Source: Umezawaea tangerina
GTDB taxonomy: Bacteria; Actinomycetota; Actinomycetes; Mycobacteriales; Pseudonocardiaceae
NCBI RefSeq assembly: GCF_003002815.1
Contig: NZ_PVTF01000021.1
Span: 37,798-69,797 of the forward strand
Direction: 5' to 3'
Length of the DNA stretch: 32,000 nt
Shown: one piece after another, positions 1 through 32,000 of the stretch
Numbering within the stretch: position 1 is the stretch's first letter
Layout of the letters: every line of letters begins with the position of its first letter
Position numbers and translations under genes: made by a program
The notes under the pieces: model-generated
The model's database searches: none
What the model saw: the letters and a program-made list of their open reading frames with translations, nothing else
What the model was told of the DNA's origin: nothing

Positions 1-900
1 TCGCCCACACCCCCTGGTGCGCAGGTGATGCCGGTGCAGGAGCCGGGTGTGCGGCCAGCCCGGCCGTTGCCGTACGTGCTGTCGGTGTCGGGGCGGGTGA
101 CGGCGGAGAAGTTCTGGGTGGACTTCACGTCGTCGGGCGAGGCGGGAGCGCACTTCTCCGTCTACGCCAACGCTTTCCGCACGGACGGGCCGTGGCGCTA
201 CACCGTCGGGGCCGGGCGGACGCTGACCGACTACTGGCAGGCGGGGACGCCGACCGGGTCCTACGACCTGACGGTGTTGGGGCCCAACGGTTTCCTGCGC
301 CGGTTCGCGGGTGACCGGGTCGTGGCGACCTCGGGCGGGGCCAACCCCGAGGTGACGATGCGGTACGCGCCCGCGGACGGCCTGGTGTGGTTGGCGATGA
401 CCAACAGCGGGAAGGCCGCGTGCACGCTGACCGTCCGGGTGGGCAACCGCGCGGGCGGGCCGTGGACCTACACCGCCGGGCCCGGTGCGACCGTCGAGGA
501 CTGGTTCTCCGTCGGGCGGACGTCGGGCTGGTACGACCTGACCGCGTCCGGCCCCGACGGGTTCGTGCGCCGTTTCGCCGGGCACGTGGAGAACGGCGCG
601 GAGAGCACGTCCGACCCCGTCATGGGATCCGGGACGTTGGCCGGCACCTCGACGGCGTCCGCCGGTGAGGTGCGGGTGGACGTCGGGCAGGCGCGGACGG
701 TCACGGCGGTCACCTGCCGGCCTCGGCAGGCCGGACCGTACGAGGTGCACGTGAGCACCGACGGCTCGTCGTGGGGGAGCGCGGTGGCGTCGGGGACCTT
801 CACCGGCACAGCGGCCACGACGGTGCGGTTGTGGCCCGCCACCGCCCGGTACGTGCGGGTGCGGGCGGCGGTGGACGGCGTGACGGCTTCGGGTTGGTGA
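1..900 (+). CDS. Phospholipase C (non-hemolytic/phosphocholine-specific type), 3' part only. It contains two tandem DUF756-like C-terminal repeats plus a discoidin/F5-8-type-C-like tail. The gene begins upstream of the window.
   Basis: Frame 1 is open from nt 1. The block '...SYDLTVLGPNGFLRRFAGD' recurs as '...WYDLTASGPDGFVRRFAGH', which is the typical PLC C-terminal tandem domain. The C-terminal ~90 aa resemble a carbohydrate-binding beta-sandwich. Stop TGA at 898-900. Confidence 0.7.
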   Translation, partial: SPTPPGAQVMPVQEPGVRPARPLPYVLSVSGRVTAEKFWVDFTSSGEAGAHFSVYANAFRTDGPWRYTVGAGRTLTDYWQAGTPTGSYDLTVLGPNGFLRRFAGDRVVATSGGANPEVTMRYAPADGLVWLAMTNSGKAACTLTVRVGNRAGGPWTYTAGPGATVEDWFSVGRTSGWYDLTASGPDGFVRRFAGHVENGAESTSDPVMGSGTLAGTSTASAGEVRVDVGQARTVTAVTCRPRQAGPYEVHVSTDGSSWGSAVASGTFTGTAATTVRLWPATARYVRVRAAVDGVTASGW

Positions 901-1302
901 CCCGACCACCGGGAGGCTTGGCCACCGCCCGGCACGTCATCGCCTGGTCGCACGGGTAAGCGAGCTGCGGTGACACCTGGAGTTCATGCCCCGTCGGCCG
1001 GGACCGCTCGGGGTGGCGTGCTCACCGTGGACAACCGGTACCGGGTGCGGCGGGGGTGGGTGTCGCAAGAGGACCTCGCCCGCTGCGCTGTCGGGTGGCG
1101 GCCGCTGTTCACCGGACGGCACAACGAGGTCACCGCGGTCGGACCGCTTACGCCGAGCTCACCCCCACCACCGTCACCCTGTCCCGCCCGGCGGGGAATG
1201 ACCACTGGCGCCGGTCGGTCCAGCCTGCGTAGTTCAGGAACCGGTGTCGTCGACCTTGATGTGCGTTCGACGACGCCCAACTTCAAACCACGTTCGAGGG
1301 CG

Positions 1303-1944
1303 TCAGGCGGAGTTGCGGTGCTTTTGAGCGTCCAGGAGCGTCCGTGCGCAGACGGCCGCGAAGGTGTCGCGATCGGCCCATCTGGGCACGGTCCCGTAGT
1401 AGTGGACGTACAGTTCCGAGTCGGAAACGCAGAGGTGGGCATTGCGAGAGCATTCCCCGGCTGTGTCTACCGGCATTTCCAGGAGAGTGGCGGCACGACC
1501 AGCAAGTCGCAGGTCTCTGTTCACCTGTTCGACGTCCTTCGCAAGGTCGGCTCGCTGGGCCCACAGGATCCGTTTCCATTCCCTGTACTGGAGTCGCTGT
1601 GGCTTCCACCAAGCGTGATCGATCTTGCCCAACGGAGTCGCAATTGAGGCGACGGATGGTTCAAGGAGCGAGGCGGCGTGCAACTCGTTGTGCGGTCCGC
1701 GCATGAGTAGTGCTTGTCTACCCATCCCCGCCGCCAGGGCTCGTGTCACGAAATTGGTGACGAGATCAAGGTAGGGGCCGTTGTAAGGGGTCAGTGGCCA
1801 CCGCTCGATCGCGCTGTGGCGATGGACTGTGTACTTCGAGGTCCACGCTGTCCACGCTTGCAAGCGCTGTTGTTCTCGCTGGATCGAGTCGAAGTGCTGG
1901 TCGATCTCGTCGGGCATGGCGAACTTCTCCCAGTGGCGTGTCAT
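1303..1944 (-). CDS. Hypothetical protein in a lower-GC islet, with no family recognised. The start is uncertain: ATG 1944 (ATGA overlap with an upstream ORF), ATG 1917, or ATG 2025.
   Basis: Balanced amino-acid composition (W, Y, H, K, E, Q rich), unlike the Arg/Pro/Ala junk of wrong frames. GC3 is clearly lower than in the neighbours. GGGAG motifs lie upstream of both the 1944 and 1917 ATGs. Confidence 0.5.
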   Translation of the reverse strand: MTRHWEKFAMPDEIDQHFDSIQREQQRLQAWTAWTSKYTVHRHSAIERWPLTPYNGPYLDLVTNFVTRALAAGMGRQALLMRGPHNELHAASLLEPSVASIATPLGKIDHAWWKPQRLQYREWKRILWAQRADLAKDVEQVNRDLRLAGRAATLLEMPVDTAGECSRNAHLCVSDSELYVHYYGTVPRWADRDTFAAVCARTLLDAQKHRNSA

Positions 1945-2505
1945 CGCAGTCGGCAACTCCCACTGTGGGTCGCCGCGTGACGGAAGATCGTTAGCAGCTC
2001 GGCGGAGCAGGAAGGAACTGAACACGGCTCAGGTACGAGCGGGTTGCTTGATCGAGGAAGTCTCCGAAGGGGCTGGTGGTCGGCATCCGCTCGGGTAAGA
2101 CCGGTGGACAAACCGTGGCCGTGCTCGACGCATGAGCGAAGTGACCTGTCCGCATCCGGCATCACCAGTGGGGTGGACGCATCTGTCTCCCAGCCGATCC
2201 GTGCAGCCAGTCGGTCCCTGGGAGAGGGCCGTCTGTAATCGTGGCTCATCTGACGGAGATCGGCTCGCGCCGCGCGGTGGAACCCGACCGGTTCACGTGC
2301 TCGGCCAGCTCGTCGGGGAGACGACCCTAGTGGGGCTGCTCGGCGGCTTGATGGGCGTGTGGTGGCCACTGTGGAGGTTGCGCTGGGCGACGGTTGGCTG
2401 CCGGACGTGAACCCGCGGGTGGCACTTCTCGAGTCCGGCGGTGGTGCCGTGGCGGGTCTCCTGCCCGCCCTGCACGGCGCGACCAGCCGCGCTCCAGCGG
2501 TCACC

Positions 2506-4521
2506 TCACGCCTCCGGTGACGACCCCGTCTGGCGCAGGAGCTGGTCGACGAGGCGTTCCTTGGCGAGGGCGAGGTGGCGGCGGTAGGTGCCGTAGGGCA
2601 GGCCCAGGCGTCGGGCGGTGGCCTTGTGGGTGCGGGAGGTCGTGAAGTAGGTGGCGGTGAGCGCCTCGTGCGCCTTCACGCCCGCGGGGTCGACCTGGAG
2701 GGCGTCGAGGGCGGTCGTGACGGCGTCGCGCAGGTCCGCGACGGGGTCGGTCGAACCGGGTGGGACGAGGCGGGAGCGGAGCAGGACGCTGGTGGCGAAC
2801 TGGCGGGGGTTGCGCCAGGTGCGCAGCGCCTCGAGCACGCCCTCCTCGAAGGCGGCGCGCGGCAGGTCGTCGGTCGGGGCCGGGACCGTGCCCGGCCAGC
2901 CCGCGACGGGTTCGGCCAGGGCTCGGGCGCGGTGTTCGACCCACTGCTCGACCGGTTGCCGCCGCCAGTCGCGGCCGAAGACGTGCTGGCGGCGGCCGCC
3001 GACGTCGACCGCCACGACCTCCAGCATCCCGGCGTCGGCGAGGTAGCGCCGCCACAGGTCGGCGTCCTCGAAGACGGTGAAGGTCACCGCGCGGCCGCGG
3101 GTCCGCATCTCGGCGGCGATGGTGCGCCTGCTGATGAGGTCCATGAGGGGCGAGGGTCGTTGGTGGGCGCCGGGTTGCACGGCGAAGCGGCGGATGCCCA
3201 GGTGCTCGCCGGGGGCCAGGGGAGCGACGGCCTCGACGAAGCCCCAGACCTGGTCGACCACCGGGTCCGCGGCCCGGTCTTCGGGCAGCGCCGCCTCCAG
3301 CCGCAGGACGGCCATGAACCCGATCGGTGTGGCCGAGCCGGCGTAGCGGTAGACGCGGAAGCCCTGTGGCTGGCGGCGCGCCCAGTGCGCGACCGCGGTC
3401 GCCGAGGCGGCGTTCTCCGCCTCGGTCATCAGGCGCAGGACGTCCGGCACGTCTTCGGGCCGCAGGGCGGTGTCCTCGACATGGGGGTGCACGTGCCAGT
3501 CGTACAGGTCGCCGTGGTCGCGGAAGAGGAACATCCACTCGGCCACGCGCAGCAGGGCGTCGTGCTCGGAGGCGGCGCGCACGGCGTGCAGGCAGGCGAC
3601 CGAGACGCGGACGCGCACGTCCTCGTAGCGTTCCGGGTCGCGCCACCGCAGGTCGGCCTCCAGCGTGGCGCGCACCGCGTCGTGGGGGTGCAGCCCCTCG
3701 GGGGTGGCCTCGACGTAGGGCAGCTGGCGCAGCCAGGGGAACACCGTCGCGGTGTCCTCGTCGCCCAGCACCGCCCGCAGCAGCGACTCGCGCGTGACGT
3801 AGGCCCGTGCGACGACCTCCAGCGCACGCCGGTGCGCCGCGCTCGGCAGCTCGCCGACCAGCCGTTCGACCAACGTGGTCAGCACGTCGCCGGTGGGCCG
3901 CCACAGCGCGTTGGGCGCCTCGACGGGCACGGAGGCGGCGAGCGAGAGCGCGAGCGGGCTGCCCCCGGCGAAGGCGACGATGGCGTCGCGGCGCTCCGCG
4001 GCGACACCGCGGGACGCCAGCAGGGCGTCGGACTGGGCGGCGTCGAGCGGTCGCACGGCCAGCTCGGCGAACAGCGGCGCCCAGCCGGGGTCCAGCGTCC
4101 AGTCGGTGTCGGGGGCGACGCGGCTGGCGAGGACCACGAGCGCGCCCTCCGCGAGCCGGAGCAGGAAGGTGTCGCGCAGCCACGGTTCGAGCTGCTGGCA
4201 GTGCTCGAAGGAGTCGATGAGCAGGACCGCGCCGGGCTCGACGCACACCAGGGCGGCGGCCTCCTCGATGCGCCGCGGGTCCGCGTCCAGGAACCGCGCG
4301 TCGACGTGCACCACACGGCGGCCCGCGACCTCCGCCTGCCGCGCGGCGTGGCGCAGCAGCGAGGACTTGCCGATGCCACCCGGTCCGTGCAGGTAGGCCA
4401 CGAGCGGGGCGTCCGCCGCCCCGGCCAGCATCCGGTCGAGCACGTCCCGCTCGGGCTCGCGGCCCACCAGTGCTCCGGCGCGCGCCGCGGCCAGCCTGCC
4501 CGCCAGTCCCGTCGCACCCAC
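2506..4521 (-). CDS. STAND/AAA+ P-loop ATPase transcriptional regulator with a C-terminal helix-turn-helix (LuxR/sigma-70 region 4 like). A central region may be GNAT-like.
   Basis: Walker A 'GPGGIGKSSLL' and Walker B-like 'AVLLIDSFEH'. The C-terminal 'THKATARRLGLPYGTYRRHLALAKERLVDQL' looks like an HTH. GTG start at 4521. The two other >670-aa ORFs over this span are compositionally junk. Confidence 0.8.
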   Translation of the reverse strand: MGATGLAGRLAAARAGALVGREPERDVLDRMLAGAADAPLVAYLHGPGGIGKSSLLRHAARQAEVAGRRVVHVDARFLDADPRRIEEAAALVCVEPGAVLLIDSFEHCQQLEPWLRDTFLLRLAEGALVVLASRVAPDTDWTLDPGWAPLFAELAVRPLDAAQSDALLASRGVAAERRDAIVAFAGGSPLALSLAASVPVEAPNALWRPTGDVLTTLVERLVGELPSAAHRRALEVVARAYVTRESLLRAVLGDEDTATVFPWLRQLPYVEATPEGLHPHDAVRATLEADLRWRDPERYEDVRVRVSVACLHAVRAASEHDALLRVAEWMFLFRDHGDLYDWHVHPHVEDTALRPEDVPDVLRLMTEAENAASATAVAHWARRQPQGFRVYRYAGSATPIGFMAVLRLEAALPEDRAADPVVDQVWGFVEAVAPLAPGEHLGIRRFAVQPGAHQRPSPLMDLISRRTIAAEMRTRGRAVTFTVFEDADLWRRYLADAGMLEVVAVDVGGRRQHVFGRDWRRQPVEQWVEHRARALAEPVAGWPGTVPAPTDDLPRAAFEEGVLEALRTWRNPRQFATSVLLRSRLVPPGSTDPVADLRDAVTTALDALQVDPAGVKAHEALTATYFTTSRTHKATARRLGLPYGTYRRHLALAKERLVDQLLRQTGSSPEA

Positions 4522-4622
4522 TCCGCACCCCTCTCGTCGGGACCGTGTTCCCTTGTGGAGGAACGAACGTTAGGCCATGCAGGTGCCCTCGCGCCGGTAG
4601 GGCCGGAGCACTTCACGGCCTT

Positions 4623-4644
4623 GGACCGGACACCTGTCCGGTCC
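4623..4644. promoter_or_regulatory. 22-bp perfect palindrome GGACCGGACA-CC-TGTCCGGTCC in the divergent intergenic region. Candidate operator or hairpin.
   Basis: Read directly: 4623-4632 is the exact reverse complement of 4635-4644. It lies about 100 bp upstream of the 4521 start. Confidence 0.3.
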
Positions 4645-4754
4645 ACCGCCTCCGACGGTCGTGGTGGCGGGCTTGGTCCTGCTGGTTGACGGAGGGCTTC
4701 GGGGGCGCGTTGTGCCTCCCTTCCCAGCCACATGTCTGCGAAGGGGCTTTCGCC

Positions 4755-4835
4755 ATGCGCGTGAACAAGGTCGTCGTCATCGGTGCCGGGATCGGTGGGC
4801 TGTGGCTCATGGGGCGGGACCCGCTGCCGTCGTAG
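4755..4835 (+). pseudogene. Relic of the N-terminus of an FAD/NAD(P)-binding oxidoreductase (26 codons, then a stop).
   Basis: ATG 4755 gives 'MRVNKVVVIGAGIGGLWLMGRDPLPS*'. This is a canonical Rossmann GxGxxG dinucleotide-binding start that terminates after 26 aa. Confidence 0.35.
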
Positions 4836-4911
4836 CGTCGATACCGGTGGGGTATCGCTGTCCGACCCGGACGGTGTTGGTGTCCCGCCGGTGCGCGGAC
4901 AAGATCGAGTC

Positions 4912-5634
4912 ATGAGTGAGCGGACGATCGCGTTGGTCACCGGCGCGAACAAGGGGATCGGGTACGAGATCGCGGCGGGGCTCGGCGCGCTGGGCTGGAG
5001 CGTCGGGGTCGGCGACCGGGACGAGCGGCTGCCCGAGACGGTGGAGAAGCTGCGGGCGGAGGGGGTGGACGCGTTCGCCGTGCCCGTGGACGTGACCGAC
5101 GACGCGAGTGTGGCCGCTGCCGCGGCGTTGGTGGAGGAGCGTGCCGGGCGGTTGGACGTGCTGGTGAACAACGCGGGTGTCGCGGGGCCGTGGCCCGCGC
5201 GGCCGTCGACCATGTCGGTCGACGCCGTGCGGGAGGTGGTGGAGACGAACGTGCTGGGTCTGATCCGGGTGACCAACGCGATGCTGCCGCTGCTGCGCCG
5301 GTCCGAGCATCCGCGGATCGTCAACCAGTCCAGCCACGTCGGGTCGATGACCTTGCAGACCACGCCCGGTGTCGAGCTCGGCGACGTGGACGGGGCCTAC
5401 GCGCCGACGAAGACGTTCCTCAACGCCGTGACCGTCCAGTACGTGAAGGAGCTGGCGGGTACGGCGGTGAAGGTCAATTGTGCCTGTCCCGGTTTCGTGG
5501 CGACCGACATGACCCGTCACCAGGGCGACCGCACACCCGCGGAGGGCGCCAGGATCGCGATCCGGCTGGCCACCCTGCCCGACGACGGCCCGACCGGCGG
5601 GCTGTTCGACGACGACGGCGCGGTGGCGTGGTGA
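4912..5634 (+). CDS. Short-chain dehydrogenase/reductase (classical SDR).
   Basis: 'IALVTGANKGIGYEIA' (TGxxxGxG), 'NNAG', and Y-x3-K in 'GAYAPTKTF'. ATG at 4912. The stop TGA at 5632-5634 overlaps the next start. Confidence 0.9.
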   Translation: MSERTIALVTGANKGIGYEIAAGLGALGWSVGVGDRDERLPETVEKLRAEGVDAFAVPVDVTDDASVAAAAALVEERAGRLDVLVNNAGVAGPWPARPSTMSVDAVREVVETNVLGLIRVTNAMLPLLRRSEHPRIVNQSSHVGSMTLQTTPGVELGDVDGAYAPTKTFLNAVTVQYVKELAGTAVKVNCACPGFVATDMTRHQGDRTPAEGARIAIRLATLPDDGPTGGLFDDDGAVAW

Positions 5635-6863
5635 CGCGCCCGCGTGCGGAGCGGACCGCCATCACCGGTGCCCGGATCTTCGACGGCGAGAAGGTGCTGG
5701 GCGCCACCACCGTGCTCGTCGACCGCGGCAAGATCGTCCGCGTCGGCGGCGAGGTGCCCGACGGGGTCGAGGTGGTCGACGGCACCGGGGCGACCCTGCT
5801 GCCCGGCCTGATCGACGCGCACGTCCACACCGGCCCGGACTCGCTCGCGCTCGCCCTGCGGTTCGGGGTGACCACCGAGCTGGAGATGCAGGGCACCAGC
5901 ACCCGCGGCAGGCGGGCCGCCATCAGCGCGGACGACACGATGGCGGACGTGCGCTCCGCCGGCCTCGGCCTCACCCCGCCCGGCGGCCACCCCAGCGAGC
6001 TCTTCCCGCCCGGCTTCGTGCCGATCGGCGCCGAGTCGGCCGACGGCACGGCCCCGTTCACCCCCGACGCCACGAGCCCGGAAGGCGCCGCGGCGTCCAT
6101 TCCGCGACTGCTCGCGGACGGTGCGGACTACATCAAGTTCATGGTCGACGACGGCAGCGTCGAAGGCCACCCCGGCCTGCCGATGATCGACCCGGCCACG
6201 TTGGACGCCGGTGTGGCCGAGGCCAAGAGGTACGGCGTGCTCACCATCGCCCACGCGTTGACGATCGACGCCACCCGGATGGCGTTGGAGGCCGGTGTCG
6301 ACGGTCTGGCGCACGTGTTCGTGGAGCCGCACGACGACGAGATCATCGCCCTGATCGAGGACGCCGACGTGTTCGTCGTCCCGTGCACCGTCCTCAACGC
6401 CTCGCTCATGGGCATCACCGGCACCGAGCTCGCCGACGACCCGCGTGTCTCCTCGCGCCTGGACGAGGCCTGGGACACCGCCCTGCGCTCCAGTTTCGAC
6501 CGGTACCCGCAGGGCGACATCGACGACGTCCTGACCACCGTCAAGGTGCTGAGCGACGCCGGGGTCGACCTACTGGTCGGCACCGACTCCGCCGTCCCCG
6601 TCCCGTTCCTCGGCGGCCTCGCCCACGGCGCCAGCGTCCACCACGAACTCCAGTACCTCGTCCGCGCGGGCCTCACCCCGACCCAGGCACTACGCGCCGC
6701 CACCTCCACCACCGCCCGCCGCTTCCGCCTGACCGACCGCGGCCGCATCGCCGAAGGCCTCCGCGCCGACCTCCTCCTCGTCGACGGCGACCCCACCACC
6801 ACGATCTCCAACACCCTCAACACCCGCGCCGTCTGGCGCCGCGGCGCCCGGCTTGTTCTTTGA
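5631..6863 (+). CDS. Amidohydrolase-family metallohydrolase.
   Basis: 'LLPGLIDAHVHT' metal-binding HxH motif. The N-terminal 'ITGARIFDGEKVL...VDRGKIVRVG' is typical of the family. The GTG start overlaps the SDR stop (GTGA). The upstream part of the 557-aa ORF is out-of-context junk. Confidence 0.9.
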   Translation: MTRPRAERTAITGARIFDGEKVLGATTVLVDRGKIVRVGGEVPDGVEVVDGTGATLLPGLIDAHVHTGPDSLALALRFGVTTELEMQGTSTRGRRAAISADDTMADVRSAGLGLTPPGGHPSELFPPGFVPIGAESADGTAPFTPDATSPEGAAASIPRLLADGADYIKFMVDDGSVEGHPGLPMIDPATLDAGVAEAKRYGVLTIAHALTIDATRMALEAGVDGLAHVFVEPHDDEIIALIEDADVFVVPCTVLNASLMGITGTELADDPRVSSRLDEAWDTALRSSFDRYPQGDIDDVLTTVKVLSDAGVDLLVGTDSAVPVPFLGGLAHGASVHHELQYLVRAGLTPTQALRAATSTTARRFRLTDRGRIAEGLRADLLLVDGDPTTTISNTLNTRAVWRRGARLVL

Positions 6864-6989
6864 GCCCTCGCAGTACGGCGCTACAGCGCGCTGATGTCGT
6901 GCGCCGCTCGACAGGTCGACCGCAATAGTGCGTGACCGGAAGCCGACAAGTCGGCTATGCGTCGGCGTCGGGGGTGAGGGGGACGCGCC

Positions 6990-7262
6990 ATGCCGAAGGC
7001 GGAGGTGGGACGTTGGGTGGTGGAGCACCTCCGACGACGCGGCCTGCGGCAGGTCCGCGTCCTGATTCTGGCCAGTCATGAGCACGTGGGTCCTCAAGAC
7101 CGGTGTGCGGAGACGGTTCGTGCCGACCTTGACGCCACCACGGTCACCGTCGACGACATCTGCGATTTCAGCCGCTCGCGCGCACAGCGCGAGCCAGGCC
7201 CACATCCGCTCGATCTCGACGCGGCAGGTTCGGCTGGTGGACGGTCGCACGATCGATCGTGA
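6990..7262 (+). CDS. Possible small hypothetical protein (90 aa) in an otherwise unassigned convergent spacer.
   Basis: ATG preceded by GAGGGGGA 7 nt upstream, with fairly high GC3. No recognisable motif, and an antisense frame is equally open. Confidence 0.2.
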   Translation: MPKAEVGRWVVEHLRRRGLRQVRVLILASHEHVGPQDRCAETVRADLDATTVTVDDICDFSRSRAQREPGPHPLDLDAAGSAGGRSHDRS

Positions 7263-7342
7263 AGCCGAGGGTCTACCAAGGTGGATGAGGATCGTCTCGG
7301 CCGCGCTGGTGCTCGACTGGCTGGTATGGCGGTGGTCTCCGG

Positions 7343-8374
7343 TCAGCGGCGTGGGTGGGCGAGTCCGTGGTCGATGAGGCTTTGCGCGGTGTCGTGCAGG
7401 GTTTCGTCGGTGGGGCGGGTGGTCCAGCCGAGGTCGTCGGCGGCCTTCTGGCTGGACAGCTTCTCGGGGTGGCCGACGAAGGCGAGTGCGAGGCGCAGGG
7501 TGGGGTCGAAGCGGGCGGCGAGCCACATCGCCCAGTAGGGGAGGCGGCGGGTGGGTACGCGCAGGCCCTTGGTGGCCAGGGTGCGGGCCATGTCGAGCAT
7601 CCAGACGTCCGGCCCAGCGCAGATGTAGCGGTTGCCCGCGGCTTTCGGGCTCTCCACGGCCAGGCGGTGGGCCAGGGCGATGTCGCGGACGTCGACGATG
7701 CTCCAGCTGATGTGCGGGACCGCGGGCATGGAGCGGTCGAGCAGCCGTTGCACGGTCTCGTTGGACGTGGCCACCTCGGGGCGTTGCAGGGGGCCGACGA
7801 CGAGGCCGGGGTTGATGGCGACCAGTTCCAGGTGGCGCTGCTCGGGCAACTCGTCGACGAACTTCCAGGCTGCCCGTTCGGCGAGGGTCTTGCTCTTCTC
7901 GTACGGGGTGCAGTTCGCGATGTCGGACCAGTCGTCCTCGGTGTGGCGGCCTGCCACGGGGTCGGGGCGGCCGCCCGCGATGGCGGAGGACGAGGAGGTC
8001 AGGACGACCCGGCGGACGGTGCTGCTCGCGGCGGCGGCGCGCAGCACGCGCAGGGTGCCCTCGACGGCGGGGCGGATGACGTCGTCCTCGTCACGGGGGA
8101 CCGCGGGCGGGTTCGGCGAGGCCACGTGCAGCACGGAGGTGCAGCCCTCGACGGCCTCGGCCCAGCCCTCGTCGGAGTCCAACCGGGCGGCGACGAGCTC
8201 CAGTCGACCCCCGAACTCGGCGGCCAGTGCGGTGAGGTGGGCGACCTTCTCGGTCCTCGTGACGTCGCGGACGGTGCCGCGGACGGCGTAGCCGTGCCGG
8301 AGCAGTTCCTCGACGCAGTAGCCGGCGATGAAGCCGGACGCGCCGGTGACCAGGACGGTGTCGGGCTGGCTCAT
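7343..8374 (-). CDS. NAD(P)-dependent epimerase/dehydratase-family reductase (extended SDR, dihydroflavonol/aldehyde-reductase like).
   Basis: 'VLVTGASGFIAGYCVEELL' Rossmann motif and 'YEKSK' (YxxxK). GGGAGA SD site upstream of ATG 8374. Confidence 0.9.
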   Translation of the reverse strand: MSQPDTVLVTGASGFIAGYCVEELLRHGYAVRGTVRDVTRTEKVAHLTALAAEFGGRLELVAARLDSDEGWAEAVEGCTSVLHVASPNPPAVPRDEDDVIRPAVEGTLRVLRAAAASSTVRRVVLTSSSSAIAGGRPDPVAGRHTEDDWSDIANCTPYEKSKTLAERAAWKFVDELPEQRHLELVAINPGLVVGPLQRPEVATSNETVQRLLDRSMPAVPHISWSIVDVRDIALAHRLAVESPKAAGNRYICAGPDVWMLDMARTLATKGLRVPTRRLPYWAMWLAARFDPTLRLALAFVGHPEKLSSQKAADDLGWTTRPTDETLHDTAQSLIDHGLAHPRR

Positions 8375-8413
8375 GGGATCTCCCGTGGTTGGGGTGTTCC
8401 GGGGTGGGAGCGC

Positions 8414-9181
8414 TTACACGCGGTCCCAGAAGTCGGCGAGCATGCGGGCGCCACGGGCCGGGTCCTGGAGCATCCACCAGTGCCCGAGTCCTTCCAGCAC
8501 GTGCGTCTCGGCGTCCGCGCGGCTCGCGGCGCGTCGGTGCTGCTCGGCCGACCCGACGTCGCCGTCGGCCGTGGCGATGACGGCCAGCCCCGGTCGCCGG
8601 GCGGCTTCGGGCAGGCGCCTGCCGCGGTCGGCCAAGGCCGGTTGGGCGGCGGAGCGGTAGAGCGCGAGGACGGCGGCGGCCATCTCGGGCCCCTGCGCGG
8701 CCGCCACCTCGTCGGCCGCGGGCGGGAGGATGCCCCACTCCCGCATGCGGGCGGCGCGGTCGGCGGCGGTCCCGCCGAAGAGGTCGGCGACCGACGCCTC
8801 GCCGTCACCGGGTGTCTGCCAGGTCCGTGCGAGGGCGTGCCAGGTGTAGTCGGGTTCGAGCGCCCCGTTGACGTCGCTCACCCAGCTGCGCACGAGGTCG
8901 GGGCGCGTCCACACCGCGCCCATGACGTGGCCGCCGCCGAAGTCGTGGCCCACCAGGTCGACGGGCCCGTCGAACGCGCTCAGCTCGCCGATCAGCCAGT
9001 CGCGGTACTCGTCGGCCGTGGCGCCGAAGCCGTCCGGGACGGGGGCGCCGAACGCGGGCGGGGACAGCCGGACGACGTCGTGGTGGCCGAGGCGGCGCAG
9101 TTCCCCGACCAGGGGTGTCCAGATCGCCGAGGTCTCGGGGACCCCGTGGACCAGGACGCGGGTGCGGTCGTGCTGGGGCAT
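8414..9181 (-). CDS. Alpha/beta-fold hydrolase.
   Basis: 'VLVHGVPETSAIW' and a nucleophile-elbow-like 'LVGHDFGGG'. It sits 39 nt upstream of the reductase gene, so the two likely form an operon. Confidence 0.85.
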   Translation of the reverse strand: MPQHDRTRVLVHGVPETSAIWTPLVGELRRLGHHDVVRLSPPAFGAPVPDGFGATADEYRDWLIGELSAFDGPVDLVGHDFGGGHVMGAVWTRPDLVRSWVSDVNGALEPDYTWHALARTWQTPGDGEASVADLFGGTAADRAARMREWGILPPAADEVAAAQGPEMAAAVLALYRSAAQPALADRGRRLPEAARRPGLAVIATADGDVGSAEQHRRAASRADAETHVLEGLGHWWMLQDPARGARMLADFWDRV

Positions 9182-9235
9182 CGGTTCTCCAGGAGGGGTG
9201 CGGATGCCCTAACTGAAGCATCGGTGTCGCAGTTA

Positions 9236-9288
9236 CGTCAACAGTGACGACGCACCTGTCTCAATTACGCCGTGTAGTGTGACAGGTG
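9236..9288. promoter_or_regulatory. Candidate TetR operator region with two inverted repeats: CGTCA-ACAG-TGACG (9236-9249) and CACCTGTC-N20-GACAGGTG (9253-9288).
   Basis: Read directly in the 121-bp divergent spacer between the hydrolase (start 9181) and tetR (start 9303). Confidence 0.25.
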
Positions 9289-9302
9289 ATGGGAGGTCGC
9301 CG

Positions 9303-9920
9303 ATGGCCGCGACAGAGCGGGGTGGGCTGCGCGCCGACGCGCGGCGGAGCAGTGCCCGGATCCTGGAGGCGGCCCAGCAGGTCCTCGCGGAGGACCCGAC
9401 GGCGTCGCTGGAACGGGTCGCGGAGGCGGCTGGACTGGCGCGGGCGACCGTGCACCGGCGCTTCGCCTCGCGCCAGGCGCTGCTCGACGCGCTGGTGCGG
9501 GATCTGACGGACCGCTACCTCGCGATCATCAAGGAGGTGCGGGTGAAGACCGCGCCGCCGATGGTCGTCCTGCACCGGGCGACCGAGATCTCGCTCAGGC
9601 TGAAGTACGGCCACCCGTTCGTCACCAGCCTGACGCCCACCCACGAGAGCCCCGGCGCGCCCGCGGCGCACCCGGAGATCGTGGAAGGGCTGGAGATCCT
9701 CTTCACCAGGCTGCACGAAGGCGGATACACCACGACCTCCGACCCGGCCTGGGCGAGGGTCGTCTACCTTGCCCTGCTCCAAGAGGTCTACAGCCTCCCG
9801 GCGGACTCGCCCAGCCTCGGCCTCGGGGACGACGCCGACGCCGACGACGAGGTGGAGGCGCGGGTCGGCCTCCTGGTCACGACCCTCCTCGGCGCGCTCG
9901 GCGGGTCGCCACGACGCTGA
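9303..9920 (+). CDS. TetR/AcrR-family transcriptional regulator.
   Basis: 'ARILEAAQQVLAEDPTASLERVAEAAGLARATVHRRFASRQALLDAL' is a typical TetR N-terminal HTH. ATG 9303 is preceded by GGGAGG at a 7-nt spacing. Confidence 0.9.
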   Translation: MAATERGGLRADARRSSARILEAAQQVLAEDPTASLERVAEAAGLARATVHRRFASRQALLDALVRDLTDRYLAIIKEVRVKTAPPMVVLHRATEISLRLKYGHPFVTSLTPTHESPGAPAAHPEIVEGLEILFTRLHEGGYTTTSDPAWARVVYLALLQEVYSLPADSPSLGLGDDADADDEVEARVGLLVTTLLGALGGSPRR

Positions 9921-9927
9921 CCCGCGC

Positions 9928-10437
9928 TCACCAGCCCTCGACGAGCCCCCACCAGAGCGAGTCCTCGCCGACGGTGGGGTCCTTCTCCCGCACGAGCTCG
10001 AAGAACCGGTCCAGCCGGTCGTAGGTCTCGTCGTCGAACGGGGCGGCGCGCAGCGCGGTGTTCACGCCGTACCAGCGCCACGCCGTCTCCACGAGCAGGG
10101 CGCCCGAGCCGTTGACCCAGTACCGGGGCACGGTCGCGGTCTCCAGCGTGGAGAACCCCTCGACCGTGCCCGTGTCGGCGGCGGTGACGAGGTCGGCGTG
10201 CGAGAGCGTGCCGAGCCGGTAGTAGACGCGGTCCTCGTCCTCGATGACCGCGTCGAACGACGGCCGGAGCTCCGACGGGGCGATGACCGGGAGGCCCCAC
10301 CTCCGGTACGCCCGCAGGTCGGCGTCCGGGAGCCGCCACGACGTCACCGACGCCGGTGGCATGGTCTGCACCGACGGCACGACCAGGTCGTCCAGCGGCG
10401 CGGAGAGCGAGTGCTCGTAGAGCTCCAGTGGTTCCAC
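9928..10437 (-). CDS. Putative cognate immunity protein (SUKH superfamily, SUKH-4-like), 169 aa.
   Basis: It starts (GTG 10437, or ATG 10362) 12 nt after the toxin stop on the same strand. It is acidic and Trp-rich. Segments 'WRLPDADLRAYRRWGLP', 'YYRLG' and 'YWVNGSGALLVETAWRW' resemble SUKH-4 immunity proteins. The rest of the 537-aa ORF is antisense junk over the toxin gene. Confidence 0.7.
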   Translation of the reverse strand: MEPLELYEHSLSAPLDDLVVPSVQTMPPASVTSWRLPDADLRAYRRWGLPVIAPSELRPSFDAVIEDEDRVYYRLGTLSHADLVTAADTGTVEGFSTLETATVPRYWVNGSGALLVETAWRWYGVNTALRAAPFDDETYDRLDRFFELVREKDPTVGEDSLWWGLVEGW

Positions 10438-10448
10438 GGCGTCGGATC

Positions 10449-13400
10449 CTACGGGTGCCCCTGGGTCATCCACCTGTTGATCGCCGACCAGTTCTCCCTC
10501 CGGGTGCCGTCGAGGCTCCAGGTGATGGCGGCGTTCTTGTACTGGCCGACGACGCCCGCGCAGTCGTGGTTGGGCATCGAGCACGGCACGCGCTCGGAGT
10601 AGATCCGGGTGACCTGCTCGGGCTTGATGCCGCGGGCCTGCAGCTCGGCCTGCATGATCTGCTCGGAGTGCAGACCACCGGGGTCGTTGGCCTGGACCAG
10701 GTACTGCTTGCCGGTCGGTGTCTCGTACTCGTACACCGCGACGTTCTGGTGCGAGCCGACGCCCTCGTTCAGCCGGTGCTCGTAGGCCATCTTGCTGAGG
10801 TCGGTCTCGCCGAGGCGCACCGGTCCCTGCCTGCCGCACACCGCGAGCCCGTAGGGGTCGACGAACCGCAGCGGGTTGCCCGCGTAGGCGTAGTGGTTGG
10901 GCGACGGTGCCAGCCCCAGCGGGTCCGGGCCGGTGTAGCGGCCCGTCCACGGGTCGTAGTACCGGAAGACGTTGTAGTGCAGGCCGGTCTCGGTGTCGTG
11001 GTACTGGCCGGGGAAGCGCAGCGGGCAGTCCGTGGTGGACCGCGAGCCCAGCAGCGCGCCCCACGCCGAGAACGAGGCCTGCCAGGTGGTCCGGCCGTCG
11101 GCGCCGACCAGCGCGGTGGGCCTGCCGACGTGGTCGGTGACGACGGCGTGGAAGCCGGTGCCGTCGAGCTGGGCGAGCGGGGTGGACGTGCCCGCCTCGT
11201 GCACCCACGTCGTGACCCCGACGCCGGTGGCGTGCTGCTCGGCCAGGTCGAAGCCGTCCCAGGCGAAGTCGACGCGCAGCTGCCCGGAGGTCTTGGCGCA
11301 GCGGCGGCCGAGCGCGTCGTAGAGGTACCGCCAGGTACGACCGTCCGGTGTGGACACCTCGACGAGCTGGTCGTAGGCGTTCCACGAGTAGCGCCAGAGC
11401 AGGACCTGGCCGGAGAGCGTGTGCCTGCGGACCTCGCTCACCCGGCCCTGGCCGTCGTAAGCGCAGGTCGTGCGGCCCGCGGCCCGCAGCAGGCCGCGGT
11501 CGAACTCGCGCTGCCCCTCGGCGTCGCCGCCGGGCAGCCACGCGGCGGCGGTGATGTTGCCCGCCAGGTCGTAGTCGTAGCGCTCGGTGTTGTCCGGCGA
11601 GTGGACCGCGGCGACGCGGCCCATGACGTCCAGGTCGACGCGGGTCGGGCCGTCGCCGACCAGGTAGCCGTCGGGCCGCCAGCGCAGCTGCCTGCGCTGT
11701 CCCGCGAACTCCTGCGCCGCGAGCCTGCCGACGGCGTCCCAGGTCTGGGCCAGGACCAGGTGGGCGTCGAGGTTGTGCGCCACGGTGCGCCCGAGGCGGT
11801 CGCGGTCGAACGTCAGCGCGTGCCCACCCGCCCGCACCGAGGCCAGGCCGCCCGCCGGGTCGTAGCCGTAGTCCACGGCCGCGCCCGACGGCGTCACCCG
11901 GCGCACCCGCCTGCCCGCGGCGTCGTAGCTGTTGACCAGCACCCGGCCGTTGAACGCCTCGGTCAGCACCCGGCCGACCGGGTCGCGGGTCAGGGTGATC
12001 TCACCCGCCTCGTTGACCGCGCGGACCACCTGGCCCTGCGAGTCGTACTCGTAGGTGGTCTCGCCGCCGTCGTCGGCGACCTGCCGCACGCGCCTGCCCG
12101 CGGCGTCGTAGGCGAAGGTGACCGTCTGGCCCGCGCCGTTGGTGCTGGACACGACCCGACCGGCCGCGTCGTGGGCGTAGGTGACGACACGACCGTGGAA
12201 GTCCTGCTCCCGCACCAGGTTCCCGGCCGGGTCGTAGGTGTAGGTCCACGTCCGGCCCTGCGCGTTCGTGACGGCGGTGACGCGCTGCTCGGTGTCGTAG
12301 GCGAACGCCGTCCGCGCGCCGTCGGCGGTGACCCGCGCGGCGGGCAGGTCGAAGTCGCCGATCTCGAACGTCGTGCGCCTGCCGCCCGCGTCGACGTGCT
12401 CGACGAGGTTGCCCTCGCCGTCGTGGCGCCAGGTCTCCCGGCCGCCGTCGGGCCCGAGCCGCCACGCGGGCTGGCCGTCGACGGTCCAGCCGTAGCGGGT
12501 GGTGCCCTCGAGCGGGTCGACGACGGCGACCAGCCGTCCGAAGACGTCGCGCTCGTAGCGGTGCCGGTTGCCGCGCGGGTCGACCATGGTGATCGGCAGG
12601 CCCGCGGCGTTGCAGGTGATGACGCTGGTGGCGCCGGTCGCGTCCGTCCGGCTCGCGAGGTGCCCGTACGCGTCGTAGGTCGTGCGGGTCGTCCCGCCCG
12701 GACCGGTCTCCGCGAGGAGGTTGCCGCGGGCGTCGTAGGTGTACTCCGTGGTCGCGACCCCGTCGGAGACCGAAGTGGACAGTCCGAACCTGTTGTACGC
12801 CAGGCTCCTGGTCGACCCAGTGGGCTCGACGATCTCGACGACGTGCCCGGCCTCGTCGTACCGGTAGCGCGTCGTGTTGCCGACCGCGTCCGTGCGGGCG
12901 AGCAGGCGGTCGTAGCGGTCCCACTCGCTGGTCACGCTGTGCCCCAGCGGATCCACGACCCGCACGATCTGCCGCAGCGCGTTAAGGTGGTAGACCGACT
13001 CGTTGCCGAGCGAGTCCTGCACGGTCGTCGCCGAGTCGTCGTAGCGGAACCGGGCGTTGAGGATGCCGCCGGTGCCCTCGGCCCACGCCACCCGGCCGCG
13101 CGCGTCGAAGTGGTAGCGGTAGCGGGTTCCCCTGCGGTCGGTCCAGCCGACGATCCGCCCGTCGCCGTCGTAGTCGAAGACGTGCGGCAGACCGGAGGCG
13201 TTGGTCACGCGGGTGAGGTCGCCGGAGTCGTCGTAGCCGAACGACATCAGCGGGATGTCGCCGAGCCGGTAGCCGGTGACGCGGCCGCGTGCGGTCTCGA
13301 CGGTGACGCGGTAGCCGCCGGAATGCCTGATCTCCGTGGGCATCCCGTCCGCGTCGGTGACGAAGTCGATGCGGTCGCCGTTGCGGTCGGTGATCGCCCG

Positions 13401-14840
13401 CAGCGGCGCCAGTCCGGCCACGCCGGACGGCGCGAAGTGCAGGACGTGCCCGTTCGGCCGGGTGATCCGGTAGGTGCCGTCGGCGTCCAGCGCCAACGGC
13501 CAGCGCGGCCCCTCCACCGGCAGGACGGACTCGCCGCGCGCCGGCGCGGGGTAGACGAGCATGATCGCGTCCGCGCCCGCGAAGCACACGCCCTGCTCGT
13601 CCACCTCCAGCCGCTGGTCCACGGTGGACGCCCAGGACCGGCCGAAGAGCCTGCCGACCCGGTAGGAGGAGATGTGCGTCCGTTGCAGGACGAGGCCGAG
13701 GTCGGCGGGCAGCGTGACGTCGGTCTGGGTGAGGAACATGTCGCCGGTGACGACGTCGACCGGGTCGCCGCAGCCCGTGCGGTTCTCCGCCTCCTGCACG
13801 GTCGACCGCGGGTCCTCGGTCTGGCTCCGCACGGACGAGTCCTCGGCGGGCGGCTTCCCGTTGCCCGACGGCTCGCCGGGAGTGCCCTCGGCCGTGGAGG
13901 TGTGCGTCTCGCCGCCGGGCGGGGCGTGCTCGCCGCCCGCCGGGTGCGGTTCCGCGCTGGCGACGTGGGTTTCCCCGCCCGCGCTGGACACGTGCGTCTC
14001 ACCGCCACCGCCGCCCGTGTGCGGTTCGGCCGACGACACGTGCGTGCCGCCGCCCTCGCTGGCGTGCAGGCGCGGCTCCTCGACGTGCCCGTGCAGCGCG
14101 GCCATCACCTTCTGCACGCCCTGCCAGATCTCCTCGAGCTTGCTCATGATCGGCCGCAGCTTCTCGACCGAGTTGATCAGCTTCTTGATCGTGGCGCCGA
14201 TCTTCTCGGTCCACGCCGCGACCTGCTCGACGACCTGGGCCACGACGAACGGCGTGCCGAGGCCGAGGGTGAACACCTCCTCCAGCGCGTCCTGGATGAA
14301 GTCGCCGACGGCCTGCGTGACCATGTCCCGCACCAGGGCGCGCACGACACCGGTGATGACGCCGACCACCTTCACGACCGTGCTGATCGCGCTCGCGCAG
14401 GTGGCGATGGTGGAGAGCCCGTCGACCCTGTCCCCGACGTGCTTGCGGTAGGCGTCGGCGGCAGGCCCCGACCAGGTCGCCGTGTCCTTGGTGGCTGCGT
14501 CGGTGAGGCTCTTCCCGGCGTCCTGCACGGCTTTCGCGACGTTGGCCCACGTCTGCGAGTACGCGGCGATCTGGTCGCCGTCGCCCGCGAGCTGGTTGAG
14601 CGCGTCCTGGAGCGGCTTGACGTGCTCGATGAGCCAGTTCAGGCCGTAGGAGATGAGCGTGCCGACCGGGTTCATCGCCATGGTCAGCAGGTCCATGCCC
14701 GCGCCGAGCGCGGAGATGCCGCCCTCGATCCAGCTCCCCGACTCGACCGCGTCGTAGACGCCCGCGGCGTCGTCCACCAGGTTGATCCCGGTGTGCCAGG
14801 TCGTGGAGTCCTGCTTCTGGGCCAGGAGCGGGTTGGTCAC
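10449..14840 (-). CDS. Rhs/YD-repeat polymorphic toxin of 1463 aa. It has a WXG-containing T7SS-type N-terminal domain, a repeat linker, an Rhs shell, an Rhs core and a C-terminal deaminase-like toxin tip.
   Basis: - N-terminal 'GLNWLIEHVKPLQDALNQLAGDGDQIAAYSQTW...ATWSGPAADAYR' contains a WxG motif.
- 'GDPVDVVTGDMFLTQTDVTLP' is an Rhs N-terminal plug-type motif.
- There are dozens of YD repeats (for example 'YDAAGR', 'YTYDARGNL').
- The core reads 'PLRFPGQYHDTETGLHYNVFRYYDPWTGRYTGPDPLGL...NPLRFVDPYGL'.
- The GTG start overlaps the upstream stop (GTGA). Confidence 0.95.
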   Translation of the reverse strand: MTNPLLAQKQDSTTWHTGINLVDDAAGVYDAVESGSWIEGGISALGAGMDLLTMAMNPVGTLISYGLNWLIEHVKPLQDALNQLAGDGDQIAAYSQTWANVAKAVQDAGKSLTDAATKDTATWSGPAADAYRKHVGDRVDGLSTIATCASAISTVVKVVGVITGVVRALVRDMVTQAVGDFIQDALEEVFTLGLGTPFVVAQVVEQVAAWTEKIGATIKKLINSVEKLRPIMSKLEEIWQGVQKVMAALHGHVEEPRLHASEGGGTHVSSAEPHTGGGGGETHVSSAGGETHVASAEPHPAGGEHAPPGGETHTSTAEGTPGEPSGNGKPPAEDSSVRSQTEDPRSTVQEAENRTGCGDPVDVVTGDMFLTQTDVTLPADLGLVLQRTHISSYRVGRLFGRSWASTVDQRLEVDEQGVCFAGADAIMLVYPAPARGESVLPVEGPRWPLALDADGTYRITRPNGHVLHFAPSGVAGLAPLRAITDRNGDRIDFVTDADGMPTEIRHSGGYRVTVETARGRVTGYRLGDIPLMSFGYDDSGDLTRVTNASGLPHVFDYDGDGRIVGWTDRRGTRYRYHFDARGRVAWAEGTGGILNARFRYDDSATTVQDSLGNESVYHLNALRQIVRVVDPLGHSVTSEWDRYDRLLARTDAVGNTTRYRYDEAGHVVEIVEPTGSTRSLAYNRFGLSTSVSDGVATTEYTYDARGNLLAETGPGGTTRTTYDAYGHLASRTDATGATSVITCNAAGLPITMVDPRGNRHRYERDVFGRLVAVVDPLEGTTRYGWTVDGQPAWRLGPDGGRETWRHDGEGNLVEHVDAGGRRTTFEIGDFDLPAARVTADGARTAFAYDTEQRVTAVTNAQGRTWTYTYDPAGNLVREQDFHGRVVTYAHDAAGRVVSSTNGAGQTVTFAYDAAGRRVRQVADDGGETTYEYDSQGQVVRAVNEAGEITLTRDPVGRVLTEAFNGRVLVNSYDAAGRRVRRVTPSGAAVDYGYDPAGGLASVRAGGHALTFDRDRLGRTVAHNLDAHLVLAQTWDAVGRLAAQEFAGQRRQLRWRPDGYLVGDGPTRVDLDVMGRVAAVHSPDNTERYDYDLAGNITAAAWLPGGDAEGQREFDRGLLRAAGRTTCAYDGQGRVSEVRRHTLSGQVLLWRYSWNAYDQLVEVSTPDGRTWRYLYDALGRRCAKTSGQLRVDFAWDGFDLAEQHATGVGVTTWVHEAGTSTPLAQLDGTGFHAVVTDHVGRPTALVGADGRTTWQASFSAWGALLGSRSTTDCPLRFPGQYHDTETGLHYNVFRYYDPWTGRYTGPDPLGLAPSPNHYAYAGNPLRFVDPYGLAVCGRQGPVRLGETDLSKMAYEHRLNEGVGSHQNVAVYEYETPTGKQYLVQANDPGGLHSEQIMQAELQARGIKPEQVTRIYSERVPCSMPNHDCAGVVGQYKNAAITWSLDGTRRENWSAINRWMTQGHP
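10452..10844 (-). other. C-terminal toxin domain (131 aa after DPYGL), predicted to be a nucleic-acid deaminase fold (DddA/SCP1.201-like).
   Basis: 'GGLHSEQIMQAELQARGI' gives H-x-E (His codon 10668-10670, Glu codon 10662-10664). 'IYSERVPCSMPNHDCAGVV' gives P-C-x6-C (Cys codons 10581-10583 and 10560-10562). The implied order is strand, HxE helix, strand, PC..C helix, strand, as expected for a deaminase fold. Confidence 0.6.
13881..14066 (-). repeat. Degenerate in-frame tandem repeats encoding a His/Gly/Ser/Thr/Glu-rich linker (GGTHVSSAEPH / GETHVSSA / GETHVASAEPH / GEHAPP / GETHTSTA).
   Basis: Toxin residues about 259-320. At DNA level, ACGTGCGTCTC(A/G)CCGCC-like units recur at irregular spacing. 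Confidence 0.8.
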
Positions 14841-15154
14841 GACAGCTCCTTCCCGATGGCGGAGAAGCTGTCCGCCAGGGTGCGGTCCACGGTGTCGTAG
14901 TGCTCGGCGGTCGCCTCGACCTCGTTCGCGGTGTCGGTGATCGCCTGCCGCGCGGCCCGCAGCGCGAGCACACCGGGGGCGCTGACCGCCATGACGATGG
15001 GCACGAACAGCGGGCCGCAGATCATCCCGTAGGCCTGCACTCCCACGGTGACCTGCTGGGCGGCCTCCACGGCCTGGCCCAGCGCGTCGGCGACCTGCCG
15101 CACGGACCCGGCGTGGGTGTGCAGCTCGCCCGGCGTGACCTGGTAGCCGCTCAT
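14837..15154 (-). CDS. EspC/WXG100-like small helical T7SS-associated protein (105 aa).
   Basis: 'MSGYQVTPGELHTHAGSVRQVADAL...AYGMICGPLF' resembles the EspC-type 'type VII secretion target' family. C-terminal 'HYDTVD' is a YxxxD motif (14885-14899). ATGA overlap with the upstream gene and GTGA overlap with the toxin. Confidence 0.8.
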   Translation of the reverse strand: MSGYQVTPGELHTHAGSVRQVADALGQAVEAAQQVTVGVQAYGMICGPLFVPIVMAVSAPGVLALRAARQAITDTANEVEATAEHYDTVDRTLADSFSAIGKELS

Positions 15155-15573
15155 CGGTCCATCACCGACCCGAAGTCCTCGTCGTCGTCGGGTTTCGGCG
15201 GTGGCGACGGCCTGTCCCCCGGATCGGGCTCGGGGAACCTCGCGCGGTAGGTCCCGACGATGGTGTCGACGGTCTGCTTGTCGTCGCCGATCGTCTCGGC
15301 CATCACACCCGCGAGCGCCTCCGGCAGCCTGGCCTGCGCCCGGCGCATGGTGAGCAGGACGGCCTTCGCCAGCTCGTCGTGCTCCTTGATCCGGAGGTCC
15401 GTGACGTTGCCGCCGGAGTCGATCGTGACGGTCACCGGGCCTTCGGTCTCGGTGACGGAGACGGCCTGCGCCAGCACGCGCATCTCCTGGTAGCGCTCGG
15501 CTTTCGCCTTGGCCTGCGCGACCCACGCGTCGATCCCCGCGCTCGCGCTTCCGCCAGGTATCGGACCAGTCAT
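15151..15573 (-). CDS. YbaB/EbfC-like small protein (140 aa) with an acidic Pro-rich tail.
   Basis: 'AERYQEMRVLAQAVSVTETEGPVTVTIDSGGNVTDLRIKE...LAKAVLLTMRRAQARL' matches the YbaB/EbfC pattern. ATG 15573 has a strong SD site (GGAGGGG) 7 nt upstream. In-frame upstream ATGs at 15663 and 15681 lack SD sites. Confidence 0.8.
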   Translation of the reverse strand: MTGPIPGGSASAGIDAWVAQAKAKAERYQEMRVLAQAVSVTETEGPVTVTIDSGGNVTDLRIKEHDELAKAVLLTMRRAQARLPEALAGVMAETIGDDKQTVDTIVGTYRARFPEPDPGDRPSPPPKPDDDEDFGSVMDR

Positions 15574-15578
15574 CACGA

Positions 15579-15648
15579 TCCCCTCCACCGGGTTGGGCGC
15601 TCGGTGCGACGAACACTGTGTGCCCGCCGTTCCCACCGGTGGAGGGGA
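15579..15648 (-). promoter_or_regulatory. Leader hairpin. A 13-nt perfect anti-SD segment (15636-15648) pairs with the SD region of the ybaB-like gene (15579-15591), leaving a 44-nt loop.
   Basis: On the plus strand, TCCCCTCCACCGG at 15579-15591 is the exact reverse complement of CCGGTGGAGGGGA at 15636-15648. The downstream arm contains the GGAGGGG SD site. Confidence 0.35.
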
Positions 15649-15772
15649 ATCTCCGAGCGCCATCCGATTGGCGCATGACAAACGGTGGCGTTTCCGTCAA
15701 ACCGCCCAGAGTGCCGTGACCGCAACGGGAGCCCGCCGAACCCGGTGGTCCCGCGAGCCCTCGCGCGCCCGT

Positions 15773-15807
15773 CCGCCCGCCCGCCGCGGATGGCGACGGG
15801 CGGGCGG
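15773..15807 (-). terminator. GC-rich hairpin (11-bp perfect stem, 13-nt loop) just 3' of the ABC permease stop. Candidate intrinsic terminator separating the two operons.
   Basis: CCGCCCGCCCG (15773-15783) pairs with CGGGCGGGCGG (15797-15807). There is no clear U-tract, which is common in actinomycetes. Confidence 0.4.
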
Positions 15808-15810
15808 GTC

Positions 15811-17013
15811 TCACGGTGCCGCCAGCGCCTCCGTCGGGGAGAGGCGGGCAGCGCGGACGGCCGGGTACAGGCCCGCGACGGCGCCGACGAGCAGGGTGGC
15901 GGCGAGACCCCCGGCGCTCGACCAGACCGGGACGACGGGCGGCCAGGACCTCATGCCCGCGTAGACGGTCGTGACCGCGCTGCCGAGCACGACACCGCCC
16001 AGGCCGCCCAGTGCCGAGAGCAGCAGGGACTCCGCCAGGAACTGCAGGCGGACCTGGCCGCGGGTCGCGCCGAGGGAGCGGCGCAGGCCGATCTCGGCGC
16101 GGCGCTCCAGGACGGAGATGACCATGGTGTTGGCCACGCCGACCCCGCCGACCAGCAGGGCCACCGCGCCGAGACCGAGGAGCAGTCCGGTGAACGCGCG
16201 GTCGGTCGCCTGCCTGGCCGCGAGCGCGTCCGACGGCCTGGACACGTCGACCTCGTTGGGCGCCAAGGGGTTCGCGGTCGCGGCGAGCACACCCCGCACG
16301 GCCTCCACGGCGGCGTCGGCGGACCGGGTGTACACGGTCGTCGGGTGCCCGTCGAAGTCCAGGTAGGACTCGGCGGCGGCCCACCCCACGAGGGCCGCCG
16401 TGTCGAGCGAGGGCACCAGGGTGACCGGTTCCAGGACGCCGATGACGGTGAACGGCCTGCCGCCCAGCTGGACCTGGACGCCCTGCCCGACCGCGCCGAC
16501 GCCGAGCGACCGGGCGGCCGTCGACCCGAGCACCGCGGTCGGGTACCCGGCGGTCGCGGCGTTGAGCCACGTCCCGCTCGTCAGCGAGGCGCCGACCGTG
16601 CCGGGCAGGTCCAGGTGGGCCGCCTGCACCGACAGACCCCCGCTCTGCACCTCGGGGATCCGGTCGTTGCGGTACACCTTCGCGCCGGTGACCTTGCCGG
16701 TGGCCGCCACCCGCTCGACCGGACCGATCCGCGAGATCATGGCGACCGACTCGACGGGCAGCACGGCGCTCCCGCCGGACAGCCGGTCGCCGGGCGCGAC
16801 GGTGAGCAGGTTCGTGCCGAGCGCGGCCAGCTGCTCGTCGAGGCGCGCCCGGCCGGACGCCGAGATGCCCACCACCGCGACCATGGCCGCGATGCCGATG
16901 GCGATCCCCAACGCGGACAGGAAGGCCCGCAACGGCCTGGTGCGCAGCCCCGCGCCCCCGGTGCGGAGCACGTCGCGCGGTCGCAGCCGGGACGGGGTCA
17001 GGTCGAGCACCAC
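15811..17013 (-). CDS. ABC transporter permease, MacB/FtsX type (about 400 aa).
   Basis: N-terminal 'LRTRPLRAFLSALGIAIGIAAMV', a large extracytoplasmic loop, and a C-terminal FtsX motif 'ERRAEIGLRRSLGATRGQV'. The GTG start lies 1 nt after the ATPase stop. Confidence 0.9.
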   Translation of the reverse strand: MVLDLTPSRLRPRDVLRTGGAGLRTRPLRAFLSALGIAIGIAAMVAVVGISASGRARLDEQLAALGTNLLTVAPGDRLSGGSAVLPVESVAMISRIGPVERVAATGKVTGAKVYRNDRIPEVQSGGLSVQAAHLDLPGTVGASLTSGTWLNAATAGYPTAVLGSTAARSLGVGAVGQGVQVQLGGRPFTVIGVLEPVTLVPSLDTAALVGWAAAESYLDFDGHPTTVYTRSADAAVEAVRGVLAATANPLAPNEVDVSRPSDALAARQATDRAFTGLLLGLGAVALLVGGVGVANTMVISVLERRAEIGLRRSLGATRGQVRLQFLAESLLLSALGGLGGVVLGSAVTTVYAGMRSWPPVVPVWSSAGGLAATLLVGAVAGLYPAVRAARLSPTEALAAP

Positions 17014-17014
17014 C

Positions 17015-17673
17015 TCAGACCACCTTCCCGTCGCGCATGGACACCCGGCGGGGCAGCCCGGCGGCGATCTCCCGGTCGTGCGTGACGACCACGACGGTCG
17101 TGCCCGCCGAGTGCAGCTCGCGCAGCAGCGCGAGCACGCCCGCCCCGGACGCGGTGTCCAGGTTCCCGGTCGGCTCGTCGGCCAGCAGCAGCGCGGGTTC
17201 CCCCGCCACCGCCCGCGCGATGGCCACCCGCTGCCGCTCACCGCCGGACAGCTCGTGCGGCGCGTGGTGCAGCCGGTCGCGCAGCCCCACCCGCACCAGC
17301 GCGGCCTCCGCTCGCCGCCTGCGCTCCCGCGCCGCACACCGGCGTAGAGCAGCCCGTCCGCCACGTCGTCCAGCGCCGCCTGCCCCCGCGCCAGGTGGAA
17401 CTGCTGGAACACGAACCCGACCCGCCGCGCCCGCAACGCCGACAGCTGCCCGTCCGACAGCGCGGCGACGTCGTACCCCTCCACCCGCACCGTCCCCTCC
17501 GACGGCCGGTCCAGCGTGCCGATCAGCTGCAGCATCGTGGACTTGCCCGACCCGGACGGGCCGACGACGGCGACCATCTCCCCGTGGTCGATGGACAGCG
17601 TGACGCCGTCCAGCGCCCTGACCCCGCCCTCGTACACCTTGCCGACGCCTGCCAGCTCCACCACCGGGCTCAC
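17015..17673 (-). pseudogene. ABC transporter ATP-binding protein (MacB-type) interrupted by an apparent 1-nt deletion near 17329-17338.
   Basis: The N-terminal half (Walker A 'GPSGSGKST', '...FVFQQFHL...DGLLYAGV') is in one frame. The C-terminal half ('[40 protein letters not shown]', '[12 protein letters not shown]', 'VVVTHD') is in another. The span is 659 nt, one short of a multiple of 3. Confidence 0.8.
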
Positions 17674-18749
17674 GCGGGCATCCCCACCGTCGTGCCCTCG
17701 GCGAGCCCGTCGCCGGTGACCTCGACCCGGCCCGCGGCGAACATCCCGGTCCGCACCGGCACGATCCGGGTCGCGCCGTCCTCCACCACCTGCACGCCGT
17801 ACCCGCCCTCGGCGAGCGCGAGCAGCGCGGCCACCGGAACGGTCAGCACGTCCTCCCGCTCGGCGGCGGTGAACCCGACCCGGACCGACGCCCGGTCGAG
17901 CCCCGCCAGCACCGCGGCGTCGTCGGGGGTGACGGTGACGGCGATCTTCGTGACGGGGTCGGCCTTCCCGTCGCCGGGGTCGACCACGGTCCGGCTGTCG
18001 GTGATCCTCCCCGTGGTGGGCTTCCCGTCGGGCAAGGTGAGGGTGACGGGGGCGTCGCGCACCACCAGCCGCTCGTCGGACACGTCGAGCTCGGCGGTGA
18101 CCAGCCGGACGGTGCCGGTGCGGGTGAGCACGGCGGTGTCCGGCCGGGCCCGGTCGCCGACGGCGGCCTTGAGGCCGTCCACGCGCACCGGGCCCGCGGC
18201 GTGCGCGATCCGCCCCTGGTCGACCGTCCCGGTCTTCGCGACCCCGAGGTCGCCCTGCCACCCGCGCACGGCCGCGGCGGTGGCCTCGGTGTAGGTGTCG
18301 TCGGCGGTGAACCCGGTGTACCCCAGTGCGGACAGGTTCTGCTCGAACTGCGCGACGTCCGCGCCCGTCGTCCCCGGCGCCAGCGTGCGGTAGGCGGGCA
18401 GCGGCCCCTAGAGCAGCACGACGGGGGTGTCGTCGACCCGGTAGAGGGCCTGCCCGCGGTCGACCGAGGTCCCCGGTTCGGGCAGCCAGGTCAGCACCCC
18501 GTCGAGCCGCGCGTCGACCGTGGTGGCGGCGCCGTAGCCGAGGTCGCCGCTCTCGGTCTCGGTGTCGACCAGGGTCTGCCTGGTCAGCCGGGCGGTCGCG
18601 GGTGGCGGGTCCACGTGGCCGCCGTCGGCCCGGTCGGTCTCCCACAGCCCGGCCGCGGCTCCGGTGGACACCGCGACCGCGGCGCCGGTCGTGACCACGA
18701 CGGCGACCACGACCACCACCCGGCAGGTCCTCCTGCGTCTCGTGGTCAC
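17670..18749 (-). pseudogene. Peptidoglycan-binding / HlyD-like periplasmic adaptor protein with an in-frame TAG at 18408-18410.
   Basis: There is one continuous frame: signal anchor 'RVVVVVAVVVTTGAAVAV', then '...YRVDDTPVVLL*GPLPAYRTL', a PG_binding_1-like 'GADVAQFEQNLSALGYTGFTADDTYTEATAAAVRGWQGDLG', and a beta-barrel tail. Both flanking junctions are GTGA overlaps. Confidence 0.75.
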
Positions 18750-19102
18750 CGGCCGGACTCCTGCTTCTCGGAACGGGTGCCGCCGCCGTCGGGCAGGTGC
18801 CGCTGCGCGCAGGTCTGCTCGACGGACCGGTAGTCGGGGCTCATCGGGTCCATGCCTGGCGTGCCGTCGATCTTGATCCCGCCGTTCTCGTCCGAGTCGG
18901 GGAAGCCCGGCAGACCGTTGTCCCGCATGCACTTCGCGTACTCGAGCGCGGCCGCCTCCTCATCGCGCGGACCGGCGACCGCGCTGGCGGACGTGGCTCC
19001 GGTGCCCGCCGAGGCCACGTCGTTCCCGTTGTCCGCCGCGCCGCACGCGGCCAGTCCCCACACCAGCAGCGGCCAGAGGACGAGCGTCGTCCTGGTGCGC
19101 AT
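18746..19102 (-). CDS. Small lipoprotein (118 aa).
   Basis: 'MRTRTTLVLWPLLVWGLAACGAADNG' is a signal peptide with the lipobox L-A-A-C. GGGAGG SD site upstream of ATG 19102. Confidence 0.7.
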   Translation of the reverse strand: MRTRTTLVLWPLLVWGLAACGAADNGNDVASAGTGATSASAVAGPRDEEAAALEYAKCMRDNGLPGFPDSDENGGIKIDGTPGMDPMSPDYRSVEQTCAQRHLPDGGGTRSEKQESGR

Positions 19103-19229
19103 GGTCACCTCCCGTGACACCGGCCGGGGCTGTCCCGGCCGTGGGACGCAGTCGACCGGACGCGGCATCACCGGGGCGTCTCCGAGAACGATGACGTCGA
19201 CGTGACGGGGGTGCGGTCACCATGGGGGC

Positions 19230-19886
19230 ATGCGGATCCTGGTGGTGGAGGACGAGCCGTTGCTCGCTGGCGCGGTGGCGGAAGGGCTGCGCGCCGACGC
19301 GCACGCGGTGGACGTCGTGCACGACGGGGGAGCGGCGCTGGAGCGGGTCGACGTGCACGACCACGACGCGGTGGTGCTCGACCGCGACCTGCCGGTGGTG
19401 CACGGCGACGAGGTGTGCCGGGTGCTCGCCGCCCGCGACGGCAGCGTGCGGGTGCTGATGCTGACCGCCGCCGTGGAGGTCGACGACCGGGTCGCGGGGC
19501 TCGCGCTCGGCGCGGACGACCACCTGCCGAAGCCCTTCGCGTTCGCGGAGCTGTCCGCGCGGGTCGTGGCGCTGGGGCGGCGGTCCCGGCCCGCCGTGCC
19601 GCCGGTGCTGCACCGCGCGGGCATCCGGCTCGACCCGCACCGGCGCGAGGTGTACCGGGAGGGGCGGTACGTCCCGTTGTCCCGCAAGGAGTTCGCGGTC
19701 CTGTTCGAGCTGCTGCGCGCCGACGGTGCCGCGGTGTCCGCGGAACGGCTGCTGGAGAAGGCGTGGGACGAGCACGCGGACCCGTTCACGCACACCGTGC
19801 GGATGACGATCCCCAAGCTGCGCCGCAAGCTCGGCGACCCGGCCGTCGTGCTGACCGATCCCGGAGTGGGGTACCGGATCCCGTGA
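19230..19886 (+). CDS. OmpR/PhoB-family response regulator.
   Basis: Receiver domain 'MRILVVEDEP...VVLDRDLP' followed by a winged-helix domain '...LSRKEFAVLFELL...VGYRI'. Confidence 0.95.
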   Translation: MRILVVEDEPLLAGAVAEGLRADAHAVDVVHDGGAALERVDVHDHDAVVLDRDLPVVHGDEVCRVLAARDGSVRVLMLTAAVEVDDRVAGLALGADDHLPKPFAFAELSARVVALGRRSRPAVPPVLHRAGIRLDPHRREVYREGRYVPLSRKEFAVLFELLRADGAAVSAERLLEKAWDEHADPFTHTVRMTIPKLRRKLGDPAVVLTDPGVGYRIP

Positions 19887-21085
19887 AGAGGCTCACCCCG
19901 TCGAACCTGACCATCCGCGCCCGCCTGACCCTGGTCTACGGCGGGCTTTTCCTCCTCGCGGGCGTGCTCATGCTGGCCGTCACCTACGCCCTGGTCGCCC
20001 AGCGGACGCACGACCAGCCCGCCCTCACCGTGACGAACTCGACCACCGACCCGGCCGCGCTCGCGCCGCCGGAGGAGGGGCGGACCTTCATCACCGAGTA
20101 CGCGCGGGAGGCCAGGCAGGACGTGCTGGACTCGGTGCTCACCCAGGGCGGGATCGCGCTGGCCGTCGTCGGGGTCGTCGCCGTCGCGCTCGGCCGGCTG
20201 ATCGCGGGCAGGCTGCTCCAGCCGCTGCACCGGGTCACCGACACCGCCAGGCGGATAGCGCGCGCGCCCGCGGCCGACCGGAGTCTGCACGAGCGCATCG
20301 CCCTGGAGGGGCCGCACGACGAGATCAAGGAGCTGGGCGACACCTTCGACCTCATGGTGGAGCGCCTCGACCGCTCCTTCGACGGCCGGCGCCGGTTCAT
20401 CGCCAACGCCTCGCACGAGCTGCGCACACCGCTGACCCTCAACCGGACGCTGCTGGAGATCGCCCTCCAGCGCCCCACCGCGTCGCCGGACGTGCTCCAG
20501 CTCGGCGAGACCCTGCTGGAGATCAACACCCGGCACGAGCGGCTGATCGACGGCCTCCTGCTGCTGGCCCGCTCCGAGCGCGAGATCACCGAGGCGTCCT
20601 ACGTGGACCTCGCCGACCTCGCGGACCACGTCGTCGACCACACCCCGGCGGGGGAGGGCCGGGTGGACGTCGAGCCGGGGGAGGCCCCGACCACGGGCAA
20701 CCCGGTGCTGCTGGAACGGCTGGTGCAGAACCTCGTGGAGAACGGCGTGCGCCACAACGTCCCCAGCGGCGGCTGGGTCCGGGTCCGGACCGGCACGGCC
20801 GCGGACGGCTCGGCGGTTCTGGAGGTCACCAACACCGGCCCGGTCGTCCCGCGCTACGACGTCCCCGCCCTGTTCGAGCCGTTCCGCAGGCTGACCACCC
20901 CGCGCCAGTCGGCCACCACCCCCGGCGCGGGCCTGGGCCTGTCGATCGTCCGCGCCGTCGCCAGGGCGCACGGCGGCGACGTCCACGCAGAACCGCGCGA
21001 GGGCGGCGGTCTGACCGTCACCACGACCCTGCCCGGTCCGGTCGGCGTGCCGGGCAAGGACCTCGTCGGGGCCGCGGTGGGCTGA
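19883..21085 (+). CDS. Sensor histidine kinase (two TM segments, HAMP, HisKA, HATPase_c).
   Basis: H-box 'FIANASHELRTPLT', N-box 'LVENGVRHN' and G-box 'GAGLGLSIV'. The GTG start overlaps the response regulator stop (GTGA). Confidence 0.95.
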   Translation: MKRLTPSNLTIRARLTLVYGGLFLLAGVLMLAVTYALVAQRTHDQPALTVTNSTTDPAALAPPEEGRTFITEYAREARQDVLDSVLTQGGIALAVVGVVAVALGRLIAGRLLQPLHRVTDTARRIARAPAADRSLHERIALEGPHDEIKELGDTFDLMVERLDRSFDGRRRFIANASHELRTPLTLNRTLLEIALQRPTASPDVLQLGETLLEINTRHERLIDGLLLLARSEREITEASYVDLADLADHVVDHTPAGEGRVDVEPGEAPTTGNPVLLERLVQNLVENGVRHNVPSGGWVRVRTGTAADGSAVLEVTNTGPVVPRYDVPALFEPFRRLTTPRQSATTPGAGLGLSIVRAVARAHGGDVHAEPREGGGLTVTTTLPGPVGVPGKDLVGAAVG

Positions 21086-21203
21086 CCGGGCCCGAAGCCC
21101 ACGGCACTACGGCTTTGCGGTCCGCTGGGCCCGAACAGCCGTATCCGCGGCTCCGCACCCGCCCTAACGTCGGATGGACGTCCACGACGACCAAGGGAGT
21201 CCC

Positions 21204-21455
21204 ATGACCCGCCGCTTAGCGACCGCCCTGTCCCTCGTCCTCGCGACCGCGGTCGTCCCGCTCGTGTCGGCCGGTACCGCGCAGGCCCTCCCGGCCTGCA
21301 AGTCGGGCTACCAGTGCACCACCACCTTCTACTCCTCCGCCGACCGCGAGCTGCCGGTCGGCGGTACGACCAGGTTCTGCGACGGCACCGTCGACACGTG
21401 GGGCTCGTTCACCCGCTACGCCACCGTCACCCAGGCGAAGTGCGAGGCCGCCTGA
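21204..21455 (+). CDS. Small secreted protein with four cysteines (83-aa precursor).
   Basis: AAGGGAG SD site before ATG 21204. Signal peptide 'MTRRLATALSLVLATAVVPLVSAGTAQA'. The mature part is about 55 aa and contains 4 Cys. Confidence 0.6.
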   Translation: MTRRLATALSLVLATAVVPLVSAGTAQALPACKSGYQCTTTFYSSADRELPVGGTTRFCDGTVDTWGSFTRYATVTQAKCEAA

Positions 21456-21469
21456 CGGCTCGTCCGGCT

Positions 21470-21502
21470 ACGGTGGGGTCAGGGAACGCTTCGCCCCACC
21501 GT
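21470..21502 (+). terminator. Hairpin (9-bp stem ACGGTGGGG/CCCCACCGT, 15-nt loop) after the small secreted-protein gene.
   Basis: Read directly. It is followed by the GGAGGA SD site of the thiolase gene. Confidence 0.3.
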
Positions 21503-21513
21503 GGAGGACGCCG

Positions 21514-22761
21514 ATGACCGCGACGGAGATCTGGCTCGTCGGCGGGTACCAGACGGACTTCGCGCGCAACGCGAGCCGGGAGGGCCTGGACGTCGCGGGG
21601 ATCGCGGCGGAGGCGGTGCGGGAGACGTTGGCCGCGGCCCACCTGCGGGCCGACCAGGTCGGTGTCGTGCACGTGGGCAACGCGTTCGGGCAGCTGTTCA
21701 CCGGGCAGGGGCACTTCGGGGCGCTGCCCGCGACCGTGGAGCCGGGCCTGTGGGGTGTGCCCGCGACCCGGCATGAGGGTGCGTGCGCGTCCGGGTCGTT
21801 GGCGGCGCTGGCCGCGATGGCGGACCTGGAGTCCGGGCGGTACGACACCGCGCTGGTGCTCGGGGTCGAGCTGGAGAAGACGGTGCCCGGTGACGTCGGC
21901 GCCCGCTACATGGGCGCGGCGGCGTGGGTCGGGCACGAGGGGCAGGACGCGAAGTACCTGTGGCCGCACATGTTCAGCGCGCTGGCCGACGAGTACGACC
22001 GGCGCTACGGCATCGACGGCGGGCACCTGCTGGCCATCGCCGAGCTGAACACCCGCAACGCCCGCGCGAACCCGTTGGCGCAGACCAGGACGTGGTCGTT
22101 CACCGACCGGAGCTTCAGCGCCGACGACGAGGCCAACCCGTTCGTCGAGGGCAGGCTGCGCAAGGCCGACTGCGGGCCGATGACCGACGGCGCCGCCGGG
22201 GTCGTGCTGGTGACGGGCGACTACCTGGCCGACCACCCGGAGGTCGCCGCCCGGCCGCGGGCCCGCGTGCTCGGCTGGGGCCACCGCACGGTCGGGCTGT
22301 CGCTGGAGCAGAAGCTCGCCCGCAGCGCCGACGACCCGCTGGTGCTGCCGCACGTCCGGGACACGATCCGCGACGCGTTCGGCCGCGCGGGCATCGGCGG
22401 GGTCGACGACCTCGACCTCGTCGAGACGCACGACTGCTTCACGATGAGCGAGTACGCCGCGATCGACCACTTCGGCATCACCGCGCCCGGCGAGAGCTGG
22501 AAGGCGGTCGAGTCCGGCGACCTGGAGATCGGCGGCCGGATCCCGATGAACCCGAGCGGCGGACTGATCGGGGGAGGGCATCCGGTGGGCGCGACCGGCG
22601 TGCGGATGCTCGTCGACGCCTACAAGCAGGTCACCGACCAGGCGGGCGGTTACCAGGTGCCAGGCGCCCGCCGCGCGGCCACGTTGAACATCGGCGGCAG
22701 CACCACCACGACCGTCAGCTTCGTCGTGGGCGACGGGACCCTCAGCCCACGGAGCCGCTGA
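21514..22761 (+). CDS. Thiolase-fold protein (acetyl-CoA acetyltransferase / SCP2-thiolase like).
   Basis: 'RHEGACASGSLAL' contains the active-site Cys context, and the C-terminal part contains 'NPSGGLIGGGHPVGATG'. Confidence 0.9.
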   Translation: MTATEIWLVGGYQTDFARNASREGLDVAGIAAEAVRETLAAAHLRADQVGVVHVGNAFGQLFTGQGHFGALPATVEPGLWGVPATRHEGACASGSLAALAAMADLESGRYDTALVLGVELEKTVPGDVGARYMGAAAWVGHEGQDAKYLWPHMFSALADEYDRRYGIDGGHLLAIAELNTRNARANPLAQTRTWSFTDRSFSADDEANPFVEGRLRKADCGPMTDGAAGVVLVTGDYLADHPEVAARPRARVLGWGHRTVGLSLEQKLARSADDPLVLPHVRDTIRDAFGRAGIGGVDDLDLVETHDCFTMSEYAAIDHFGITAPGESWKAVESGDLEIGGRIPMNPSGGLIGGGHPVGATGVRMLVDAYKQVTDQAGGYQVPGARRAATLNIGGSTTTTVSFVVGDGTLSPRSR

Positions 22762-23407
22762 TCACGCCGATCGCGATGCCCAGGATCGCCGTGTTGTAGA
22801 AGAACGACAGCACGCTGTGGCCCAGCACGAGCGCCCGCATCCGGGAGTCCCGGACCTCCACGTCGGACACGGCGAACGACGTGCCGATCGTGAAGGACAG
22901 GTAGGCGAACTCCAGCATGGCCGGCCGGGTGAGCTCGGGGAACACCAGCGGCCGCACGGACGGGTCCTCGTAGAACTGGTGCGCGTACCGCTCGGCGTAC
23001 CCGAAGTGCAGGATCATCCAGGCCGCGATGACCGCGGGCACGCCGACCGGCTTGACCAGCGCCTTCATGGTGGGGTCGCTGAGCAGGTCGTTGACCACGA
23101 TGTTCAGGCCCGCGGTGATCCCGACGAGGCTGGTGAGCAGGGTGAACGCGAAGCCGCCCCGCTTGCTCATCAGGCTGCCGAGCCAGTCGGGGCGGTCGGC
23201 GGGGTCGTCGGTCCGCGACCGCCTGCTCCGCCGGACCCGCTGCCAGCGGATCACCAGGTAGAGGACCGCCACGAGGTCCCAGCACACCAGGACCCGCAGG
23301 TCCACGGTCGGCATCGCGACGGAGACCAGTCCCAGCAGGATCAGGGTGACCTCCACCAGGCGGGAGACCTGCTGGCGGACGGTGGTGGGCACGACTCGGA
23401 TCGCCAT
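22742..23407 (-). CDS. DUF1345-family integral membrane protein.
   Basis: Multiple TM segments. The C-terminal 'LEFAYLSFTIGTSFAVSDVEV...LSFFYNTAILGIAI' is typical of DUF1345. Its 3' end overlaps the convergent thiolase gene by 20 nt. Confidence 0.7.
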   Translation of the reverse strand: MAIRVVPTTVRQQVSRLVEVTLILLGLVSVAMPTVDLRVLVCWDLVAVLYLVIRWQRVRRSRRSRTDDPADRPDWLGSLMSKRGGFAFTLLTSLVGITAGLNIVVNDLLSDPTMKALVKPVGVPAVIAAWMILHFGYAERYAHQFYEDPSVRPLVFPELTRPAMLEFAYLSFTIGTSFAVSDVEVRDSRMRALVLGHSVLSFFYNTAILGIAIGVISGSVG

Positions 23408-23435
23408 GCAGGGTCCTTTCGGGGCAGACCGTTCA

Positions 23436-23467
23436 TTCCGCATTCGGCAGGCAGGTGTTCCGCATTC
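23436..23467. promoter_or_regulatory. Two perfect 10-bp direct repeats TTCCGCATTC (23436-23445 and 23458-23467) spaced 22 bp apart, upstream of the DUF1345 gene.
   Basis: Read directly in a locally lower-GC spacer. The 7-bp inverted repeat CGGCAGG/CCTGCCG overlaps the repeats. Confidence 0.25.
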
Positions 23468-23658
23468 CTGCCGGCCGCGCCGAGTGGTCGGCGCACAGGG
23501 TGGGGGGCACTTTATGCGGCGGCGGTAGCGCGTTCGTCCTGGGGTGGCCTCGTCCCATTTGGGAGCACGTCCGCGACCATTCCGGACAGGCGGTGGAGGG
23601 GTGTTCCCCGCCTTTTCGGGAATGGCGAAAGAATGCCGATGTGCCGCGGCGGTGTGGG

Positions 23659-24693
23659 TCAGCCGTCGTGCGATCCGGTGGCGCGGGTGTACTCGGTGGG
23701 CGTCCGGCCGTAGTGCTTCTTGAAGACGCGGGTGAAGTGGCTGCTGTCGGAGAACTGCCAGTGGGCGGCGACCTCCGAGACGCTCAACGGGCCGGTCGGC
23801 GCGGTGAGGGCCAGCCCGGCCTCCTCCAGCCGCCTGCGGCGGATGTAGGAGGTCACCGACTCGCCGGTCGCGGCGAACGCCCGTTGCAGCGTGCGCGCGG
23901 AGGTGTGCAGCTCACGGGCCAGCACCTCCGAGGACAGCCCCGGATCGGTGAGCCTGCTGTCCGCCAGGTCCTTCGCGGCCTGGGTGAGCGCGGGGGCGAG
24001 CTGTGGCTCCACGTCGTCGAACCGGCGCAGCGCCACGGCCTTGGCCAGCTCGACCAGCGTGTTGCGGACGGCCCGCAGACCGGCCGGACCCAGGTCGGCC
24101 ACGGTCGTGTGGACCATGTTCGTGTGGGCCACCAGCAACCGGACCTCGGCCGAGTCCGCCAGCCCCGTGACGATCCGGTCGCCCAGCAGTGGGGCGAGCG
24201 TCGCGGTGGGCAGCACGAGGATCTTCGCGGTGGTGCCCGGCTCCGTCTGGAAGTGCGACGGCCTCCCCACGTGCCGCAGCAGGAACCGCCCGGCCCGCAC
24301 GGTGTACGCGGTGCGGTCGTGCGGCCCGCCCAGCGTCCACGCGCCGCGCCGCACTACGACCAGGCGGACCTGGTCCTCGGTGCCGCCGAGGACGCTCGCG
24401 GTGCGGATGGGCGTCGTGCCGTGGACGTCGGTCACCGCCACGTCGCGCACCCTGGCGGCCCGGCCCCTGACCCGGAAGTCGGCGGTCGTGGCCGGGCTGA
24501 ACGCGGGCAGCGGGAACCCGGCGCCGACTTCCGCCTCCCAGCCGTCGCGGAAGGCGGCGAACCCGTGCGCCGCGGCATTCGGGACGGTGGAGTCCAACGA
24601 GAACGCGCCCGCCGACGCGTTCCCGTCCGCTGCGGTGGATTCCACGACGCACCCCTTGCGATTTCCCGCCATCTCCTGGCGCCGATCTCCCAT
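23659..24693 (-). CDS. AraC-family transcriptional regulator.
   Basis: The C-terminal double HTH reads '...LARELHTSARTLQRAFAATGESVTSYIRRRRLEEA...VSEVAAHWQFSDSSHFTRVFKKHYGRTPTEY'. The start is ambiguous (ATG 24693 or 24672, TTG 24714). Confidence 0.85.
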   Translation of the reverse strand: MGDRRQEMAGNRKGCVVESTAADGNASAGAFSLDSTVPNAAAHGFAAFRDGWEAEVGAGFPLPAFSPATTADFRVRGRAARVRDVAVTDVHGTTPIRTASVLGGTEDQVRLVVVRRGAWTLGGPHDRTAYTVRAGRFLLRHVGRPSHFQTEPGTTAKILVLPTATLAPLLGDRIVTGLADSAEVRLLVAHTNMVHTTVADLGPAGLRAVRNTLVELAKAVALRRFDDVEPQLAPALTQAAKDLADSRLTDPGLSSEVLARELHTSARTLQRAFAATGESVTSYIRRRRLEEAGLALTAPTGPLSVSEVAAHWQFSDSSHFTRVFKKHYGRTPTEYTRATGSHDG

Positions 24694-24791
24694 CCGGACG
24701 GCGGCGCCGTCCAAGCGTGCGCGCGGCCGTCCTTCCTAGGCTACCCAGCGGCGTTCAGGACGAATGCCCGAGCAGAAGGACAGGGATATCC

Positions 24792-25577
24792 GTGAACCAG
24801 CAGAACTCCGGTCGCGTCGTCGTCGTCACGGGTGCCGGTGCCGGCATCGGGGTGGCGATCGCGCACCGGTTCGCCGCCGACGGTCACACCGTGGTGGTAC
24901 TGGGCCGCACCGAGGCGACCCTCCGGCGGACCGTCGAGGAAGGGCCCGAGGGCGCGGACATGCACATCGCGGTCGCGGACGTCTCCGCGCCCGCCGCGAT
25001 CACCGCCGCGCTGGACGGGGTGGCCGAGCGGTTCGGGCGGCTGGACGTCCTGGTCAACAACGCGGGCGTGGCGATCCCCGGCACCGTCGAGGGGCTCGAC
25101 CCGGACGCCTACCGCACGATGATGAGCACCAACGTCGACGGCGCGTTCTACGCCTCGCGGGCCGCGCTGCCGCACCTGCGGGCGGTGCGCGGGTGCATCG
25201 TGAACGTCGGGTCGGTGAGCGCGCTCGGCGGGGACTGGGGACAGGCCGGGTACAACATGACCAAGGGCGCGCTGGCCAGGCTGACCGACGTGATGGCGCT
25301 GGACCACGGCGGCGAGATCAGGGTCAACGCCGTCCACCCCGGCGTGACGCTGAGCAGCCAGTTCCTGCGCGACGCGCTGGCCGAGGGGTCCCCGTTGCTG
25401 GCGCGCTTCGCGGACCGCGTGCCCATGGGGCGGGCGGGGCAGCCCGCGGAGGTCGCCGGGGTGGTCGCGTTCCTGGCCGGGCCCGACGCCGGGTACGTCA
25501 ACGGGGCCCACGTCCCGGTCGACGGCGGGCTGACCGCGTCGACCGGCCAGGCCGCCCTGTACCGGGTCGACGCCTGA
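24792..25577 (+). CDS. Short-chain dehydrogenase/reductase (3-oxoacyl-ACP-reductase like).
   Basis: 'VVVVTGAGAGIGVAIA', 'NNAG', and 'YNMTKGAL' (YxxxK). GTG 24792 follows an AAGGA SD site. Confidence 0.9.
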   Translation: MNQQNSGRVVVVTGAGAGIGVAIAHRFAADGHTVVVLGRTEATLRRTVEEGPEGADMHIAVADVSAPAAITAALDGVAERFGRLDVLVNNAGVAIPGTVEGLDPDAYRTMMSTNVDGAFYASRAALPHLRAVRGCIVNVGSVSALGGDWGQAGYNMTKGALARLTDVMALDHGGEIRVNAVHPGVTLSSQFLRDALAEGSPLLARFADRVPMGRAGQPAEVAGVVAFLAGPDAGYVNGAHVPVDGGLTASTGQAALYRVDA

Positions 25578-25613
25578 CGCGTCCGCCCATCAGGGGCAGG
25601 GAAGGCGGACGCG
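25578..25613. terminator. 10-bp perfect inverted repeat CGCGTCCGCC/GGCGGACGCG (16-nt loop) between convergent genes. Candidate bidirectional terminator.
   Basis: Read directly. It starts 1 nt after the SDR stop. Confidence 0.4.
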
Positions 25614-25647
25614 GGGTCCACCAGTGCGAGGCGGAGGTGACACCGAG

Positions 25648-26571
25648 CTAGCCGGGCACGCGGTCGATCGCCCCGCCGCGCAGCCGCACCGCGCAGACCG
25701 AGCAGCGGTACCGGGGCTCGAAGGGGTGTCCGCAGGTCCGGTGGGTGTAGACCATCGCCGGGCCCTCGGGGGAGCGGAACCAGGTCTGGGCCCAGTCCAT
25801 GGTGTGCACGACGACGGGGAAGAACGCGAGGCCCTTGGCGGTGAGGCGGTAGTCGGGGGTCATGACGTCGAGGTCGGCGAACGTCCGCAGCCGGTCGGCG
25901 ACCATCACGGGCGGCGCGGACAGCTGGCGTTCGAAGTCGCTGAACCGGCGGGTGCCCTGGAAGGCCGCGCCCAGCAGGGCGCACGACCAGCGGTTGCCGA
26001 CCAGGGCCGTGGTCTGCGGGAAGAACCCGGCCCGCTGGGCGCCGGAGGAGCGCCGCCGGGTCGTCGCCGACGGCATGGACCGCTCCCACGTGCCGCTCGG
26101 GCCGAACCCGCCGACGAGGTTGCGCGGCCCCACCGGTTCCCCGCACGCGCCGCACACCAGCACGGGGGAGAACAGCTCCCCGCACACCTGGTGGCGCATG
26201 CCGGGCAGCGCCTCGGTGTAGCGCGGCACCCAGGACAGCTCCCACGACCAGATGCCGAGCAGGATCGGCCACACACCGCGGCCGCGCCGGGTCAGTCGGT
26301 ACTCGAAGCGCTCTGGCCGCCGCTGGTAGGCGACGCGGTCGAGCAGCCCCAGCTCGGTGAGCCGCCCGAGCCTGCCGGTGAGCACGGCGTTGGAGATCGG
26401 CAGCTCCCGCATCCACCCGCCGTAGAGCCGCACGCCCTGCAAGGCGTGGCGCAGGATCAGCAGCGTCCACTCGTCGCCGAGCAGCCCCAGCGCCACGCCG
26501 ATCGGGTTCCGCCCGCCCGCGGGCAGGTCGGTGACCCGGACGTCCTCAGAGACCGAGGGAGGCGGCGGCAT
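25648..26571 (-). CDS. Duplicated HxlR-type winged-helix regulator. Each half is followed by an H-x2-C-x9-C-x2-C motif.
   Basis: 'LLGDEWTLLILRHAL...FEYRLTRRG' and 'LVGNRWSCALLGAAF...YRLTAKG' are two HxlR-like domains. The Cys motifs are 'HQVCGELFSPVLVCGAC' and 'HRTCGHPFEPRYRCSVC'. Confidence 0.8.
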   Translation of the reverse strand: MPPPPSVSEDVRVTDLPAGGRNPIGVALGLLGDEWTLLILRHALQGVRLYGGWMRELPISNAVLTGRLGRLTELGLLDRVAYQRRPERFEYRLTRRGRGVWPILLGIWSWELSWVPRYTEALPGMRHQVCGELFSPVLVCGACGEPVGPRNLVGGFGPSGTWERSMPSATTRRRSSGAQRAGFFPQTTALVGNRWSCALLGAAFQGTRRFSDFERQLSAPPVMVADRLRTFADLDVMTPDYRLTAKGLAFFPVVVHTMDWAQTWFRSPEGPAMVYTHRTCGHPFEPRYRCSVCAVRLRGGAIDRVPG

Positions 26572-28057
26572 CGTCGCCCTTCCGCCAGCCCGGCAGCTCG
26601 GCCCCGGCGGCCCAGGTGGCGTGCGTCCCGCTGGACACCCGCTCGGGCAGCCGAACCCGCGCCACCGGGCCGCCTGCCACGTCGCGGGCGTCGAACACCA
26701 GGCACTCGGACAGGTTCCGGTTCATGTCGACGGTGATCGTGACCAGGTAGCCGTCGTCCTCGCCGGTGGCGCCCGGCCGCGGCGCCATCACCGTCTCGCT
26801 GCCGAACACGCCGTCGCCGAACGCGTAGCGCTCCTCGGCGCCGGTCAGCACGTCGTGCTTGACCAGGCCGTTGAACAGGAACCACCCCGGCTCGCCGGTC
26901 GCGGCGTAGGTGTAGCGGTACGGGCGGCCGCCGTGCGCGGCGTTGATCATGCCGAACTCGGTGATGCTGTCGGAGATCCGCTCCTCCTTGGCCTGCCCGG
27001 TGACGAGGTCGAGCCGCCACCGGTGCAGCCTGGTCTGCAGGCGGTCGAGGGCGAGGCCGCGGTAGATGCGGTGGCTGCCGGTCTCACCGTCGGCCTTCGG
27101 CATCGGGTCGCCCTGGAAGAACCCGTCCAGGACGATCTCGTCGCCCTCCTCGTAGGCGTTCACCCAGTGCAGCACGTACGTCGGGTCCGCCTCGAACCAC
27201 CTCACGTCCGCGTTGGTGCCCCGGCGCGGCACGACGCCGATGCGCAGCGGGACGTCGCGGTGGAAGCGGGCGAGGTACGCGCCCTGCTTGAGCAGCTCGG
27301 GGTCCCAGAACAGCGGGCAGTCGTTGAGGATCGCGTAGTTCTCGGTGAACGCCATGTCGTGCGGCAGCCGCGGCCCCGGCAGCTCGATACCGGTGTGGTG
27401 CAGGAGCTTGTCGTCACCGCCGAGCACGCCGTAGTGCAGGTAGGGGGCCTCGGTGCCATAGCCGAAGAACAGCAGCTCACCGGTGTGCGGATCCACCTTG
27501 GTGTGCGCGCTGACGCCCTCGGAACGGGGGAACTCGCCGTGCCAGTCGGACTTGCCGAGCGTGTCCAGGGTGAGCGGGTCGAGCCGGTACAGCTCGCCGC
27601 ACTGGTAGAAGCTGGTCAGCGCGACGCCGGCGTGCACCACGACGTCCGTGCTGGAGGCGTCCTTCATCCGCCCCCGCGCGCCCCAGCCCTGCTGCCGCAC
27701 CGCCTTGTTCGGGTCCTCGATGAACCCCGACCACAGCGAGCGGCCCTCCTCCTGCTCGGCGAGGAACCCGTCGGTGCGGACGAACCTGTTGCGGTAGAAC
27801 GCCTTGCCGTCGCGGAAGCCGACGACGTGGACCATGCCGTCGCCGTCGAACGGGTGGTAGCGCTCGATCGCCGGGTGCAGCGCGGTCTCGGTGTTGCGCA
27901 GGTACACGCCGTCGAGGTCGGCGGGGATCTCGCCCTCGACCGCGAGGTTGTCGGCCCGCCACTCCGCGGTCTGCCCCTGCCACGGCCCGGTCCGGTAGGG
28001 GTGGTCGTCGTCTTCGGGCAGGGTGCTGAGCACGCGTCCGAGAACTTCCACGTCCAT
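26546..28057 (-). CDS. Carotenoid/apocarotenoid cleavage oxygenase (RPE65/CCO family).
   Basis: 'PADLDGVYLRNTETALHP...YHPFDGDGMVH' and later 'HTKVDP', 'LHWVNAYE' and 'GTHATW' supply the family-typical His positions. Confidence 0.9.
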   Translation of the reverse strand: MDVEVLGRVLSTLPEDDDHPYRTGPWQGQTAEWRADNLAVEGEIPADLDGVYLRNTETALHPAIERYHPFDGDGMVHVVGFRDGKAFYRNRFVRTDGFLAEQEEGRSLWSGFIEDPNKAVRQQGWGARGRMKDASSTDVVVHAGVALTSFYQCGELYRLDPLTLDTLGKSDWHGEFPRSEGVSAHTKVDPHTGELLFFGYGTEAPYLHYGVLGGDDKLLHHTGIELPGPRLPHDMAFTENYAILNDCPLFWDPELLKQGAYLARFHRDVPLRIGVVPRRGTNADVRWFEADPTYVLHWVNAYEEGDEIVLDGFFQGDPMPKADGETGSHRIYRGLALDRLQTRLHRWRLDLVTGQAKEERISDSITEFGMINAAHGGRPYRYTYAATGEPGWFLFNGLVKHDVLTGAEERYAFGDGVFGSETVMAPRPGATGEDDGYLVTITVDMNRNLSECLVFDARDVAGGPVARVRLPERVSSGTHATWAAGAELPGWRKGDDAAASLGL

Positions 28058-28099
28058 GGTCGGGCTCCTGTCGACAGCGGTGTCGCGCGGGTCCCCTCC

Positions 28100-28128
28100 T
28101 TACTACAACAGGCAGAGTGACCGGTCAA
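28100..28128 (-). promoter_or_regulatory. Possible sigma-70-type promoter for the oxygenase operon: TTGACC-N17-TAGTAA (minus strand).
   Basis: Read on the minus strand in a locally AT-richer spacer. The -10 element is imperfect. Confidence 0.25.
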
Positions 28129-28157
28129 CCGCCGCGCCGGGGGGATCAGTGCGCAGG

Positions 28158-28814
28158 TCAGCCGCCTTCGACCAGGTTCGCGTCGTGGGCGAGGATCGCG
28201 GCCTGCACCCGGTTCGACAGGTCGAGCTTGGTCAGCAGGCGGCTCATGTGCGCCTTCACCGTGGCCTGGCTGTTGTGCAGCTGCTCGCCGATCTCGGTGT
28301 TGGACAGCCCCCGGCCGACCAGGGCCAGCACCTCGCGCTCCCGGTCGGTCAGCGCCTTGAGCCGGTTGCGGGCGTCGTCGCCGACGGGGGAGTCGCGCTC
28401 GACGAACGCCGAGATCAGGTTGCGGGTCACCGACGGCGACAGCATCGCCTGGCCGTCGGCCACCACGTGCACGGCCTTGATCAGGTCGCGCGGCGGGGTG
28501 TCCTTGAGCAGGAAGCCGACCGCGCCCGCCCGCAGCGCCGCGTGCACGTACTCGTCCAGGTCGAACGTGGTCAGCACGATGACCTTCGGCGGCTCGGCCA
28601 GCGCGGCCAGCGCCTTGGTCGCGGTGAGCCCGTCGGACTGGGGCATCCGGATGTCCATCAGCACCACGGTCGGCCGGTGCCGCCGCGCCTCGGCGACGGC
28701 CTCGTCGCCGTTGCGGGCCTCCGCGACCACGCTGATGTCGTCGTCGGCCTCCAGCATCGTGCGCAGGCCGACGCGCATGAGCTCCTCGTCGTCGGCGATC
28801 AGGACCCGGATCAT
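28158..28814 (-). CDS. NarL/LuxR-family response regulator.
   Basis: Receiver 'MIRVLIADDEELMR...VLMDIRMP' followed by a LuxR HTH 'LTDREREVLALVGRGLSNTEIGEQLHNSQATVKAHMSRLLTKL'. ATGA overlap with the kinase. Confidence 0.95.
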   Translation of the reverse strand: MIRVLIADDEELMRVGLRTMLEADDDISVVAEARNGDEAVAEARRHRPTVVLMDIRMPQSDGLTATKALAALAEPPKVIVLTTFDLDEYVHAALRAGAVGFLLKDTPPRDLIKAVHVVADGQAMLSPSVTRNLISAFVERDSPVGDDARNRLKALTDREREVLALVGRGLSNTEIGEQLHNSQATVKAHMSRLLTKLDLSNRVQAAILAHDANLVEGG

Positions 28815-30064
28815 CCGGCGGGCACCGCGATCGGGATGCGGGCCGCGATCCGGAAGCCGCCGTTGCGCGACGGACCGGACTCGAACTCGCCGCCCACCAG
28901 CGTCAGCCGCTCCTTGAGCCCGGCCAGCCCGTGCCCGCCGCTGGGCAGGTCGATGCCGGTCGACCGGCGCGGCGCGTCGTTGCGGACGCTCACCTCGAGC
29001 CGGTCGGGCAGGAAGCGCAGCGAGATCTCGGTGCGCGCCCCGAACGCGTGTTTGTGCACGTTGGTCAGACCCTCCTGGACGATGCGGTACGCCGTCCGCT
29101 CCGCCACGTTCGCCAGCCGCCGCCTGCCCTCCACGCGGTAGTCGACCGGCACTCCCGCGCTGCGCGACTGCTCGACCAATTCTGCCAGGTCGTCCAGCGT
29201 CGGCTGCGGGGCCAGCGGCGCGCTGTCGTCGGCGTTGTCGACCTTGAGCACGCCGACGGCCTGCCGCAGCTCGCCGAGCGCCTGCCTGCCGATGTCGGCG
29301 ATCTTGCTCGCGGCCTCGGCCACCGTCTCCGGCTCGCGGTCCGGTTTCATCTCCAGCGCGCCCGCGTGCACGACCATCAGGCTCACCCGGTGCGCCACGA
29401 CGTCGTGCATCTCCCTGGCGATCCGGGTGCGCTCCTCGGTCCGCACCTGCCGCGCCAGCAGCGTCTGCTCCCGTTCCAGCCGTTTCGCCCGTTCCCGCAA
29501 CGACGCCATCAGGCCGCGGCGGGCGTTGAGGTACAGGCCCAGCACCACCGGCAGGACGACGGCCACCAGGACCATGACGCCGGTGAACCCCAGCACCACG
29601 AACAGCTCGGCGGTGCTGGGGATGTCCGCCCAGGTCCACGGCTTCAGGCCCGCGACGACGGCGAGCAGGCCGATCCCGGCCAGCACCGCCCGCGACGTCC
29701 CGTAGGCGGCGAGGGTGTACAGGGCGATCGTCAGCCCCAGCAGCGTCGAGTGGCCGAACGCCTCCGCGGCGACCACCACCAGCGCGACGGCCACGGGGAA
29801 GCGGCGGCGCGCCACCAGGGTGAGGTCGAAGGCCGACCCGGCGAGGTGGGCGAAGGCCGAGGCGAACGAGACCGTCTGCGCCGCGATGGCCGGTTGGGCG
29901 GTGGCGACCGCGGGCAGCAACGGCGCCACCCGCACGGCCAGCAGCCACGTCGCGACGGGCAGCACCGTGACGACGAGCGCGAGGACGACGTCGAGCGCCG
30001 CCCCGCGCGGCGTCCGCCACCAGCCGAAAGCGGGTGCGTCCGGTGCGCTGTCCACAGTGGCCAC
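28811..30064 (-). CDS. Sensor histidine kinase (HisKA_3 / NarX-DesK type).
   Basis: Multiple N-terminal TM segments, H-box 'RIAREMHDVVAHRVSLM', and an ATPase domain containing 'GHGLAGLKERL'. GTG start at 30064. Confidence 0.9.
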   Translation of the reverse strand: MATVDSAPDAPAFGWWRTPRGAALDVVLALVVTVLPVATWLLAVRVAPLLPAVATAQPAIAAQTVSFASAFAHLAGSAFDLTLVARRRFPVAVALVVVAAEAFGHSTLLGLTIALYTLAAYGTSRAVLAGIGLLAVVAGLKPWTWADIPSTAELFVVLGFTGVMVLVAVVLPVVLGLYLNARRGLMASLRERAKRLEREQTLLARQVRTEERTRIAREMHDVVAHRVSLMVVHAGALEMKPDREPETVAEAASKIADIGRQALGELRQAVGVLKVDNADDSAPLAPQPTLDDLAELVEQSRSAGVPVDYRVEGRRRLANVAERTAYRIVQEGLTNVHKHAFGARTEISLRFLPDRLEVSVRNDAPRRSTGIDLPSGGHGLAGLKERLTLVGGEFESGPSRNGGFRIAARIPIAVPAG

Positions 30065-30269
30065 GGCCCCAGTCTAGGTCGGTCCGGCGGTGCCCACAGG
30101 TGGCCGACCGGCTACGCGTGCGGTCCGAAAGTCGTAGGCCGGGCCGCGCGGATCGTCGACTTCCGGAGGGGTGCGCGTCGCTCGGCGACCGATGCGCCGG
30201 GCACCACCGGGCCGACACGATGGTCCCAGTCCGGCGATCGGCGCTCGGACCCGGCGGAAGAAGGCAACC

Positions 30270-30800
30270 ATGGACACCGGCCTGCCGAAGGCCCCTCGCG
30301 TCACCGCTCCCGCGGACCCCGCCGACGGGCCCGTGCCACCCGAGCTGCGGACGGTCTTCGTCCTGCTGTTCGCCAACCTCGGCCTGAGCGTGGTGCTGAC
30401 CGTCCTGGTGTTCGTCCTCCGCGACAGCCTGGTCGACTACCAGCTGGCGCACGCGGTCCTGCCGCCCGGCACCGACGTCGAGCGGTTCCGGTCCGTGCTC
30501 CACCAGCAGGTGTGGTTCCGCGTGGCCGGGGTGTTCCTGGTGTCCGCCATGTACCTGCGCGTCGGCTACCGGCTGCGCCGCGGCCACCGCGCCGCCTACC
30601 GCCGGGTCCTCTGGATCTCGATCGGCGGCCTGCTGGGCCTGCTGTCGCTGGTGCTGTCCGACAGCTACCCGTGGTGGATGCGGGTCGAGCAGGTCGCCCA
30701 GGCGGCCGTCCTGGCCGCGCTGCTCTGGTTCGTGACGCGGCCCGCGATGCGCGCCCGGTTCGCCAAGGAGAAGAAGCTGAAGGGCGGTTTCCTCGGCTGA
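30270..30800 (+). CDS. Integral membrane protein of unknown function (about 4 TM segments).
   Basis: ATG 30270 follows GGAAGAAGG. Hydrophobic segments include 'VFVLLFANLGLSVVLTVLVFVL', 'VAGVFLVSAMYL', 'ISIGGLLGLLSLVL' and 'AAVLAALLWFV'. Confidence 0.65.
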   Translation: MDTGLPKAPRVTAPADPADGPVPPELRTVFVLLFANLGLSVVLTVLVFVLRDSLVDYQLAHAVLPPGTDVERFRSVLHQQVWFRVAGVFLVSAMYLRVGYRLRRGHRAAYRRVLWISIGGLLGLLSLVLSDSYPWWMRVEQVAQAAVLAALLWFVTRPAMRARFAKEKKLKGGFLG

Positions 30801-30871
30801 CGCGTCGTGCGGACTGTTGTCATTCCCATTGTTTCAGTGCGGACCGAAGCACACGGGGCGGAGCGGCGGCG

Positions 30872-31795
30872 TCAGCCTCCGCCCGCCCCGACGGCGATCG
30901 CGGCCTCCAACCGCACGGAGGACTGGCCGAACCGAGCCCGGTAGGTCGACGCGCTCAGTCCGAAGTGGACTTTGAAGCGCCGCGCGAAGTAGTTCTGGTC
31001 CGGCCACCCCACCGACCGGGCGATCTGCGCGATCGGCTGGTCGGTGTGCAGCAGCAGGCCCGCGGCCAGTTCGACGCGGTGCCTCGACAGGTAGGCCATC
31101 GGCGGTAGGCCGGTGGTGTTCTTGAACAACCGCACCACGTACCCCTGCGCCAGGTGCAGCTCGTCGGCCAGGTCGCACAGCGTCCACCGGTACTCCGGCC
31201 TGGCCTCCATCAGCCGCATGGCGTGCACGACGGCGGGGTGCGTCGGGTGCGCGGAGGCCTCGCGGTCGCCCGCGACGGTGCGCGCCACAGCGCTCAGGAA
31301 CAGCGCGAGGCGCCCGATGATGTCGCCGCGGTGCAGGTGCGCGGCGCGGAAGCGCAGCTCCGCCAACGCGTCGAGGTGCCCCACGCACTCCGCGAACGCC
31401 TCCGGCGGCAGCCTGGTCGTGAGCATCCCGCGCCGCTCGGCCGAGTACGGGCCGGTCCACAGCAGGTAGCCCAGCAGCGGGTCCTCGCGCGTCCAGGCCA
31501 GCTCGCGGTGCAGCAGCTCGGGGGAGAAGCAGCAGTTGAACACGTCGAGCCGGGTGCACTCCTCGTACCCGTGCCACACGCCGGGGCGCAGCAGCAGGAC
31601 GTCGCCCGCGCGGACCGGCCGGTGGCCGTCGGGGGACACGTGCACGCCTTCGCCGCCGGTCACCACCGCGACCTCGACGAAGCTGTGGGTGTGCAGGCGG
31701 TGGCCGGTGTCGTGCCGGTGGCGCCCGGCGTAGGCCAGCGACCCGTCGGTGAAGTGGAGCAGGTCGTTCGCGTTGCCCACGGGCAAGCCGTCCAT
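30872..31795 (-). CDS. AraC-family regulator with an N-terminal cupin domain.
   Basis: 'HTHSFVEVAVVTGGEGVH...GDVLLLRPGVWH' forms the cupin. The C-terminal HTH pair reads 'LADELHLAQGYVVRLFKNTTG...IAQIARSVGWPDQNYFARRFKVHFGLSASTYR'. Confidence 0.9.
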   Translation of the reverse strand: MDGLPVGNANDLLHFTDGSLAYAGRHRHDTGHRLHTHSFVEVAVVTGGEGVHVSPDGHRPVRAGDVLLLRPGVWHGYEECTRLDVFNCCFSPELLHRELAWTREDPLLGYLLWTGPYSAERRGMLTTRLPPEAFAECVGHLDALAELRFRAAHLHRGDIIGRLALFLSAVARTVAGDREASAHPTHPAVVHAMRLMEARPEYRWTLCDLADELHLAQGYVVRLFKNTTGLPPMAYLSRHRVELAAGLLLHTDQPIAQIARSVGWPDQNYFARRFKVHFGLSASTYRARFGQSSVRLEAAIAVGAGGG

Positions 31796-31973
31796 GCCGG
31801 CCAACCCTACGACGTCCCGGTGGCCGAGGTGAAGATCGTGCTACCACCGGTGCACCACGGGCTAGCACCGCGCGGGCCGCCAGCCCACGATCTAGGCGAG
31901 AAACCCCCGCGACACCCTCCGTTAACGGCGTCGTGGGGCCGCCTGTTGAATCGTTTCACCATCGAGGAGCCCC

Positions 31974-32000
31974 ATGCCCGGCGCCGCCGCCCCGACCGAC
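31974..32000 (+). CDS. Possible 5' end of a gene divergent from the AraC regulator. Only 9 codons are visible.
   Basis: ATG 31974 is preceded by GAGGAG. Too short to evaluate. Confidence 0.2.

Follow-up and report, generated by a model that had tools for sequence, protein, structure and literature searches.

The four-gene cassette described here is, at a probability we would put near 60%, a self-contained, horizontally mobile polymorphic toxin of the ESX (T7SSa) type with a proposed helper-assisted export. It was found in a window of 32,000 nucleotides, the whole stretch of Umezawaea tangerina DNA that was analysed. The cassette itself is real, comprising two small helper proteins, an Rhs cage toxin with a DNA/RNA-deaminase warhead, and an antidote. 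The family to which it belongs is very large, has already been catalogued and occurs in soil actinomycetes, so that the cassette is an ordinary member, with a putative export route; what appears to be undescribed in the literature searched is the conserved YbaB plus EspC helper pair on actinobacterial toxins.

Gene layout and the toxin–antidote pair

All four open reading frames (Table 1) are coding, with GC3 values of 0.86–0.98 and low GC2, and independent gene calling on a public contig whose toxin is identical also returned products of 140, 105, 1463 and 169 aa. The tight minus-strand packing described in the initial annotation was borne out, with an ATGA overlap between the YbaB-like and EspC-like genes and a GTGA overlap between the EspC-like gene and the toxin, though the toxin/immunity gap, given earlier as 12 nt, measures 11 nt and is followed by a GTG start. 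The upstream end, placed earlier at 15648, also needed correction: the coding region ends at 15573 and the conserved unit at 15708. Three orthologous cassettes keep both the ATG at 15573 and the ribosome-binding site GGAGGGGA in the leader, but not the GTG at 15576. Homology with these cassettes begins at 15703–15708 and continues through the leader, where GGTTTGACGG...CCGTTTGTCAT occurs as a repeated motif and a search for a sigma-70 consensus promoter found none.

Table 1. Features of the cassette in window coordinates.
Feature	Position	Strand	Match or basis
Four co-directional genes, complete cassette CDS span	9928..15573	(-)	
SUKH-4 immunity protein, acidic, 169 aa	9928..10437	(-)	PF14435
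Polymorphic Rhs toxin, 1463 aa	10449..14840	(-)	
XOO_2897-like deaminase toxin domain, C-terminal (aa 1334-1463)	10449..10841	(-)	
Rhs shell: DUF6531 plug, YD repeats, Rhs-associated core (aa 356-1333)	10842..13775	(-)	
DPYGL, Rhs core end, predicted autoproteolytic release site (aa 1328-1332)	10845..10859	(-)	
Low-complexity Gly/Pro/His/Glu linker, GGETHVSSA-like repeats (aa 256-355)	13776..14075	(-)	translation
All-helical WXG100_2-type N-domain, proposed T7SS targeting domain (aa 1-255)	14076..14840	(-)	
WSG, WxG motif (residues 123-125)	14466..14474	(-)	
EspC-family (PE/WXG100-like) small helical protein, 105 aa	14837..15154	(-)	PF10824
YDTVD, YxxxD/E export-arm motif (EspC-like residues 86-90)	14885..14899	(-)	
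YbaB/EbfC-fold protein, 140 aa	15151..15573	(-)	PF02575; family profile vs PDB
Cassette 5' leader, conserved	15574..15708	(-)	homology with three orthologous cassettes

At the sequence level the toxin is identified as an Rhs cage that ends in DPYGL and carries a roughly 130-aa deaminase of the XOO_2897 clade, and the downstream SUKH-4 protein as its predicted cognate immunity protein, which would protect the producer and its kin. The RHS repeats (RHS_repeat, E=1e-76) occupy 18 stretches, between DUF6531 at residues 358-424 and the Rhs-associated core (TIGR03696) at 1258-1332, and the shell is 37-89% identical to those of 29 other N-domain–Rhs proteins; the Pfam scan gave no domain in the preceding linker. 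A second motif, DPLGL, is present at residues 1306-1310, and it is at DPYGL that similarity to other Rhs relatives stops. The deaminase match (PF14440, E=8.6e-15) lies above the cut-off and includes the HSE and PCx6C zinc motifs; the domain, for which a PDB search gave no sequence match, is presumably a cytosine deaminase. The fourth product, initially annotated as a small acidic protein, has 29 D+E against 14 K+R and matches SUKH-4 above the cut-off (PF14435, E=1.4e-7).

The initial reading of a polymorphic toxin/immunity cassette is in keeping with its relatives. Among the best 79, 31 are Rhs-sized and differ in their C-terminal toxins, and short relatives bear ART, CdiA-tRNase or EndoU toxins. 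Conservation covers the N-domain and the Rhs core, and the C-terminus and the immunity gene have been exchanged in every case except the three orthologues; among the relatives compared, only these share the deaminase C-terminus, and the SUKH-4 gene occurs only alongside it. A constant N-domain with varied C-terminal toxins is, as judged from these sequences, the standard polymorphic-toxin pattern.

The module is not novel, since the combination of WXG, RHS, XOO_2897 deaminase and SUKH4 was catalogued in 2011-2012 (PMC3239186, PMC3482391). Table 1 of Iyer 2011 gives the XOO_2897 deaminase clade with Actinobacteria, T7SS, RHS repeats and SUKH4 (PMC3239186), and Zhang 2012 has, under T7SS, WxG/LxG/LDxD N-domains combined with RHS repeats (PMC3482391), a pairing and architecture that match the cassette exactly. 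These catalogues contain nothing experimental, and in the passages searched neither mentions YbaB-like or EspC-like helpers ('YbaB' and 'EspC' occur 0 times each in PMC3482391). Links between Rhs proteins and T7SS have also been remarked on elsewhere (PMC10327511, PMC11217815).

Recurrence of the cassette in other genomes

A 5.8-kb unit with 84-91% nucleotide identity recurs in three other genomes (Umezawaea, Lentzea). It consists of the cassette and about 135 nt of leader, with sharp homology edges and fully unrelated flanks; in the window, the neighbours are TetR/hydrolase and MacB-type ABC genes. The initial annotation regarded the cassette as a resident locus rather than an insertion, and the observations behind this were confirmed in the window: its GC content (0.70-0.75) equals that of the flanks, and the window has no integrase or transposase. 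None lies beside the orthologous copies either, terminal repeats were not seen at the cassette edges, and plasmid copies were not found. Even so, we consider an old, vertically inherited locus unlikely, and the earlier view did not survive the comparison. The homology shared with the Umezawaea and Lentzea copies ends precisely at the stop codon of the immunity gene and, upstream, about 135 nt 5' of the first gene, the 10-kb contexts of all four copies are unrelated, the Umezawaea-to-Lentzea identity (86%) is not below that of Lentzea to Lentzea (84%), and dS between copies is only 0.19-0.51. Matching GC would be expected if the donors were other Pseudonocardiaceae.

The copies also bear on whether the cassette functions. 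Across the four genes, dN/dS is 0.27-0.82, indicating purifying selection on all, with 0.33-0.43 for the YbaB-like gene and 0.38-0.42 for the immunity gene. That the cassette is a remnant in decay or already inactive is scarcely credible, although the EspC-like value is relatively high (0.57-0.82) and the adjoining ABC ATPase gene carries a frameshift: all four frames are intact in four genomes, the HSE/PCx6C, DPYGL, WxG and YxxxD motifs persist, and no gene reaches a dN/dS of 1.

Helper proteins and a putative ESX-type export route

Several comparisons support a resemblance of the toxin's N-terminal module to T7SS substrates. Its Pfam matches (WXG100_2, E=2e-4; PPE, 0.01; T7SS_signal, 0.014) all fall below the cut-offs, but homologues exceed those missed by the window's own toxin and carry the NCBI and UniRef label 'WXG100 family type VII secretion target'. 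The N-domain family comprises 2240 protein clusters, in all of which the domain lies at residues 1-250, and at least 455 genomic loci; W123 is invariant and G125 at least 90% conserved (A1 and A3), and the best PDB sequence match of the family profile is the ESAT-6-like MAB_3112 (4i0x, E=4e-4). An AF2 model of medium confidence (pLDDT 67.5; residues 15-68 below 50) is all-helical. Foldseek gave no match to it at E<=1e-3; the top matches are generic BAR-like bundles. EsxEF 4i0x reached TM 0.77-0.83 across 64-69 aa, and PPE15/PPE41 a TM of about 0.54. As first noted, a WXG-type helical domain stands in place of a Sec-type signal, PAAR or VgrG, none of which was found. The WxG motif is nearly invariant in the N-domain, and an LXG identity was rejected because the Pfam scan gave no LXG match.

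The identities first given to the two small upstream products were upheld. The EspC-like protein matches PF10824 above the cut-off (E=2.6e-10), as do 15 of 16 family members, four of which also match PE; in the family alignment the YxxxD/E tyrosine is present in 13/16 and the acidic residue at +4 in 16/16, and a further count found Y...[DE] in 49 of 67. The YbaB-like protein scores below the PF02575 cut-off when scanned alone (E=3e-4), but all 15 family members match, and the family profile finds E. coli YbaB (1pug, E=3.8e-9) and 1j8b (1e-7). Helper/toxin co-occurrence was confirmed in a survey of the best 79 relatives: the EspC-like gene is directly upstream of the toxin in 66, the YbaB-like gene is upstream in 59, both are present in 58 (24 of the 31 Rhs-sized relatives), and both are absent in about 11. 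The 4-nt overlap between the EspC stop and toxin start is kept in 39 of 66 loci. Genomic conservation thus supports the two genes as conserved partners rather than chance neighbours.

The EspC-like protein is proposed as a co-substrate of the toxin N-domain and, by analogy, the YbaB-fold protein as a chaperone like EspD, EspH or EspL, the ESX-1 substrate chaperones of YbaB fold with EspC/EspA- and EspF/EspE-type clients (PMC6109436, PMC6107294, PMC6319747). A YbaB/EbfC-type DNA-binding regulator of the cassette promoter, with toxin and export otherwise as proposed, is a decidedly unlikely role for it. DNA-binding proteins define the fold family, and the profile also matches H. influenzae YbaB and the nucleoid-associated Rv3716c; the GTTTG repeats of the conserved leader are a possible operator. 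Yet a partner needed in stoichiometric amounts is suggested by the unvarying gene order and by the ATGA coupling with the EspC-like gene. Family members end in a long acidic tail rich in Pro/Glu/Asp (net charge about -8 in the cassette protein), and the ESX-linked EspD, EspH and EspL act on proteins; EspH is a binding partner of EspE, and an espH deletion was checked for mRNA effects (PMC6107294, PMC6319747).

Since the helper pair mirrors the EspD/EspC/EspA and EspH/EspF/EspE triads, export through an ESX-type T7SS encoded elsewhere is the best reading. The 255-aa helical N-domain (WxG) would pair with the EspC-like protein (YxxxD) in a PE/PPE-like or EspC/EspA-like helical bundle, a composite T7SS signal that an EccC ATPase, itself encoded elsewhere, could read. 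In the cytosol the YbaB-fold protein may stabilise the pre-secretion complex, probably staying unexported, and the Rhs part probably either crosses unfolded or acquires its fold extracellularly. Once the toxin is delivered, aspartyl autoproteolysis would free the deaminase to mutate or damage competitor-cell nucleic acid. Known substrates offer precedents: CpnT depends both on the EsxEF pair encoded upstream and on a YxxxE motif (PMC8092274), and LXG toxins require small helical partners and a chaperone (PMC10801868).

As initially reported, none of the 28 window ORFs scanned is an ecc or mycP gene, and a crude screen found no EccC within 10 kb of any of the best 79 relatives, so that the T7SS link is one of homology. 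An eccB-eccC-eccD-mycP cluster is present in an Amycolatopsis strain (Pseudonocardiaceae) (PMC11004387). This lack of linkage, the weak fold matches of the N-domain, and an apparent excess of the folded Rhs cage (about 86x65 Å) over the estimated 30 Å T7SS pore (PMC10327511) would also suit an N-terminal module that is no T7SS signal, the toxin being cell-associated or released by lysis or another route. The transmembrane-like stretches of the EspC-like protein (aa 45-63, Kyte-Doolittle 1.99) and the N-domain (aa 148-170, 1.94) would then be a membrane or envelope anchor or a translocation device. We find this improbable: EspC family membership, WxG plus YxxxD/E and an EspD-like chaperone point to ESX substrates, the hydrophobic helices sit within long bundle helices in the predicted structure, GxxxG is not conserved, and T7SS substrates are often encoded apart from the machinery, as with espACD and the Listeria LXG hotspots (PMC10327511).

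Comparison with known systems

In T6SS Rhs effectors and Tc-toxin BC cocoons, as in the cassette, the C-terminal toxin is enclosed by a shell of YD repeats and released at a conserved DPxGL aspartyl-protease motif, but the cassette toxin has a WXG-type helical domain at its N-terminus and lacks PAAR, VgrG-binding and TcB/SpvB modules. LrhA of Listeria monocytogenes, linked to T7SSb EssC8, is a Sec-less Rhs cage toxin with small WXG100-like genes before it and an immunity gene after it, which raises the same problem of cage (about 86x65 Å) and pore (about 30 Å) (PMC10327511). LrhA, however, adjoins essC, has an N-terminal region with no recognised domain and three small helical genes, and is from Bacillota with no YbaB-fold protein, whereas the cassette is actinobacterial and has a YbaB-fold gene.

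Firmicute LXG toxins (T7SSb) likewise have a helical N-terminal targeting domain, small helical partners immediately upstream, sometimes an unsecreted chaperone, a polymorphic C-terminus and a downstream immunity gene (PMC10801868, PMC12478183). They belong to a different phylum and to T7SSb rather than T7SSa, and use Lap1/Lap2 or Lap3/Lap4 with DUF4176 chaperones, where the cassette has one helical partner, a YbaB-fold protein and no LXG Pfam match. The M. tuberculosis CpnT/TNT operon (esxF-esxE-cpnT-ift) resembles the cassette in its upstream small WXG-type genes, helical toxin N-domain and downstream immunity gene (PMC8092274), and the N-domain profile has its best PDB sequence match in an EsxE/F-type protein, 4i0x of M. 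abscessus. The YxxxE motif that CpnT requires (PMC8092274) is on the toxin itself, in contrast to the YxxxD on the EspC-like partner; CpnT uses two Esx proteins, without a YbaB-fold gene or an Rhs cage, and its toxin is an NAD+ glycohydrolase against host cells. In the literature searched, we found no other experimentally shown actinobacterial T7SS toxin/immunity operon, and no experimentally shown T7SSa antibacterial toxin outside mycobacteria.

The ESX-1 triads EspA-EspC-EspD and EspE-EspF-EspH (plus EspL) have the same three roles as the cassette proteins: a small helical EspC-family protein that carries YxxxD/E, a larger partner whose N-domain is helical and of WxG type, and a YbaB-fold stabiliser. 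The triads lie at the margin of the ecc core genes or at a separate site. The proposed likeness of the N-domain to EspA or EspE is one of role and helical WxG type, and the gene order is ybaB-espC-substrate rather than the espA-espC-espD of mycobacteria. The hosts of the cassette are probably non-mycolate actinomycetes without an outer mycomembrane, unlike mycobacteria. With its Rhs cage, deaminase and immunity gene, the large partner of the cassette is an interbacterial weapon, whereas the ESX-1 triad is a host-directed virulence factor. By analogy of role, the closest functional counterpart of the helpers would nonetheless be the mycobacterial EspD/EspC/EspA triad rather than the firmicute Lap proteins.

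Helper genes upstream of a large toxin family

The four minus-strand genes proposed in the initial annotation are borne out by their coding signature, with high GC3 and low GC2 in all four cassette ORFs, and by a public contig (Logan SRR6479252) carrying an identical toxin, for which an independent gene caller returned the same four products. Read from the DNA, the first two junctions are overlaps, ATGA and then GTGA, and a gap of 11 nt, rather than the 12 nt first reported, precedes the immunity gene. The upstream end, placed earlier at 15648, was slightly off because the first gene starts at a conserved ATG at 15573. This codon and the GGAGGGGA ribosome-binding site of the YbaB-like gene are kept in three orthologous cassettes, one from Umezawaea sp. 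NPDC059074 and two from Lentzea genomes (L008–L010), in which an alternative GTG start at 15576 is unconserved.

Features of the cassette and its surroundings, in window coordinates
Feature	Position	Strand	Size or residues
SUKH-4 immunity gene	9928..10437	minus	169 aa
Toxin gene	10449..14840	minus	1463 aa
Low-complexity linker of toxin	13776..14075		aa 256-355
Hydrophobic stretch of toxin	14331..14399		aa 148-170
Best-conserved block of N-domain	14637..14798		aa 15-68
EspC-like gene	14837..15154	minus	105 aa
Hydrophobic stretch of EspC-like protein	14966..15022		aa 45-63
YbaB-like gene	15151..15573	minus	140 aa
Conserved leader	15574..15708	minus	
Span homologous to L008–L010	9923/9928..15703/15708		
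FtsX permease	15811..~17040		
MacB-type ABC ATPase gene	17015..17700	minus	
ORF with LSGGQ half of ABC ATPase	17015..17296		
Three coding-looking ORFs, together	17670..19216	minus	
First of the three ORFs	17670..18269/18407	minus	
Second of the three ORFs	18408..18932	minus	
Third of the three ORFs	18746..19216	minus	
Divergent two-component system	19230..21085		

A search with toxin residues 1-260 retrieved proteins from Amycolatopsis, Lentzea, Saccharothrix and Natronosporangium. Most of these are 420-450 aa long, end in ADP-ribosyltransferase, CdiA-tRNase or EndoU domains, and bear the database name 'WXG100 family type VII secretion target'. When the profile of the helical N-domain (toxin aa 1-255) was compared with 1.84 billion cluster representatives, 2240 clusters were matched, 959 of them at E≤1e-30; the domain always occupied residues 1-250, and about 22 of the top 150 clusters were Rhs-sized. 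Counting one genome per species, there are at least 455 loci with this domain. Among the matches listed, those from Umezawaea sp. NPDC059074 (94%), Lentzea (84-92%) and Amycolatopsis (72-77%) come first, followed by Saccharopolyspora, Actinokineospora, Micromonosporaceae and Nocardia.

Helper genes were counted in the best 79 of these at least 455 loci. Within that set, an EspC-like ORF lies directly upstream of the toxin in 66 of 79 and a YbaB-like ORF in 59 of 79, with both present in 58; the Rhs-sized relatives have both in 24 of 31 cases, and the EspC-like stop codon overlaps the toxin start by 4 nt in 39/66. Pfam annotations already available for other public contigs place YbaB_DNA_bd, T7SS_ESX_EspC, the toxin and a small ORF in the identical order. 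Because the upstream order recurs across relatives, the association is real and general and not a chance neighbourhood, and the survey supports the original proposal that the two small proteins are partners of the N-domain toxin.

Approximately 11 of the 79 related toxin genes (again the best 79 of at least 455), several of them Rhs-sized, have neither an EspC-like nor a YbaB-like gene upstream (helper-less loci L013, L014, L026, L027, L028, L043, L045, L047, L056 and L059, with the match at 10001 in each). Paralogous cassettes occur within single genomes, namely Lentzea NPDC004782 (L010, L026) and Actinoplanes NPDC051346 (L054, L064, L069); helper-less toxin copies may use helpers in trans. 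One complete locus, L070 (CAVSPJ010000008.1), encodes YbaB-like and EspC-like proteins and a 1350-aa toxin; its 1.1-Mb contig bears the label of an uncultured Gemmatimonadales MAG, which suggests that either the binning or the label is wrong, or that such a cassette exists outside Actinomycetota. The long protein of L070 has no match to the Rhs core of the window toxin.

The N-terminal domain and its proposed partners

Residues 86-158 of the toxin match WXG100_2, PPE and T7SS_signal, all below threshold. The protein has a WxG helix-turn-helix, W123-S-G125, followed by Y131-R132, in which W123 is invariant and G125 at least 90% conserved, though its own WXG100_2 score of 22.0 remains under the cut-off of 27. 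Across this motif the N-domain profile aligns to 4i0x, an ESAT-6-like EsxE/F-type protein of M. abscessus (E=4e-4), with weaker matches to PPE15, EsxA and EsxB. Structure prediction by AF2 was unusable with a 10-sequence alignment (pLDDT 43.6); with 80 sequences it gave an all-helical model of pLDDT 67.5 overall and 70-95 for residues 90-250. Foldseek comparison with the PDB recovers a resemblance to 4i0x (probability 1.0, TM 0.77-0.83 over 64-69 residues) and to PPE15 and PPE41 (TM ~0.54), but no PDB match reaches E≤1e-3 and generic BAR-like helical bundles rank first. The predicted fold thus agrees with a WXG-type bundle in a compatible and supportive, but not decisive, manner. A Pfam search at E≤0.1 gave no LXG match; the toxin may work in an LXG-like way, yet it is no member of the LXG family.

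Several other segments of these proteins merit description. A GxxxG membrane motif considered in the N-domain was rejected because conservation is confined to the first Gly. The best-conserved block of the domain, SGSW...DPxGxLxSxGxxWLIEHVKPL, is also where the AF2 model is poorest (pLDDT <50); by pure inference, the YbaB-like or the EspC-like partner may dock there. Transmembrane-grade hydrophobic stretches are found in both the toxin (Kyte-Doolittle 1.94 over 19 residues) and the EspC-like protein (1.99 over 19 residues), which may either lie buried at bundle interfaces or act on membranes.

The EspC-like protein matches the EspC family PF10824 over residues 5-97 of 105 (E=2.6e-10, 41.1 bits against 23.5), as do 15 of 16 members of its family, four of which also match PE. 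H14, A41 and G43 are invariant in this family, and Y42 and C46 nearly so. Its C-terminal arm carries the YxxxD/E export motif as Y86-DTV-D90; the Tyr is present in 13/16 family members, position +4 is acidic in all 16, and Y-x-x-x-[D/E] occurs in 49/67. Compared with the PDB, the family profile gave only weak matches to PE25 and EsxA/B (E 0.4-3), and in Pfam the matches of PPE to the toxin (E=0.01) and of PE to the EspC-like protein (E=0.03) both fall below the cut-off. With the YxxxD/E arm on the small partner and WxG on the large one, the layout of the pair appears PE/PPE-like in sequence. The EspC-like gene is also the fastest-evolving of the cassette, with a dN/dS of 0.57-0.82 where the other three have 0.27-0.43, and this fits a specificity-determining partner.

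Taken alone, the YbaB-like protein scores 21.3 bits against PF02575, below the cut-off of 25.5. Its 15-member family nevertheless belongs to the YbaB fold: all 15 members match PF02575 (best E 1e-11), and the family profile finds E. coli YbaB (1pug, E=3.8e-9) and 1j8b (1e-7). Conserved synteny and translational coupling suggest that it may bind and stabilise an Esp-type substrate, as a chaperone of the EspD/EspH/EspL kind.

A polymorphic toxin on a probably mobile unit

The toxin is an Rhs protein, with YD/RHS repeats in 18 stretches (PF05593, E=9.8e-77; TIGR01643, E=5e-80), DUF6531 at residues 358-424 and an Rhs-associated core (TIGR03696, E=4e-24) at residues 1258-1332. The core is closed by DPYGL at 1328-1332, and DPLGL is also present at 1306-1310. 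A further DPGGL, at aa 1386, was rejected as a cleavage site because it lies within the deaminase, adjoining the catalytic HSE. Pfam scanning of the toxin gave no PAAR, VgrG or LXG match, and no signal peptide was found. The linker between N-domain and Rhs shell, rich in Gly, Pro, His and Glu, contains GGETHVSSA near-repeats, and is variable in relatives too.

Similarity to 27 other N-domain-Rhs proteins stops at DPYGL, beyond which the toxin domain is variable. In the window this is an XOO_2897-like deaminase (PF14440, residues 1365-1443, E=8.6e-15, 55.1 bits against a cut-off of 27) that retains the zinc-binding motifs HSE and PCSMPNHDC (PCx6C). The immunity protein directly downstream is of the SUKH-4 family (PF14435, E=1.4e-7, 32.2 bits against 25.5), and its gene co-varies with the deaminase C-terminus. 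The N-domain is common to 30 related N-domain-Rhs proteins at 42-94% identity and the Rhs core to 29 of them at 37-89%, L070 being the exception; the C-terminal deaminase together with its SUKH-4 gene is found in only three of the 30 (L008, 96%; L009, 89%; L010, 85%). In all related N-domain-Rhs loci compared, the SUKH-4 gene occurs only beside the same deaminase C-terminus. A constant N-domain and core with differing C-termini corresponds, at the sequence level, to the classic pattern of Rhs C-terminal displacement. All four genes are under purifying yet relaxed selection, with dN/dS of 0.27-0.34 for the toxin, 0.33-0.43 for the YbaB-like gene and 0.38-0.42 for the immunity gene, in addition to the higher EspC-like values. 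A sequence search of the PDB found no relative of the deaminase C-terminus, and for lack of a solved structure by this measure the clade could interest base-editor mining.

The locus had been described as a resident one on account of GC content matching its flanks and of a lack of mobility genes. The composition itself is as described (window GC 0.70-0.77, without a break at the cassette), but a match is expected with related Pseudonocardiaceae donors, and comparison of orthologues speaks against residence. By blastn, homology to L008 (9135..14907), L009 (9135..14934) and L010 (9140..14946) at 84-91% nucleotide identity ends abruptly, at the immunity stop codon on one side and, on the other, ~135 nt ahead of the first start codon. 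Beyond these edges the 10-kb flanks of the four genomes are unrelated, also among L008–L010 themselves, where the neighbours are ordinary metabolic or regulatory genes. Cassette identity between Umezawaea and Lentzea (86%) is no lower than between the two Lentzea (84%), with dS at just 0.19-0.51. These features suggest that the cassette moves between genomes as a promoter-to-immunity unit. No integrase or transposase lies beside the L008–L010 cassettes, the cassette has no terminal repeats, and a search of PLSDB for a plasmid origin gave no DNA match and one weak protein match.

The conserved leader opens with TGGGCGGTTTGACGGnAACnCnCCGTTTGTCATGCGCCAATCGGATGGCG and contains two GTTTG-containing half-sites and TTGACG. 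Scans for promoter and terminator consensus sequences and for Rfam families found nothing, with neither a sigma-70 consensus nor an Rfam match, and the leader may therefore serve as an operator or be a promoter of an unusual kind. The adjoining MacB-type ABC transporter was rejected as part of the system because neighbours differ entirely at the orthologous cassettes. Its ATPase gene, which precedes that of the FtsX permease, is split near 17300-17330: the Walker A and LSGGQ halves stand in different frames, indicating either a frameshift mutation or an error in the sequencing. Between the transporter and the two-component system are three coding-looking ORFs with no Pfam match at E≤1e-3.

Proposed export and relation to known secretion systems

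The architecture of this toxin is known. In Table 1 of Iyer et al. 2011 the XOO_2897 deaminase clade is entered for Actinobacteria with T7SS, RHS repeats and SUKH4 immunity (PMC3239186), and Zhang et al. 2012 describe WxG/LxG/LDxD N-domains with RHS repeats among actinobacterial T7SS toxins (PMC3482391). Rhs toxins have also been described as genetically linked to T7SSa and T7SSb alike (PMC11217815), and the N-domain is already covered by Pfam (WXG100_2, T7SS_signal) and by NCBI naming. Given these catalogues and this coverage, the window holds one more member, and the cassette is an ordinary representative of a large annotated family; its novelty was overstated. What stands of the original interpretation is the assignment as a T7SS-type toxin with helpers, for which comparison of related loci provides good support; the reading as a resident locus is not supported.

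Toxin architecture and motifs, the conserved and coupled helpers, and the co-variation of C-terminus and immunity gene are direct observations, and an export route can be proposed alongside them. The EspC-like protein and the N-domain would together make up a composite signal, to be recognised by an EccC ATPase whose gene lies elsewhere, with the YbaB-fold protein serving as an EspD/EspH/EspL-type chaperone. The Rhs part would leave the cell unfolded or fold outside it, and the deaminase would be freed at DPYGL to act on nucleic acid in the target. A scan of the window ORFs agrees with the earlier statement that no ecc or mycP genes lie within the 32 kb. A crude screen, which truncated or atypical EccC could escape, found no EccC closer than 10 kb to any of the 79 relatives; two candidates near relatives, each with two Walker A motifs, are ABC transporters. 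An Amycolatopsis strain has been reported with an eccB-eccC-eccD-mycP cluster (PMC11004387).

In a literature search with subscription journals mostly outside its reach, so that absence is no proof, we found no description of a YbaB-like and EspC-like helper pair accompanying polymorphic toxins outside mycobacteria, and the same search, with the same coverage, returned no experimental work on T7SSa antibacterial toxins. Experimental proof of interbacterial killing by T7SS exists in Bacillota only, and a 2026 review ascribes antibacterial T7SS toxins to that phylum alone (PMC13460014). CpnT, which is host-directed, is the one proven T7SS toxin of Actinomycetota in the literature searched. With four genes, a conserved leader and at least 455 genomic relatives, the cassette is a compact and genetically tractable model with which to ask whether antibiotic-producing actinomycetes use their ESX-type systems as antibacterial weapons, what the YbaB-fold 'Esp' chaperones do, and how a T7SS with a ~30 Å pore copes with an Rhs cage. 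The conserved triad offers a clean handle on the first and the last of these questions.

Known systems provide parallels for the chaperone and for the handling of the Rhs part. In mycobacteria, EspD stabilises EspA and EspC, EspH binds EspE, and a YbaB fold has been predicted or shown for EspD, EspH and EspL (PMC6109436, PMC6107294, PMC6319747); for Listeria LrhA, unfolded export or folding outside the cell has been argued (PMC10327511). A bolder joint reading, to which we assign a probability of about one in three (0.35), is that these cassettes move as promoter-to-immunity units free of mobility genes; that the YbaB-fold and EspC-like pair is a general, dedicated targeting and chaperone module for ESX-type (T7SSa) export of polymorphic antibacterial toxins of soil actinomycetes, 160-kDa Rhs cages included; and that the mycobacterial EspA/C/D and EspE/F/H triads are domesticated descendants of such toxin cassettes.

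Follow-up and report, generated by a model that had tools for sequence, protein, structure and literature searches.

An APOBEC-like deaminase domain of the XOO_2897 family at the tip of an Rhs toxin from Umezawaea tangerina

A 1463-aa Rhs protein of Umezawaea tangerina ends in what is almost certainly a deaminase toxin of the XOO_2897 clade, encoded beside its cognate SUKH-4 immunity protein. Among deaminase folds this C-terminal tip falls in the helix-4, AID/APOBEC-like division; it is not of the DddA family, where an initial annotation had placed it. We set out below the gene and its neighbours, the family assignment, the predicted fold and the readings that compete with ours.

The toxin gene and its neighbours

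We analysed a stretch of 32,000 nucleotides, here called the window. The initial annotation had described, without naming the strand, a toxin tip of 131 residues behind a DPYGL motif. Minus-strand translation of 10452-10844 indeed gives 131 residues, and the string quoted at the time ('...NVAVYEYETPTGKQYLVQANDPGGLHSEQIMQAELQARGIKPEQVTRIYSERVPCSMPNHDCAGVVGQYKNAAITWS...') is found there exactly; the plus strand over the same interval yields no meaningful product. The tip is the C-terminus of an uninterrupted 1463-aa ORF at 10449-14840 on the minus strand. We rejected a plus-strand ORF at 10356-14900 as an antisense artefact of high G+C: the minus-strand frame has a GC3 of 0.97. The features of the locus are as follows.

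9928..10437, minus strand: immunity gene, SUKH-4, 169 aa, pI 4.3 (PF14435, 32.2 bits, cut-off 25.5)
10449..14840, minus strand: complete toxin gene for 1463 aa, with its stop codon (WP_106196350.1, Umezawaea tangerina)
10452..10844, minus strand: toxin tip, XOO_2897-family deaminase domain, 131 aa after DPYGL (translation, Pfam, AF2, Foldseek)
10512..10748, minus strand: core aligned by Pfam XOO_2897-deam, residues 33-111 of the tip against positions 3-82 of the 101 in the model
10560..10586, minus strand: P87-C88-x6-C95, cysteines predicted to bind zinc, in the loop that follows strand 3 and where helix 3 begins (conservation, AF2)
10662..10670, minus strand: H59-S60-E61, with the His predicted to bind zinc and the Glu to be catalytic, at the N-terminal end of helix 2 (conservation, AF2)
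10845..11069, minus strand: Rhs-associated core, carrying the autoproteolysis motif DPLGL-x17-DPYGL that is predicted to release the tip (TIGR03696, 84.9 bits)
14837..15154, minus strand: EspC/WXG100-like partner gene, 105 aa (PF10824, 41.1 bits, cut-off 23.5)
15151..15573, minus strand: YbaB/EbfC-like gene, 140 aa (PF02575, 21.3 bits, under the 25.5 cut-off)

The toxin runs from a WXG100-like head through a repeat linker, DUF6531, an RHS/YD-repeat shell and the Rhs core to the deaminase tip. RHS_repeat scores 252 bits over 19 stretches of the protein, and both TIGR01643 and TIGR03696 match as well. The TIGR03696 match (residues 1258-1332) contains DPLGL at residue 1306 and ends with DPYGL (residues 1328-1332), directly after which the tip starts. 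Hence the protein has all the marks of an Rhs polymorphic toxin, namely YD repeats, a core with a DPxGL pair, a variable tip and a downstream immunity gene, and on this point the initial annotation was right. The Rhs/YD-repeat toxins with SUKH immunity described by Zhang et al. (2012, PMC3482391) share this architecture: a YD-repeat shell, a DPxGL-x17-DPxGL core, a variable toxin, an immunity gene downstream and a WXG-type T7SS head.

The gene noted earlier at 9928-10437 is real and lies on the minus strand. Its GTG start follows the toxin stop by 11 nt, with AGGA 9 nt upstream; GC3 in its frame is near 1.0, and NCBI names the product 'SUKH-4 family immunity protein'. Upstream, the EspC-like gene shares 4 nt at its stop with the toxin start; it is itself preceded by the YbaB/EbfC-like gene, and these two genes also overlap by 4 nt. 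Some of the evidence for T7SS export lies below threshold: the toxin head reaches 22 bits against WXG100_2 (cut-off 27) and 15.7 against T7SS_signal, and the YbaB match too falls below its cut-off. ESX apparatus genes were not found within the 32-kb window. We know of no experimental demonstration that an actinobacterial T7SS exports a full Rhs shell.

A single-protein scan found three orthologous loci, and the operon is kept in Umezawaea sp. and in two genomes of Lentzea, with tips that are 96, 89 and 84 % identical to ours. This identity points to purifying selection acting on the toxin; no other part of the operon is as well conserved across genera as the tip, and the immunity gene has been kept intact. 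Elsewhere, the same tip family stands behind RHS, PT-HINT, ALF-repeat and eCIS modules. It therefore behaves as a swappable toxin cassette.

Family assignment and the zinc site

PF14440 (XOO_2897-like deaminase) matches the tip with 60.5 bits (cut-off 27; E = 1.8e-16), and the same label was already precomputed for the identical protein on public contigs. All 57 aligned family sequences match PF14440; among them are weaker secondary Pfam matches to dCMP_cyt_deam_1 (17), NAD1 (6), APOBEC_N (5) and SNAD4 (3). A word-indexed homologue search with the 131-aa tip returned zero matches, and an exhaustive phmmer search was needed; among 1.84 billion, it found 331 representatives at E<=1e-3, 99 of them at E<=1e-10. 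With the PF14440 E-value, these 331 representatives mean that the motif pattern is not due to chance. NCBIfam has no model for the tip. PF14428 (SCP1.201) did not match the tip or its 56 relatives at E<=1, and the Pfam APOBEC models did not match the tip itself. Thus the profile search that had been proposed for this domain did find a deaminase family, but that family is PF14440.

Sequence searches of the PDB found no solved structure for the XOO_2897 family. With the tip as phmmer query there were zero matches to PDB sequences at E<=10, and the DddA chains were matched neither by the tip nor by the family profile at that threshold. The profile gave only sub-threshold matches to APOBEC3H and APOBEC3F; APOBEC3H aligned with HAE and PC..C in register. 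A separate profile match to a Q-beta A1 capsid fusion (E = 0.003) was discarded as spurious, a 34-residue Cys-rich stretch being responsible.

The HxE and PCxnC zinc site proposed earlier is borne out by conservation. Over 146 family domains, H59 is kept in 144, E61 in 145, C88 in all 146 and C95 in 143, with P87 present in 135. The codons lie at 10668-10670 (H59), 10665-10667 (S60), 10662-10664 (E61), 10581-10586 (P87-C88) and 10560-10562 (C95). Judged from these conserved positions and from where they fall in the predicted secondary structure, H59, C88 and C95 would cluster around the zinc. The initial annotation had regarded the Ser of the triad and the six-residue Cys spacing as non-canonical. 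Position 60, however, is Ala in 80 domains and Ser in 65; the triad reads HAE in 79 and HSE in 64, and Cys-x6-Cys spacing occurs in 105 of the 146. Both features are therefore the norm in this family. A further acidic residue, E84 of 'YSERVPC', lies between strand 3 and helix 3 and is kept in 135 of 146 domains; a conserved Glu at this place is listed for XOO_2897 in Table 1 of Iyer et al. (2011, PMC3239186).

The tip does fall in a minority sub-clade, in that its R/L/G signature is common to just 13 of the 146 representatives. This signature reads 'SERVPC ... SL[DS]G'; the sub-clade also has [QE]N[WFY], with an aromatic at 119. Tyr occupies residue 113 in 96 of 146 domains and is the usual aromatic after strand 4; the tip has Gly there, and W119, at the start of helix 4, is the sub-clade's aromatic in its place. 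Given this Gly, and given that Pfam coverage ends at model position 82, we conclude that the specificity loop is divergent in the sub-clade.

Predicted fold and known relatives

The AF2 model of the tip has a pLDDT of 95 and a pTM of 0.89. Its elements are H15-27, E35-42, E45-52, H60-70, E78-85, H95-100, E106-111 and H115-128, which gives the topology a1-b1-b2-a2-b3-a3-b4-a4. Strand b5 is absent and the chain ends at residue 131. The predicted domain is thus truncated after helix 4 and has no strand 5, as in the XOO_2897 clade of the helix-4 division. A deaminase toxin tip had been suggested and a structure prediction called for; the secondary-structure order in this model is that of a deaminase, in keeping with the PF14440 match.

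Foldseek against the PDB ranked APOBEC3H first (E = 5.2e-4), followed by APOBEC3F, APOBEC3B and AID, with APOBEC1, APOBEC2 and blasticidin-S deaminase among the further matches. The matches are modest, with TM scores of 0.41-0.52 and a large global rmsd. The DddA entries 8e5e and 6u08 came at ranks 36 and 42 (E 0.14-0.2, 67 columns, TM 0.30), so the APOBEC structures outrank them with E-values more than a hundred times lower. A search of a viral fold library returned nothing meaningful (best E = 0.013, unnamed).

These results agree with the classification of Iyer, Zhang, Rogozin and Aravind (2011, PMC3239186), in which XOO_2897 is a helix-4 clade grouped with AID/APOBEC and predicted to deaminate cytosine, while SCP1.201, DYW and Pput_2613 are placed in the C-terminal b-hairpin division. 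Their Table 1 gives for XOO_2897 an actinobacterial distribution, T2SS/T6SS/T7SS, RHS and PAAR, and SUKH4 as immunity (PMC3239186). The tip shares with the clade H[AS]E, PCx6C, the Glu of 'YSE.xPC' and the strand-5-less helix-4 topology, and its locus repeats the actinobacterial host, RHS, T7SS-type partners and SUKH-4 listed in 2011. It differs from most of the clade in its sub-clade, with Gly for Y113, an aromatic at 119 and a helix 4 that lies outside the Pfam model.

AID and the APOBECs (3H, 3F, 3B, 3A) act on cytosines in polynucleotides. As the best PDB matches, they share with the tip the helix-4 division, an HxE that opens helix 2 and a PC..C that links strand 3 to helix 3. Identity, however, is only about 13-17 %, with TM 0.41-0.45 and no Pfam APOBEC match. 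The tip is also smaller, at about 125 aa against about 180-200 aa, carries four extra residues between its cysteines, and lacks strand 5 and the C-terminal helices. In the predicted model the resemblance is at the level of the fold only, the five-stranded sheet and helices 5 and 6 being absent.

DddA, the dsDNA deaminase toxin of Burkholderia cenocepacia (SCP1.201, BaDTF1), is likewise an interbacterial toxin carried C-terminally on a large delivery protein, with an adjacent immunity gene and the zinc site of the superfamily. It belongs, however, to another clade and to the C-terminal hairpin division; the T6SS delivers it and DddI is its immunity protein, whereas the tip is carried by a T7SS-type Rhs protein with SUKH-4. 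No sequence model joins the two, and the structural match is weak and partial. The other characterised toxin deaminases, SsdA (BaDTF2, DYW-like, ssDNA) and DddB (BaDTF3, Pput_2613-like, dsDNA) (PMC13346905), gave no sequence match either, and XOO_2897 stands outside all three BaDTF families.

Proposed mechanism and alternative readings

From the family membership, motifs, predicted fold and gene context we infer an activity, a substrate, an export route and an immunity partner for the tip. The tip, a predicted zinc-dependent deaminase of about 125 residues, would be the toxic cargo that this polymorphic Rhs toxin carries in Umezawaea tangerina (Pseudonocardiaceae). The 1463-aa protein would be made together with its EspC/WXG100-like partner, and its WXG100-like head would probably direct it into a type VII (ESX) system for export. 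By analogy with the family, the RHS/YD shell would enclose the tip and the Rhs aspartyl-protease motif DPLGL...DPYGL would free it. Inside a competitor cell, H59, C88 and C95 would hold zinc and E61 would act as proton shuttle, converting cytosine in a polynucleotide to uracil. The likeliest substrate would be ssDNA, and the outcome mutagenesis, uracil-excision damage and growth arrest. The producer would be protected by the SUKH-4 protein encoded just downstream. We hold this account as a whole, mechanism included, to be probable. DNA cytosine as the substrate, with ssDNA preferred, is a narrower claim that we favour slightly; the initial annotation held that the sequence does not reveal the substrate, and we agree.

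Could the tip instead be of the DddA/SCP1.201 (BaDTF1) type, with the dsDNA deamination that this implies? The HxE ... PCxnC core is common to the superfamily and makes a by-eye alignment with DddA possible, DddA is present among the weak Foldseek matches, and many bacterial toxin deaminases act on dsDNA (PMC13346905). Against this stand the lack of PF14428 and PDB DddA matches reported above, a b4-a4 topology in place of the hairpin division to which SCP1.201 is assigned, and the lead of the APOBEC structures in Foldseek. In hhalign, the family profile reached 6 % probability against DddAtox and 20 % against APOBEC3A, with both motifs aligned in the latter, but the values are uninformative. 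We reject membership in the SCP1.201/DddA family and consider this reading very unlikely; the tip may nonetheless act on dsDNA as such. Nor do we favour the view that the tip has decayed or is non-catalytic, so that the cassette would be a remnant with no toxic activity. The locus is an isolated cassette and no secretion apparatus was found in the window, yet the catalytic residues are all intact, its ORF is uninterrupted with the high GC3 given above, the tip is the best-conserved part of the operon and the immunity gene persists intact. Such decay is extremely improbable.

Another reading keeps a deaminase toxin but gives it a substrate other than DNA, either RNA (cytosine or adenine in tRNA, rRNA or mRNA) or free nucleotides, so that it would poison translation or the nucleotide pool rather than mutate DNA. 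The deaminase fold also includes tRNA, RNA and nucleotide deaminases. The sequence leaves the substrate unreadable, 17 of 57 family sequences match PF00383 (cytidine/dCMP deaminase) weakly, and the sub-clade has an atypical loop behind strand 4. In the NEB screen several toxin deaminases showed RNA activity, and XOO_2897, which may or may not have been one of the 13 families screened, is not named among the five families with nearly all the DNA activity; the supplement text of two deaminase-screen preprints contains no XOO_2897 entries. We nevertheless think a non-DNA substrate unlikely. Huang et al. (2023) reported ssDNA cytidine deamination by PF14440 members fused to Cas9 nickase in a base-editor screen, and the family has already been mined for base editors (10.1101/2023.05.21.541555). 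The nearest solved folds are DNA/RNA-editing AID/APOBEC enzymes, and Iyer et al. (2011) place the clade with these and predict deamination of cytosine in nucleic acids. Our literature search found no detailed enzymology of the XOO_2897 family.

A variant of our reading concerns the 'SERVPC ... SL[DS]G ... [QE]N[WFY]' sub-clade. The region after strand 4 sets target choice in APOBECs. Perhaps the remodelled loop gives the sub-clade a substrate or sequence context unlike that of the XOO_2897 members already screened, for example dsDNA, RNA or an unusual flanking-base preference? If so, the tip could be a distinct compact base-editor scaffold and a first test case for a T7SS-borne Rhs shell. We regard this as unlikely.

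We conclude that the tip had been misfiled: it is an APOBEC-like XOO_2897 toxin deaminase and not a relative of DddA, with motifs that are ordinary for its clade. Specialists will find no surprise in it, the family having been catalogued in 2011 and sampled in a base-editor screen in 2023. It is compact, its model is a confident one and its cognate immunity protein is clear, which makes it a reasonable candidate for structural and substrate studies. The T7SS-type Rhs architecture in Pseudonocardiaceae may be of mild wider interest.

Genomic setting of the tip

We located the deaminase tip at the C-terminus of a toxin open reading frame (1463 aa, ~160 kDa) that carries Rhs encapsulation and cleavage motifs. 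The 131-residue string quoted in the initial annotation occurs exactly in the minus-strand translation of 10452-10844, with H59, S60, E61, P87, C88 and C95 where they had been placed; plus-strand translation of the interval gives nonsense. Third-position G+C in the toxin gene is 0.97, in a window averaging ~73% G+C, and we therefore take the minus-strand frame of 10449-14840 to be the real coding frame. The product is WP_106196350.1 of Umezawaea tangerina, named "RHS repeat-associated core domain-containing protein" by NCBI. Its Rhs-associated core match (TIGR03696, residues 1258-1332, 84.9 bits) ends at the last residue of DPYGL (residues 1328-1332), and the tip begins directly afterward. The gene belongs to the following minus-strand group, transcribed in the order YbaB-like, EspC-like, Rhs toxin, SUKH-4:

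Genes of the toxin operon (9928-15573)
9928-10437, minus strand: SUKH-4 immunity gene, 169 aa, acidic (pI 4.3); PF14435, 32.2 bits (cut-off 25.5)
10449-14840, minus strand: Rhs toxin gene, tip at 10452-10844
14837-15154, minus strand: EspC/WXG100-like gene, 105 aa; PF10824, 41.1 bits (cut-off 23.5)
15151-15573, minus strand: YbaB-like gene, 140 aa; 21.3 bits, below cut-off

The YbaB-like, EspC-like and Rhs toxin genes overlap by 4 nt, and the immunity gene starts at a GTG 11 nt past the toxin TAG, preceded by AGGA. Its product is WP_106196349.1, an NCBI "SUKH-4 family immunity protein" of U. tangerina. The toxin head gives Pfam matches to WXG100_2, T7SS_signal and PPE, all sub-threshold, and is followed by DUF6531, 19 RHS-repeat stretches and the Rhs core. 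A degenerate tandem repeat (13904-14006, minus strand, residues ~279-312) lies between the WXG-like head and DUF6531 and encodes a Gly/His/Glu/Ser-rich linker of GGETHVSSAEPH-like units. In an older draft, GCA_000715895.1 (KL571958.1, 3416-7989), the same toxin gene is split into 947-aa and 123-aa gene calls, has an N-run at 7317-7496, and bears its PF14440 label on the 123-aa fragment.

The operon is an isolated unit in a housekeeping and regulatory neighborhood that encodes regulators, dehydrogenases, an amidohydrolase, a MacB-type ABC transporter, a thiolase and an RPE65-type oxygenase. No ESX/T7SS core or apparatus gene was found in the 32-kb window. The ATPase gene (~17015-17610, minus strand) upstream of the MacB-type permease (~15811-17010) occupies two reading frames that switch near 17325, with the Walker A half ("GPSGSGKST") in one and the signature and Walker B half in another. 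The sequence over the switch is identical in GCA_000715895.1; the gene is either a pseudogene or affected by a shared sequencing error. We saw no link to the toxin locus for a 671-aa STAND/AAA_16-type NTPase regulator (2506-4521, minus strand) or a small DUF6289 protein (21174-21455, plus strand).

Family and predicted fold

The tip had initially been read as a DddA/SCP1.201-type deaminase with a non-canonical zinc site. Its single Pfam match is PF14440, the Xanthomonas XOO_2897-like deaminase family (E = 1.8e-16, 60.5 bits, cut-off 27), a label already precomputed for the toxin product on public contigs; SCP1.201 (PF14428) was not matched, and no NCBIfam model matched the tip. A word-indexed homologue search returned no relatives, and an exhaustive phmmer search of 1.84 billion representatives returned 331 at E<=1e-3 (99 at E<=1e-10). 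In a 57-sequence alignment of the family, every sequence matched PF14440 and none SCP1.201. Weaker secondary matches were to dCMP_cyt_deam_1 (17 sequences), NAD1 (6), APOBEC_N (5) and SNAD4 (3), and to APOBEC2, APOBEC3, APOBEC4 and AID.

Was the zinc site unusual? We counted its residues in an alignment of 146 family domains. His is present in 144 and Glu in 145, with mostly Ala (80 domains) or Ser (65) between them (HAE 79, HSE 64); Pro87 is found in 135, Cys88 in 146 and Cys95 in 143, and exactly six residues separate the cysteines in 105. Hence, both HSE and Cys-x6-Cys are family consensus.

An AlphaFold2 model built with the 57-sequence alignment (mean pLDDT 95, pTM 0.89) places helices at 15-27, 60-70, 95-100 and 115-128 and strands at 35-42, 45-52, 78-85 and 106-111. 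This predicted a1-b1-b2-a2-b3-a3-b4-a4 order, lacking strand 5, supports the deaminase fold originally proposed. Helix 2 carries HSE at its N-terminus, Cys88 falls in the loop following strand 3, and helix 3 has Cys95 in its first turn; E84 is the Glu described for the clade by Iyer et al. (PMC3239186). Foldseek against the PDB ranked APOBEC3H first (E = 5.2e-4, probability 1.00, TM 0.41-0.45). Nearly all of the top 30 were APOBEC3F, APOBEC3B, AID, APOBEC1 and APOBEC2, then blasticidin-S deaminase (TM 0.51), and DddA appeared only at ranks 36 and 42 (E 0.14-0.2, 67 aligned columns). No PDB chain was detectable with the tip by sequence, and the family profile gave only sub-threshold APOBEC3H/3F alignments, with HAE and PC..C in register and four extra family residues as an insertion; sequence search thus finds no solved family member. 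Profile comparison with hand-typed DddA (6% probability) and APOBEC3A (20%) was uninformative. The analysis thus shows membership of PF14440, an intact, conserved zinc and catalytic motif, a predicted helix-4-type deaminase fold and an adjacent SUKH-4 gene. The initial reading holds in part: the protein is a deaminase toxin accompanied by an immunity gene, but the tip is one more member of the catalogued XOO_2897 family and not of the DddA type.

Conservation and relatives

Orthologous operons lie at ~1680-6930 of loci from Umezawaea sp. NPDC059074 and two Lentzea genomes, one a MAG.

Identity to the window (Umezawaea sp.; Lentzea MAG; other Lentzea)
Deaminase tip: 96%; 89%; 84%
Rhs core: 89%; 83%; 85%
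Immunity protein: 82%; 73%; 75%
EspC-like protein: 75%; 71%; 67%

Polymorphic toxins often show a hypervariable tip. Here the pattern is reversed: in all three loci the tip is better conserved than the immunity protein and EspC-like partner. These identities indicate strong purifying selection on the tip and speak against a decayed domain. In other proteins, XOO_2897 tips are fused to RHS plus PT-HINT, PT-HINT alone, ALF repeats plus PT-HINT, or an eCIS core domain, fusions typical of a swappable polymorphic-toxin cassette. Individual carriers include an ALF-repeat/PT-HINT protein, an eCIS core protein and a 3210-aa RHS/Laminin_G/PT-HINT protein; we take the ALF-repeat/PT-HINT architecture to be umbrella-toxin-like (UmbC).

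The tip's sub-clade has "SERVPC" and "SL[DS]G" versus the majority "SELxPC" and "SFEYG" in the 146-domain alignment. The tip has Gly in place of the family's Tyr113, with an aromatic at position 119 instead, and the PF14440 model ends before its helix 4. The corresponding loop of APOBECs bears on target choice; by analogy, the sub-clade might differ in target specificity.

Possible substrate and proposed action

XOO_2897 falls outside the characterized bacterial deaminase toxin families BaDTF1 (DddA, SCP1.201), BaDTF2 (SsdA, DYW-like) and BaDTF3 (DddB, Pput_2613-like) (PMC13346905). Iyer et al. placed it with OTT_1508 and AID/APOBEC, a grouping with which our fold search agrees, and their Table 1 entry, "Actinobacteria ... 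T2SS, T6SS, T7SS; RHS, PAAR; SUKH4," makes the tip's architecture a textbook case for the clade (PMC3239186).

The sole experimental lead on substrate is the reported ssDNA cytidine deamination by PF14440 members fused to Cas9 nickase in rice protoplasts (10.1101/2023.05.21.541555). What may count against this lead is an NEB in vitro screen of 13 families, in which five families other than XOO_2897 accounted for almost all of the DNA activity (10.1101/2023.06.29.547047). We lean slightly toward DNA cytosine, with ssDNA preferred. RNA or free nucleotides as substrate seem unlikely to us, and DddA-like specificity for dsDNA we consider more improbable still.

In the mode of action that Rhs-toxin and clade knowledge suggest, the toxin would be exported together with its EspC-like partner via a T7SS. 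The tip would be set free by autoproteolysis after DPYGL and would carry out zinc-activated hydrolytic deamination of cytosine in target-cell nucleic acid, while neutralization by SUKH-4 would protect the producer.
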